Assembly (NCBI GenBank): GCA_015222495.1
Contig: JADFVK010000104.1
Location: 1 to 46,928, forward strand
Source: Pseudomonadota bacterium
Lineage (GTDB): Bacteria; Pseudomonadota; Gammaproteobacteria; GRL18
DNA length: 46,928 nt
Direction: 5' to 3'
Under the pieces are notes generated by a model, which saw nothing but the letters and a program-made list of their open reading frames with translations, made no database searches and had not been told where the DNA came from. Shown one piece after another: positions 1 through 46,928 of this stretch; the first letter of the stretch is position 1; each line of letters starts with the position of its first letter. Position numbers and translations under genes: made by a program.

Positions 1-236
1 AAACGTGGAATAATACCACCACCATAACCGAATACGGAAACAGTACCACCCTTCCACCAACCCATACGAGTTTCATATGAATGCTCTAACTGACCTAAAA
101 GGCCACTCACCATTGAATTGATACGTTCATCCGGATGATCATCTCTCAGACGTTTAATACCACTGATAAAGCTAGGCCATTCGCCACTTTCCAATTCATC
201 TAACATTGGCGTATCATAGATCTTAACTTTTGGCAC
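1..236 (-). CDS. dsrA: Dissimilatory sulfite reductase alpha subunit, oxidative (reverse) type; N-terminal part, truncated by window edge
   Basis: Hand translation from GTG at 236 (RBS AAGGGAG upstream): MPKVKIYDTPMLDELESGEWPSFISGIKRLRDDHPDERINSMVSGLLGQLEHSYETRMGWWKGGTVSVFGYGGGIIPR, matching the rDsrA N-terminus of Allochromatium-type sulfur oxidisers. Not in ORF track. Confidence 0.97.
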   Translation of the reverse strand, partial: MPKVKIYDTPMLDELESGEWPSFISGIKRLRDDHPDERINSMVSGLLGQLEHSYETRMGWWKGGTVSVFGYGGGIIPR

Positions 237-710
237 AGTTTTCTCCCTTAAGGTAAAGTTGGTTCTGCCAACAAAATATCACTTAACTCACTTAAACTTG
301 AGTACTCGTCTTGTTTAAGTAAAAATTTTTAACCTTAAGAAGATACAACAATTCCAAAATTTTCTCAAGGCGCTTGAAAATTAATGAAGTGAATTTTAGG
401 ACTTAATAATAAACTATAATACCCTTCCTTTGGGAGACACCAAGGCATTACTACTATCTACTTATGGGTATATTTATTTCTAAGCTATATTAACATTTAA
501 TAATAATCTAATTATTTCAATTACTTATGACTTATACTTATATTTAACATTAGTATAAGTTTTTTATAGGTATATCGATAAATTTATTTATAATCCTTGA
601 TCTTGATTTTGTCTATTTTTTACAAATGGTATTTCTTAATTCAAACTTCTTGAAATTTTCTAATATAAGTCTTATTTAATACCTATCTATTATTCAAAAC
701 GAAGGTTTTT
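237..710. promoter_or_regulatory. Divergent AT-rich promoter region between dsrA and the accessory dsr block
   Basis: Non-coding, very AT-rich, flanked by divergent starts; several TACYYMT-like heptamers. Confidence 0.6.
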
Positions 711-893
711 ATGTTAATTTTAAGTGAAGTGCTGATTCAGAATCATCAGTTAGAATCTTATGTTGATCTTGTAAAATATATTCAATCCCGGGCAAAAGAG
801 GGAGAAATGTTTTTTGATATCGATATCAAACCACCCTATTCTGATACACCTGATGAATGGGAAACCGATTTAGAAGCAAAATTTACCAGTTAA
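711..893 (+). CDS. Small acidic hypothetical protein (60 aa), dsr-associated
   Basis: RBS GAAGG upstream; motif DIKPPYSDTPDEWE resembles small conserved proteins next to dsr loci (from recall); first gene of the divergent block. Confidence 0.75.
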   Translation: MLILSEVLIQNHQLESYVDLVKYIQSRAKEGEMFFDIDIKPPYSDTPDEWETDLEAKFTS

Positions 894-906
894 TAGCCCT
901 TAGCCA

Positions 907-978
907 AACTTGAAATTTGCCCACCATCTTATTTGGTAACATAAAATACCAAATAAGATGGTGGGCAAATTTTAAGTT
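907..978. repeat. Long inverted repeat: 26-bp perfect stem, extendable to 32 bp with one G-U pair, 8-nt loop
   Basis: 913-938 aaatttgcccaccatcttatttggta is the exact reverse complement of 947-972; loop acataaaa. Confidence 0.95.
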
Positions 979-1002
979 ACTTAGAAGATATTTGAGATTA
1001 AT

Positions 1003-1686
1003 ATGTTTTGGAATGAAGAACAAAAACAACAAACTTTTACTGCACCGGATAACATCATCGATGTTTCTTTTAAAGTCAAATGTAAGCAAATAAGACTTGA
1101 TCATGCATGGCTACTGACCGATGCAGTCATAACTTTATTGCCCTGGTTGCAAAATGAACCTAAGGCATCTATTCAGCATATTTATATACCTCAATCCGGT
1201 AATGGCTGGACCCGTGCAGATAATTTTGAAAATGAAATGATTCAATTATCACGACGAACACGTTTAAAAATTCGTATTCCAAAATCAAAATTGGATAAAC
1301 TACTTTCACTAACTGATAAAACAATCCATATTGACGAACAGCCTCTTAGCTTTGGTCAGGCCGATCAATACCTGCTTAGTACTATGACAACTATTGTATC
1401 ACGCCATGTTCATATTCCTGATACCGATGATGATGAAGAAGCATTTCTTCATCAGGCTCACCAGCAAATTAAGGCCATGGGTGTTAATGTACAAAAAATG
1501 CTATGTGGTAAATCACATCAATTAATGACACCTGATGGTTATATAAAAACAAGAAGCCTGATGATTGCAGATATCACATCAGAAGAGTCTATTTTATTAC
1601 AGGAAAAAGGCATTGGGGATCATTACCTTTATGGTTGTGGTCTTTTTATCCCGCAAAAAGGAATTACAGCTGTCAATAAAGATTAA
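1003..1686 (+). CDS. cas6: Stand-alone Cas6/Cmx6 (MYXAN-type) RAMP-family endoribonuclease homologue
   Basis: N-terminal D-x-x-F...DH-x-x-x-L motif, LSRRTRLKIRIP segment, and C-terminal glycine-rich loop LQEKGIGDHYLYGCGLFIP (G-h-G-x5-G-h-G) diagnostic of Cas6. Confidence 0.85.
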   Translation: MFWNEEQKQQTFTAPDNIIDVSFKVKCKQIRLDHAWLLTDAVITLLPWLQNEPKASIQHIYIPQSGNGWTRADNFENEMIQLSRRTRLKIRIPKSKLDKLLSLTDKTIHIDEQPLSFGQADQYLLSTMTTIVSRHVHIPDTDDDEEAFLHQAHQQIKAMGVNVQKMLCGKSHQLMTPDGYIKTRSLMIADITSEESILLQEKGIGDHYLYGCGLFIPQKGITAVNKD

Positions 1687-1789
1687 CAAATAATTTTTAA
1701 AACTATCTCTTTTGAGAGATACATTTTATTTTTAACTGTTATATCATCTTAGTTTAGATTTTTTATTAGCAAACATTATGGAGACAAGT

Positions 1790-2128
1790 ATGGCGATCAC
1801 TTTTGAAGGTAATGAAATTGAAGTCACTGCAAATGGATATCTGGTCGATATCGCGGACTGGAGTGAAGGTCTTGCAACACAAATGGCAGCTGAAGAAGAT
1901 TTAGAGTTAACAGAAAAGCATTGGGATTTAATTAATTTCCTACGTGATCAATTCATCAATAATGGTGGTAAAGCACCTAATACACGTGCTTTGATAAAAG
2001 AAATGGGCTCTACCTGGGGCGAAAAAATTGGTTCTAAGGACTTATATACCTTGTTTCCCAATGATCCGAGCAAGCAAGGTGGACGTATTTCCGGACTGCC
2101 AGAGAGTAAGCGTAAGGGCGGCTATTAA
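1790..2128 (+). CDS. DsrC/TusE-family protein lacking all cysteines (RspA-like paralogue)
   Basis: DsrC motifs GYLVDIADWSE, LTEKHWDLINFLR, LYTLFP..P.KQ..RISGLP; ends KRKGGY without the C-terminal Cys. ATG at 1790 follows GGAG RBS (ORF track start 1778). Confidence 0.9.
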   Translation: MAITFEGNEIEVTANGYLVDIADWSEGLATQMAAEEDLELTEKHWDLINFLRDQFINNGGKAPNTRALIKEMGSTWGEKIGSKDLYTLFPNDPSKQGGRISGLPESKRKGGY

Positions 2129-2227
2129 ACTTTAACAGCCTGCACTACCCATTATAGATATAGTATATTCAATTTTTCTCATATATATTATGTCCAAGTT
2201 TTAACATATTGTACTATGGAGATTTTA

Positions 2228-2437
2228 ATGAGCACTAAAGCAGAACTAATTCAAGAATTACTTCAAATGCAAAGAGATTTTATTAAGTTTGAGCATGAGA
2301 ATGGTATGCACCCTGATGATTACTATAATCCTGGTGCCGGACATCAGCTGGAAACTTATAAAGATGATTTCATGAATAAGGCTGTAGAAGTCCTTGATAT
2401 GGCTCATGATGAAAAAGATTCTGCCTGGAAGCGTTAA
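2228..2437 (+). CDS. Small hypothetical protein, dsr-associated
   Basis: GGAG RBS before ATG 2228 (track start 2216); followed by a terminator. Confidence 0.7.
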   Translation: MSTKAELIQELLQMQRDFIKFEHENGMHPDDYYNPGAGHQLETYKDDFMNKAVEVLDMAHDEKDSAWKR

Positions 2438-2454
2438 GCTAACAGCAAAATCAT

Positions 2455-2483
2455 AAAAAGGTCGCTTATGCGACCTTTTTTTT
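2455..2483 (+). terminator. Rho-independent terminator
   Basis: aaaaaggtcgc-ttat-gcgacc followed by T8. Confidence 0.9.
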
Positions 2484-2531
2484 GCCTTAAACCTTCTTGA
2501 AAATGTACTCTTTGCCCCTATCTATTAATAC

Positions 2532-3944
2532 ATGCCAATATCTTCTACGCCTTTATTTATCTCTGCTGCCCACAAATCATCCGGTAAAACCACCATTACC
2601 ATTGGCTTATTATCAGCCTTAAAAAGTAGAGGACTAGAGGTACAACCATTTAAAAAAGGTCCTGATTATATTGATCCTCTCTGGCATGGTTGTGCGGCAC
2701 AAACACCCTGTTATACATTAGACTTTAACACCATGTCCGATAATGAAATCCTGCAATTAGTTTCACGCAAGATGGATCATTGTGATATTAGTATTATTGA
2801 AGGTAATAAAGGCTTATACGACGGATTGGATTTAGATGGCAGTAATAGTAATGCAGCCATTGCTAAACTGCTGGGCTCCCCTGTTATCTTAGTGCTGGAT
2901 GCCCGTGGTATGACCCGGGGTATTGCCCCCTTGATTTTAGGCTATCAATCTTTTGATCGGGATATCAATATTGCCGGAGTTATATTAAACCAATTGGGTG
3001 GTTCTCGTCACGAAACCAAGCTGCGCTCTGTTATAGAACACTATACAGATGTGGCTGTTTTAGGTGCTGTGCATAAAAATAAAAGCCTGGAAATCATTGA
3101 ACGTCACCTGGGCTTAATGCCCAGTAATGAAGAAGATGCTGCGCAGAAAAAAACTGCTGATATTGGTAAAATCATATCTTCTCAGGTAGATCTGGACAAA
3201 ATAATTAACATCAGTCAGTTTCCATCAGCAGTACAATTACCTCCTCCTATTATAGCTCATATTAAACCTCAAACAGTACAGAAAACATTACGTGTTGCTA
3301 TCATTAATGATAATGCCTTTGGTTTTTATTACCCCGGAGATCTGGAGGCTCTACAAGCTGCAGGTGCTGAATTAATTGCCGTGAATTCTTTAAGTGATCC
3401 ACAGTTACCAGAAAATATTGATGGTCTCTTTATAGGTGGGGGATTTCCTGAAGAATACTTACAATCCCTGCATAATAATCAATCTTTTAGGAATTCCATC
3501 TATCAGGCTATTGAAAATGGCTTAGCTGTATATGCTGAATGTGGTGGACTGATGTACCTCTGTCGGAATATTCTATGGAAAGATCAAAAGCAAGCAATGG
3601 TGGGTATTATTCCTGCAGATGCACAAATGGAAGAAACACCACAGGGAAGAGGATTAATTCGTTTTAGTGAAACCTCAAAGATGCCCTGGCCTGCTGATAC
3701 AGAGAAGCAAAACTCAAGCGAGGATATTTCTGCTCATGAATTTCACTATTCACATCTTGTTAATATCACTGAACCATTAGAATTTGCATATAAAATTCAT
3801 CGTGGCAGTGGCATAGATGGTCAACATGATGGGATAATATACAAAAATCTTTTAGCTTGCTATGCTCACCTACAAGATACCAGTCAAAACCATTGGGCAA
3901 AACGTTTTATACAATTTATTCATAAGGTCAAAGCAAAGACCTGA
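2532..3944 (+). CDS. dsrN: Siroheme amidase DsrN (cobyrinate a,c-diamide synthase family)
   Basis: SSGKTT P-loop, FKKGPDYID, ERHLGL, GGGFPE, AECGGLMYL, HEFHYS; dsr context and adjacent dsrR. Confidence 0.9.
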   Translation: MPISSTPLFISAAHKSSGKTTITIGLLSALKSRGLEVQPFKKGPDYIDPLWHGCAAQTPCYTLDFNTMSDNEILQLVSRKMDHCDISIIEGNKGLYDGLDLDGSNSNAAIAKLLGSPVILVLDARGMTRGIAPLILGYQSFDRDINIAGVILNQLGGSRHETKLRSVIEHYTDVAVLGAVHKNKSLEIIERHLGLMPSNEEDAAQKKTADIGKIISSQVDLDKIINISQFPSAVQLPPPIIAHIKPQTVQKTLRVAIINDNAFGFYYPGDLEALQAAGAELIAVNSLSDPQLPENIDGLFIGGGFPEEYLQSLHNNQSFRNSIYQAIENGLAVYAECGGLMYLCRNILWKDQKQAMVGIIPADAQMEETPQGRGLIRFSETSKMPWPADTEKQNSSEDISAHEFHYSHLVNITEPLEFAYKIHRGSGIDGQHDGIIYKNLLACYAHLQDTSQNHWAKRFIQFIHKVKAKT

Positions 3945-3984
3945 TCAGTCATCGCAATAAATTTACTAAATAACTAGGATAACA

Positions 3985-4284
3985 ATGATAAAATTAACCG
4001 AAGATGCTGCTGCACAAATTAAATCCAGTGGATCTGATTCCCCATTAAGAGTTGCCGTAACCCAACATGCCAGTCATAATGGTTTCCAGTATTTAATGGG
4101 CTTTGATGAACAAAAAGAAAGCGATAGTCTTTATGAAGTTCGTGACGTCAAAATTATTGTTGCCAATGATTTATTAGATATTCTTAATGGAATGGAAATT
4201 GATTATGTAGAAATAGAAGGTGAAGATAAGCAGTTTATTTTTAAAAATCCCAACGATCCGCACTTTAAATCACCAACAGAATAA
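3985..4284 (+). CDS. dsrR: DsrR, IscA/HesB-like protein without Fe-S cysteines
   Basis: IscA-fold motifs IKLTEDAA, YLMGFD, IDYVE, FIFKNPN; no Cys; directly after dsrN. Confidence 0.85.
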   Translation: MIKLTEDAAAQIKSSGSDSPLRVAVTQHASHNGFQYLMGFDEQKESDSLYEVRDVKIIVANDLLDILNGMEIDYVEIEGEDKQFIFKNPNDPHFKSPTE

Positions 4285-4289
4285 TTTTC

Positions 4290-5909
4290 ATGGCTCTCGA
4301 ACAGATAATAGATTATGTAGACAATGAAGACAAACTTAGTCGGCAACCCATACGCTTAAAATATAGTCGTCTTTTTTTACCTATTATCAGTTTAGGCTGC
4401 CTATTAATTGCCATATCTTTATTAAATTATATTAGTATCAAGCAAATTATTGACAGCCATAGTCTCTTACTATGGCTTAATTTTATTTTTTTACTCTTTG
4501 GTTTATTTATTATCCTCAGGATTTCCTTTTTAATTCGACATGACCTAATCACTCCCTTTATTCATTTGCGTAATTGGTCATTACTGATGAAAAATAAAGA
4601 TTATACGGCACGCCTTCCAATGCCAAAAAAAGGAGAATTTGCCAAACTGGCACTGGATATCAATGGTCTAAGTGACAAGCTTCAGTTGCTATCCGCTGAG
4701 TTCCAACAGGAAGTGGATAAACAAACACATAAAGTAGAAGAAAAAAATCACTCTCTTAATATTCTTTATGAAGTGGCGACTTCTATTAACCAGTCAAAAG
4801 ACCTGAATGATCTATTATCACGTTTTTTACAATTACTCATTAGCCTGACTCATGCTAAAGCCGGTACAGTACGTTTACTCGTTGAAGACCATCCTGCTGG
4901 TGAACAACAGCTAAAAATGGTAGCCTCCTTGGGACTTAATGCAGACTTTATTAAGGAAGAGCTTTATGTGCCGGTTAAACGCTGTCTATGTGGCACATCT
5001 CTGAGCCAGGGAACAGTAGAAAGTGGTATTTCAGTAAGTAATTGCAGCAAACTATCCGGTACTGAGCTATTTACTGGTAGTGATGCAGAGATTATTGCTG
5101 TGCCATTAGAACATCAGGGGACAAATCTGGGTATTTTTAACTTATTTATTGATAAACCTAATGCTCATCAAATTGACGGCTTATCAGAATTATTAACCAG
5201 CATTGGTAAACATCTGGGTATGGCAATTGAAAAATCCCGCCTTGATAAAGATTCTCGACAACATTCCATCATGAAGGAAAGAACCCTTTTAGCTCATGAA
5301 TTACATGATTCTCTGGCTCAAACATTAGCCAGTTTACGCTTTCAGGTATCCATATTAGAAGAAAACATTCTCGAAAATATCACTATTGACCGAGAGGAAG
5401 TCACCCGCTTACATGAAAGTATCGATGAAGCCTATCGAGAAGTACGTGGACTCATTACACATTTTAGAGCTCCAATGGATAAACAGGGCTTAATTCCAGC
5501 AATCGAAAAACTAATATCTGACTTTAAATCTAATTGTGATATTTCAGTTTTCTTTCAGAATGAATGGTCTAATGACTTAAAATCTGAACAGGAATTTCAA
5601 GTCATTAGAATTGTCCAGGAAGCCCTCGCCAATGTACGTAAACATAGTCAGGCTAGAACCATCAGAATCCTGGCTCGTAGTTCCAAAAATTTAAATCAGA
5701 TATTAATTGAAGATGATGGTATTGGCCTAAAAAATCAAAAACTCAGTAATAGTTTAGGTGAACATATCGGTCTCAGTGTTATGGAAGAACGGGCAATTAG
5801 AATTGGTGGTAAAATAACAATTGATGCAGAGACTGGAGAGGGAACTCAAATTCTGTTAACATTCCCGAATCAGATTATCATTGAAAAATCCGTTAAGTTT
5901 TTTCCCTAA
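4290..5909 (+). CDS. NarX-like sensor histidine kinase (2 TM, HAMP, GAF, HisKA_3, HATPase)
   Basis: ERTLLAHELHDSLAQ H-box, QEALANVRKHS N-box, IEDDGIG, GLSVMEERA. Confidence 0.92.
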   Translation: MALEQIIDYVDNEDKLSRQPIRLKYSRLFLPIISLGCLLIAISLLNYISIKQIIDSHSLLLWLNFIFLLFGLFIILRISFLIRHDLITPFIHLRNWSLLMKNKDYTARLPMPKKGEFAKLALDINGLSDKLQLLSAEFQQEVDKQTHKVEEKNHSLNILYEVATSINQSKDLNDLLSRFLQLLISLTHAKAGTVRLLVEDHPAGEQQLKMVASLGLNADFIKEELYVPVKRCLCGTSLSQGTVESGISVSNCSKLSGTELFTGSDAEIIAVPLEHQGTNLGIFNLFIDKPNAHQIDGLSELLTSIGKHLGMAIEKSRLDKDSRQHSIMKERTLLAHELHDSLAQTLASLRFQVSILEENILENITIDREEVTRLHESIDEAYREVRGLITHFRAPMDKQGLIPAIEKLISDFKSNCDISVFFQNEWSNDLKSEQEFQVIRIVQEALANVRKHSQARTIRILARSSKNLNQILIEDDGIGLKNQKLSNSLGEHIGLSVMEERAIRIGGKITIDAETGEGTQILLTFPNQIIIEKSVKFFP

Positions 5910-5970
5910 ACCTTAATATATCAGTTAATGATAATTAATTTTAACCTAGAATAACAAATAAGATAAATAT

Positions 5971-6627
5971 ATGCGCGTATTATTAATAGATGATCACACA
6001 CTATTTCGTGCCGGCCTGCAGGGCTTGCTCGAGCGAATGGGTATTGAAGTAGTAGCCAGTGCCGGTAGTGGTCAGGAAGGCTTAAAAATAGTCAGTGAAA
6101 AAAAACCTGATGTGATATTACTGGATATGCGCATGCCTGATATGGATGGCATCGAAGTATTAAAAAGCCTGCGCGAACAAGGCGAAAAAATGCCTATTGC
6201 CATTTTAACAACAGTTGATGATGAAAGTGATTTAATTGAGGCATTACAATGTGGTGCACAAGGCTTTTTACTTAAAGGAATGCAGCCAGATGAATTAGTC
6301 ACTGCACTACAAGACATCCATGCAGGTAAAACAGTGGTTGCACCTGATCTCACGCCCATTTTAGCCAAAGTTGTTCAGGGACATTCTTTACCAGAGCCAG
6401 AACCCAGTCCATTTTCTGAATTAACACCAAGAGAGACTGAAATTTTAGATTTACTGGCCGAAGGACAAAGTAATAAGGTGATTGCACGTAACCTTGAAAT
6501 TTCTGATGGTACGGTAAAATTACATGTTAAAGCAATTTTGAGAAAACTAAATATACATTCCCGAGTAGAAGCTGCTGTTATGGCCGTACAACATGGCCTT
6601 CTCAAAAAAAATCTCTCTAAAAAATAA
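5971..6627 (+). CDS. NarL/LuxR-family response regulator
   Basis: IDDH, LLDMRMP receiver; LTPRETEILDLLAEGQSNKVIARNLEISDGTVKLHV HTH. Confidence 0.95.
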   Translation: MRVLLIDDHTLFRAGLQGLLERMGIEVVASAGSGQEGLKIVSEKKPDVILLDMRMPDMDGIEVLKSLREQGEKMPIAILTTVDDESDLIEALQCGAQGFLLKGMQPDELVTALQDIHAGKTVVAPDLTPILAKVVQGHSLPEPEPSPFSELTPRETEILDLLAEGQSNKVIARNLEISDGTVKLHVKAILRKLNIHSRVEAAVMAVQHGLLKKNLSKK

Positions 6628-6670
6628 ATCACCTTAAAAAATATATTAAGATTAGGACCATAGAATACTT

Positions 6671-9160
6671 ATGACAAAGTGTAAATCAATAGAAGACTTA
6701 ACTAACCTACCTCCATTAGGAATGGACTCTGCATCTCTAACAGAGAGCTTTAAGGGACATTATAGCCACACTCTGGGTAGAGACAAAAGTTGTGAGTCAA
6801 GCCATTATCCTTATAAAGCATTAGCATTTACTTTGCGTGATCGTCTGATGGAACGCTGGAGAAATACTCACTATGCCTATGAGGATAGTGATTGTAAGCG
6901 TACTTATTATCTTTCTCTAGAGTTTTTAATGGGGAGAGCACTCAGCAATGCTACACTAAACCTGGATTTGAATGAGGCAGTCAGAGAATCATTTCACAAT
7001 ATGGGCTTGAAACTGGAAGTACTGGTTGAAACCGAGCAGGATGCCGGCTTGGGTAATGGTGGTTTAGGCCGCTTAGCCGCCTGCTTTTTGGATAGTTGTG
7101 CTACCTTACAACTTCCGGTTAAAGGTTATGGGTTGCGCTATGAGTACGGCATGTTCAAACAAAGAATTAACGATGGCTGGCAGGTAGAAGATACCGATCA
7201 CTGGCTACTCGATGGCAACCCCTGGGAAATAGAACGTCCTGAATACACACAACGTATAAAGTTTGGTGGGCATACAGAATATTATCATAATCATGCAAGT
7301 GATACTAAAGTTCACTGGGTAGACACTCGTGATGTTTTAGCTGTACCTTATGATACACCCATTCCAGGTTTTAAAAATGGTACTGTAAACACCTTACGCC
7401 TGTGGAAAGCGGCGGCGACTGATGAGTTTGATCTGGATGAATTTAATTCCGGTAGTTATACAGAAGCCGTTGCAGACAAAAACTCAGCTGAACACATCAC
7501 TATGGTTTTATACCCTAATGATGCCAGTGAAAATGGTAAAGAATTACGCCTGCGCCAGCAATATTTTTTAGCCTCTGCCAGTTTGCAGGATGTTATTCGG
7601 GAATGGCTAGTAAAGCATGATGATTTCAGTAATTTTGCTGAAAAAAATTGCTTCCAGCTCAATGATACACATCCGACTATCTCCATTGCTGAATTTATGC
7701 GCTTATTGATGGATGAGCATGATTTAAGCTGGGATGATGCATGGGCAATTACTGGTAAAACGATGGCCTATACCAATCATACTTTACTGCCTGAGGCATT
7801 AGAAAAGTGGTCTGTACCCTTATTTGAATCATTACTACCCCGCTTACTGCAAATCATTTATGAAATCAATGCCCGTTTTCTAAAACAAGTTGCCATGCAC
7901 TGGCCTGGTGATACCAATCGCCTGCAGCAGATGTCTATTATTGAAGATGGCCCTGTATCTCATGTGCGTATGGCTTATCTGGCTATTGTCGGAAGCTTTT
8001 CAGTTAATGGTGTTGCAGCCCTGCATACAGAATTATTAAAAAAAGGTCTGTTTTATAATTTTTATCAATTATGGCCGGAGAAATTTAATAATAAAACCAA
8101 TGGTGTTACACCAAGACGCTGGTTAGCTGGATGTAATCCTGAATTACGTAAATTAATTACAGCGACTATTGGTGATCAATGGATTACTGATTTAGCTCAA
8201 TTAAAGAAGTTAGAAACACATTTAGATGATAAAGAGTTTCGCACACAGTGGAAAAAAATTAGAAAAATCAGCAAGACCAAACTGGCTGAATTAGTAAAAA
8301 CACAATGCCAGGTTGATTTTAACACCAGTGCTCTATTTGATGTTCAGGTAAAACGAATTCATGAATATAAAAGACAATTATTAAATATTTTACATGTAAT
8401 TCATTTATATAATCGTATCAAGGCCGGTGATACTAAAAACTGGGCAAACCGCTGTGTTTTAATTGGTGGTAAAGCAGCTCCCGGTTATGCCATGGCAAAA
8501 TTAATTATTAAATTAATTAATAATGTCGCAGAAGTGGTTAATAACGATCCCGATGTCGGCCCACGACTTAAAGTTGCTTTCTTTCCTAATTATAATGTCT
8601 CTGCTATGGAAGTGATTTGCCCGGGCACCGATCTTTCCGAGCAAATATCAACCGCAGGAAAAGAAGCCTCCGGTACTGGTAATATGAAGTTTATGATGAA
8701 TGGTGCGCTCACTATTGGAACCTTGGATGGGGCAAATATTGAAATCAGAGAAGAGCTTGGCAATAAAAACTTTTTCTTATTTGGTTTAACTGCTGATGAA
8801 GTGGAGCAATCTCGAGGACGATACGATCCGAACTATATAATTAATCATGATAAGGACTTGTCTAATGTCCTGGATATTATTAATTCTGGTTACTTTAATC
8901 CCTTTGAGCCTAATTTATTTAGTGATATTGTCAACTCCATCAGAGATCCACATGATCCCTGGATGACAGCTGCAGACTTTCATTCTTATATCAAAGCTCA
9001 GGAACAGGCATCAAAAGTCTGGAAAAATAAAGAACGCTGGACCAGTATGAGTATTATGAATACTCTCTGTAGCGGTAAGTTTTCAACTGATAGAACGATG
9101 CATGATTATAATAGGGATATCTGGAAGTTAGATACCATAAAAGCTTATCCCGTGAAGTAA
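6671..9160 (+). CDS. glgP: Glycogen/starch phosphorylase
   Basis: GNGGLGRLAACFLDS, QLNDTHP, KRIHEYKRQ, EASGTGNMKF PLP-lysine motif. Confidence 0.98.
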   Translation: MTKCKSIEDLTNLPPLGMDSASLTESFKGHYSHTLGRDKSCESSHYPYKALAFTLRDRLMERWRNTHYAYEDSDCKRTYYLSLEFLMGRALSNATLNLDLNEAVRESFHNMGLKLEVLVETEQDAGLGNGGLGRLAACFLDSCATLQLPVKGYGLRYEYGMFKQRINDGWQVEDTDHWLLDGNPWEIERPEYTQRIKFGGHTEYYHNHASDTKVHWVDTRDVLAVPYDTPIPGFKNGTVNTLRLWKAAATDEFDLDEFNSGSYTEAVADKNSAEHITMVLYPNDASENGKELRLRQQYFLASASLQDVIREWLVKHDDFSNFAEKNCFQLNDTHPTISIAEFMRLLMDEHDLSWDDAWAITGKTMAYTNHTLLPEALEKWSVPLFESLLPRLLQIIYEINARFLKQVAMHWPGDTNRLQQMSIIEDGPVSHVRMAYLAIVGSFSVNGVAALHTELLKKGLFYNFYQLWPEKFNNKTNGVTPRRWLAGCNPELRKLITATIGDQWITDLAQLKKLETHLDDKEFRTQWKKIRKISKTKLAELVKTQCQVDFNTSALFDVQVKRIHEYKRQLLNILHVIHLYNRIKAGDTKNWANRCVLIGGKAAPGYAMAKLIIKLINNVAEVVNNDPDVGPRLKVAFFPNYNVSAMEVICPGTDLSEQISTAGKEASGTGNMKFMMNGALTIGTLDGANIEIREELGNKNFFLFGLTADEVEQSRGRYDPNYIINHDKDLSNVLDIINSGYFNPFEPNLFSDIVNSIRDPHDPWMTAADFHSYIKAQEQASKVWKNKERWTSMSIMNTLCSGKFSTDRTMHDYNRDIWKLDTIKAYPVK

Positions 9161-9181
9161 TAGAGGGTGTAATATACTTCT

Positions 9182-9222
9182 TATCCTCCTCTTCTCTTAT
9201 TATTAGGGGAAGGGGGAGGATA
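9182..9222. terminator. Hairpin between convergent genes, probable terminator
   Basis: tatcctcctcttctct...aggggaagggggaggata imperfect stem with G-U pairs. Confidence 0.6.
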
Positions 9223-9234
9223 CGACTTTAGCAC

Positions 9235-9582
9235 TTACGCATAAGTATATTTTTTCATGTCTTTTCTTCTATTTCCTGCCTGTACTACCACCCCTTCCAG
9301 CATATCAAGTCCGGAAATTTCTATTGTTTCATAGAGTTCATTAAGTGGTTGCAGATAAAACTTATCATTATGAATCATGAATTGTCTGAAAATGAATTCA
9401 CCCTCTACTTTACCAATAACATAGGCACCACTTTTAACCACAGCCTCAGGATCAATGATTAAAACCGTATCATGTTTAAACTCCGGTTCCATACTATCCC
9501 CAAGGGCTTTCAATGCAAAGACTTCTCTTGCACTACAACTTCCCTCTATAGGAGGAATTTGACTTATAGGTCTTTCAGACAT
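9235..9582 (-). CDS. Stand-alone peptidase S24/S26-like domain protein
   Basis: FALKALGDSMEPEF, LQPLNELY; likely start ATG 9582 (MSERP) rather than TTG 9651. Confidence 0.8.
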   Translation of the reverse strand: MSERPISQIPPIEGSCSAREVFALKALGDSMEPEFKHDTVLIIDPEAVVKSGAYVIGKVEGEFIFRQFMIHNDKFYLQPLNELYETIEISGLDMLEGVVVQAGNRRKDMKKYTYA

Positions 9583-9765
9583 TTGTAACTCACTATATTT
9601 GTATATTAGAGCATTATAATAAATCAAAAAGGTAGATTCATCAAGTAACAAATTTTAACAAATGATCTCGTTATTTCTTAAAATAATTGCAATGATTAAG
9701 TAAAAGTAATACCTTACAAAGAGTTTTTTACAAAATAATAAAACATTATAAATCAGGAATTCATT

Positions 9766-10209
9766 TTGAAACATAGTATCTATATAAAGAATCTATTTTA
9801 CGGCTCTATACTAAGTCTGTGTATTGTCACTTCCAGCACGGCTGAAGGTGTATCAGGGAATTCTTCTGTTAATAATAAAACTTTTACAAAAGCAGAGTTT
9901 CAGGAATGTAATAAAAATATACAACTTTTAGCTAAAACTGAAAAACAGCTGAATACGCAAAGAAATCAACTGATCTCTTTGCAAAAGGAAATAACTCAAT
10001 TAGTTCAGGATAGGACTGATATGAATAACGAAGTAGATTTACATAATCAACAATCTGTTGATCATTATAATCAACTCAATAATGATATACATCAGCTATC
10101 ACAGCAGTTTTATAACAATGGAAAAACCTTTAACCAGGATGTTAAGCGATACCAGGCAGATAAAAGTCAATCAATCACTAATTGTCAAGGAAAGCAATAT
10201 TACAAATAA
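9766..10209 (+). CDS. Hypothetical secreted coiled-coil protein
   Basis: Signal-peptide-like N-terminus, heptad Q/N-rich helix, Cys pair flanking the coil; AGGA RBS. Confidence 0.65.
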   Translation: MKHSIYIKNLFYGSILSLCIVTSSTAEGVSGNSSVNNKTFTKAEFQECNKNIQLLAKTEKQLNTQRNQLISLQKEITQLVQDRTDMNNEVDLHNQQSVDHYNQLNNDIHQLSQQFYNNGKTFNQDVKRYQADKSQSITNCQGKQYYK

Positions 10210-10244
10210 AGTTCGAGTTGTTGATACCTCCTTCGACTTTAGCT

Positions 10245-11171
10245 TTATGGTTTGACATTAATGCCTTGAAACTCAGCAAAAATTGGATTGTGATCGGATG
10301 TTTTACCTATTCTGGTTTCTGCCAAATCAATAGAATTTGCACGTATAAGCCTGAGTTTTTTATAGAAAATGAAATCATAGGCCTGGCCCAACATTGATGT
10401 AACACGATGATCATCCTTTTTCTCCATTGTTGCTTCCACCATACCAATAGCGCCAACAATTTTTTTTAACTTCAAATAGCTATTTTCGGTCATCGTATTA
10501 AAATCACCCGCCAAGATAATGGGGCCTTCATGCCTGGACATTTTTTTTGCCATTCTGTCTAATTGTGCATAAAGAGAACTCTGACTTATTAGTATTGCAT
10601 GAACATTAACAACTAATAATTTTTCATTAGTTGTTAGTTCCCCATCAGATAAATTATATGTCGTAAATAAAATAGCTTTGGGTGTTGGCAAAAGAACATC
10701 ATTGCTTCTTTGTGAACATGCTGATAGTGCCTGCGCATTTGCTACCGTATAAACCCCCGTAGGGATATCTTTTTTCTGATCAAGAATATAACTAATTCCC
10801 ATATCCCATGAATATTGTGTACCCAGATTTTTCAAAGTCTGGCGCATTTCAGAATCCATAAAAGCTTCCTGAATTATCAATATATCTCTATTTTTTGTCA
10901 GCTCTAAAAAAGACTGATTGGCCTGAGCCTGACTACAAAAAGTCAAAGCAGCTAAATTTCTCATCGTCTGACGACAGCCCGCCAGACTATTCCAGGAAAT
11001 GATATTTATAGAGCGACTATCAATAGCCGTTTGATTTTCATTAAATAGACATTGATTTGGACTATGAGTACTAGTTTCAATCGTATATCTTTGTGGAGCA
11101 TAATAACTACATGAAGAGATCAAAAGTAACAAAAAAAACGTAATATTCAAATAAAATAATTTTAACAGCAT
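10245..11171 (-). CDS. Endonuclease/exonuclease/phosphatase (EEP) family, probable lipoprotein (YafD-like)
   Basis: IISWN, IIQEA, NVHA, LAGDFN, DFIF, SDHNP motifs; lipobox-like LISSC. Confidence 0.88.
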   Translation of the reverse strand: MLLKLFYLNITFFLLLLISSCSYYAPQRYTIETSTHSPNQCLFNENQTAIDSRSINIISWNSLAGCRQTMRNLAALTFCSQAQANQSFLELTKNRDILIIQEAFMDSEMRQTLKNLGTQYSWDMGISYILDQKKDIPTGVYTVANAQALSACSQRSNDVLLPTPKAILFTTYNLSDGELTTNEKLLVVNVHAILISQSSLYAQLDRMAKKMSRHEGPIILAGDFNTMTENSYLKLKKIVGAIGMVEATMEKKDDHRVTSMLGQAYDFIFYKKLRLIRANSIDLAETRIGKTSDHNPIFAEFQGINVKP

Positions 11172-11200
11172 AGTTTTTATTTAATCCTATTTAAGAAAAT

Positions 11201-11375
11201 TCGTAACTACTCAGCGTATTGATTAACAAATAACAGTTGAGCCTTATGCTCACTTATTTTTAGAATTTAGAAAACTCGCTACGCTTGCTATGCCCGCTTT
11301 TGGGTGCAGACAGTTCTAAGTACTAAAAACAAGCAATCATAAGACTTTTGTTAAATTTAGAGTGAGTAGTTACGA
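11201..11375. mobile_element. MITE-like non-autonomous element (about 175 bp)
   Basis: 13-bp perfect terminal inverted repeats tcgtaactactca (11201-11213) / tgagtagttacga (11363-11375); nested internal inverted repeats; no transposase. Confidence 0.7.
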
Positions 11376-11404
11376 GAATTATCTCTATATTATATCCTAT
11401 AAAC

Positions 11405-11443
11405 AAAAAAGCCCGAATATCTTTCGATATTCGGGCCCTTTTT
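11405..11443 (-). terminator. Rho-independent terminator downstream of the apr remnant
   Basis: aaaaaa-gcccgaatatc-tttc-gatattcgggc: 11-bp stem with T-run on the minus strand. Confidence 0.9.
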
Positions 11444-11483
11444 ACATCTTTAAATCAATTCTATTGAATTTGTCTCACGTCAA

Positions 11484-11682
11484 TTACTTCATTAAGACTG
11501 ACTTATCAACGATACCAACGTGCTCAACTTTCTTACAATGCCAGGTTTGTGTGGTTTTGCATGACCAGTTTCTAAACCGTCTTTGTCAAGCTTCATTAAG
11601 TCATGGGGTAGATATACATACAGGCTGTTCTGTCCTGACCTTTACAACCATCACACTTTTCTGTGCGTACGAATGTTGGCAT
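11484..11682 (-). pseudogene. aprB: aprB N-terminus fused to probable aprA C-terminus (APS reductase deletion scar)
   Basis: From ATG 11682 (RBS AAGGA): MPTFVRTEKCDGCKGQDRTACMYI, frameshift near 11605-11610, then PHDLMKLDKDGLETGHA (AprB); after about 11557 another frame reads KTTQTWHCKKVEHVGIVDKSVLMK-stop, AprA-like C-terminus. Confidence 0.85.
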
Positions 11683-11823
11683 CGTTTTTCCTTTAGCTTC
11701 TGTTAACTTTATCGATATTAGCCTTATCTTGAAAACATTTTCAAGTTAAATAGGCGCAATATTTATATAGAAGGCTATATAGAAAAACCATTTAATTTAT
11801 AAAGTTTTTTGAACATTCCTAAC

Positions 11824-12762
11824 TTAGGGATTTAAGTTATATGGAAAATCTGAAAAGAGATTATTGGCTGGAAAGTTTGATTTTAACAGACTTCTAGGCT
11901 GGTTAAAGTCATCATTTGCTGAAAAATGACTATATTTGTCAATCACATTATCCATTAAATACTGATTTTTCAGGGAAGAAAAAACACCAAATTCTGGTAA
12001 TGATGTATTTTCTAAGCCATCGTAATCATACAGATCAATATTATTATTTTGTAAATACACTTCATCAGAAAGATCAACATCTGAATAAGGATCAAAATCA
12101 ATATTATGGCGTTCAAGTCTGCTTATAGGTGAATTGTATCTATTTCTTACACTATAGTTCGTTGAATATTCACTGCGATGGATATCATCAGATTTATTGT
12201 AGACATAAACCGGAACTGGAATATAACGTATTTGTTCTCTTTGAATGTATTGATTATTATTTCTATAGCTTGTACCTGAATATTTTTTTGGCTCAAGATC
12301 ACTTGCATATAATAGTTGAGAGGGTTGATGATTTCTGTTAATTGGGAAATTATTAGTAAATCTTTCGCTCTCTTCTAACAAGTATTGATTGCTTTGTTTA
12401 TTAACATAATTGGTATTTATATGTCTTCTGCTATTATTTGGATATGTCATCGAACGATAAGAGCGGACATTTTCAGATTGAGACTCATAAAGATCAGAGA
12501 CATAAGCAACATTGTTAGAAAAACGTTTAAAAGATGGTGTGTTTTGTTGCTGTTGCTGAGGTCTAAAATTCGGCTGATTTTGATCTGGGTAATAGAATTT
12601 AGATGGCTTTACAGGCACGTTATTAGAGCAATCTTGCTGAAAATTATTAATAATTTCATCAGGAAACATATATACATTTTGTCTATAGAGATCGCTCGCA
12701 GAAACAGTCATAGAGCCAAATGACACACTTATCAATAAAATTGTCAATAAATATTTCATCAA
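11824..12762 (-). CDS. Hypothetical secreted low-complexity (N/Y/Q/S-rich) protein
   Basis: Signal peptide, long ORF co-oriented with upstream genes, repeated (Y/S)xSDL motif. Confidence 0.65.
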   Translation of the reverse strand: MMKYLLTILLISVSFGSMTVSASDLYRQNVYMFPDEIINNFQQDCSNNVPVKPSKFYYPDQNQPNFRPQQQQQNTPSFKRFSNNVAYVSDLYESQSENVRSYRSMTYPNNSRRHINTNYVNKQSNQYLLEESERFTNNFPINRNHQPSQLLYASDLEPKKYSGTSYRNNNQYIQREQIRYIPVPVYVYNKSDDIHRSEYSTNYSVRNRYNSPISRLERHNIDFDPYSDVDLSDEVYLQNNNIDLYDYDGLENTSLPEFGVFSSLKNQYLMDNVIDKYSHFSANDDFNQPRSLLKSNFPANNLFSDFPYNLNP

Positions 12763-12776
12763 ATTTCTCTCTATTC

Positions 12777-14681
12777 TTATATTTTTATCTGCTTTGATTT
12801 TCTATTATACAACCATTGCCAGAAATATCCACCGGGTAATTCATTCCCGGTAAAAATATAATTATAAACATTGATATTACTTATACTTCTTTGCATTAAA
12901 TCCATGCTTTGTTTATCACCGCAAATCAATAATTGATCATCTTTTTTCAATAAAAAATCATTTTCAGGTAACAAAATATCATTAAATTCTCTGAATTTAT
13001 GCTTATTATTGATGATATAAGTATCTGTAGATTTATTGTAAACAGTCCTATGTCCTCTCTGGTTTTTTCGATGAACTAATAAAACTATACAATTTAATTG
13101 ATCTTCTCGGTTTCTGGGTGAAACCAATAATTGTCGTATAGAAACCTCTTGATTATCAATAAAAGGCATAACTGCCGGTGTCTGTTTTTCTGATATTTCT
13201 ATTGTCCAGGTGGTGGGAATATCATGTTCTATAAAATTACTGATTCGGCTAATTAATAAATTTGCCCATGCGTCTTTTTGTCTTCTAGCTAATAACAAGA
13301 AGTTTTTTAACAACGGAGTTTTAATAATAGAAAGAATTTCTCCAGCAATAATACCTGCTGGCTGCATAATAAAATCTAAATCAGCCTGATTAAATACATG
13401 TTTATTACGGCTATAATTCTGCCGGGCAATGGTAAATAATTTATTTTTTTCAAGCTGTATTTTTTCCATATTATCTTGAAAATGTGCTAACTGATAAAGT
13501 TCACTATATTCTTTATTTCTATTATAGGTATTATGGCTTCGTTTCATTTCATCCTGAGCCGTAATAATAATAGATAAATTATTCGCATCATTATCTGTCC
13601 CTGCCACGATAGCTACTGCATCTGTTATTTTCGCTTCACGTAAAGTAATTGCCTCTGTCCCCCTACCCTTAATCGTTCCTTCAGGTGAACTTGTTTTTTC
13701 CGGTGTAGCCTCTATTATCTTCGTTTTTATTCCTACATAATTAAGGTGTCGGGCAATGGCTTTTCCAAAACGACCATATCCACAGATAACCCAGGTACCT
13801 TTTGGCGGGATAATTGGCTCATCTCTTACATTGTGATATGCGTTGGTCAGCCATTCATAGACCAGATAAGCACTGGGAGAACGGACTGATAATGCCAACC
13901 GTCTTGCATATAGTTCAAAAGGGTTAATAATATGACTAGTACCAAAAGAGGACATATTGGCTTCAGCTTCATTTGATTCAGCTTTACAAATTATCATTAA
14001 ATCTTTATCTTCGATAATTCGTTTTTTACTAAGCAGTCTCGCCGTAATCGCAATTTTTAAGTTAATTTCATCCTTATTTGTCAAGGCAATAACACCTTTA
14101 CAATGACTATGAGTCAAACCTGCAGCCTCCAAAACATTTGGAAAAGAGGCATTTGCAGCCAAAGCAGGTATATCAATATCAGGCTCGTCAATTTGTAAAT
14201 TATCAATCCGTTCCTGGTCAATATCTATAACTACAGATAAAATATTATGCTGCGATAATTCATGAGCCAGGACTTTTCCCGTATCACCATAGCCACAAAT
14301 TAAATAAAAGGGTTCTTTTATAGCTCTAACTTTCTTTTCAAATTCATTTTCTTTGAGAATCTTTTTAAAAGCAGGATTTTGTAAGGCACTTAAAACTGCA
14401 CCAATGCTATATAACCAGATAGTTACAGATATATAAATACTAAAAACAGTCCACATTCTTTGTGCATCAGTAAATTCATATGGAATTTCACCAAAGCCAA
14501 TGGTTGACCCCATAAAACTGACAAAGTAAAAAGCATGAAAAAAACTCATAGACCAGACATTACCCTGATCATCCTGACCAGGAATTAAAACAAATCCCAT
14601 AATGACAATTGCATAGGAGCAAATCAGTAAAATAATAGGTAAACGAATACGTTTTAATAAAAGAAATATAAGGCTATTCAT
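12777..14681 (-). CDS. Potassium channel protein with two RCK/TrkA-N domains
   Basis: 2 TM plus pore loop STIGFGE; two Rossmann motifs ICGYGDTG and ICGYGRFG. Confidence 0.9.
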   Translation of the reverse strand: MNSLIFLLLKRIRLPIILLICSYAIVIMGFVLIPGQDDQGNVWSMSFFHAFYFVSFMGSTIGFGEIPYEFTDAQRMWTVFSIYISVTIWLYSIGAVLSALQNPAFKKILKENEFEKKVRAIKEPFYLICGYGDTGKVLAHELSQHNILSVVIDIDQERIDNLQIDEPDIDIPALAANASFPNVLEAAGLTHSHCKGVIALTNKDEINLKIAITARLLSKKRIIEDKDLMIICKAESNEAEANMSSFGTSHIINPFELYARRLALSVRSPSAYLVYEWLTNAYHNVRDEPIIPPKGTWVICGYGRFGKAIARHLNYVGIKTKIIEATPEKTSSPEGTIKGRGTEAITLREAKITDAVAIVAGTDNDANNLSIIITAQDEMKRSHNTYNRNKEYSELYQLAHFQDNMEKIQLEKNKLFTIARQNYSRNKHVFNQADLDFIMQPAGIIAGEILSIIKTPLLKNFLLLARRQKDAWANLLISRISNFIEHDIPTTWTIEISEKQTPAVMPFIDNQEVSIRQLLVSPRNREDQLNCIVLLVHRKNQRGHRTVYNKSTDTYIINNKHKFREFNDILLPENDFLLKKDDQLLICGDKQSMDLMQRSISNINVYNYIFTGNELPGGYFWQWLYNRKSKQIKI

Positions 14682-14684
14682 AGT

Positions 14685-15068
14685 TTAACGACGATGTACT
14701 ACTGTCTCAACCACTAATAGAATAACAGAAGTAATATTTGCAATTAGAGCACCACCTGAAACGGATACAATAGTACTCATCATATCCGGGGTCAAACCAG
14801 ACTCAGAAACATGTTCGGCAAATCCCCAAATAATTGCAGCACCGATCAAGTGTATATCTGCGACCAGACTGGTCGCCAAAAGAACCGCTCCTATCTGAGA
14901 ACGCTCACCTAATTTAATCACTGTTGCAATCAGGCTAATCACTATAGCTGCAAATAACTCATAAACATGGTGGTGTGCAGGATTATCGATATCCCCAATA
15001 AAAAAACCAAAATTCAGGGTCAAAGCAAAGACAATAAAAAAAGCAAAGGATACTTTTTCAAAATTCAT
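14685..15068 (-). CDS. Small 4-TM membrane protein (DUF6394-like) paired with the K+ channel
   Basis: MNFEKV..FFIVFALTLNFGFF, LLATSLVADIHL motifs; 3-bp gap to the channel gene. Confidence 0.8.
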   Translation of the reverse strand: MNFEKVSFAFFIVFALTLNFGFFIGDIDNPAHHHVYELFAAIVISLIATVIKLGERSQIGAVLLATSLVADIHLIGAAIIWGFAEHVSESGLTPDMMSTIVSVSGGALIANITSVILLVVETVVHRR

Positions 15069-15108
15069 AAATTTATTCCAATTTTTATAGGTTAATAATT
15101 AACGATTA

Positions 15109-15223
15109 TCCCTGGGCAAGCACTGCTCTCGCACATGACCACCATGGACGGTGGAAATGCAGCGGGAGGCATGGATGCCGTAGCTGTCCATGTGCTACGC
15201 AGTATAAGCCCGTCCCTGGGCAA
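15109..15223. repeat. GC-rich structured intergenic element bounded by 11-bp direct repeats
   Basis: tccctgggcaa at 15109-15119 and 15213-15223; internal stems gcacatg/catgtgc, ccacc/ggtgg, ggcat/atgcc. Confidence 0.7.
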
Positions 15224-15257
15224 AAAAAAAGCGATACTGTTAAGTATCGCTTTTTTT
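15222..15257 (-). terminator. Bidirectional-type Rho-independent terminator after the dynamin-like gene
   Basis: A-run, gcgatact-gtta-agtatcgc, T7. Confidence 0.9.
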
Positions 15258-15277
15258 AATCAAAAATTAAAGCTTTA

Positions 15278-16726
15278 TTATGAGTCGCTGTTTTTCATTT
15301 TTTCTGCTTCTTTACGACCCATGGGATCCGCAAAATCATCATTTAATGTTTTAACAAAAGTATCAGCTTCATTTCTCACATTATCAATAACTTTCAGAGC
15401 TCTTCTACCCCAGCCTGCTGGATTTTTAAAGAATACACTATACATAGGACCAGTGTTCTTTAGGAAGGCCGCAGCAATATTTCCAGGACCATTATCTGTT
15501 GGTAAAGTTTTAGCAATTCTCGCTGCAACTTTTCCACGCACCCAAAAATGAATAGCGCCCAAAACAGATAGGCCAACAATAGCAGTGAGTCCCTGAGCAA
15601 TTACATTTCGACCTAGTTCTTCCAGAATCATATCTGTAAAGCCCATATAACTCACAAATCCAAAGATAGATGCAATAAGTATAGTATAAAGAACAGCATC
15701 AGTTTTTAAAACAGAACTTGACCAGGATGCAATGGCTGTTTTAATTTGTGGTACTGCAGATTGTTCAATTTTATTGGCAATATTTTCTAAGGTACCAATA
15801 ATACGATAAACACGTTCAATTTTAACATCTTGCATACGGTTTAAAATTTCATTCATGTCAATATCAAGCTTGTTTTTATAACGTTTACGTAAATGCTCAT
15901 CATCAATAGGAGGAGCAATGCGTTCATTATAAATGCAATAGAAACGACCGGTAGATAGTCCTGTGGATACAATTGCACGTTGCCATGCTGCCACTACCTG
16001 CTCCGCATTATCTTCCTTAGCGGTAGAATCCATCTGGTTAAGAATAAACAAAAACTTACCGGCATCATTGCGCTGAATGGTACGTTTCACTAAATGATCC
16101 AACGTATCCTTCATAGCACCGGGTTCCGGATGTCTGGCATCAAAGAAAACCAAAACCAGATCGGCAAGATCCATAATATGATCAGTAATTTTTAGGGTGG
16201 AATTACGCTGTTCATCTGCATCAAACCCCGGAGAGTCAATAAGGATTTTTCCCTTAAGAGCATCTGTCTTACAGGTTTTTAGCTGTAAATAAGAGTCAAT
16301 GCGACTGCCCTCTCCTGCTGATACTTTTTCAATTTCCTCGCTAATTTGATAAAAAGGTAAACGTGGATCAGCATCTAAAGCAACGCCGGGTAATGTTCTG
16401 ATTCTGTCTTCCTGACTATAACTAATCACCGTAAACTTATCATCTACTGCCTGATTACCACTTAATTGTAGATCAACACCTAAATAAGTATTAATAAACG
16501 AAGACTTACCTGCAGAAAAAGTGCCTAAAACTGAAATTAACGGCCACCATGAAATAGTCGTTGCAAAAGATTGATTATCATTAAGTAAACCTAAACGATA
16601 GGCAATTCTATCGAGCTCCTGAAAAGTATCAACAGCATCAATGAGAATCGGGTTTTCTGATGCCAGATTTTCTTGCAGACTTTTTAATCTTGATTTAAGT
16701 ACATCATTAGGACCTGAAAAAAACAT
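15278..16726 (-). CDS. Dynamin-superfamily (EHD-like) P-loop NTPase with two C-terminal TM helices
   Basis: G1 GTFSAGKSS, G2 region AVDDKFTVI, G3 DSPG, LVFFDA, G4-like NQMD; hydrophobic hairpin near C-terminus. Confidence 0.88.
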   Translation of the reverse strand: MFFSGPNDVLKSRLKSLQENLASENPILIDAVDTFQELDRIAYRLGLLNDNQSFATTISWWPLISVLGTFSAGKSSFINTYLGVDLQLSGNQAVDDKFTVISYSQEDRIRTLPGVALDADPRLPFYQISEEIEKVSAGEGSRIDSYLQLKTCKTDALKGKILIDSPGFDADEQRNSTLKITDHIMDLADLVLVFFDARHPEPGAMKDTLDHLVKRTIQRNDAGKFLFILNQMDSTAKEDNAEQVVAAWQRAIVSTGLSTGRFYCIYNERIAPPIDDEHLRKRYKNKLDIDMNEILNRMQDVKIERVYRIIGTLENIANKIEQSAVPQIKTAIASWSSSVLKTDAVLYTILIASIFGFVSYMGFTDMILEELGRNVIAQGLTAIVGLSVLGAIHFWVRGKVAARIAKTLPTDNGPGNIAAAFLKNTGPMYSVFFKNPAGWGRRALKVIDNVRNEADTFVKTLNDDFADPMGRKEAEKMKNSDS

Positions 16727-16771
16727 GGGATCTCCACTAAATTAATAAAATATTAGAATTATAAATTACTT

Positions 16772-17377
16772 TTATCTGACAGGTCGAGGAAAAGGCATCG
16801 GACCGTGTGAGTTCGCATTTCTTCTTGAATTACCACCCCATGGAATCATTCCATCAAACATGGCTTCGCTTGGATTGGCAAGGGTATTATTCATACTCCA
16901 TATATCACGCTGCATACTTACAATTCCAGTACTGATTGTACTAATATTAGTACTCATGCCATCCACTCTATTACTGACATTCTTTGCAATCATAGTCATT
17001 TGTGTCGTATTATCAGACATAATAGGCATAGTATCAGAAACTGTTGTCGCAATGAGCTGCATATTACTCTGCATTAGTAACATATTTTTTGAAATAACTT
17101 TCATATTAACATTGACAGATTCAGACATTTTATTGACAGCCTGTGTCATTTGTCCCACATCATTACGCATAGCATGCATATCATGTGTTAAATTAAAAAT
17201 CAGATAGTAGCCATAAGCAGCTAAAATAATAAATGCAAATAGAGCTGTATATACAATTAATTGTAAACGCTGGCCTTTTACATCAGTTTCTTTTTTTCGA
17301 TCAGAAAGAGTATCTGAATCAAAGCCTGTAGCGACTTCATCTGATGTTAATTTATTATACAACCTTTTTATAGGCAC
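16772..17377 (-). CDS. Single-pass membrane protein with Met-rich heptad/coiled-coil region
   Basis: GTG start after GGAGAG; TM IVYTALFAFIILAAYGYYLI; long Met-periodic helix. Confidence 0.8.
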   Translation of the reverse strand: MPIKRLYNKLTSDEVATGFDSDTLSDRKKETDVKGQRLQLIVYTALFAFIILAAYGYYLIFNLTHDMHAMRNDVGQMTQAVNKMSESVNVNMKVISKNMLLMQSNMQLIATTVSDTMPIMSDNTTQMTMIAKNVSNRVDGMSTNISTISTGIVSMQRDIWSMNNTLANPSEAMFDGMIPWGGNSRRNANSHGPMPFPRPVR

Positions 17378-17453
17378 TTCTCTCTCCTAAAATTAATCCT
17401 TATTCTTACTAATAGCTTAATATATAGATAAGCTAAGGATTAACAATAATTTA

Positions 17454-18071
17454 TTACGAATAAACAATACTGGCAAACTTATTAACTTCTGCAGCAGCTT
17501 TTCCTTTTGGCTCTAATTCAAATACAGCAAGACCTTCACTAAAGGAACGCCGATAAGTTGTACGTTGACATAAGCGAGTAGATATTAAATCAATATGAGG
17601 TAACATTTTAAGCGCTTCTTCTGCTTCTCCTGTTTCTCTCACACCAAGGTGAGTATCTGCACGGTTAACAAATCCTAACATTTGCGGCATTTTCTTTTTT
17701 CCACGAATGTCCAAAACCATTTTTATAAAACGTTGCGTAGACCAGATATCAGCCTGACTTGGCGGTACTGGCACAATAATTCGATCAGTTATCGCTATTG
17801 CCTTTTCCATAGCATCGGTATCAGCTGTACCTATGTCTATTAAAATTTGATCAGCCTTTTCTGAACTAATTTTATTAAAAGCCTTGCTCACTGTAATATA
17901 TGGTTCATATTCATCTTCTTCACGAATATCAATCACATCACTTAGAGTTGCCTGGGGATCTAAATCAAAGATTTTCACCGTATTATCATTTAAAGCCAGC
18001 CAGACAGCCAGATTAAAAGTAACAGTACTTTTACCTGTCCCGCCTTTCAGGCTACCTATAACAGTAATCAT
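17454..18071 (-). CDS. Short ParA/MinD-family ATPase (orphan)
   Basis: Deviant Walker A KGGTGKST, DLDPQ, IVPVPPSQADIWS; no parB in window. Confidence 0.92.
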   Translation of the reverse strand: MITVIGSLKGGTGKSTVTFNLAVWLALNDNTVKIFDLDPQATLSDVIDIREEDEYEPYITVSKAFNKISSEKADQILIDIGTADTDAMEKAIAITDRIIVPVPPSQADIWSTQRFIKMVLDIRGKKKMPQMLGFVNRADTHLGVRETGEAEEALKMLPHIDLISTRLCQRTTYRRSFSEGLAVFELEPKGKAAAEVNKFASIVYS

Positions 18072-18141
18072 TGCTCAACCCCATAAATATTTCACTTCAG
18101 ATCGTCTTATAAATCCTGCTAAGGTGTAACAGGACAACAAA

Positions 18142-21100
18142 TCAATCATCCAAATCACCTTTTAATTGAATCCCACGTCGACTTTTCTTGACAACCTTTT
18201 TAACAACTGACTTTTTATCAGGTAAAGCCTGAGTAGCAACTGATTTCTTCTTAATGACAGACTTCTTTTTAACTATTTTTTTATTAGCTTCCTGATTTTT
18301 TTCTACTTCTTTATCTTCTGCATTAGTTGTTTTTTTACTACTATCTGATTTATCTATTTTTGATTTATCAGAAGTTTCAGTAACAACATTATCAGATGGC
18401 GTTGTAGTCGCTGCAGTATTGACAGTTTGACCAGCCGGCTTTATATTTTCAGGCGCTTTTTTACGTTTAAAAAGAACTGCATAAAGCCCCTGAAGAGCCC
18501 ACCATAACATTTGCACAGTTGTTACAATAATGTTAAATGCACTTACAATAATCATCCAAATAAATGAGCCTGAACTATCATCATTTTTAGATTTTTTATT
18601 TTCTTCCAGGCAGACATTATAATCAGGGTGATCATCACGCATATTCTGACAGAATGCATCTCGTCCACTATAACAACCTAGAGGGATAACAATTAATGTC
18701 AAAATTGTTGAAACAAAAACACCAAACATCAGTGAAACAGCCATACCCTGGAAAATAGGATCAAATAAAATAGCTGTTGAACCAACAACCAGTGCTAATG
18801 CAGTAATAATAATAGGACGGGTTCTGGTAATACAGGCCATAATAATAGCCTCTTTAATTTCAACGCCTAAAGAAATTTCCTGACGAGAATAATCTACCAG
18901 CAATATTGAGTTACGCACAATAATACCTGCTAAGGCAATGAAACCAATCATTGAGGTTGCGGTAAATTCAGCACCCATTATCCAATGTCCCGGAATAATA
19001 CCAATAAGAGTAAGAGGAATCGGTGAAATAATCACTGCAGGTAAAATAAAGTTACCAAACTCCCACACCACTAACATATAAATTAACAAAATGGCAATAC
19101 CAAAAGCCAAACCCATATCACGAAATGTTTCATAGGTTACTGTCCACTCACCGGTATACTCAAAACCACTAAAGCGATGCATATCTGATGAACTAGGAGG
19201 CCCCATAAAAGTACCACTGAGTTGTTCCTTGCGTGGTCCTAAATTTTCTTCCAGTTTAAGCATATCCTCTATTTCAAAAATACCATAGATAGGGGAAGCA
19301 AACTCTCCAATCACTTCACCCGTCACAAATTCAACATCTCTTAAATCCTTATGGTAGATAATTGGCTCTTTATATCCCTTGGTAAAAACACCTACTTCAG
19401 ATAAAGGCACACTACCACCCTGAGCAGTACCAACCGGTAGTTGGCTTAGATAATTAAAGTTTGCTCTGATATCTATCGGCAACTGTAAAACAATCATAGT
19501 CGGCTCTAATAAAGAACCATCCTTAATATCACCTAAAACAAAGCCGCCCATCGCCATTTCAAGTGTTTTGTTCACTGCATCAACACTCACACCTGAACGA
19601 ATTGCTTTCTCACGATTCACTTTGAAATTCCAGATTTCATAAGGCTTCTGAATTAAGTTATCCACATCAGTAATTGAAGGTGCCTGTTCAAATAATTTAG
19701 TCAGCTTCATTGCAACTTCATGCCTTTCCTGAGCTGTAGGACCATATACTTCTGCCACCATGGTCTGCAGAACCGGTGGACCTGGCGGCATTTCTACAAC
19801 TTGAAACTTAGGTGCATCAGTTTTTTTATAAATACCATTTTTAACTTTTTCCGCAACAAGAGCATTTAATATTTCTCTGACTTCAAGAGCAATTTGATGA
19901 CTGGTTCTATCACGTTCTTTTTTATGCAGTAATTGCACGTTCAGATCAGCTTGCCAGGGTTGCTGGCGTAGGTAATAGTGACGAACTAAACCATTAAAAT
20001 CATAGGGAGCAGCAGTACCTACATAGGATTGAATCGCCGTTACCTCTGGTAATTTTCTCACTTCTTCCGCCATTTGACGGGTCAGATTAGCTGTTACCGG
20101 AAGAGCCGTACCAGCAGGGAAATTAATCACCACATTAAAAACAGATTTATTATCCAAAGGCATCATTTTTACTTTAACAGCCTTAAAGTAAAAAAGGCTG
20201 GTACAGATAAAGAAAACAACAAACAATGCAATCAAGAAACTATTGCCTGCCATTTTACTTTCTATGAGTTTATTTAACAGACTTCTATAAAAGCCATCTA
20301 AACGTTTTACTGTACGATGTTCAACTTCTTCCATCTTATGTAAAGAAGCCATATCAGGTTTAAAACGAAGAGCCAGATAAGGAGTAAAAATAAAGGCTGC
20401 AAACAATGAATACATCATAGCAACAGAACCCAGAGCAGGTATTGGTTCCATATATGGCCCCATCATACCTCTGACCATTCCCATAGGCAGTAATGCAGCA
20501 ATAACGGTAAAAGTGGCAAGAATTGTTGGGTTACCCACTTCCCTCACCGCATCGGCCGAGGTCGCATCGGAGATTTCTCCATCCATTGCCCAGCGACGAT
20601 ACATATTTTCAACCACAACAATTGCATCATCCACCAGGATTCCAATAGAGAAAATTAAGGCAAACAAGCTCACTCTGTCAATGGTATAACCCATAATTAA
20701 TGCGAAAAAGGTGGTCACTAAAATAACATTAGGAATTACAATAAAACAAACAACAGCGGCACGCCAATTTAAAAACCAGAAAATTAATATGGTCACAGCG
20801 ATTGTCACAAGAGCCAGCTTAAACATTAGGCCATTAACTTTATCCTGAGCTGATTTACCATAATTTCGAGTAACAGTTACTTCCACATTACTTGGAATTA
20901 AACGCCCCTTCATAGATTCAACGCGTTCTAAAATTTTCTCAACAACACTGACGCCATTAGTACCACTTTTCTTAGCAATGGCTAATGTCACCGCCGGCAA
21001 GCCATTAGCACTTTTCTTTTCTATACTGGCAGCACCTGTGTAAAAATTGACAAGTTTATGAGCTTCACTCGGGCCATGATAAACATCAGCAATATCTCTG

Positions 21101-21915
21101 AGGTAAACAGGATTTCCATCATGCATTGCTACGACCAGGCTCTCTACTTCTCGTGAGTTATGTAAGAATGCCCCCGTATAGAGGCTAAAGTTTTTTTCAC
21201 CAGACTCGATATTACCAACTGTTTTCTCACTATTTGCCGTCATTATAGTACCGGCTATCTGCTCTAGTGTAATTTCGTAACCCGCTAACCGCTCAGGCTT
21301 TACTTCAATTCTCAATTGTTCCTGACGACCGCTGACGACAAAGCTTTTACTGGTAGCAGGAATTTCTTTTACTTCCTGCATAACATCCAGAGCGATCAAC
21401 TTCAAAGCAGCATCATCTAATGAGTCCGACCATAGGGTCAAAGTCATAATTGGCACATCATCGACACCTTTGGGCTTCACCAAAGGTTCAGAAACACCGG
21501 GAGGAATAATATCCATATTTGATGCCAACTTATCATATAGCTTAACCAATGAAGTCCCCATTTCTTCACCAACTTCAAATTGCACTGTAATGATAGCCTG
21601 ATCACGTGTAGAGGCTGAATAAACGTGATCTACCCCGGGAATCTCACTCATAATTCGTTCTAATGGATCAGCTACTAAAGAAGCTACTTGTTCTGTTGAT
21701 GCCCCTGGATAACTGACAAAAACATCAACCATAGGTACTGATATTTGCGGATCTTCCTGTCTTGGTGTTGCTATAAAGCCTGCAATACCAATCGCATAAG
21801 TTGCAATCAGAACCAACAAGGTTAGAGGGGAATGCATAAAAGTTCGCGCTAGATTTCCAGCCAGACCCAAATTCTGTTTTGTTTTTGAATTATCCATATA
21901 ACTAAAATCACTCAT
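18142..21915 (-). CDS. RND efflux permease (AcrB/CusA superfamily) with long C-terminal extension
   Basis: REDP-like RQEDPQISVP, GILVDDAIVVVEN, GIIVRNSILLVD, RTRPIIITA; K-rich tail. Confidence 0.95.
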   Translation of the reverse strand: MSDFSYMDNSKTKQNLGLAGNLARTFMHSPLTLLVLIATYAIGIAGFIATPRQEDPQISVPMVDVFVSYPGASTEQVASLVADPLERIMSEIPGVDHVYSASTRDQAIITVQFEVGEEMGTSLVKLYDKLASNMDIIPPGVSEPLVKPKGVDDVPIMTLTLWSDSLDDAALKLIALDVMQEVKEIPATSKSFVVSGRQEQLRIEVKPERLAGYEITLEQIAGTIMTANSEKTVGNIESGEKNFSLYTGAFLHNSREVESLVVAMHDGNPVYLRDIADVYHGPSEAHKLVNFYTGAASIEKKSANGLPAVTLAIAKKSGTNGVSVVEKILERVESMKGRLIPSNVEVTVTRNYGKSAQDKVNGLMFKLALVTIAVTILIFWFLNWRAAVVCFIVIPNVILVTTFFALIMGYTIDRVSLFALIFSIGILVDDAIVVVENMYRRWAMDGEISDATSADAVREVGNPTILATFTVIAALLPMGMVRGMMGPYMEPIPALGSVAMMYSLFAAFIFTPYLALRFKPDMASLHKMEEVEHRTVKRLDGFYRSLLNKLIESKMAGNSFLIALFVVFFICTSLFYFKAVKVKMMPLDNKSVFNVVINFPAGTALPVTANLTRQMAEEVRKLPEVTAIQSYVGTAAPYDFNGLVRHYYLRQQPWQADLNVQLLHKKERDRTSHQIALEVREILNALVAEKVKNGIYKKTDAPKFQVVEMPPGPPVLQTMVAEVYGPTAQERHEVAMKLTKLFEQAPSITDVDNLIQKPYEIWNFKVNREKAIRSGVSVDAVNKTLEMAMGGFVLGDIKDGSLLEPTMIVLQLPIDIRANFNYLSQLPVGTAQGGSVPLSEVGVFTKGYKEPIIYHKDLRDVEFVTGEVIGEFASPIYGIFEIEDMLKLEENLGPRKEQLSGTFMGPPSSSDMHRFSGFEYTGEWTVTYETFRDMGLAFGIAILLIYMLVVWEFGNFILPAVIISPIPLTLIGIIPGHWIMGAEFTATSMIGFIALAGIIVRNSILLVDYSRQEISLGVEIKEAIIMACITRTRPIIITALALVVGSTAILFDPIFQGMAVSLMFGVFVSTILTLIVIPLGCYSGRDAFCQNMRDDHPDYNVCLEENKKSKNDDSSGSFIWMIIVSAFNIIVTTVQMLWWALQGLYAVLFKRKKAPENIKPAGQTVNTAATTTPSDNVVTETSDKSKIDKSDSSKKTTNAEDKEVEKNQEANKKIVKKKSVIKKKSVATQALPDKKSVVKKVVKKSRRGIQLKGDLDD

Positions 21916-22124
21916 GTTGTCTATGTATATCTTACAGACATACTGATTTAACGTTATTTCCTACTTTCTATTATAAAACTGAGTAGGTAAATTATTTTAA
22001 TGCTATAAAAAGGCTCTTATCAAACATAAAACAGCCATGAGCAAATAAAGAGTACCTCTGTCTTATTTGCAGGAAAAACATGTTTGCAAAGCGACAGCAG
22101 CACATTTTTATTTGCTGACAGCTC

Positions 22125-23258
22125 TTATTTAATAGGATTTCCCGGTTTCCAGCCTTTTGGTGGGTGATCCACAATTCTATCACCCGGCTTTAAGCCTGAA
22201 AGAACCGTATAAGACTTTCCACCATCCACTTTCTTACCTAAACGAATAACATGTAATTCTGCAACATTATTATTGTTCATAACCAATACACTGGGTAAGC
22301 TGCCCATATGTTTCAAAATACTGGTTCTTGGAATAATAATGGAGCTTATAGGTTTGTTTTTAGTAGGAATAGCCACCTCAGCATACATACCAGGTACACC
22401 ACGAGTACCAATAGGTAAATCAAACTTAACTGTTACTGTATGCTTACTATTATTAGCCAAGGGATAAATCTGCGCCACTTTAGCCGGAATCATTCGACCT
22501 TCAGCATCTAAATAAGCACTGACGGTATCACCTACTTTTAGAGCAGAAACCAAGCGTACCGGTATTGCTGTGCGAATTCGAATATAATCCATATTTGCAT
22601 AGGAAATTAATGGCATTCCAGGCTGTACAGTATCTCCAACCTCAACCATCTTCTTGATAATAGTCCCTTTAAAAGGTGCTATTGAACGGGTATCACGAAT
22701 TTTAGCATCTATCTCATTAATAGCAGATAAGGCACTTTTTACACCGGATTTAGCCTGATTAACAGAGGAACTTTGATTATAAAGATCTGCCTGACGCTGC
22801 ACATCAGTGTCTCCATAGCCCATAGAGTCACCCATTTGCTTGGTAAACATCTGGTCAAACATGCCCGGCATGCCCATACCCGGCATCTGGGTAGCATTTT
22901 CACTTTGTGGGGACCATAGTTCCCTATTATATTGAACCTGAGAGTTTTGCAGGCCAGCTACGGCTTGATCGTAATGAGCCACAGCTGATTTTCGCTTTGC
23001 CATGAGATCTTCATCACTTAATGTCACCAGTAATGACCCCATTTCAAATGAGTCTCCTTCATTACCTGCTAGAAATTCAATGCGACCAGGCATTTGTGCT
23101 GATAAGGTAATTTCCTTATATGGTATAACACTTCCCCCAAGATAAACCTTGTCTGTTTCATTATTGGAACCCACTGAAATAATCTCACTGGAAAATACAT
23201 TTCCTACCGATAAGAGCCCAACACTGAGAATAAATATGCTGCTTAAACGCCTATACAT
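22125..23258 (-). CDS. RND periplasmic adaptor (membrane fusion protein)
   Basis: Signal sequence, lipoyl half-motifs (EGDSFEMG; APFKGTI..KMVEVGDTVQPG), PGMYAEV, VLSGLKPGDRIV. Confidence 0.93.
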   Translation of the reverse strand: MYRRLSSIFILSVGLLSVGNVFSSEIISVGSNNETDKVYLGGSVIPYKEITLSAQMPGRIEFLAGNEGDSFEMGSLLVTLSDEDLMAKRKSAVAHYDQAVAGLQNSQVQYNRELWSPQSENATQMPGMGMPGMFDQMFTKQMGDSMGYGDTDVQRQADLYNQSSSVNQAKSGVKSALSAINEIDAKIRDTRSIAPFKGTIIKKMVEVGDTVQPGMPLISYANMDYIRIRTAIPVRLVSALKVGDTVSAYLDAEGRMIPAKVAQIYPLANNSKHTVTVKFDLPIGTRGVPGMYAEVAIPTKNKPISSIIIPRTSILKHMGSLPSVLVMNNNNVAELHVIRLGKKVDGGKSYTVLSGLKPGDRIVDHPPKGWKPGNPIK

Positions 23259-23612
23259 ACTTGATACCTTTTAGCTAATTGTGTGATTTGATTATTTATC
23301 ATGAGTAATCGCATAGATATTAAAAAGTACCCATGGATAATCTTTTTTTAGTTATTATTATTAATTTTCAGTATAAGATATTAAATTAAAAAAGACCAAA
23401 AGTATATAAAACTTTTAAGTTATTTTAGCTTATAAATATATTGTTATATTATTAATAACTAATAATATATTGATTTTATGTTTCTATGAGTAACTAAGTA
23501 CTTTATTATTGGGATAAAAAAATATTTTAGGTTAAAATAAGCAATCAAAAAATTAATCAACTTGATTTTAATATTTCCACTTATTCCTCCAACCTTGAGA
23601 AAATAATTCATT

Positions 23613-25319
23613 ATGCGTAGTTCACAGTACTTTATCCCGACTTTAAAAGAATCCCCTGCCGATGCTCAGATAATCAGCCACCAGTTAATGCTTCGCTCCG
23701 GCATGATTCGAAAACTCGCTTCAGGACTCTATTCATGGTTACCTCTTGGATTACGCATATTACGTAAAGCAGAAGCCATAGTGCGTGAAGAAATGAATCA
23801 TGCACAGGCACTGGAATTATTAATGCCAGCCATTCAACCTGCAGAATTATGGGAAGAAACAGGTCGCTGGAAAAAATATGGTCCTGAATTACTACGTGTC
23901 ACAGATCGACATAATCGTGAATTTTGTGTTGGGCCGACTCATGAGGAAGTTATTACCGATTTGGTACGTGATGAATTAAAAAGCTATAAACAGTTGCCAG
24001 TCATATTTTATCAGATTCAGACCAAGTTTCGTGATGAAATTCGTCCACGCTTCGGAATTATGCGTTCCCGGGAATTTATTATGAAAGATGCTTATTCTTT
24101 TCACAGTTCTCAGGATTGTCTGCAAAGCACCTATAAAAAAATGTATGACTGCTATTCACGTATATTTTCCCGTATGGGATTGGAGTTTCGTGCAGTAGAT
24201 GCAGACACAGGTTCCATTGGTGGAAATGCTTCCCATGAATTTCATGTACTAGCTGACTCAGGAGAAGATGCTATTGCATTTAGTGATAAAAGTGATTATG
24301 CCGCCAATACCGAACTGGCGGAAGCTATTACTTTAGAACAACGTGCAGAAGCAACTGAAGCATTAAAAACTATTGATACACCCCAGCAAAAAACTATTGA
24401 TGAAGTCAGCCAGTTTTTAAAGGTTTCTACAAATAAAGTACTAAAAACCTTATTAGTCAGAGCCAGCGAAGAATGTGAATCTGATGTCGTTGCATTAGTA
24501 TTAAGAGGCGATCATGAATTAAATGAGCTTAAAGCAGAAAAATTAGCGTTTATTGCAGAGCCGTTCTGTTTTGCTGATGAAAATGAAATAAAAACAGCTG
24601 CCGGTTGTGATGCCGGTTCTATCGGACCCGTTGGACTTTCTATTCCAATTATTGTAGATCGCAGCGCTGCAGTGTGCAGTGACTTTATCTGTGGAGCTAA
24701 TACCAATGACAAACACTTATCCGGAGTCAACTGGAATAGAGATACCCGTTTTACTGACATAGAAGATATTCGCAGCGTTGTGGATGGTGATCCCAGCCCG
24801 GATGGTGAAGGCCATCTCAGTATTAAACGGGGTATTGAAGTTGGTCATATTTTTCAATTAGGTAAAACCTATTCATCTGCTATGAACGCCAGCATTTTAG
24901 ATAGCAATGGCAAGGCAGAAATCATGGCTATGGGATGTTATGGTATAGGTATTTCACGTGTTGTTGCATCAGCCATTGAACAAAATCATGATGATAAAGG
25001 GATAATTTGGCCCGCTGCACTTGCCCCTTTTAAAGTCGCCATTATTCCTATGAACTTACATAAAAGTGAGCGAGTCAGAGAAACAGCTGATCAGCTTTAT
25101 AGTGATTTAACTGCAGCAGGTATTGAAGTACTATATGATGACCGTAAAGAACGCCCCGGTGTCATGTTTGCCAATGTAGAACTCATAGGTATCCCCTTTC
25201 GCATCGTCATAGGTGAACGAAGTTTAGATAAGGGTGTATTTGAATTTAAAGGACGTACAGATAGTGAAGCCAAAGAGATAGCTATTGATGATATTGTACA
25301 GTACATTCAAGACTTATAA
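23613..25319 (+). CDS. proS: Proline-tRNA ligase
   Basis: [44 protein letters not shown]. Confidence 0.99.
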
Positions 25320-25887
25320 ATTTTATTATTGCCTGTTACTTTTCTTATCAGTAATAGCATCATCAGCACAAGCCATTGATTATCGCACCAAGATAGATGC
25401 TGAATTAAAGCATTTACTTAAAGAAGCTATTGAAGATACCTCCGGGTTCACTGATAGATTTGATGCAGAAGTCTGGTTATTGGATATGTCTACACGAATG
25501 ACCAAACAAGTCCCTGATCCCCAGGAGCGCATGGAAATTTTAAAAAATGTTCATCGCGAAGCCAGCCGTGCAGATCTTGAACCGGAGTTAGTACTATCAG
25601 TCATCCAGGTAGAAAGTAATTTTAAGCCCTTTGCTATTTCCAGCGTTGGTGCCAGGGGTCTTATGCAAATCATGCCCTTCTGGTTAAAAGAAATTGGCCA
25701 CCCAAAAGATAATCTATTTAACATACAAACCAACTTAAGGTTTGGCTGCACAATTCTCAGCTATTATTTAAAAATAGAAAAAGGTAATTTATTTCGTGCT
25801 TTGGGGCGCTATAACGGCAGCCTGGGAAAGTCTCGTTATCCAAACAAAGTTGATAAAGCTAAGCGGGAAAGATGGTACAAACAGTAG
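25285..25887 (+). CDS. SLT-domain lytic transglycosylase (true start probably a little downstream)
   Basis: [24 protein letters not shown]; common neighbour of proS. Confidence 0.92.
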
Positions 25888-26001
25888 ATTAATTTAGTCT
25901 CTTAATGAAAATATTTAATACATCTATACAAAGAAATTAATTAAATATTTGATTATAAGAGACTTATCCTGCTCCTGTTTATCAGGGTTATGCTTATAAA
26001 C

Positions 26002-26039
26002 AAAAAATCCCGTAACAGATTTCTCTGCTACGGGATTTT
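26002..26039 (-). terminator. Rho-independent terminator of the globule-protein-like gene
   Basis: aaaaaatcccgtaacaga-tttc-tctgctacgggatttt stem with T-run on the minus strand. Confidence 0.85.
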
Positions 26040-26090
26040 CTCTTCAAATATCAAACCTAAGCAAATTGCTTAGCTTATTATTATTTGAAA

Positions 26091-26663
26091 TTACTTAGCA
26101 ACAGGTGCTTGTGGAGCAACTGGAGCCTGAGCTGACCATTGCTTCATTCTTTCTTCATAAGCTTGACGAGCTGCTTGCATTTTAGCTTGTTGCTGCTTTT
26201 GCATTTCCTGCATTCTTTTCTGCTGTGCTTCAAAACGAGCTTTCGCTTCTGGGCTTGGTGCCATAGGAGCCATCATTTGAGGAGCAGCCATAGGTGCTTG
26301 TGGAGCATAACCATAAGGACCACTATTATTCATGTAGCGGTTATCACCATAGCTTTGAAGGCGATTATCCCAGTTATTGTAACCATTACCAGAAAAATTA
26401 CTATTACCTGAACCGCGAGTATTTCCTTTACCACGACCACGACCCTTTGCCTTAATTGTGATTTCTACATCACCATCCATGTCTGCATCACCTGAACCAT
26501 CACCCCAACCATTACCATAACCATTGCCATAAGCATTGTTATTCATGTTGTTGTAACCACCACCATTCCAGTTTGTGTTACTATTTCCATCATCCCAAAA
26601 TGCGTTGGCTGACATAGAAACTGTAGTAGCGGCGATTGCTGCAGCGATTAATAATTTTTTCAT
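26091..26663 (-). CDS. Sulfur globule protein-like secreted protein
   Basis: Sec signal ending ANA-FW; G/N/Y/W-rich region, GRGRG, YGYAP, then P/A/Q/M-rich and coiled-coil tail; no Cys; GGAG RBS. Confidence 0.7.
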   Translation of the reverse strand: MKKLLIAAAIAATTVSMSANAFWDDGNSNTNWNGGGYNNMNNNAYGNGYGNGWGDGSGDADMDGDVEITIKAKGRGRGKGNTRGSGNSNFSGNGYNNWDNRLQSYGDNRYMNNSGPYGYAPQAPMAAPQMMAPMAPSPEAKARFEAQQKRMQEMQKQQQAKMQAARQAYEERMKQWSAQAPVAPQAPVAK

Positions 26664-26807
26664 TTTATACTCTCCAAAATATTAAAATAAGTGTTTAATG
26701 TGTGTTGTTAGTAATAAGCTTATCTAAGTAAGCTTTCTTATTCACTGGAGCTAGTATATATCTACTCTCCTATATTAGCAAGCATTAATATTGATTTTTT
26801 GTAATTT

Positions 26808-27935
26808 TTATCGTCTCAATTCTGGAGGAATAGGTAAATTCGATAAATCAGGCTTCTCACTTTCACTTACTTCACCATTTTTTAACTGGAAAACGTAGGC
26901 CAGTATTTGTGCTACAGCAACATACAGGCCTGCAGGTATCTCATCTCCAATTTCTACAGCATAATAAATAGCACGAGAAAGGGGTGGAATTTCCAGCGTG
27001 GGTATTTCATGGGCCTTAGCCACATTACGAATTTGCAAAGCAACCAGGTCACCACCTTTGGCTAGCAAAACAGGGGCTCCTGTACCTTCTGGCTCATATT
27101 GCAAGGCAACAGCAAAATGAGTTGGATTAGTAATAATAACATCGGCCTTAGGTACATCACCCATCATACGCTGCATAGCCATTTCAAGCTGTATACGTTT
27201 TTGACGTCCTTTTACTTCTGGATTTCCTTCGGTATTCTTAGTTTCATCCTTAACTTCCTGTTTAGTCATTTTTAATTGTTCAGTATGTGTATATATTTGA
27301 TATGGAACATCAATTAACACAACCACTATCATACCCAGGGTGACTAATAAAAATTGCCAGGATATTAATTCCATTGCATGCACGAAGGCATCGGGGAAAA
27401 GTTCCTGAGATAAACCATATAGTTCAAACCGGGCAGCCCAGAGAAAATAAATAGCAATACCCCCTAATAGGCCAATCTTTAATATACTTTTAATTAATTC
27501 AACAAGGCCTTGTTTGCCAAATATTTTTTTTATACCCTTTACAGGATTTAATTTACTAAATTTAAAACCCATAGCTTCTGTACTAAAATTAAATCCTCCT
27601 AACAAAGCACTGGATAAAATACCTGTAATCACCACAATCAGAAAAAAAGGAATCAATGCAAACATCATTTTAGAAAGTTCAGGTTTAAAAATTAGAATTA
27701 ATTGTTGAGAGTCAAATAACACCTCCCGCTCAATAGAAAAATTAGTACGCATAATTGCAGTAATAACTTCAATGAGATCTTTGGCAAAAATAATTAAACC
27801 TATAATAGCCATTAATAAACCAAAAAATGTGGTCATTTCTTTAGAACGAGGTAGTTGTCCTTTCTTGCGGGCTTCAGATTGTTTTTTCGACGTGGGGTCT
27901 TCTGACTTATCCTGACCATCTGCATTTTCTGCCAT
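26808..27935 (-). CDS. flhB: Flagellar export protein FlhB
   Basis: KSEDPT.KK..EARKKGQLPRSKE, NPTH autocleavage motif. Confidence 0.98.
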   Translation of the reverse strand: MAENADGQDKSEDPTSKKQSEARKKGQLPRSKEMTTFFGLLMAIIGLIIFAKDLIEVITAIMRTNFSIEREVLFDSQQLILIFKPELSKMMFALIPFFLIVVITGILSSALLGGFNFSTEAMGFKFSKLNPVKGIKKIFGKQGLVELIKSILKIGLLGGIAIYFLWAARFELYGLSQELFPDAFVHAMELISWQFLLVTLGMIVVVLIDVPYQIYTHTEQLKMTKQEVKDETKNTEGNPEVKGRQKRIQLEMAMQRMMGDVPKADVIITNPTHFAVALQYEPEGTGAPVLLAKGGDLVALQIRNVAKAHEIPTLEIPPLSRAIYYAVEIGDEIPAGLYVAVAQILAYVFQLKNGEVSESEKPDLSNLPIPPELRR

Positions 27936-27937
27936 AA

Positions 27938-28762
27938 CTACTTCACTCCCGAAGAAGAAATAGCAGCAGATTCAGCACTGACAATGAGCATATCTTTCAC
28001 TAATTGAAAAATGTCATCCATGATTTGTACAAAATAAGGTACCAGGGTAGGAAATGTCACATAAATAATTGAGAAACCCAGAACAATAGTAATTAAGAAT
28101 CCAACTGAAAATGGGTTCAATTGTGGTGAAGCCTTTGCCATAACACCAAAGCTGACATTCACCATTAATAATGCAGTAATGGCTGGTAATACCATCATTA
28201 CTGCACTGAGAAACATTTTACTACTCCAGTTAAACAGCATCCAATATCCGGTGGGACTAATACCATTTACTCCAATTGGTAAGACATGAAAGCTATTAAT
28301 TACTTCCCGTATCAGAATTAAATGCCCGTCCATAGCAAGATAAAGCAAGGTGGCAAACATTAAGTATAATTGCCCCACAACCGTCACCTGAACACCATCC
28401 TGAGGACTATTCATCATAGAAAAACCCAAGCCTGCCTGCATAGCCAGAATATGACCTGACATTACAAATATATTAAAGGCCAATTGCAATGCAAAGCCCA
28501 TTGCAGCACCAATAATAACTTGATGAAAAGCAATTAATACTGCATCACCACTAATAAATTCAACGACAGGTAAAGGGGGTAATATAGGAGCCACTACCAT
28601 GGTTATGGCAATAGCCGAAGCCACTCTGATTCTGACAGGAACAGATTGGGAAGAAAAAATAGGGGCAACCAGCATCATCGCACTAATTCTGGTAAAAGGC
28701 CAAATCCATGCACCCAAAAAAGCAGTAATTTCAGCGGTACTAAACACCTTAGCCGCCACCAA
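27938..28762 (-). CDS. fliR: Flagellar export protein FliR
   Basis: APIFSSQSVPVRIR, DGHL, KASPQLN. Confidence 0.97.
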   Translation of the reverse strand: MVAAKVFSTAEITAFLGAWIWPFTRISAMMLVAPIFSSQSVPVRIRVASAIAITMVVAPILPPLPVVEFISGDAVLIAFHQVIIGAAMGFALQLAFNIFVMSGHILAMQAGLGFSMMNSPQDGVQVTVVGQLYLMFATLLYLAMDGHLILIREVINSFHVLPIGVNGISPTGYWMLFNWSSKMFLSAVMMVLPAITALLMVNVSFGVMAKASPQLNPFSVGFLITIVLGFSIIYVTFPTLVPYFVQIMDDIFQLVKDMLIVSAESAAISSSGVK

Positions 28763-29024
28763 TATAAAGAGGTATATTCATAAACATCTGTGTCATGAAC
28801 TCTGTTAAACGCCCTAACATATAGGGACCTGCATACATTAAGACAGAGAAAGTCACCAGCAGTTTAGGAATAAATGTTAGGGTTTGCTCACTAATAGATG
28901 TGGCTGCCTGAAACATACTCACCAATAAACCAACCACTAATGCAGGAATTAGGATGATTAATAATAAAATAATAATCAGATAAACTGCACCTTGTAATAT
29001 ATCTAATACGGATTCAGGTGTCAT
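28749..29024 (-). CDS. fliQ: Flagellar export protein FliQ
   Basis: GLLVSMFQAATSISEQTLTFIPK. Confidence 0.98.
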   Translation of the reverse strand: MTPESVLDILQGAVYLIIILLLIILIPALVVGLLVSMFQAATSISEQTLTFIPKLLVTFSVLMYAGPYMLGRLTEFMTQMFMNIPLYIGGG

Positions 29025-29052
29025 AGTATATTCCTATTTTACAAGCTAATAA

Positions 29053-29799
29053 CTAAATATAATAACTGGATGCTAAAGTACCCATAATCATTGACCATCC
29101 ATCGACCAGAACAAATAACATTAATTTAAATGGCATCGACACAATTAATGGTGACAGCATCATCATACCCATTGACATCAACACACTCGCCACCACCAGA
29201 TCAATAATCAAAAAGGGAATAAATATCAGAAAACCCATACTAAAGGCTGTTTTTAACTCACTGGTCACAAAAGAAGGAATTAATACTGTAAAAGGTACAT
29301 CAGCTGGTGTTTTATAAGGGCCTGTATCAGCAATCTCCGTAAACATAGTGAGATCCTTATCTCTTGTTTGTGCCAGCATAAATTCATGTAATGGAATACC
29401 GGCTTTTTTTAAAGCGGTTTCTGCTCCAATTTTCTCATCCAGATAAGGCTTAAACCCATCACTATACATTCGGTCAAATACGGGAGCCATAATAAAGAGC
29501 GTCATAAACAAACCTAAACCAACTAACACCTGTGCCGGTGGTGCCTGCATCAAACCTGTCGCCTGGCGCACGATAGCCAATACGATAATAATTCTGGTAA
29601 ACGAGGTCATCATTAATAACATAGAAGGCAATATGGTTATAACCGTCATTAACACCATAGCTTGTATGGTGACAGAATAGCTCTGTTCTCCATTAGCACC
29701 GGTAGTAACAGTGAGGGCTTCAAGTCCCTGAACAGCTAAAACTGTATTAGAAAACAAATAAAATGTCAGTAATATAAATATTGATATGATCCATTTCAT
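29053..29799 (-). CDS. fliP: Flagellar export protein FliP
   Basis: MTSFTRIIIVL, SELKTAF, PFKLMLFVLVDGW. Confidence 0.98.
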   Translation of the reverse strand: MKWIISIFILLTFYLFSNTVLAVQGLEALTVTTGANGEQSYSVTIQAMVLMTVITILPSMLLMMTSFTRIIIVLAIVRQATGLMQAPPAQVLVGLGLFMTLFIMAPVFDRMYSDGFKPYLDEKIGAETALKKAGIPLHEFMLAQTRDKDLTMFTEIADTGPYKTPADVPFTVLIPSFVTSELKTAFSMGFLIFIPFLIIDLVVASVLMSMGMMMLSPLIVSMPFKLMLFVLVDGWSMIMGTLASSYYI

Positions 29800-30407
29800 G
29801 CTTTTTTTACCACTGTAGATGAGTTTAAAACTTCATTCATTTTTTTTGAAAAAAGGTTTTTTTCTATTGTTGATTGATCTTTTTTTATATCAGATTCTCC
29901 AATATCAAGAGGCTCATCTAATATGCTTAAAGTATTAATTTGTGTCGCAGTAATCCCCACTAGTATTTGCTGCTGACCCACTTTAATCAATGCAATTTTT
30001 TCTTTTTGTCCTAAATTCAAAGTCGCTATTACACTTAATGTACCTTGTCCGGAAAGCTGGCCATAACCTGTTTTTCGCATAATCCAGGCCAGTGAAAAAA
30101 TCAGCAATAAAATAAACATTAACCCCAAAGAAACTGTGAGTGCATCTGTGGGCTCAGTCATTTCTTTTTTCTCACTAGCAGGTTCTTTTTGACGAGAGAG
30201 AAAAGAAAAAGGCTTTTTAGCAGGAGACGCTGCTTGTTCCTGTTGGGAAATATTTTCATCAACTTGTTGTATATTAGTCTCAGAAACTATATTGTTAGAT
30301 TCAGGCTGAAGGCTCTCCACTGAAAAACAAAAACCCGGAACAAAAAGGATAATAAAGCTAATACTTGTGAGCAAAGTATTTTTTTTGGTTGTAATATTCT
30401 TCAGCAT
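29796..30407 (-). CDS. fliO: Flagellar protein FliO
   Basis: TM then LGQKEKIALIKVGQQQILVGIT; between fliN and fliP. Confidence 0.92.
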   Translation of the reverse strand: MLKNITTKKNTLLTSISFIILFVPGFCFSVESLQPESNNIVSETNIQQVDENISQQEQAASPAKKPFSFLSRQKEPASEKKEMTEPTDALTVSLGLMFILLLIFSLAWIMRKTGYGQLSGQGTLSVIATLNLGQKEKIALIKVGQQQILVGITATQINTLSILDEPLDIGESDIKKDQSTIEKNLFSKKMNEVLNSSTVVKKA

Positions 30408-30418
30408 GAATAAAGTGC

Positions 30419-30808
30419 TTATTTAAGTTTTGTAATACGTTCAGCCGGACTAATAACATCGGTTAAGCGAATACCAAATTTATCATTAACCACAACGACT
30501 TCACCATGAGCAATAAGAGTACCATTAATCAAGACATCCATGGGCTCACCAGCTAACCTGTCCAGCTCAATAACTGATCCCTGGTTTAGTTTTAAAAGAT
30601 TTCTAATACTGATTTTCGTACGACCAATTTCCATTGATATATCAACTGGAACATCTAAAATCACATCCAGATTAACTTCTGAGTCATCACCGGAACCTTC
30701 ATCTTCAAGATTCTCAAAACCAGCGGTCTCTGCCTCTGATTGTTCATCCATGGCTTCTGACCAGGGATCCTCTTCTTCACCTTCTACCTTATCAGTTTCA
30801 TCATTCAT
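30419..30808 (-). CDS. fliN: Flagellar motor switch protein FliN
   Basis: LDVILDVPV, LDRLAGEP, GEVVVVNDKFGIR. Confidence 0.98.
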   Translation of the reverse strand: MNDETDKVEGEEEDPWSEAMDEQSEAETAGFENLEDEGSGDDSEVNLDVILDVPVDISMEIGRTKISIRNLLKLNQGSVIELDRLAGEPMDVLINGTLIAHGEVVVVNDKFGIRLTDVISPAERITKLK

Positions 30809-30846
30809 TATTCATTTCCAAATAAGTATTAATTGAGTACAAGTAT

Positions 30847-31926
30847 TTATGTATTAGGATTGGGCTTAGGTAAGGCATTTTCATCCTGTGTTTTTTCAGC
30901 ATCTGTTGAGTGATCAAAAACATCATCCAGAAAAGGAATTCCTGTCTCATGGTGAGTGCCTCTTTCTACCTTATCCACAATTTTAACAGCATATTGTGAA
31001 TTATGAATCCCATGATTAGCCTTAAAAACGGGAATCTCTTCAGCATAGACATTAATCTCATCTTTAAGATCAATGGGAATAATATCACCGGCTTTAAGAT
31101 CCATCACTTCCCGTAAAGATAAAGTTGTATTGGCCATAACTGAAGATACTTCAACCTCAGCAGTTTTTATTTCATCCCCTAAAGCTATACTCCAACGGTC
31201 ATCCGTATTATTTTTATCACTTTGTATTCCGGCATCCAGTAATTCACGAATCGGCTCTAACATAGAATAAGGCATAGAAATATGAATATTTCCTCCTCCT
31301 CCTTCTAATTCAACATGCAGGCTACTTACCACAACCACTTCTGATGGGCTGACAATATTAGCAAACTGTGGGTTAACTTCACGACTAAGAAATTCAAACT
31401 CTATAGGTAAAACAGGTTCCCAGGCTTTAATTAAATCCTTAAAACAAATTTCCATAAACATATGAATAACTCTTTGCTCTGTCGGTGTAAATTCACGGCC
31501 TTCTATTTTTGCATGAAACTTCCCTTCACCACCAAAGTAATTATCTACCAGAATAAAAACCAGTGTAGGCTCAATAACCAGTAGTGCAGTCCCCTTCAGT
31601 GGTTTTATTTTAATCAGATTTAAGCTGGTAGGAACAAATAGAGTATGAATATACTCACCAAACTTTAATGTTTGAATACCACCGACAGAAATTTCAGTAG
31701 AGCGTCTCAACATATTAAACATGCTGATACGAAGATAACGAGCAAAACGCTCATTAATCATTTCAAGAGTTGGCATTCTCCCGCGCACAATACGATCTTC
31801 ACTATTAAAATCGTATCCTCTAGCCTCACTATGGTCTATTTCCTCATCTTCATCTGTATCGACATCACCATCATCAACACCATGTAATAAAGCATCAATT
31901 TCATCTTGAGAAAGTAGATCAGTCAC
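30847..31926 (-). CDS. fliM: Flagellar motor switch protein FliM
   Basis: LLSQDEIDALL CheY-binding peptide, RGRMPTLEMINERFAR. Confidence 0.98.
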   Translation of the reverse strand: MTDLLSQDEIDALLHGVDDGDVDTDEDEEIDHSEARGYDFNSEDRIVRGRMPTLEMINERFARYLRISMFNMLRRSTEISVGGIQTLKFGEYIHTLFVPTSLNLIKIKPLKGTALLVIEPTLVFILVDNYFGGEGKFHAKIEGREFTPTEQRVIHMFMEICFKDLIKAWEPVLPIEFEFLSREVNPQFANIVSPSEVVVVSSLHVELEGGGGNIHISMPYSMLEPIRELLDAGIQSDKNNTDDRWSIALGDEIKTAEVEVSSVMANTTLSLREVMDLKAGDIIPIDLKDEINVYAEEIPVFKANHGIHNSQYAVKIVDKVERGTHHETGIPFLDDVFDHSTDAEKTQDENALPKPNPNT

Positions 31927-31980
31927 AATTCTTCCCGTGTACTATATTCAGGTTTATAATAGATTTTTTCAATATCATTT

Positions 31981-32526
31981 TTACTGCATCACAAAACTAG
32001 TAAAATAAAGGTTGGTAATACCTTTTTTAACCTTACGTTGTTTCAGTATTCCATTTATAACTTCTATCAACTCTGCACGTAATTGTTCTTTACCTTCAGG
32101 CGTTATCATTTCTTCATATTTTTGACCGCTAAGCAATAAAACAATCTCATTACGTATCACAGGAGAATGTTTCTTAACAGCAGCAGATGCTTTTTCATTA
32201 GTCATAACAACCTCAAGACCAATCTGCATATATCTTGCCTTGCTCTTACCTTCAAAGTTTAACACAAAGGCGGGTTCCAGGGGCCAGTATATAAGTTCTG
32301 CATTTTCTTCAGCAACTGCTTCTTCACCTTCCCCTTTAGCTGTCTGTTCGGTATCTGTTTGCTCAGCTTCACCATCAAAAAAACCGGTTGCAAAAAGTCC
32401 ACCAACGACACCGACAATAAGAAGTAAAACAACACCAATAATAATGATAATCATCATTTTTTTTGATTTTGGTGCTCCCTCTTCACCTTCGATATCACCA
32501 TCCAGTTCCAGATCATCGCTTGCCAT
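31981..32526 (-). CDS. fliL: Flagellar basal body protein FliL
   Basis: N-terminal TM, FVLNF, PVIRNEI, LYFTSFVMQ. Confidence 0.96.
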   Translation of the reverse strand: MASDDLELDGDIEGEEGAPKSKKMMIIIIIGVVLLLIVGVVGGLFATGFFDGEAEQTDTEQTAKGEGEEAVAEENAELIYWPLEPAFVLNFEGKSKARYMQIGLEVVMTNEKASAAVKKHSPVIRNEIVLLLSGQKYEEMITPEGKEQLRAELIEVINGILKQRKVKKGITNLYFTSFVMQ

Positions 32527-32603
32527 TTTAAATTCCTATTTTGTTATCTACTCAATCACAGAGTATTTAATGCAGCTATCATACTTTCCAGCAAAAGATA
32601 TCT

Positions 32604-33062
32604 TTATAAAATTGATGAAAGATGATGAGTGGAAGTTTCATTTTTTAAAGCACTTTCAAGAATCTCTTTCAATAGTAAGTTAAGTTGCTTCTTTTCATCT
32701 CTATGTAACATCTGCTTATTTGGATAAGTCAAAGCCGATTGTATAGGACTCTCTCCCTGATAAGCAATAACTTCTATTACGCATGCATCATGACAAACCC
32801 TTAGTTCCATATTAATCACTGATAATGGAGCAAACGTAGTTATCAATGACTGCTGCAAAACTATTAAACTTGTATATTTAAATTGCTCTAAAATTCTGAT
32901 GCTTAGTTTTGATATCGGCAGATCAATAATTTTATTTAGTTTTATTGCTTTTAAATTTGGAATAAGTCGACTTAAACGTCGATAATTAGCTTCATACAAA
33001 GCTGTTGGAGTTGTATTGGTGTAATTTTTGCGCAATTGTGAATCAATAATGGTATGACTCAT
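32604..33062 (-). CDS. DUF1249 (YqiB-like) protein
   Basis: LYEANYRRLSRLIP, KYTS, RVCHDACVIEV, DEKKQLN. Confidence 0.85.
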   Translation of the reverse strand: MSHTIIDSQLRKNYTNTTPTALYEANYRRLSRLIPNLKAIKLNKIIDLPISKLSIRILEQFKYTSLIVLQQSLITTFAPLSVINMELRVCHDACVIEVIAYQGESPIQSALTYPNKQMLHRDEKKQLNLLLKEILESALKNETSTHHLSSIL

Positions 33063-33064
33063 CC

Positions 33065-33763
33065 CTACTCCAATTTTGAACGCAAACGTAATTGAGCCTG
33101 GCTCAGTAATTGACTTACTCGTGACTCACTCACCCCCATTAACACACCCACTTCCTTTAAATTCATTTCTGTATCATAATACAATGACATTACCATTTTT
33201 TCACGTTCCGGCAATTCAGTAATTGCCCTGGCAAGATCTTGTTTAAATTCTTCCTCAATAATATCTGAGACTACATTACTTTGTCTATCTTCAAAGATAC
33301 CCAGGCTTTGTGTGTCATCTGATTCTAAATCATCAAAGCTCAGCATACGACAGGTATTACCATCTTTAAGGATTTGATAATATTCATCCATCCCTATTCC
33401 CATCTCCTGAGCTACTTCAATATCACGTGCATCTCGTCCTGTTCTACGCTCAATTTCCTGCATTGCCGCAGTTAAGTCACGAGCCTTCTTATGCACAGAC
33501 TTTGGTGCCCAGTCACTACGTCTAACTTCATCCAGAATAGCACCACGAATACGTATTGTCGCATATGTCTCAAACTGTGCACCCTGCTTAGGATCGTATT
33601 GTTTACTGGCATCTAACAATCCAATAAGGCCAGATTGAATAATATCATCAATATGTATATCCGCTGGTAATCGGCCCACTAAATGATAGGATATTTTTTT
33701 AACCAGCGGAGTATATTTTTCCAGCAATTGTTCCGCTAGTTGTTTGCCTTCGGAAGTATACAT
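33065..33763 (-). CDS. fliA: Flagellar sigma factor sigma-28
   Basis: FETYATIRIRGAILDEVRRSDWAP, GVSESRVSQ. Confidence 0.97.
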   Translation of the reverse strand: MYTSEGKQLAEQLLEKYTPLVKKISYHLVGRLPADIHIDDIIQSGLIGLLDASKQYDPKQGAQFETYATIRIRGAILDEVRRSDWAPKSVHKKARDLTAAMQEIERRTGRDARDIEVAQEMGIGMDEYYQILKDGNTCRMLSFDDLESDDTQSLGIFEDRQSNVVSDIIEEEFKQDLARAITELPEREKMVMSLYYDTEMNLKEVGVLMGVSESRVSQLLSQAQLRLRSKLE

Positions 33764-33948
33764 TTTAACCAGTTTTATTCATTATTATTAAATAATTACT
33801 CTATTAATGGGTGAGCCTATATTTTAGATTTAAGTCTAATTGATAAGATTATAGCAGATAGATAGAAATAGGTGACTTTTTTCAGTCAATTATTGAAGAT
33901 TGTTTGAAGGGATTTTTTGTTATCAGTATTAATGTCTATAGAGGTACT

Positions 33949-34179
33949 TCAGGATTTTTCATCTAATAAAGAACCCAGCATTTCATCAACAGTTTCTATG
34001 ACTTTTCCAGAAGCAAGTACCTGGTATTGATTCATTTTCATATCAACTGCTTCTTTAATATGAATACCTGGATCTTCAATGGCTTCCTTGCTGGCTAAAA
34101 CAGCCGCATTTTTAGTCATTTTTGCCATACCAGTTTGTATACCATTTTGAGCTATGGCCATAATACTATTGTCTGACAT
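33949..34179 (-). CDS. Small hypothetical protein resembling flagellar rod/hook terminal segments
   Basis: AGGAGG RBS before ATG 34179; C-terminus ASGKVIETVDEMLGSLLD. Confidence 0.7.
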   Translation of the reverse strand: MSDNSIMAIAQNGIQTGMAKMTKNAAVLASKEAIEDPGIHIKEAVDMKMNQYQVLASGKVIETVDEMLGSLLDEKS

Positions 34180-34251
34180 TAGAACCTCCTGAATTAAAAA
34201 AATCTGGAACAAAGCTATTGGCGTCCAATAAAACTAACACTTTAGTCTATT

Positions 34252-34902
34252 TTAATACCATAATTTTTTCACTTCATCTCTATTTAACATCAGCCATTGC
34301 ATAGAGATTATGGTACTGGCATTATTCAGACGTCCCTCTTTTAACCATTGCACTGCCTTCTCAAAAGAAATCACCTTCACTCGAATATCTTCTCCCTCCT
34401 CCTCCAGACCATAAATTCCATCAACATTTTTACTATTGACACAGGCACAAAATAGTTTTGTTGTTTCCGAACTGCCACCTGGACTGGAATAAAAATCAGT
34501 AATAAATTTTACATGTAATAAAGTACAGCCGGCTTCTTCAATCGCTTCCCTGTGAGCAACATCTTCATGAAATTCACCTGCTTCAACAATACCGGCTATA
34601 ATTTCATATAACCAGGGAGTGTCAGTATCAGCAGTTATGTTTTCACTGGCAATATTCACATAAGCACCAATACGAAACTGCTCCAGTAAAACAATATTAT
34701 CCAACCAGGGATCATAGGCTAATACTCCCACTGCATGGCCTCGTTCCAGACATTCACGTATAATGACTTTAGAATTTCCGCCCTGAAACAAAGCATGCTG
34801 AAGTGCATATTGTTTAAGAGAAAAGAAGCCATCATAACCACTCTCTTTGTGGACTAAAGAAACATCTAATTGGGTAAACTTTTTCACTTTCATAGTATTC
34901 AC
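34252..34902 (-). CDS. nudF: ADP-ribose pyrophosphatase (Nudix)
   Basis: LEQFRIGA, Nudix box GIVEAGEFHEDVAHREAIEEAG, SPGGSSE, EGEDIRV. Confidence 0.93.
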   Translation of the reverse strand: MNTMKVKKFTQLDVSLVHKESGYDGFFSLKQYALQHALFQGGNSKVIIRECLERGHAVGVLAYDPWLDNIVLLEQFRIGAYVNIASENITADTDTPWLYEIIAGIVEAGEFHEDVAHREAIEEAGCTLLHVKFITDFYSSPGGSSETTKLFCACVNSKNVDGIYGLEEEGEDIRVKVISFEKAVQWLKEGRLNNASTIISMQWLMLNRDEVKKLWY

Positions 34903-34920
34903 TCATGTTATAATTTCCTG

Positions 34921-35478
34921 ATGATAACACTCACAAAATACAAAAACACCCCGTTACTGGGTTTTGCAGCCTATAGCGGCACCGGTAAAACCACCTTACT
35001 TGAGCAATTAATTCCTGCACTCAAACACATTAATATTAACATTGCATTAGTCAAGCATACACATCATGAAAAATTTGATATAGACCGGCCGGGAAAAGAC
35101 AGTTATCGCTTACGCAAAGCAGGGGCGCAGCAAGTATTAGTTGCTTCTGCAAAACGTTGGGCTTTAATGGTTGAACATCCAGGCGAGCAAATTAAATCAA
35201 AGCCTGAACCAAACTTATATGAACTAATAACTCATTTGGATTTAAACAAAATAGATTTAATTCTAGTTGAGGGATTTAAGCATGAAACAATGAGTAAAAT
35301 TGAGTTACATAGGCCACAGCTTGAGAAACCGCTTCTGCACCCACATGATCCTGATATCATAGCCATCGCAAGTAATGAAATGCAACTGGAACATTATTAT
35401 CCGGATCAAATTCAATGCCCTGTTCTTGATTTAAATAATATCAATGAAATAACTAAATTTATACAACAACATCTATAA
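34921..35478 (+). CDS. mobB: Molybdopterin-guanine dinucleotide biosynthesis protein B
   Basis: GFAAYSGTGKTTL, DRPGKDSYRLRKAGA, LVEGFK; ATG 34921 preferred over 34870, which overlaps nudF. Confidence 0.95.
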   Translation: MITLTKYKNTPLLGFAAYSGTGKTTLLEQLIPALKHININIALVKHTHHEKFDIDRPGKDSYRLRKAGAQQVLVASAKRWALMVEHPGEQIKSKPEPNLYELITHLDLNKIDLILVEGFKHETMSKIELHRPQLEKPLLHPHDPDIIAIASNEMQLEHYYPDQIQCPVLDLNNINEITKFIQQHL

Positions 35479-35522
35479 ACTTTTGCTCAAACAAGCATTA
35501 AAAACAACAGGACCAATCTACA

Positions 35523-36767
35523 ATGAGTTCAAATCATAGCGACAATCTATTTCTTAGTGTTACTGAAGTACAACAGCGTATTATTAATGATATTAAGGCC
35601 ATAGAAGGTATAGAACAAGTAGACTTACGCCATGCTCTGGGACGTATTTTAGCCAAAGATGTTGTCGCTGCATTTGATACACCACCCTGTGATAACTCAG
35701 GCATGGACGGCTATGCATTTCACAGTAATGAAATAGCTGACAATGAGACTTTAACACTTAAAGTGGTTGGACAGTCCTTTGCAGGTCATATTTATACTGG
35801 CAATATTACTGCAGGTGAAGCTATTCGCATCATGACCGGAGCACAGGTTCCAAATGGTGTAGATACCGTTGTTATGCAGGAACATACTGAAAAACCTGAT
35901 GAGAATACAGTATTTATTACCACTATCCCTAAACCTTATGCCAATGTACGCAAAGCAGGTGATGATCTCACCATTGGTCAGACATTCCTGGCTACAGGAA
36001 AAAAACTCTCTCCTACTGATCTCGCTTTTCTTGCTACTCAGGGCATTGCCGAAGTCGCTGTGAAACGTAAGTTGAGAGTGGCCTTTTTTTCCACTGGTGA
36101 TGAACTTCGTTCCATAGGTGAAACATTAGGTGAGGGTGATATTTATGACTCTAATCGCTATTCAATTTATGGTTTATTAACAAACATGGATATTGATATT
36201 ATTGATATGGGCGTCATAAAAGATGATAGACAGGCTATTGAAGATGCATTTAATACCGCAGCCAATGTAGCCGATGCAATCATTACTTCTGGTGGTGTTT
36301 CTGTGGGTGAAGCAGACTTTGTTAAAGAAACTCTGGAAAAACTAGGCCAGATAAATTTCTGGAAAATTGCCATGAAACCAGGAAAGCCTTTAGCTTTTGG
36401 TACAATCGGAGATAGTTTATTTTTTGGTCTACCCGGAAACCCAGTCTCTGTTATCGCTACATTTTATCAGTTCGTACAACCTGCTCTAAAACGTATGAAG
36501 GGTCAGGATATTGTTCTACCTATGATCATTAAAGCAAAAACAACTGAGCTATTAAAGAAAAGGCCTGGCCGTACTGATTTTCAAAGAGGTATTTTAGCAC
36601 AATCGGACAGCGGTGAGTTGACCGTAAGAAATGCAGGTGCTCAGGCATCACATGTATTGACCTCAATGAGTAATGCAAACTGTTTTATTGTTTTGCCTGC
36701 GGAGAGTGGCAGTGTTGAGCCTGGAGAAATGGTGGATGTGCAACCGTTTGAAGGACTAATAGGATAA
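35523..36767 (+). CDS. moeA: Molybdopterin molybdotransferase
   Basis: SGMDGYA, IMTGA, STGDEL, SGGVSVGEAD, KPGKP, GLPGNP. Confidence 0.97.
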   Translation: MSSNHSDNLFLSVTEVQQRIINDIKAIEGIEQVDLRHALGRILAKDVVAAFDTPPCDNSGMDGYAFHSNEIADNETLTLKVVGQSFAGHIYTGNITAGEAIRIMTGAQVPNGVDTVVMQEHTEKPDENTVFITTIPKPYANVRKAGDDLTIGQTFLATGKKLSPTDLAFLATQGIAEVAVKRKLRVAFFSTGDELRSIGETLGEGDIYDSNRYSIYGLLTNMDIDIIDMGVIKDDRQAIEDAFNTAANVADAIITSGGVSVGEADFVKETLEKLGQINFWKIAMKPGKPLAFGTIGDSLFFGLPGNPVSVIATFYQFVQPALKRMKGQDIVLPMIIKAKTTELLKKRPGRTDFQRGILAQSDSGELTVRNAGAQASHVLTSMSNANCFIVLPAESGSVEPGEMVDVQPFEGLIG

Positions 36768-36873
36768 TTCCTATCAGAAAGTTTTTATCTTGGGGGATGG
36801 CGTGAATACGTACAGTTACTCATCCCTCACTCACAAAATTTTTTTTGATATATTTTAAATCATTTATAAGGTC

Positions 36874-37572
36874 TTAGCTTAATTTTTTCTGTAGTTCGGC
36901 TTTATCAAACCACCAGTTGCCATCACCAATAATTGCACCAACAACCATGCCCATACGGGGTAAAAATACATCGGGATCTCTCAAATCCATTTTATCCATC
37001 CATACATCCAGGCCCACCTGTGTTTCTACCTTGCTATGACGTAGGGCTACTTTAGCCAGCATATTTGTCGTCAATACTTTTAAATCATCACGTGTTTTAC
37101 CCTCACTACGCTGATCTACAATAAAGTGCGCGGTAATGGCAGCCAGGGCAGCACCGTCAGCGTCATCAGTGGTTTCATTAATGATATAATTAAGCATATT
37201 AATACTATATTCAGGCTCTAATGGATAAGTGACTGATAACCAGACACCATGACCAAGAGCTGTAATAGAAGATGGGAGTTCTGTCTGGTAAAGCAAATCA
37301 CAGGCTTCAACTGCCAGTTGCCATTCTTCATGGGCAATACAGATATCAAAGGCCGCTTTGGCATGATTCCATACATCACTCATCTGAGTCATACCCAATT
37401 CAGCATTAGCTAAATCTAATAAGGCCTTGGCTCTTTCCATAGGAGCTACCACTGAGGGTAAGTTATCAAGTTTCTCAGTTAATTCAGTCACTTTTGCAGC
37501 AAGAAATTCACGTGATTCCTTGGCATCTGATGTTTCAATAAAATCTTGTTTTATAGTATTTTCTTCGCTCAT
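36874..37572 (-). CDS. Hypothetical helical (TPR-like) protein
   Basis: 232-aa ORF, GGAG RBS, alpha-helical pattern, WWFD near C-terminus. Confidence 0.8.
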   Translation of the reverse strand: MSEENTIKQDFIETSDAKESREFLAAKVTELTEKLDNLPSVVAPMERAKALLDLANAELGMTQMSDVWNHAKAAFDICIAHEEWQLAVEACDLLYQTELPSSITALGHGVWLSVTYPLEPEYSINMLNYIINETTDDADGAALAAITAHFIVDQRSEGKTRDDLKVLTTNMLAKVALRHSKVETQVGLDVWMDKMDLRDPDVFLPRMGMVVGAIIGDGNWWFDKAELQKKLS

Positions 37573-37605
37573 TCAAAGCTCCATTATGTAAATAAAATAT
37601 ATTAA

Positions 37606-38280
37606 TTAGTGTGCATCCTGAAATAAACTTTGCATTAATTCTAGACGTTTCCATGCTTCTGGAATATCGTGTTCTTCCTGTAATTTTTTATCTAATAAAT
37701 CAACAGCCTTTAAACAAAGTTCACCTTGCTGTTTCTTATCAAATAAATAAAAAGCCGCTTTTAATGCTTCCTCTGATTCAGTCAATAAACTAGGCACTAG
37801 ATCATTTTCTAAAATTGGGGATTTTGGTCTCAACAAATCAACTAGCAAAGGAATTTGCAAGAGTTGATAATGAGTGGTTCTTGCTAATTCTTCTTCTTTT
37901 AGGTTGGCCTCAGCTTCTGCATCACCACTGGCACTTTTCCAGATAGCACTCATAATAATGCCGACTAACTGGGTAATAGCTTGTTTTTCAATATCATTAT
38001 CCCCTGCCAGGCTACAGCATTGTTCATAGCTATGATCTAAGCGGGACTTAAGCTCCAGCATTTTTTCACTGCCTTCATTAGGCTTTAAACTAGCAACTTC
38101 TTCTACTAATTGTTGAAAATCAGCCCTAAAGTCAGTCTGTTCCTGTTCATCCATATAACGAGCACCTGACAAACTCTGCTCATCAAAGTCCTGCTGCTGC
38201 AATGAAAACAATGGATTTTTATATTGACGCTGTAGATGACGTTCTCTAATACCGGGATGTGCGGAAAAAATGTGAGGCAT
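37606..38280 (-). CDS. Hypothetical helical protein
   Basis: 224-aa ORF, PGIRERHLQRQYKNPLF N-terminal motif; operon-like spacing. Confidence 0.8.
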   Translation of the reverse strand: MPHIFSAHPGIRERHLQRQYKNPLFSLQQQDFDEQSLSGARYMDEQEQTDFRADFQQLVEEVASLKPNEGSEKMLELKSRLDHSYEQCCSLAGDNDIEKQAITQLVGIIMSAIWKSASGDAEAEANLKEEELARTTHYQLLQIPLLVDLLRPKSPILENDLVPSLLTESEEALKAAFYLFDKKQQGELCLKAVDLLDKKLQEEHDIPEAWKRLELMQSLFQDAH

Positions 38281-38304
38281 AATTTAATACTTTAGTGACT
38301 AATT

Positions 38305-38706
38305 TTAGTGTATATTGATATTTTTTTGAAAATGAAGTTTTTGACCTTCGGCTTTCACTTCATCAAAAATAAATTCAATTCCGATTCTATGATTTTCATG
38401 GTTTTCAGACTTTTTTATTTTTGCCTTGGCTTGTTTCAGATCAGGCATTCTATCTACCAGATAAGTAAACAAAATAATGGCCATTTGATCATTGTTTTGT
38501 AATAAAGCATTGACACAATTTAGGGCAACAAATTGTGTTTTTTGTTGTAAATCAGCGTATTCGATGGACTGATCAACTAGAACAATGCCTTTGGACATTT
38601 CTTTATCCATTTTATCCAGATATTCTCTCTGTTGTCGCGGCAAGCTTTGTGAACGATCATAGCTAAGCATCTCTTCACCATCTATTAAAAAACCAACTTT
38701 GTTCAA
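38305..38706 (-). CDS. Hypothetical protein
   Basis: 133-aa ORF, TTG start after AAGGAA; YDR..LP..QREYLDKMD motif. Confidence 0.75.
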   Translation of the reverse strand: MNKVGFLIDGEEMLSYDRSQSLPRQQREYLDKMDKEMSKGIVLVDQSIEYADLQQKTQFVALNCVNALLQNNDQMAIILFTYLVDRMPDLKQAKAKIKKSENHENHRIGIEFIFDEVKAEGQKLHFQKNINIH

Positions 38707-38824
38707 AATTTTGTTCCTTAAACCTGTATATTAAATATAAGGTTAAAATATAGTATTAGAAATAATATTACTTTGGTGTTAGAATAATACTTTAGTAATT
38801 TACTAGGTTATAGGCTAATTTGCA

Positions 38825-39223
38825 ATGCATACAGAAATAAATGATGAAAATAATATAAAACTAACTCAGGCAGTCATGCATACATTGGATGAATGGAAAC
38901 TCGATGGGGAGCAAATTTTATCAATTATGTCCTTACCCGAGAATGTTAAGGTACGCCATCTATCAAAATTTCGTCGTACCGATGCATTCCCTGATACACC
39001 TGAAGTTACAGAACGTTTTCGTCATGTTATCGGTATTATAGATGCTTTAGCAACAAGTTACCCAACTAATCCGAGAATGTCTATATTCTGGATGGCACGA
39101 AAGAGTAAAAAGTTTAAAAACCGCACCCCTATTCAGGTGATTGTTGAAGATAAGCTTGAGGGCTTAGTGACTATCCGCAAACACTTAGATTGTAGCTATG
39201 ACTGGTTTGGTGATAGTAATTAA
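38825..39223 (+). CDS. Xre/MbcA/ParS antitoxin C-terminal-like (DUF2384-like) protein
   Basis: W-x5-F-x-x-RTP-x6-GL-like C-terminal segment (FWMARKSKKFKNRTP...EGLVTIRKHLD). Confidence 0.65.
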   Translation: MHTEINDENNIKLTQAVMHTLDEWKLDGEQILSIMSLPENVKVRHLSKFRRTDAFPDTPEVTERFRHVIGIIDALATSYPTNPRMSIFWMARKSKKFKNRTPIQVIVEDKLEGLVTIRKHLDCSYDWFGDSN

Positions 39224-39225
39224 AC

Positions 39226-39396
39226 TTATGCTTGCTGTAAGGAGCGAGCTTCAGACTCCAACATCACCGGTATATCATCCCGGATAGGGAAAGCGAGTTT
39301 ATCTTTTTCACAAATTAGCTCATTATTTTCTTTATCATAATTCAGCTCCCCCTTACATATCGGGCAGGCTAGAATATCCAGTAGTTTATTGTCCAT
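39226..39396 (-). CDS. ycaR: Trm112-family protein (YcaR), 56 aa
   Basis: Hand translation [56 protein letters not shown]; overlaps lpxK stop; below ORF-track cutoff. Confidence 0.95.
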
Positions 39397-40450
39397 TATC
39401 ATTTCTCTTATTTGCTTCTAAAATATTCAATTTATTAATAATTGAATCAATTAATCCATCATCAAGCCTTGCCTGAATCGGCAAAAACCAGTATTCATTC
39501 TTATTCTCGTTTAATGCCAGAGACTGGCACTTCACTGCATCTTTTTCAGTCATTATAATGGGGTATGATTCAGTGAAAATCAAATCATCTGCCTGATATT
39601 GGTAATGATCAGCAAATGGATGTTCTATTATAGTCAGACCATAGTTTTTCAGCAATCTAAAAAAATTATCCGGCTCCCCTATTCCTGCAACTGCATGTAC
39701 AGTTTTACCATGGAAGTTTTCCAGTTTAATCGTATCACTCTGACTAGCAAAGATAGGCACCAATGTATTTAAAGAATAATCCATAAAAAATTCATATTCA
39801 TTATCAAAATCAGCCTTATTAAAGCTTTTAAACTGGGATATATTAAATACATGATAGTCTACAGAACTTAAACGCTGACGACCTTCTCTAAGAGGTCCTG
39901 CAGGCAGGCAAAGACCATTACCATATAAACGTCTTGCATCACTAATATTAATTTCAATATCACGCTGCATAGCATAATGCTGTAGACCATCATCACTAAC
40001 AATAATATCACAGTCGGTTGTCTGTTCTAGTTTTTTCACAGCACGTGTTCTTATCGGGTCAATAAACACGGGACAATCAGTATTTTGAAAAATTAGCAGT
40101 GGTTCATCGGAAAATAACTGATGATTTTGTTGTAAACTCACTTGTCTAGGGAAAGGCATATTCAAAGAATCATCATTAACCGCACCATATCCACGACTAA
40201 CAATACCCGGCTTATACCCTGCTGACTTTAACTGATTAACCAACCAGATAACAAAAGGGGTTTTACCATTACCACCAATATAAATATTACCTACAACAAT
40301 AATTGGTATAGAAGCTTTATATGAGCGGAGTAATCCAAAATGATACATCCAACGTCGAATATAAATCAGAAAGCAAACAATTAAACTCAGAGGTGATAGT
40401 AAAATACTGACAATATTAATAGTTTGCCAATAGTGCGTTATAGGCTGCAT
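39386..40450 (-). CDS. lpxK: Tetraacyldisaccharide 4'-kinase
   Basis: [41 protein letters not shown]. Confidence 0.98.
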
Positions 40451-40465
40451 AACAATATCAAGAAC

Positions 40466-40879
40466 TTATTCGGATTTAACTGCAGAAAAAGTGATATGAA
40501 TCAAGCCTACCTGACGGGCTGCATCCATTGCTGTCATTACAGCCTGATGAGTACTTTGTTTGTCGGCAGAAATAATAACTCGAAAGTTTTCATCTCCCCC
40601 TGACTCTTCACGTAAATTACGAATCAGAGTATCAATTTTTGAATTCACCAATACCTGACCATTAATCACATATTGGCCATCCTGTTTAATAAATATTTCA
40701 ATTTCTTTTTTTTCTGTTTCTGTAATTTCACCATTGGCTTCAGGCAGCTCAATATTTAATTCAGATTGTCTATCAAAAGTGGTGGAGACCATGAAAAAAA
40801 TCAATAATAAAAAGACCACATCCACTAATGGGGTGATATTAACATCCAGTTCTTCGGGTTTTTTATGTCTGAAGTTCAT
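40466..40879 (-). CDS. exbD: ExbD/TolR-family biopolymer transport protein
   Basis: NITPLVDVVFLLLIFFMV; likely start ATG 40879. Confidence 0.93.
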   Translation of the reverse strand: MNFRHKKPEELDVNITPLVDVVFLLLIFFMVSTTFDRQSELNIELPEANGEITETEKKEIEIFIKQDGQYVINGQVLVNSKIDTLIRNLREESGGDENFRVIISADKQSTHQAVMTAMDAARQVGLIHITFSAVKSE

Positions 40880-40880
40880 A

Positions 40881-41501
40881 TTAATGGCTCTGCTGTGTGC
40901 GATCACCATGTATCACTTCAACAAGATAAATAGCCTGGGCTTCCATTTTTAATAATAATTCATCAACACGACCACGTAAATAACGATAAAACATCACTGA
41001 AGGTATGGCAATAGAGAGACCTGCTGCTGTGGTAATCAAAGCTTCTGATATACCGTCGGCAAGAATTTTTGGATCACCTACACCTAAACTGGTTATCACC
41101 GCAAAAACTTTAATCATGCCAATAACCGTACCTAACAAGCCTAATAGTGGCGTAATCGAAGCAATAGTACCCAAAGTATTCAAGTAACGCTCTAAATCCA
41201 GTGCCACCTGACGCCCTTCTTCTTCTATACTCTCCTTCATTATGTCACGGGGGCCATTTCTATTTCTTAAACCGACCGCCAGAATACGTCCCAGAGGGGA
41301 ATTAGCATAAAGCTTTTCAATTGCTTCATCATTGATACGGTTTTGTTCATATAGGGTTATAATCTGTTCCACTAATTGCGGTGGTGTAATTCTTTTTTCC
41401 TGCAATGTCCAAATTCGTTCCACAACTAAAGTTAAAGCCAAAACTGAACATAAAATAATGGGGAACATCACCCACCCACCAGCAACAATTAATTCAAACA
41501 C
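40881..41501 (-). CDS. exbB: MotA/TolQ/ExbB proton channel protein
   Basis: TPLLGLLGTVIGMI, GISEALITTAAGL. Confidence 0.93.
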   Translation of the reverse strand: MFELIVAGGWVMFPIILCSVLALTLVVERIWTLQEKRITPPQLVEQIITLYEQNRINDEAIEKLYANSPLGRILAVGLRNRNGPRDIMKESIEEEGRQVALDLERYLNTLGTIASITPLLGLLGTVIGMIKVFAVITSLGVGDPKILADGISEALITTAAGLSIAIPSVMFYRYLRGRVDELLLKMEAQAIYLVEVIHGDRTQQSH

Positions 41502-41602
41502 ATTGATTCCTTAAATAAAAAACGAACTGCTTTTTAGCTATTAAATACTAAAAATGCGGTATTATAAGATTTTAATATTAATATAAACACACTTATTTAA
41601 AG

Positions 41603-41851
41603 TTAATTTTGTATAAGTTTTTTCACTGCTTTTAAGCCTTTTTTACGTTTAGCATCAATAATAGCAATTTTTCTTTTTACCATTTTACGCTCATTTTTCC
41701 CCAAGTTTTGACTACATTTTACAATTAAGTTCATTTTTTCCTGTTTAAGCTCTTTGATAAGTGTTTTTAATTTACTAATATTTTTTTTACGCTTCTTTTT
41801 TTTCATATCAAAAAAATTATTTAATTGTTCTAAAAGACTTTTATTACTCAT
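41603..41851 (-). CDS. Small Lys-rich hypothetical protein
   Basis: 82-aa ORF, AGGA RBS; basic helical pattern; low complexity lowers confidence. Confidence 0.55.
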   Translation of the reverse strand: MSNKSLLEQLNNFFDMKKKKRKKNISKLKTLIKELKQEKMNLIVKCSQNLGKNERKMVKRKIAIIDAKRKKGLKAVKKLIQN

Positions 41852-41990
41852 TGGGGTTATTCCTATTCTAATAATTAGCTTATTGAAGTTAATTTACACT
41901 TCTATATTCATTAGGTCAATTGAAAATAATTTTATCGTTATAACTTCAAAAAGTAGCTGATATCCTGTTCATATTAAGCTATATTATTCT

Positions 41991-42157
41991 CTAGGGGCCT
42001 GTCCGAGAATAGAAGTCGTAGCGAGGAAAAGCTGTTTTGAGTCAGATTTTTCTATCATTTGAAGCCAATAGTTGTTCTATTAAATGAAAATGACAGGGAA
42101 ATCTGGCCAAAATCAGCTTTTCTGCAGTAGGCTTTCCATTCTCGGACAGGCTCCTAG
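41991..42157. mobile_element. IS5-family-like MITE (about 160 bp)
   Basis: Ends ctaggggcctgtccgagaat (41991-42010) and attctcggacaggctcctag (42138-42157) match 19/20 as inverted repeats; CTAG at both ends; interior folds as a long hairpin; no transposase. Confidence 0.8.
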
Positions 42158-42192
42158 GTAACTTAACAATTAAATCAACACGGGACAGTAAC

Positions 42193-43338
42193 ATGTACGG
42201 TTCAAATAGTTCAATCTCCAGTTTGCTCGGTGCTTACCATATGGCCGAAATGTCAATGCGCTATAGCAACTTTATACCGCGTGCTTATAATCTGGCAAAA
42301 TCTTTGGGATTTCAACCCGGCAGAATTATGCCTTCCAGGGCATTCTGTTCTGATGAAAGCCAGGGCTACCCCATTATATTAATAGCCAAACATTTTAGTA
42401 CTTTTCCATTTAACCATGGTCTTGTAGGTGGTATTGTTGCCACAGACAGGCATGCACCTCATGCTCACCATGGCAAAGATTTAGTTATCATTCAAGCCAG
42501 CCATGTGGGTTACGACCCTGTCAATGAACAGTTTGGTGTCTATCGTAGATTACAAACTCATGATGCTTGTGAAACATCTAACTGCGGAAAAATATCCGCA
42601 GCCCTTGAGTGGTATCTACACGAGTATGAATTTGCCAGTCAGAATATATTTCTGACTAAAATTGATAATAAAATCAAGGTAAGCATTGATAATTACTTGC
42701 TACACTCTGAACGAGATGAAGGTTTAATATTAAATCTGGAAAAAATAGTGCAAGTAAATGAACAGGGAAAATCAATACCTGAACTATCTAAAAGTACTAC
42801 AAAAATTTTTTCTGCGGCACCTGCTTTAGTTGCTCATTTTGATACGAGTCAATTAAAAGATGGTCAAAGTATTGCTATTGGTAAGCAATTACACCCAGAG
42901 CTTTTTTATTTTAAAAGAACTATCAGTAATCATCATGAAGGTCGTGATCATTTAGAAATGAATCTAATTAATGTAATGCCCTATATCGTCACATCTCAAT
43001 GGCCTGCTTTAACTGCAGCTCAGGCCAATACACAGGTTGAATTTGACCGGACATTTAGAACGATTATTCAGGAACCTACCTATAAAGATAAAAATATCTT
43101 ATTTATTTCTGGTTTAAATGTCGATATTTCACCACGGGAAGGACAGGTTTTTCCATTAACAAAATTCATACCCTGGGCTGCCTATGTACAGGATAAAAAT
43201 GGTCATCAACAAACCTGGGAACAGGAAGAAATTTATAGCAAACTTGTTGAACAATCCATAGAAAATCCAGATCAGGTAGATTTAGAAACAGCCATTGGAA
43301 TCATGGAAAGTGAAAAAGAAATTCAACTGCCTTTTTAA
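42193..43338 (+). CDS. Hypothetical protein, putative LCIB/theta-type carbonic anhydrase-like
   Basis: C52-S-D-E, SH104VG, C131G motif order matches the Cys-His-Cys zinc site of the LCIB family; CDS itself is clear, function inferred. Confidence 0.6.
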   Translation: MYGSNSSISSLLGAYHMAEMSMRYSNFIPRAYNLAKSLGFQPGRIMPSRAFCSDESQGYPIILIAKHFSTFPFNHGLVGGIVATDRHAPHAHHGKDLVIIQASHVGYDPVNEQFGVYRRLQTHDACETSNCGKISAALEWYLHEYEFASQNIFLTKIDNKIKVSIDNYLLHSERDEGLILNLEKIVQVNEQGKSIPELSKSTTKIFSAAPALVAHFDTSQLKDGQSIAIGKQLHPELFYFKRTISNHHEGRDHLEMNLINVMPYIVTSQWPALTAAQANTQVEFDRTFRTIIQEPTYKDKNILFISGLNVDISPREGQVFPLTKFIPWAAYVQDKNGHQQTWEQEEIYSKLVEQSIENPDQVDLETAIGIMESEKEIQLPF

Positions 43339-43527
43339 CTTCAATATAGTAAATAGTATACCTGATATTACTTACAATGTTCCGCCATACTAGGCACTAA
43401 TGTAGGGTGGGCGGAGCTTTATGGGTAATCAAGATAGTATATGTTAATCGTTTAAAATAATTATTTTTTAGATGGTTGATTAGTTATCTAGCTATCTAGT
43501 ATTTAATTAATTCAATATTTCTGATAT

Positions 43528-44913
43528 TTAATTGATACGATTCCAGGCATCCAAAGCTGCTATCTTATAAGCTTCTGCCAATGTCGGATAATTAAAAATA
43601 TTTTCCAGAAAATAATTTAAACCTCCATTCAATACCAGTGCTGCCTGACCGATATGAACTAATTCAGTGGCTCCTTCACCGATTATATGAACACCAAGCA
43701 GTTGCTGTGTATCCAAAGAAAAAATTAATTTAAGCATGCCATGCTCCAGCCCCATGATTTGACCTCTTGCTGTTTCCCGTAAACGAGCAATACCGATTTC
43801 ATAGGGAATTTTATCTCTGGTTAACTGCTCTTCTGTCATACCAACCATACTCATTTCCGGTACTGAATAAATACCAAAAGGAAAGTTTTCCATTTTATTT
43901 GCTATAGTTTTACCAAAAGCATGGCATGCTACCTGACGACCCTGCTCCATAGCTGTTGAAGCAAGGCTAGGGAAGCCTATGACATCACCAGCCGCATAAA
44001 TATGTGGCTGTGATGATTGATAATTATCATTCACTTCAATTAATTGGCGTTTATTAACATCTACAGAAGCATTTTCAAGAGCCAGAGTAGCGGTATTACC
44101 GGATCGGCCAGCGGCGACAAGTACCGTTTCAGTCGTTAATTGTTTGCCGCTTTGCAGACGGGTTAGGATACTGCCATCAGACTGTTTTTCAATGCTCGCT
44201 ACCTGTTCACCCATGCGAATGGTCATACCATGATCACGTAGTTGATGAATCAAATGATCGGTCAGTTCCTTATCCATAAATCCCAATAATTGGTCACGTC
44301 CATCAATCAGATTAACCTGAACATCCATCGCACTGAAAATAGAAGCATACTCAACACCAATTACACCTGCGCCAATCACAGTTATTGAGCGTGGTAAATG
44401 ATTTAAATCCAGTAATGAATCACTATCAATAATCTGTTTGTCATCAAAGGGATAGTCTGCTGGCCTGTGAGGATGGGTACCTGTGGCAATGAGAAAATAA
44501 TCAGCACTTAGATGAATTTGTTTGCCCTTTGGGTCAGTCACTTGTATTTTTTTGTCATCTTCAAATGACGCCAGTCCATCAAATACTTTGACATTATTAC
44601 GGTGTAATTGATGCAGAATAACTTCTGCTTCACGCTGCAGTGTTGTGTGCAGACGCTGTGTCAGATCATTCATGGTTAAATCATCTTTTAAGCGATAACT
44701 TTGACCATAAAAGCCACGCTGGTTATAACCGCTTAAATATAAAACAATTTCACGTAATGTTTTACTTGGTATAGTACCGGTATGAAGACAAATACCACCA
44801 ATATCTTTTTTCTTATCAACTATGGCGACTTTTTTACCAAGTTTTGCTGCCTGTATGGCTGCTTTCTGACCAGCAGGTCCTGAGCCACAAACAATAAAAT
44901 CAAAATGCTGCAT
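43528..44913 (-). CDS. sthA: Soluble pyridine nucleotide transhydrogenase
   Basis: GSGPAG, GGICLHTGTIPSK (single Cys), GAGVIGVEYA, FNYPTLAEAYK. Confidence 0.95.
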   Translation of the reverse strand: MQHFDFIVCGSGPAGQKAAIQAAKLGKKVAIVDKKKDIGGICLHTGTIPSKTLREIVLYLSGYNQRGFYGQSYRLKDDLTMNDLTQRLHTTLQREAEVILHQLHRNNVKVFDGLASFEDDKKIQVTDPKGKQIHLSADYFLIATGTHPHRPADYPFDDKQIIDSDSLLDLNHLPRSITVIGAGVIGVEYASIFSAMDVQVNLIDGRDQLLGFMDKELTDHLIHQLRDHGMTIRMGEQVASIEKQSDGSILTRLQSGKQLTTETVLVAAGRSGNTATLALENASVDVNKRQLIEVNDNYQSSQPHIYAAGDVIGFPSLASTAMEQGRQVACHAFGKTIANKMENFPFGIYSVPEMSMVGMTEEQLTRDKIPYEIGIARLRETARGQIMGLEHGMLKLIFSLDTQQLLGVHIIGEGATELVHIGQAALVLNGGLNYFLENIFNYPTLAEAYKIAALDAWNRIN

Positions 44914-45048
44914 TAACTTACTCCCTCTTTGATAAAATATTTTGTTGGTTTGAAAACAAGTCTACTCAAAGCACCCAAATGACAGAACAACATCATTCCC
45001 ATTTGAACACTTCACAGAAAATCTAGTTTAGCGTTTATTAAGTCTACT

Positions 45049-46581
45049 TTAGTCACGAGTATGCAACTGAATATTAATCAGTCTAATCGTTGCGCTGATA
45101 GCTGCAAAAACCTGATTAACATGTACTCCACGGGTTGTAATGGGTTTATCTCCCGTATTCCAGTTAATGATACATTCGGTTAAGGCATTGGCGTGTCCAC
45201 CTTTAGGGATGCGCACTTCAAAATCAATCAAACTGGGCAATTGATAATTATATGCTTGGACAGCCTTTGATATAGCATCAATAAAAGCATCAAAACCGCC
45301 ATTGCCCGAACCTGCTGCACGATGTTTTTTGCCTTCAATTTCAACCAGAATACTCACCGTTGAATCAAGATTTAAACTGCTGTTTATTGCACAATCCAGT
45401 AATTTAATATGCTCATAGTTATTGCTCTCCATTACATCTGAAATAATAAAGGGTAAATCATGTAAGGTAATCTGTTGCTTAGAATGACCTAACTTTCGAA
45501 CTCTCGCCAATACTTTGGCCTGATTTTCATCCGATAAAGACAGGCCCAGTTCTTCTAGATTTTTGGATAGTGAGGCTTTACCACTCATTTTTCCCAGTGC
45601 ATAGCTGCGTTTTCGGGCAAAACGTTCCGGACTAAGACGGGTTTTATACAATCCTGCTTTTTGATCGCCATCAGCATGGATTCCAGCTGTTTGTGTAAAA
45701 ACATCTGCGCCAACAATGGGCGCATTCGCTGAAACCCATTTACCGGAAAAATTTTCTACCATATTGCTGACTCGGACAATATTGGTTTCATCAATCGAAG
45801 TATGCATATTCATTTTGTCGCGCAATACCACTTCTACTTCTGCCAGTGAGGCATTACCGGTACGCTCACCTAAACAGTTAATGGTGCAATGAATAGAACT
45901 CACACCAGCTTTAACGGCAGCCATAGCATTGGCAACTGCCAGACCATAATCATTATGCGGATGAAAATCAAACTGTACTTGAGGATAGCGGCTCACCATA
46001 TCTTTAATACTGTCATACACTTCATCTGGTGACATCACCCCCAGCGTATCCGGCAACATAAAATGACTAATACCTGAATCCTGCAGTGCATCCATTAATT
46101 CAAAAACATAATCCGGGCTATCTGCATAACCATTAGACCAATCTTCCAGATAAACATTCACTTTAAGATTATTGGCAAAAGCATAATCCAATGTTTGTTT
46201 GATATCAACAACATGCTCTTCTAATGTTTTACCTAATTGTACATTACAATGTTTGCAGCTACCCTTGGTTAACAAATTAATGACCCGTCCACCAGACTCA
46301 ATGATCCAGTCGACACTGCTCTTATGATCAACAAAGCCTAAAATCTCAATTCGGTCAGCATAACCATGTTCACGCGCCCATTGATTAATTTGTATAAGGC
46401 CTTCTTTTTCACTATTTGAGACGCGAGCAGAAGCTACCTCAATACGATCAACATGTAGGGCACCGACCAGAGCCTTTACAATTTCAACCTTCTCATCAGG
46501 AGTAAAGCTAACTCCCTGAGTTTGTTCTCCATCGCGTAAAGTGGTGTCCATAATCTGAACGTGGCGTGATTTAACTTTCAT
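45049..46581 (-). CDS. cimA: Citramalate synthase (Leptospira/Bacteroidetes-type CimA; IPMS-like family)
   Basis: DTTLRDGEQ, VDRIEVASARVS, YLEDWSNG, HPHNDYG, TQTAGIHADGD; C-terminal regulatory domain. Confidence 0.75.
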   Translation of the reverse strand: MKVKSRHVQIMDTTLRDGEQTQGVSFTPDEKVEIVKALVGALHVDRIEVASARVSNSEKEGLIQINQWAREHGYADRIEILGFVDHKSSVDWIIESGGRVINLLTKGSCKHCNVQLGKTLEEHVVDIKQTLDYAFANNLKVNVYLEDWSNGYADSPDYVFELMDALQDSGISHFMLPDTLGVMSPDEVYDSIKDMVSRYPQVQFDFHPHNDYGLAVANAMAAVKAGVSSIHCTINCLGERTGNASLAEVEVVLRDKMNMHTSIDETNIVRVSNMVENFSGKWVSANAPIVGADVFTQTAGIHADGDQKAGLYKTRLSPERFARKRSYALGKMSGKASLSKNLEELGLSLSDENQAKVLARVRKLGHSKQQITLHDLPFIISDVMESNNYEHIKLLDCAINSSLNLDSTVSILVEIEGKKHRAAGSGNGGFDAFIDAISKAVQAYNYQLPSLIDFEVRIPKGGHANALTECIINWNTGDKPITTRGVHVNQVFAAISATIRLINIQLHTRD

Positions 46582-46613
46582 TTTTAACCTTGCACAATTA
46601 AATAATTATTGAC

Positions 46614-46928
46614 TCAGGCAGTTCGCCAAAGCCATGGTAACTGCTGTTTTTGTCTGCTTTCAAAGGCATCAATTTTATCGCTATATTGCAAAGTGATAGA
46701 AATATCATCCAGACCATTGAGCAGGTTATTTTTACGAAATGGATCAATTTCAAAATGAATTATCGTTCCTGCAGGAGTGCTGACACTTTGGTTTTGCAGA
46801 TCAATGCTAAACTTAACACCTTCATCGTCTATGATCTCATCCATCAGACGCTTTAATTCATCCTCACTAACAACAATAGCCAAAATACCATTTTTAAAAC
46901 AGTTATTGTAGAAAATATCAGCATAGCT
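46614..46928 (-). CDS. leuD: 3-isopropylmalate dehydratase small subunit, C-terminal part (truncated by window edge)
   Basis: Frame from the edge reads SYADIFYNNCFKNGILAI...FEIDPFRK..LLNGLDDI..TL...PWL. Confidence 0.95.
   Translation of the reverse strand, partial: SYADIFYNNCFKNGILAIVVSEDELKRLMDEIIDDEGVKFSIDLQNQSVSTPAGTIIHFEIDPFRKNNLLNGLDDISITLQYSDKIDAFESRQKQQLPWLWRTA

Follow-up and report, generated by a model that had tools for sequence, protein, structure and literature searches.

What does a Cas6 gene do inside a sulfur-oxidation gene block, in DNA that shows neither a CRISPR array nor another cas gene? The window analyzed here, a stretch of 46,928 nucleotides, is contig C4 of a 2.28-Mb, 301-contig, 76%-complete genome. 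Accessory genes of the reverse-Dsr pathway are mostly unexplained, and an earlier note on this DNA had proposed that the Cas6 protein is no immune component and was recruited to bind or process mRNA or sRNA of the dsr regulon, perhaps with the neighboring small proteins. The gene dsrA starts at position 236 on the minus strand and runs off the beginning of the contig; dsrBEFHCMKL are found on a separate contig (C67) of the same genome. The relevant features of the window are as follows.

3..236, minus strand: 5' end of dsrA (oxidative dissimilatory sulfite reductase alpha; TIGR02064, E 1.4e-24)
455..470, no strand: palindromic DNA box TATCCC-N4-GGGATA in the divergent dsrA/orfA promoter region (second-best profile match in positions 1-6700)
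711..893, plus strand: orfA, a conserved acidic 60-aa protein (ORF list, conservation)
1003..1686, plus strand: Cas6/Cmx6-family protein of the dsr-linked clade, 227 aa (PF09559, TIGR02807, fold)
1704..1719, no strand: another instance of the palindromic box, preceding the DsrC paralogue (best profile match in positions 1-6700)
1790..2128 (alternative start 1778), plus strand: Cys-free DsrC-family paralogue ending in RKGGY (PF04358)
2228..2437 (alternative start 2216), plus strand: orfB, a conserved 69-aa protein (conservation)
2455..2480, plus strand: intrinsic-terminator-like hairpin of 11 pairs (scores on both strands)
2532..4284, plus strand: CobB-like amidase and IscA-like protein (profile matches)
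4290..6627, plus strand: NarX/NarQ-like kinase and NarL-like regulator (profile matches)
36874..37572, minus strand: displaced homologue of a 240-aa unknown protein (43% identity, E 2e-41)

The gene order described in the earlier note was confirmed (the Cas6 ORF lies between the small 60-aa ORF and the DsrC paralogue, divergent from dsrA), and the terminator that it placed at the block end corresponds to the hairpin at 2455-2480. The block 711-2483 is probably not a single transcription unit, because a box of the dsrA type separates cas6 from the DsrC paralogue and because the likely orthologues in A. vinosum respond differently (see below). The box at 455..470 is likely a transcription-factor site, and the one at 1704..1719 likely marks a promoter of the paralogue's own. 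The motif presumably resembles NarL boxes, and the NarX/NarL-like pair, by inference, is a candidate reader of it. We take the IscA-like protein to be DsrR, which is likely. The CobB-like amidase is likely DsrN, the siroheme amidase (for its role, see PMC3368242). No known family matched orfB. A TauD-like gene (contig C128) and the 240-aa gene are displaced in this genome and retained.

The protein at 1003..1686 belongs to the Cas6 family by sequence profile and by predicted structure, and the intact Cas6/Cmx6 ORF of the earlier note thus stands. Its 227 residues match PF09559 with an E-value of 4.3e-55 (187.1 bits against a cut-off of 26.7) and TIGR02807 with 107.2 bits (cut-off 98.85), both above the curated thresholds. 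The structural model (pLDDT 87.4) has the tandem RRM (RAMP) fold. The closest Foldseek match was the Cas6 of a type I-B CAST (8FCU/8FCJ, TM 0.74-0.76), and superposition on this protein gave Z 24.8 with an rmsd of 2.3 over 199 residues, the next match having Z 15.9. Caspase-1 matches at E about 0.002 were dismissed as fortuitous, since what the fold searches bring up are RAMP and RRM folds. A weak search among 7996 longer candidates found no Cas6 fusions, and 78 pattern matches in viral contigs included no relatives.

Evidence for a CRISPR system was sought around this gene and its relatives. A scan of 43 of the 48 window ORFs of at least 100 aa (the others being four overlapping opposite-strand ORFs and one edge ORF) detected no cas family besides Cas6, and together with the array scan it upholds the statement that cas1/2/3/5/7/8 and arrays are missing from the 47 kb. 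Throughout the 301 contigs of this 76%-complete genome, we found no cas1 match and no repeat-spacer array; PF09559 occurred once, and the only repeats were tandem coding-type units. None of cas3, cas5, cas7, or cas8 was among the recurrent neighbors of the best 80 of at least 589 loci. The array scan of the fetched loci fired only at two CRISPR control plasmid loci and at no dsr locus. PF01905 was detected in none of 24 genomes, a weak result because this profile also missed the gene in the Cas7 position of the control locus L123. A cas1 match was missing from 29 of 50 host genomes and, in a set of 24 near-complete ones, from 11, among them 6 of the 16 single-contig genomes.

The presence of Cas6 was compared with that of dsrA in 401 genomes spread evenly over the Gammaproteobacteria. 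PF09559 and dsrA were each present in 126 genomes, with both in 121 and neither in 270 (counts that include kin and are not independent), so that in this class Cas6 marks reverse Dsr no less faithfully than dsrA does. Five genomes had Cas6 without dsrA. One (G069) encodes a true WYL-cas6-cas3-cas8b-cas1-cas2 operon, the protein of another (G320, an unpublished genome, the sole basis of this point and of one count) has only 26% identity to the window protein, and in two (G160, G190) the block lies at contig ends; the fifth (G450) was rejected as a case of Cas6 without dsr, its dsr contig starting inside dsrH, which is an assembly gap. Among the five genomes with dsrA only, dsrA was at a contig end in two (G177, G308) and two (G259, G381) were assemblies of 470-580 contigs, whereas G444 (100% complete, 10 contigs) is missing cas6, orfA, the RKGGY paralogue, and dsrH all at once. 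PF09559 was absent from all 40 dsrA-bearing genomes of other classes of the same phylum, so reverse Dsr is not always in need of Cas6. In those classes, the TauD-like gene was present in all five dsrA-bearing genomes tested, orfA follows it in three of four loci with a dsrABEFH operon, and the DsrC paralogue was found in 3 of the 40. Given that TauD-orfA occurs outside the class without Cas6, it is the older companion, to which Cas6 was added in Gammaproteobacteria.

A scan of species genomes returned at least 589 relatives among at least 599 pattern matches, and the best 80, picked on protein similarity and nothing else, provided 49 distinct loci that extend for 4 kb or more upstream and 1.5 kb or more downstream. 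In these 49 loci (from the best 80 of at least 589), dsrA and orfA were each present in 46 at a distance of up to 4 kb from cas6; the counts at that distance were 45 for the DsrC paralogue, 38 for a TauD-like Fe/2-oxoglutarate oxygenase, 35 for orfB, and 15 for the 240-aa gene, which many other genomes carry between orfA and cas6. The Cas6 of the window is thus no isolated orphan of one locus. dsrA and cas6 were on opposite strands in all 131 roomy loci holding both, in a set of 180 loci of which 80 were chosen because the two shared a contig. Three genomes of one family have cas6, orfA, and the paralogue scattered, all retained, and in two genomes of 1.1 Mb the block is intact next to dsrA. 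Fidelity to dsrA and survival in such small genomes suggest that Cas6 does matter to this pathway, which is of global importance.

A quick tree was built from 75 dsr-linked and 44 CRISPR-type proteins, and in it a single branch (SH-aLRT 98) splits the two groups, CRISPR context having been seen only for L082, L083, L085, and the query locus L123, and the other rows being CRISPR-type by similarity (one such row, L084, has no annotated cas neighbors). Over 130 loci, the DsrAB tree agreed with 29 of 31 supported Cas6 splits, against a mean of 0.33 after shuffling; this congruence shows vertical descent, not co-evolution. The median dN/dS of Cas6 was 0.11 over 23 overlapping close pairs, and the gene is under purifying selection. 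A dsr-linked clade that tracks dsrAB, CRISPR-less genomes included, is therefore borne out by its own branch, by the compatible splits, and by closed genomes free of cas1. Co-occurrence, synteny, tree, selection, and retention in such genomes strongly support the proposal that this Cas6 is not an immune component and was recruited to the dsr system. We regard the exaptation as well supported and consider it very probable that the gene belongs to the gammaproteobacterial reverse-Dsr system and not to CRISPR; it is likely an accessory of sulfur energy metabolism and possibly acts on RNA.

Residues of the Cas6 active site and RNA-binding surface bear on that last point. The N-terminal His of the earlier note is present as His34 (D33-H34), and a D/E-H motif occurs in 151 of 172 dsr-clade relatives. 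The catalytic His of TtCas6A is in the first helix region (PMC3902920), and the equivalence of His34 to it is based on an alignment within PF09559; 8FCJ has Asn at this position. The Gly-rich loop of Cas6 is described as GhGxxxxxGhG with at least one Arg/Lys (PMC3902920). The loop claimed in the note survives in its glycines, which the dsr clade retains, but the defining Arg/Lys is missing: the loop in this protein (GIG-DHYLY-GCG) has none. One or more such residues occur in 149 of 165 relatives. Three basic loop residues were found in 5 of 165 dsr-clade proteins compared to 120 of 123 CRISPR-type Cmx6. The latter set is less diverse than that of the dsr clade, and its conservation is inflated as a result, but a basic loop is also present in three cyanobacterial proteins and in 8FCJ. 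The median pI is 5.9 in the dsr clade (9 of 172 above 8; 6.3 for the window protein) and 9.5 in CRISPR-type Cmx6 (114 of 123 above 8). A positively charged stem-loop cleft characterizes Cas6 proteins, for which Niewoehner et al. described a groove-binding element, a beta-hairpin, and, on the reverse face, another basic groove (PMC3902920). In the dsr clade, the groove-binding element has turned into an acidic loop, and its basic residues and those of the beta-hairpin are not conserved.

New residues have become nearly invariant at the same time (W3, W48, N67-G68-W69-x-R71, R85, R134, E145, K165, G169, R184, and K219), with R85, R91, R71, R134, R184, K219, W3, and W69 conserved at 86-99% in the dsr clade. 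Arg, Lys, and Trp are residue types that usually contact RNA. Clade-specific segments are an N-terminal MxW and an SGNGWxR insertion, the NGWxR of which is present in 168 of 172 dsr-clade proteins and in none of 123 CRISPR-type ones. Because basic contacts decayed while new near-invariant residues arose, the Cas6 scaffold appears to have been re-specified, not merely relaxed.

The binding or processing of dsr mRNA or sRNA stem-loops put forward in the earlier note was not borne out: the basic stem-loop-binding surface has apparently decayed, and a search for cis RNA elements returned no conserved candidate. No conserved hairpin, word, or synonymous-site constraint was found in 13 classes of non-coding regions and 13 genes. 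Word and palindrome enrichment in the non-coding regions recovered only DNA promoter motifs and gene ends, and peaks of synonymous-site conservation in the 13 genes were due to Ser codon-family inheritance and AT-rich starts. Folding of the 13 region classes gave stable hairpins between dsrA and dsrB (mean z -1.9) and between dsrC and dsrM (-2.95), with no shared loop or stem sequence, which we read as generic terminators or stabilizers. The best match to I-B-like repeat units covered 24 of 36-37 positions, equal to reversed controls, and Rfam had no matches in six sources. The motif TATCCC-N4-GGGATA was present in 120 of 149 dsrA upstream regions compared to 2.45 in shuffles; at a looser threshold and with no shuffle control, it precedes orfB in 70 of 102 cases and cas6 in 8 of 172. 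It was ruled out as a Cas6 hairpin, being usually imperfect and lying upstream of a conserved -10-like element.

Sequencing runs gave no usable RNA coverage of the block in the window. Expression data for A. vinosum are tabulated in PMC11267869 (Table S2), which lists Alvin_1248 as Cas6-related. Based on annotation, position, and the gene order of the A. palmeri locus (L066), Alvin_1248 is very likely the orthologue of the dsr-linked Cas6; assigning Alvin_1250 to orfA and Alvin_1249 to the 240-aa gene rests on the A. palmeri gene order. On sulfur versus sulfide (2013 data as tabulated there), Alvin_1248, 1249, and 1250 were up 12.5-, 6.3-, and 17.7-fold (P 0.009, 0.002, and 0.002), and dsrA, B, E, F, and C were at 0.24, 0.17, 0.09, 0.15, and 0.16; dsrA-P fell 3-11-fold, with several dsr P values >0.05. 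On pyrite versus sulfide, Alvin_1248-1250 were flat (0.9-1.1; Alvin_1248 1.1) while dsrAB fell 22-26-fold (PMC11267869), so the inverse relation is not general. The A. palmeri RKGGY paralogue adjoins a SufS-like gene, which points to Alvin_1508 as the A. vinosum counterpart; Alvin_1508 follows dsrAB (0.13, 0.27; PMC11267869). These responses indicate that the cas6 operon is expressed, that its level depends on which sulfur source is supplied, and that its control is separate from that of dsrAB and of the paralogue. The literature searched, in the parts accessible, assigns no function to Alvin_1248, and A. vinosum dsr mutants exist (PMC3368242).

The reading that we tentatively favor, while judging it slightly more apt to fail than to hold, is that Cas6 is an RNA-level regulator of sulfur-oxidation transcripts, because the His, the fold, and the new Arg/Trp set are under selection and because the operon goes up when dsr mRNA goes down in one of two conditions. 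A Cas6 descended from type I-B (Cmx6) would have been captured once, anciently, near the base of the class. Induced separately, it would bind RNA via a remodeled, non-repeat recognition surface; it would bind, and possibly cut, sulfur-oxidation transcripts, with dsr transcripts as the putative target, and would tune them down when sulfur, not sulfide, is the substrate. Counted against RNA-level regulation are the acidic pI and the lost basic loop, groove-binding, and hairpin residues; the lack of a conserved cis RNA element, repeat unit, or Rfam match; the pyrite data and the sulfur dsr P values >0.05; and evolutionary rates that follow those of the DsrC paralogue and of the TauD-like protein, not those of core Dsr. 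The fullest version, in which Cas6 was domesticated once near the gammaproteobacterial base as a dedicated ribonuclease or RNA-binding switch that reads a new non-repeat RNA signal and, with the Cys-free DsrC mimic, throttles Dsr on a change of sulfur source, is a more doubtful proposition, albeit a live one.

The mimic is the protein at 1790-2128, which matches PF04358 and TIGR03342 and has the DsrC/TusE/RspA family (PMC8477390) as its closest known kin. DsrC sulfur carriers have one or two conserved C-terminal cysteines (PMC8477390), whereas the paralogue has no Cys at all and ends in KRKGGY, so it cannot carry sulfur on DsrC cysteines and is not a sulfur carrier of the DsrC or TusE kind. 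RKGGY was invariant in 76 of 76 aligned paralogues (a set selected on a GG[YF] end), and a pattern search found such a paralogue in 69 of 80 genomes. The other small neighbor, orfA, has a median dN/dS of 0.05; it matched no Pfam family, and its model (pLDDT 90) had no Foldseek match.

Following closely behind RNA-level regulation, and with perhaps a third of our belief, is a protein-level role in which RNA was abandoned and Cas6 is an accessory (adaptor, assembly, or repair) of DsrAB, acting with the TauD-like protein, orfA, and the Cys-free DsrC mimic. An apparently acidic surface with its stem-loop contacts lost would suit this role, as would the cofactor-maturation genes that adjoin in the window and the new invariant MxW, SGNGWxR, and C-terminal HKGI segments. 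The monomer model is of low confidence in these segments, which is common for parts that fold upon binding. Cas6 rates covaried with those of the TauD-like protein (0.55, the top of 55 pairs; 0.36 in a second set) and the DsrC paralogue (0.25; 0.42 in the second set) and were near zero with DsrB/E/F/H/C/M in the second set, but fast-evolving genes covary trivially (TauD-PKHD 0.46). The partners also occur apart: the TauD-like gene, orfA, and the DsrC paralogue are found without Cas6 in other classes, and Cas6 without the TauD-like gene in two of five genomes tested or without the paralogue in six genomes. The neighboring small proteins that the earlier note suggested as partners are thus not obligate ones. 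Retention of the catalytic His and the Gly loop further speaks against a purely protein-level role. Between-protein mutual information placed no Cas6 pair clear of background (top z 4.0-6.9, from about 100-130 effective sequences, too shallow to exclude binding), whereas three of four known Dsr pairs reached z 7.2-9.6; the highest Cas6 pair involved a terminal, lineage-patterned column.

It is improbable that the fold is instead a carrier or sensor that uses the Arg cluster and the conserved His/Cys residues to hold a cofactor or small anionic ligand, such as a metal, a nucleotide, siroheme, or siroheme amide. The invariant Arg cluster on an otherwise acidic protein, the residues H34, H58, H61, H218, and C212 conserved in the dsr clade, and the DsrN-like amidase and IscA-like genes directly downstream in the window would fit such a function. 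However, H34 and C212 are conserved in CRISPR-type Cmx6 too and need no new role, and adjacency of the amidase is typical of the close kin of this genome, not of the clade. That Cas6 processes an array located in another part of the genome, or is a degenerating relic that merely travels with dsr, is largely refuted and very improbable, even though this genome is 76% complete and some cas1 match exists in 21 of 50 and 13 of 24 host genomes, because the gene is retained in closed genomes without cas1 and, in all three genomes of one family, far from dsr, is single-copy, congruent with DsrAB, and evolves at a dN/dS of about 0.1, and in G444 was lost jointly with orfA, the paralogue, and dsrH.

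The nearest known relative is the Cas6/Cmx6 of type I-B (I-MYXAN; solved example, 8FCJ/8FCU chain B), which shares PF09559/TIGR02807, the double-RRM fold, the His in helix 1, and a Gly loop ending in GCG at 22-26% identity. In contrast to it, the dsr-linked Cas6 has no cas3/5/7/8, cas1/2, or array nearby, is on a separate branch, is acidic and inherited with dsrAB, and has a decayed Gly-loop RRK and an inserted NGWxR. To our knowledge, known Cas exaptations serve transposons, plasmids, viruses, or defense. Those described in the accessible part of PMC8730458 (CAST, type IV, Streptomyces I-E with a STAND NTPase, and HRAMP) likewise reuse CRISPR components outside adaptive immunity, often without arrays, but are multi-subunit RAMP modules with mobile-element or defense roles, whereas here a single gene resides in an energy-metabolism cluster; that part includes no case of a single Cas gene fixed in such a cluster. 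The literature searched does not describe the dsr-linked Cas6, including the accessible parts of PMC10952691, PMC5728499, PMC5944118, PMC11406059, and PMC3632139; A. vinosum transcriptome and dsr-regulation papers outside it may mention Alvin_1248-1250. What the present analysis adds, as far as can be judged, is the two-way count across the class with its exceptions, the lack of this Cas6 in other classes, the reversal of charge, and the use of the expression data.

Either outcome would be informative. RNA-level regulation, if true, would make a Cas protein a permanent regulator in central energy metabolism, with a new RNA specificity on the Cas6 scaffold; the alternative would be a RAMP fold that has abandoned RNA. 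The automatic 'CRISPR-associated' label hides these genes from sulfur biochemists and inflates CRISPR counts. Separately, clusters of orfA bear the Atlas label 'sulfur relay protein DsrC', which we rejected as it is without Pfam support.

The gene pair formed by orfA and a TauD-like oxygenase, transcribed divergently from dsrA, also occurs beyond Gammaproteobacteria, and it is the older pair at dsrA. The HxD...H triad is intact in the oxygenase.

Sites of the TauD-like oxygenase gene and orfA
L237, L239 and L240: loci of other classes
L234:1891-2766: a further locus
Window 711-893 (+): orfA, encoding a 60-aa acidic protein

Upstream of dsrA, a TATCCC-N4-GGGATA box was found in 120 of 149 related loci, and a conserved order was recognized in which this box is followed, after about 17 bases, by a CACCCC-N4-GGTAGG-like box and a -10-like CTAGACT. 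The window contains boxes of the first type at 455-470 and 1704-1719, and a NarX/NarL-like pair (window 4290-6627) is a candidate reader.

The cysteine-free DsrC paralogue (window 1790-2128) and its relatives end in a basic, invariant RKGGY tail, and these proteins may act as inert DsrC-arm mimics that dock on DsrAB. Outside the class, the RKGGY paralogue is present in three of 40 dsrA genomes, without Cas6. A further DsrC-family paralogue of A. vinosum, Alvin_0345, is listed in Table S2 of PMC11267869 as 106-fold up on sulfur vs sulfide (P 0.095).

The deepest-branching dsr-linked Cas6 (L216, genome G712) carries the NGWxR insertion without its GW and is possibly an intermediate form; a DsrC paralogue directly follows this cas6, and orfA is absent nearby. 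In three families, a DUF6967 gene (L131:9444-9830; L133:10661-10942; L134:10173-10388) lies directly upstream of cas6, at the position of orfA. A profile search ruled out DUF6967 as an orfA homologue. Outside the dsr cluster, cas6 stands head to head with rnc-era (the RNase III operon) in all three genomes of one family (L118, L119 and L120, from G329, G175 and G450, respectively), a placement that probably reflects a single shared rearrangement.

On a Gloeobacter morelensis plasmid, a Cmx6-annotated gene (L084:8977-9768), with annotated cas neighbours absent, shares a gene run with a PAPS-reductase-family gene and a cupin gene. This is possibly a second, independent Cas6 exaptation.

Uncharacterised genes recurring around dsr loci (e.g., L236) encode DUF6866 and proteins of 240 (acidic; homologue at window 36874-37572 (-)), 183, 65 and 375 aa, together with Sel1 repeat proteins and PKHD-type and other 2OG-Fe(II) oxygenases. 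Several are retained elsewhere in the window's genome. Two other genes of the window have the following matches.

Window 26091-26663 (-): a sulfur globule protein by its match to PF17228 (E 1.8e-7)
Window 42193-43338 (+): 381-aa protein, weak match below cut-off to PF18599 (LCIB-type beta carbonic anhydrase, E 2.9e-4)
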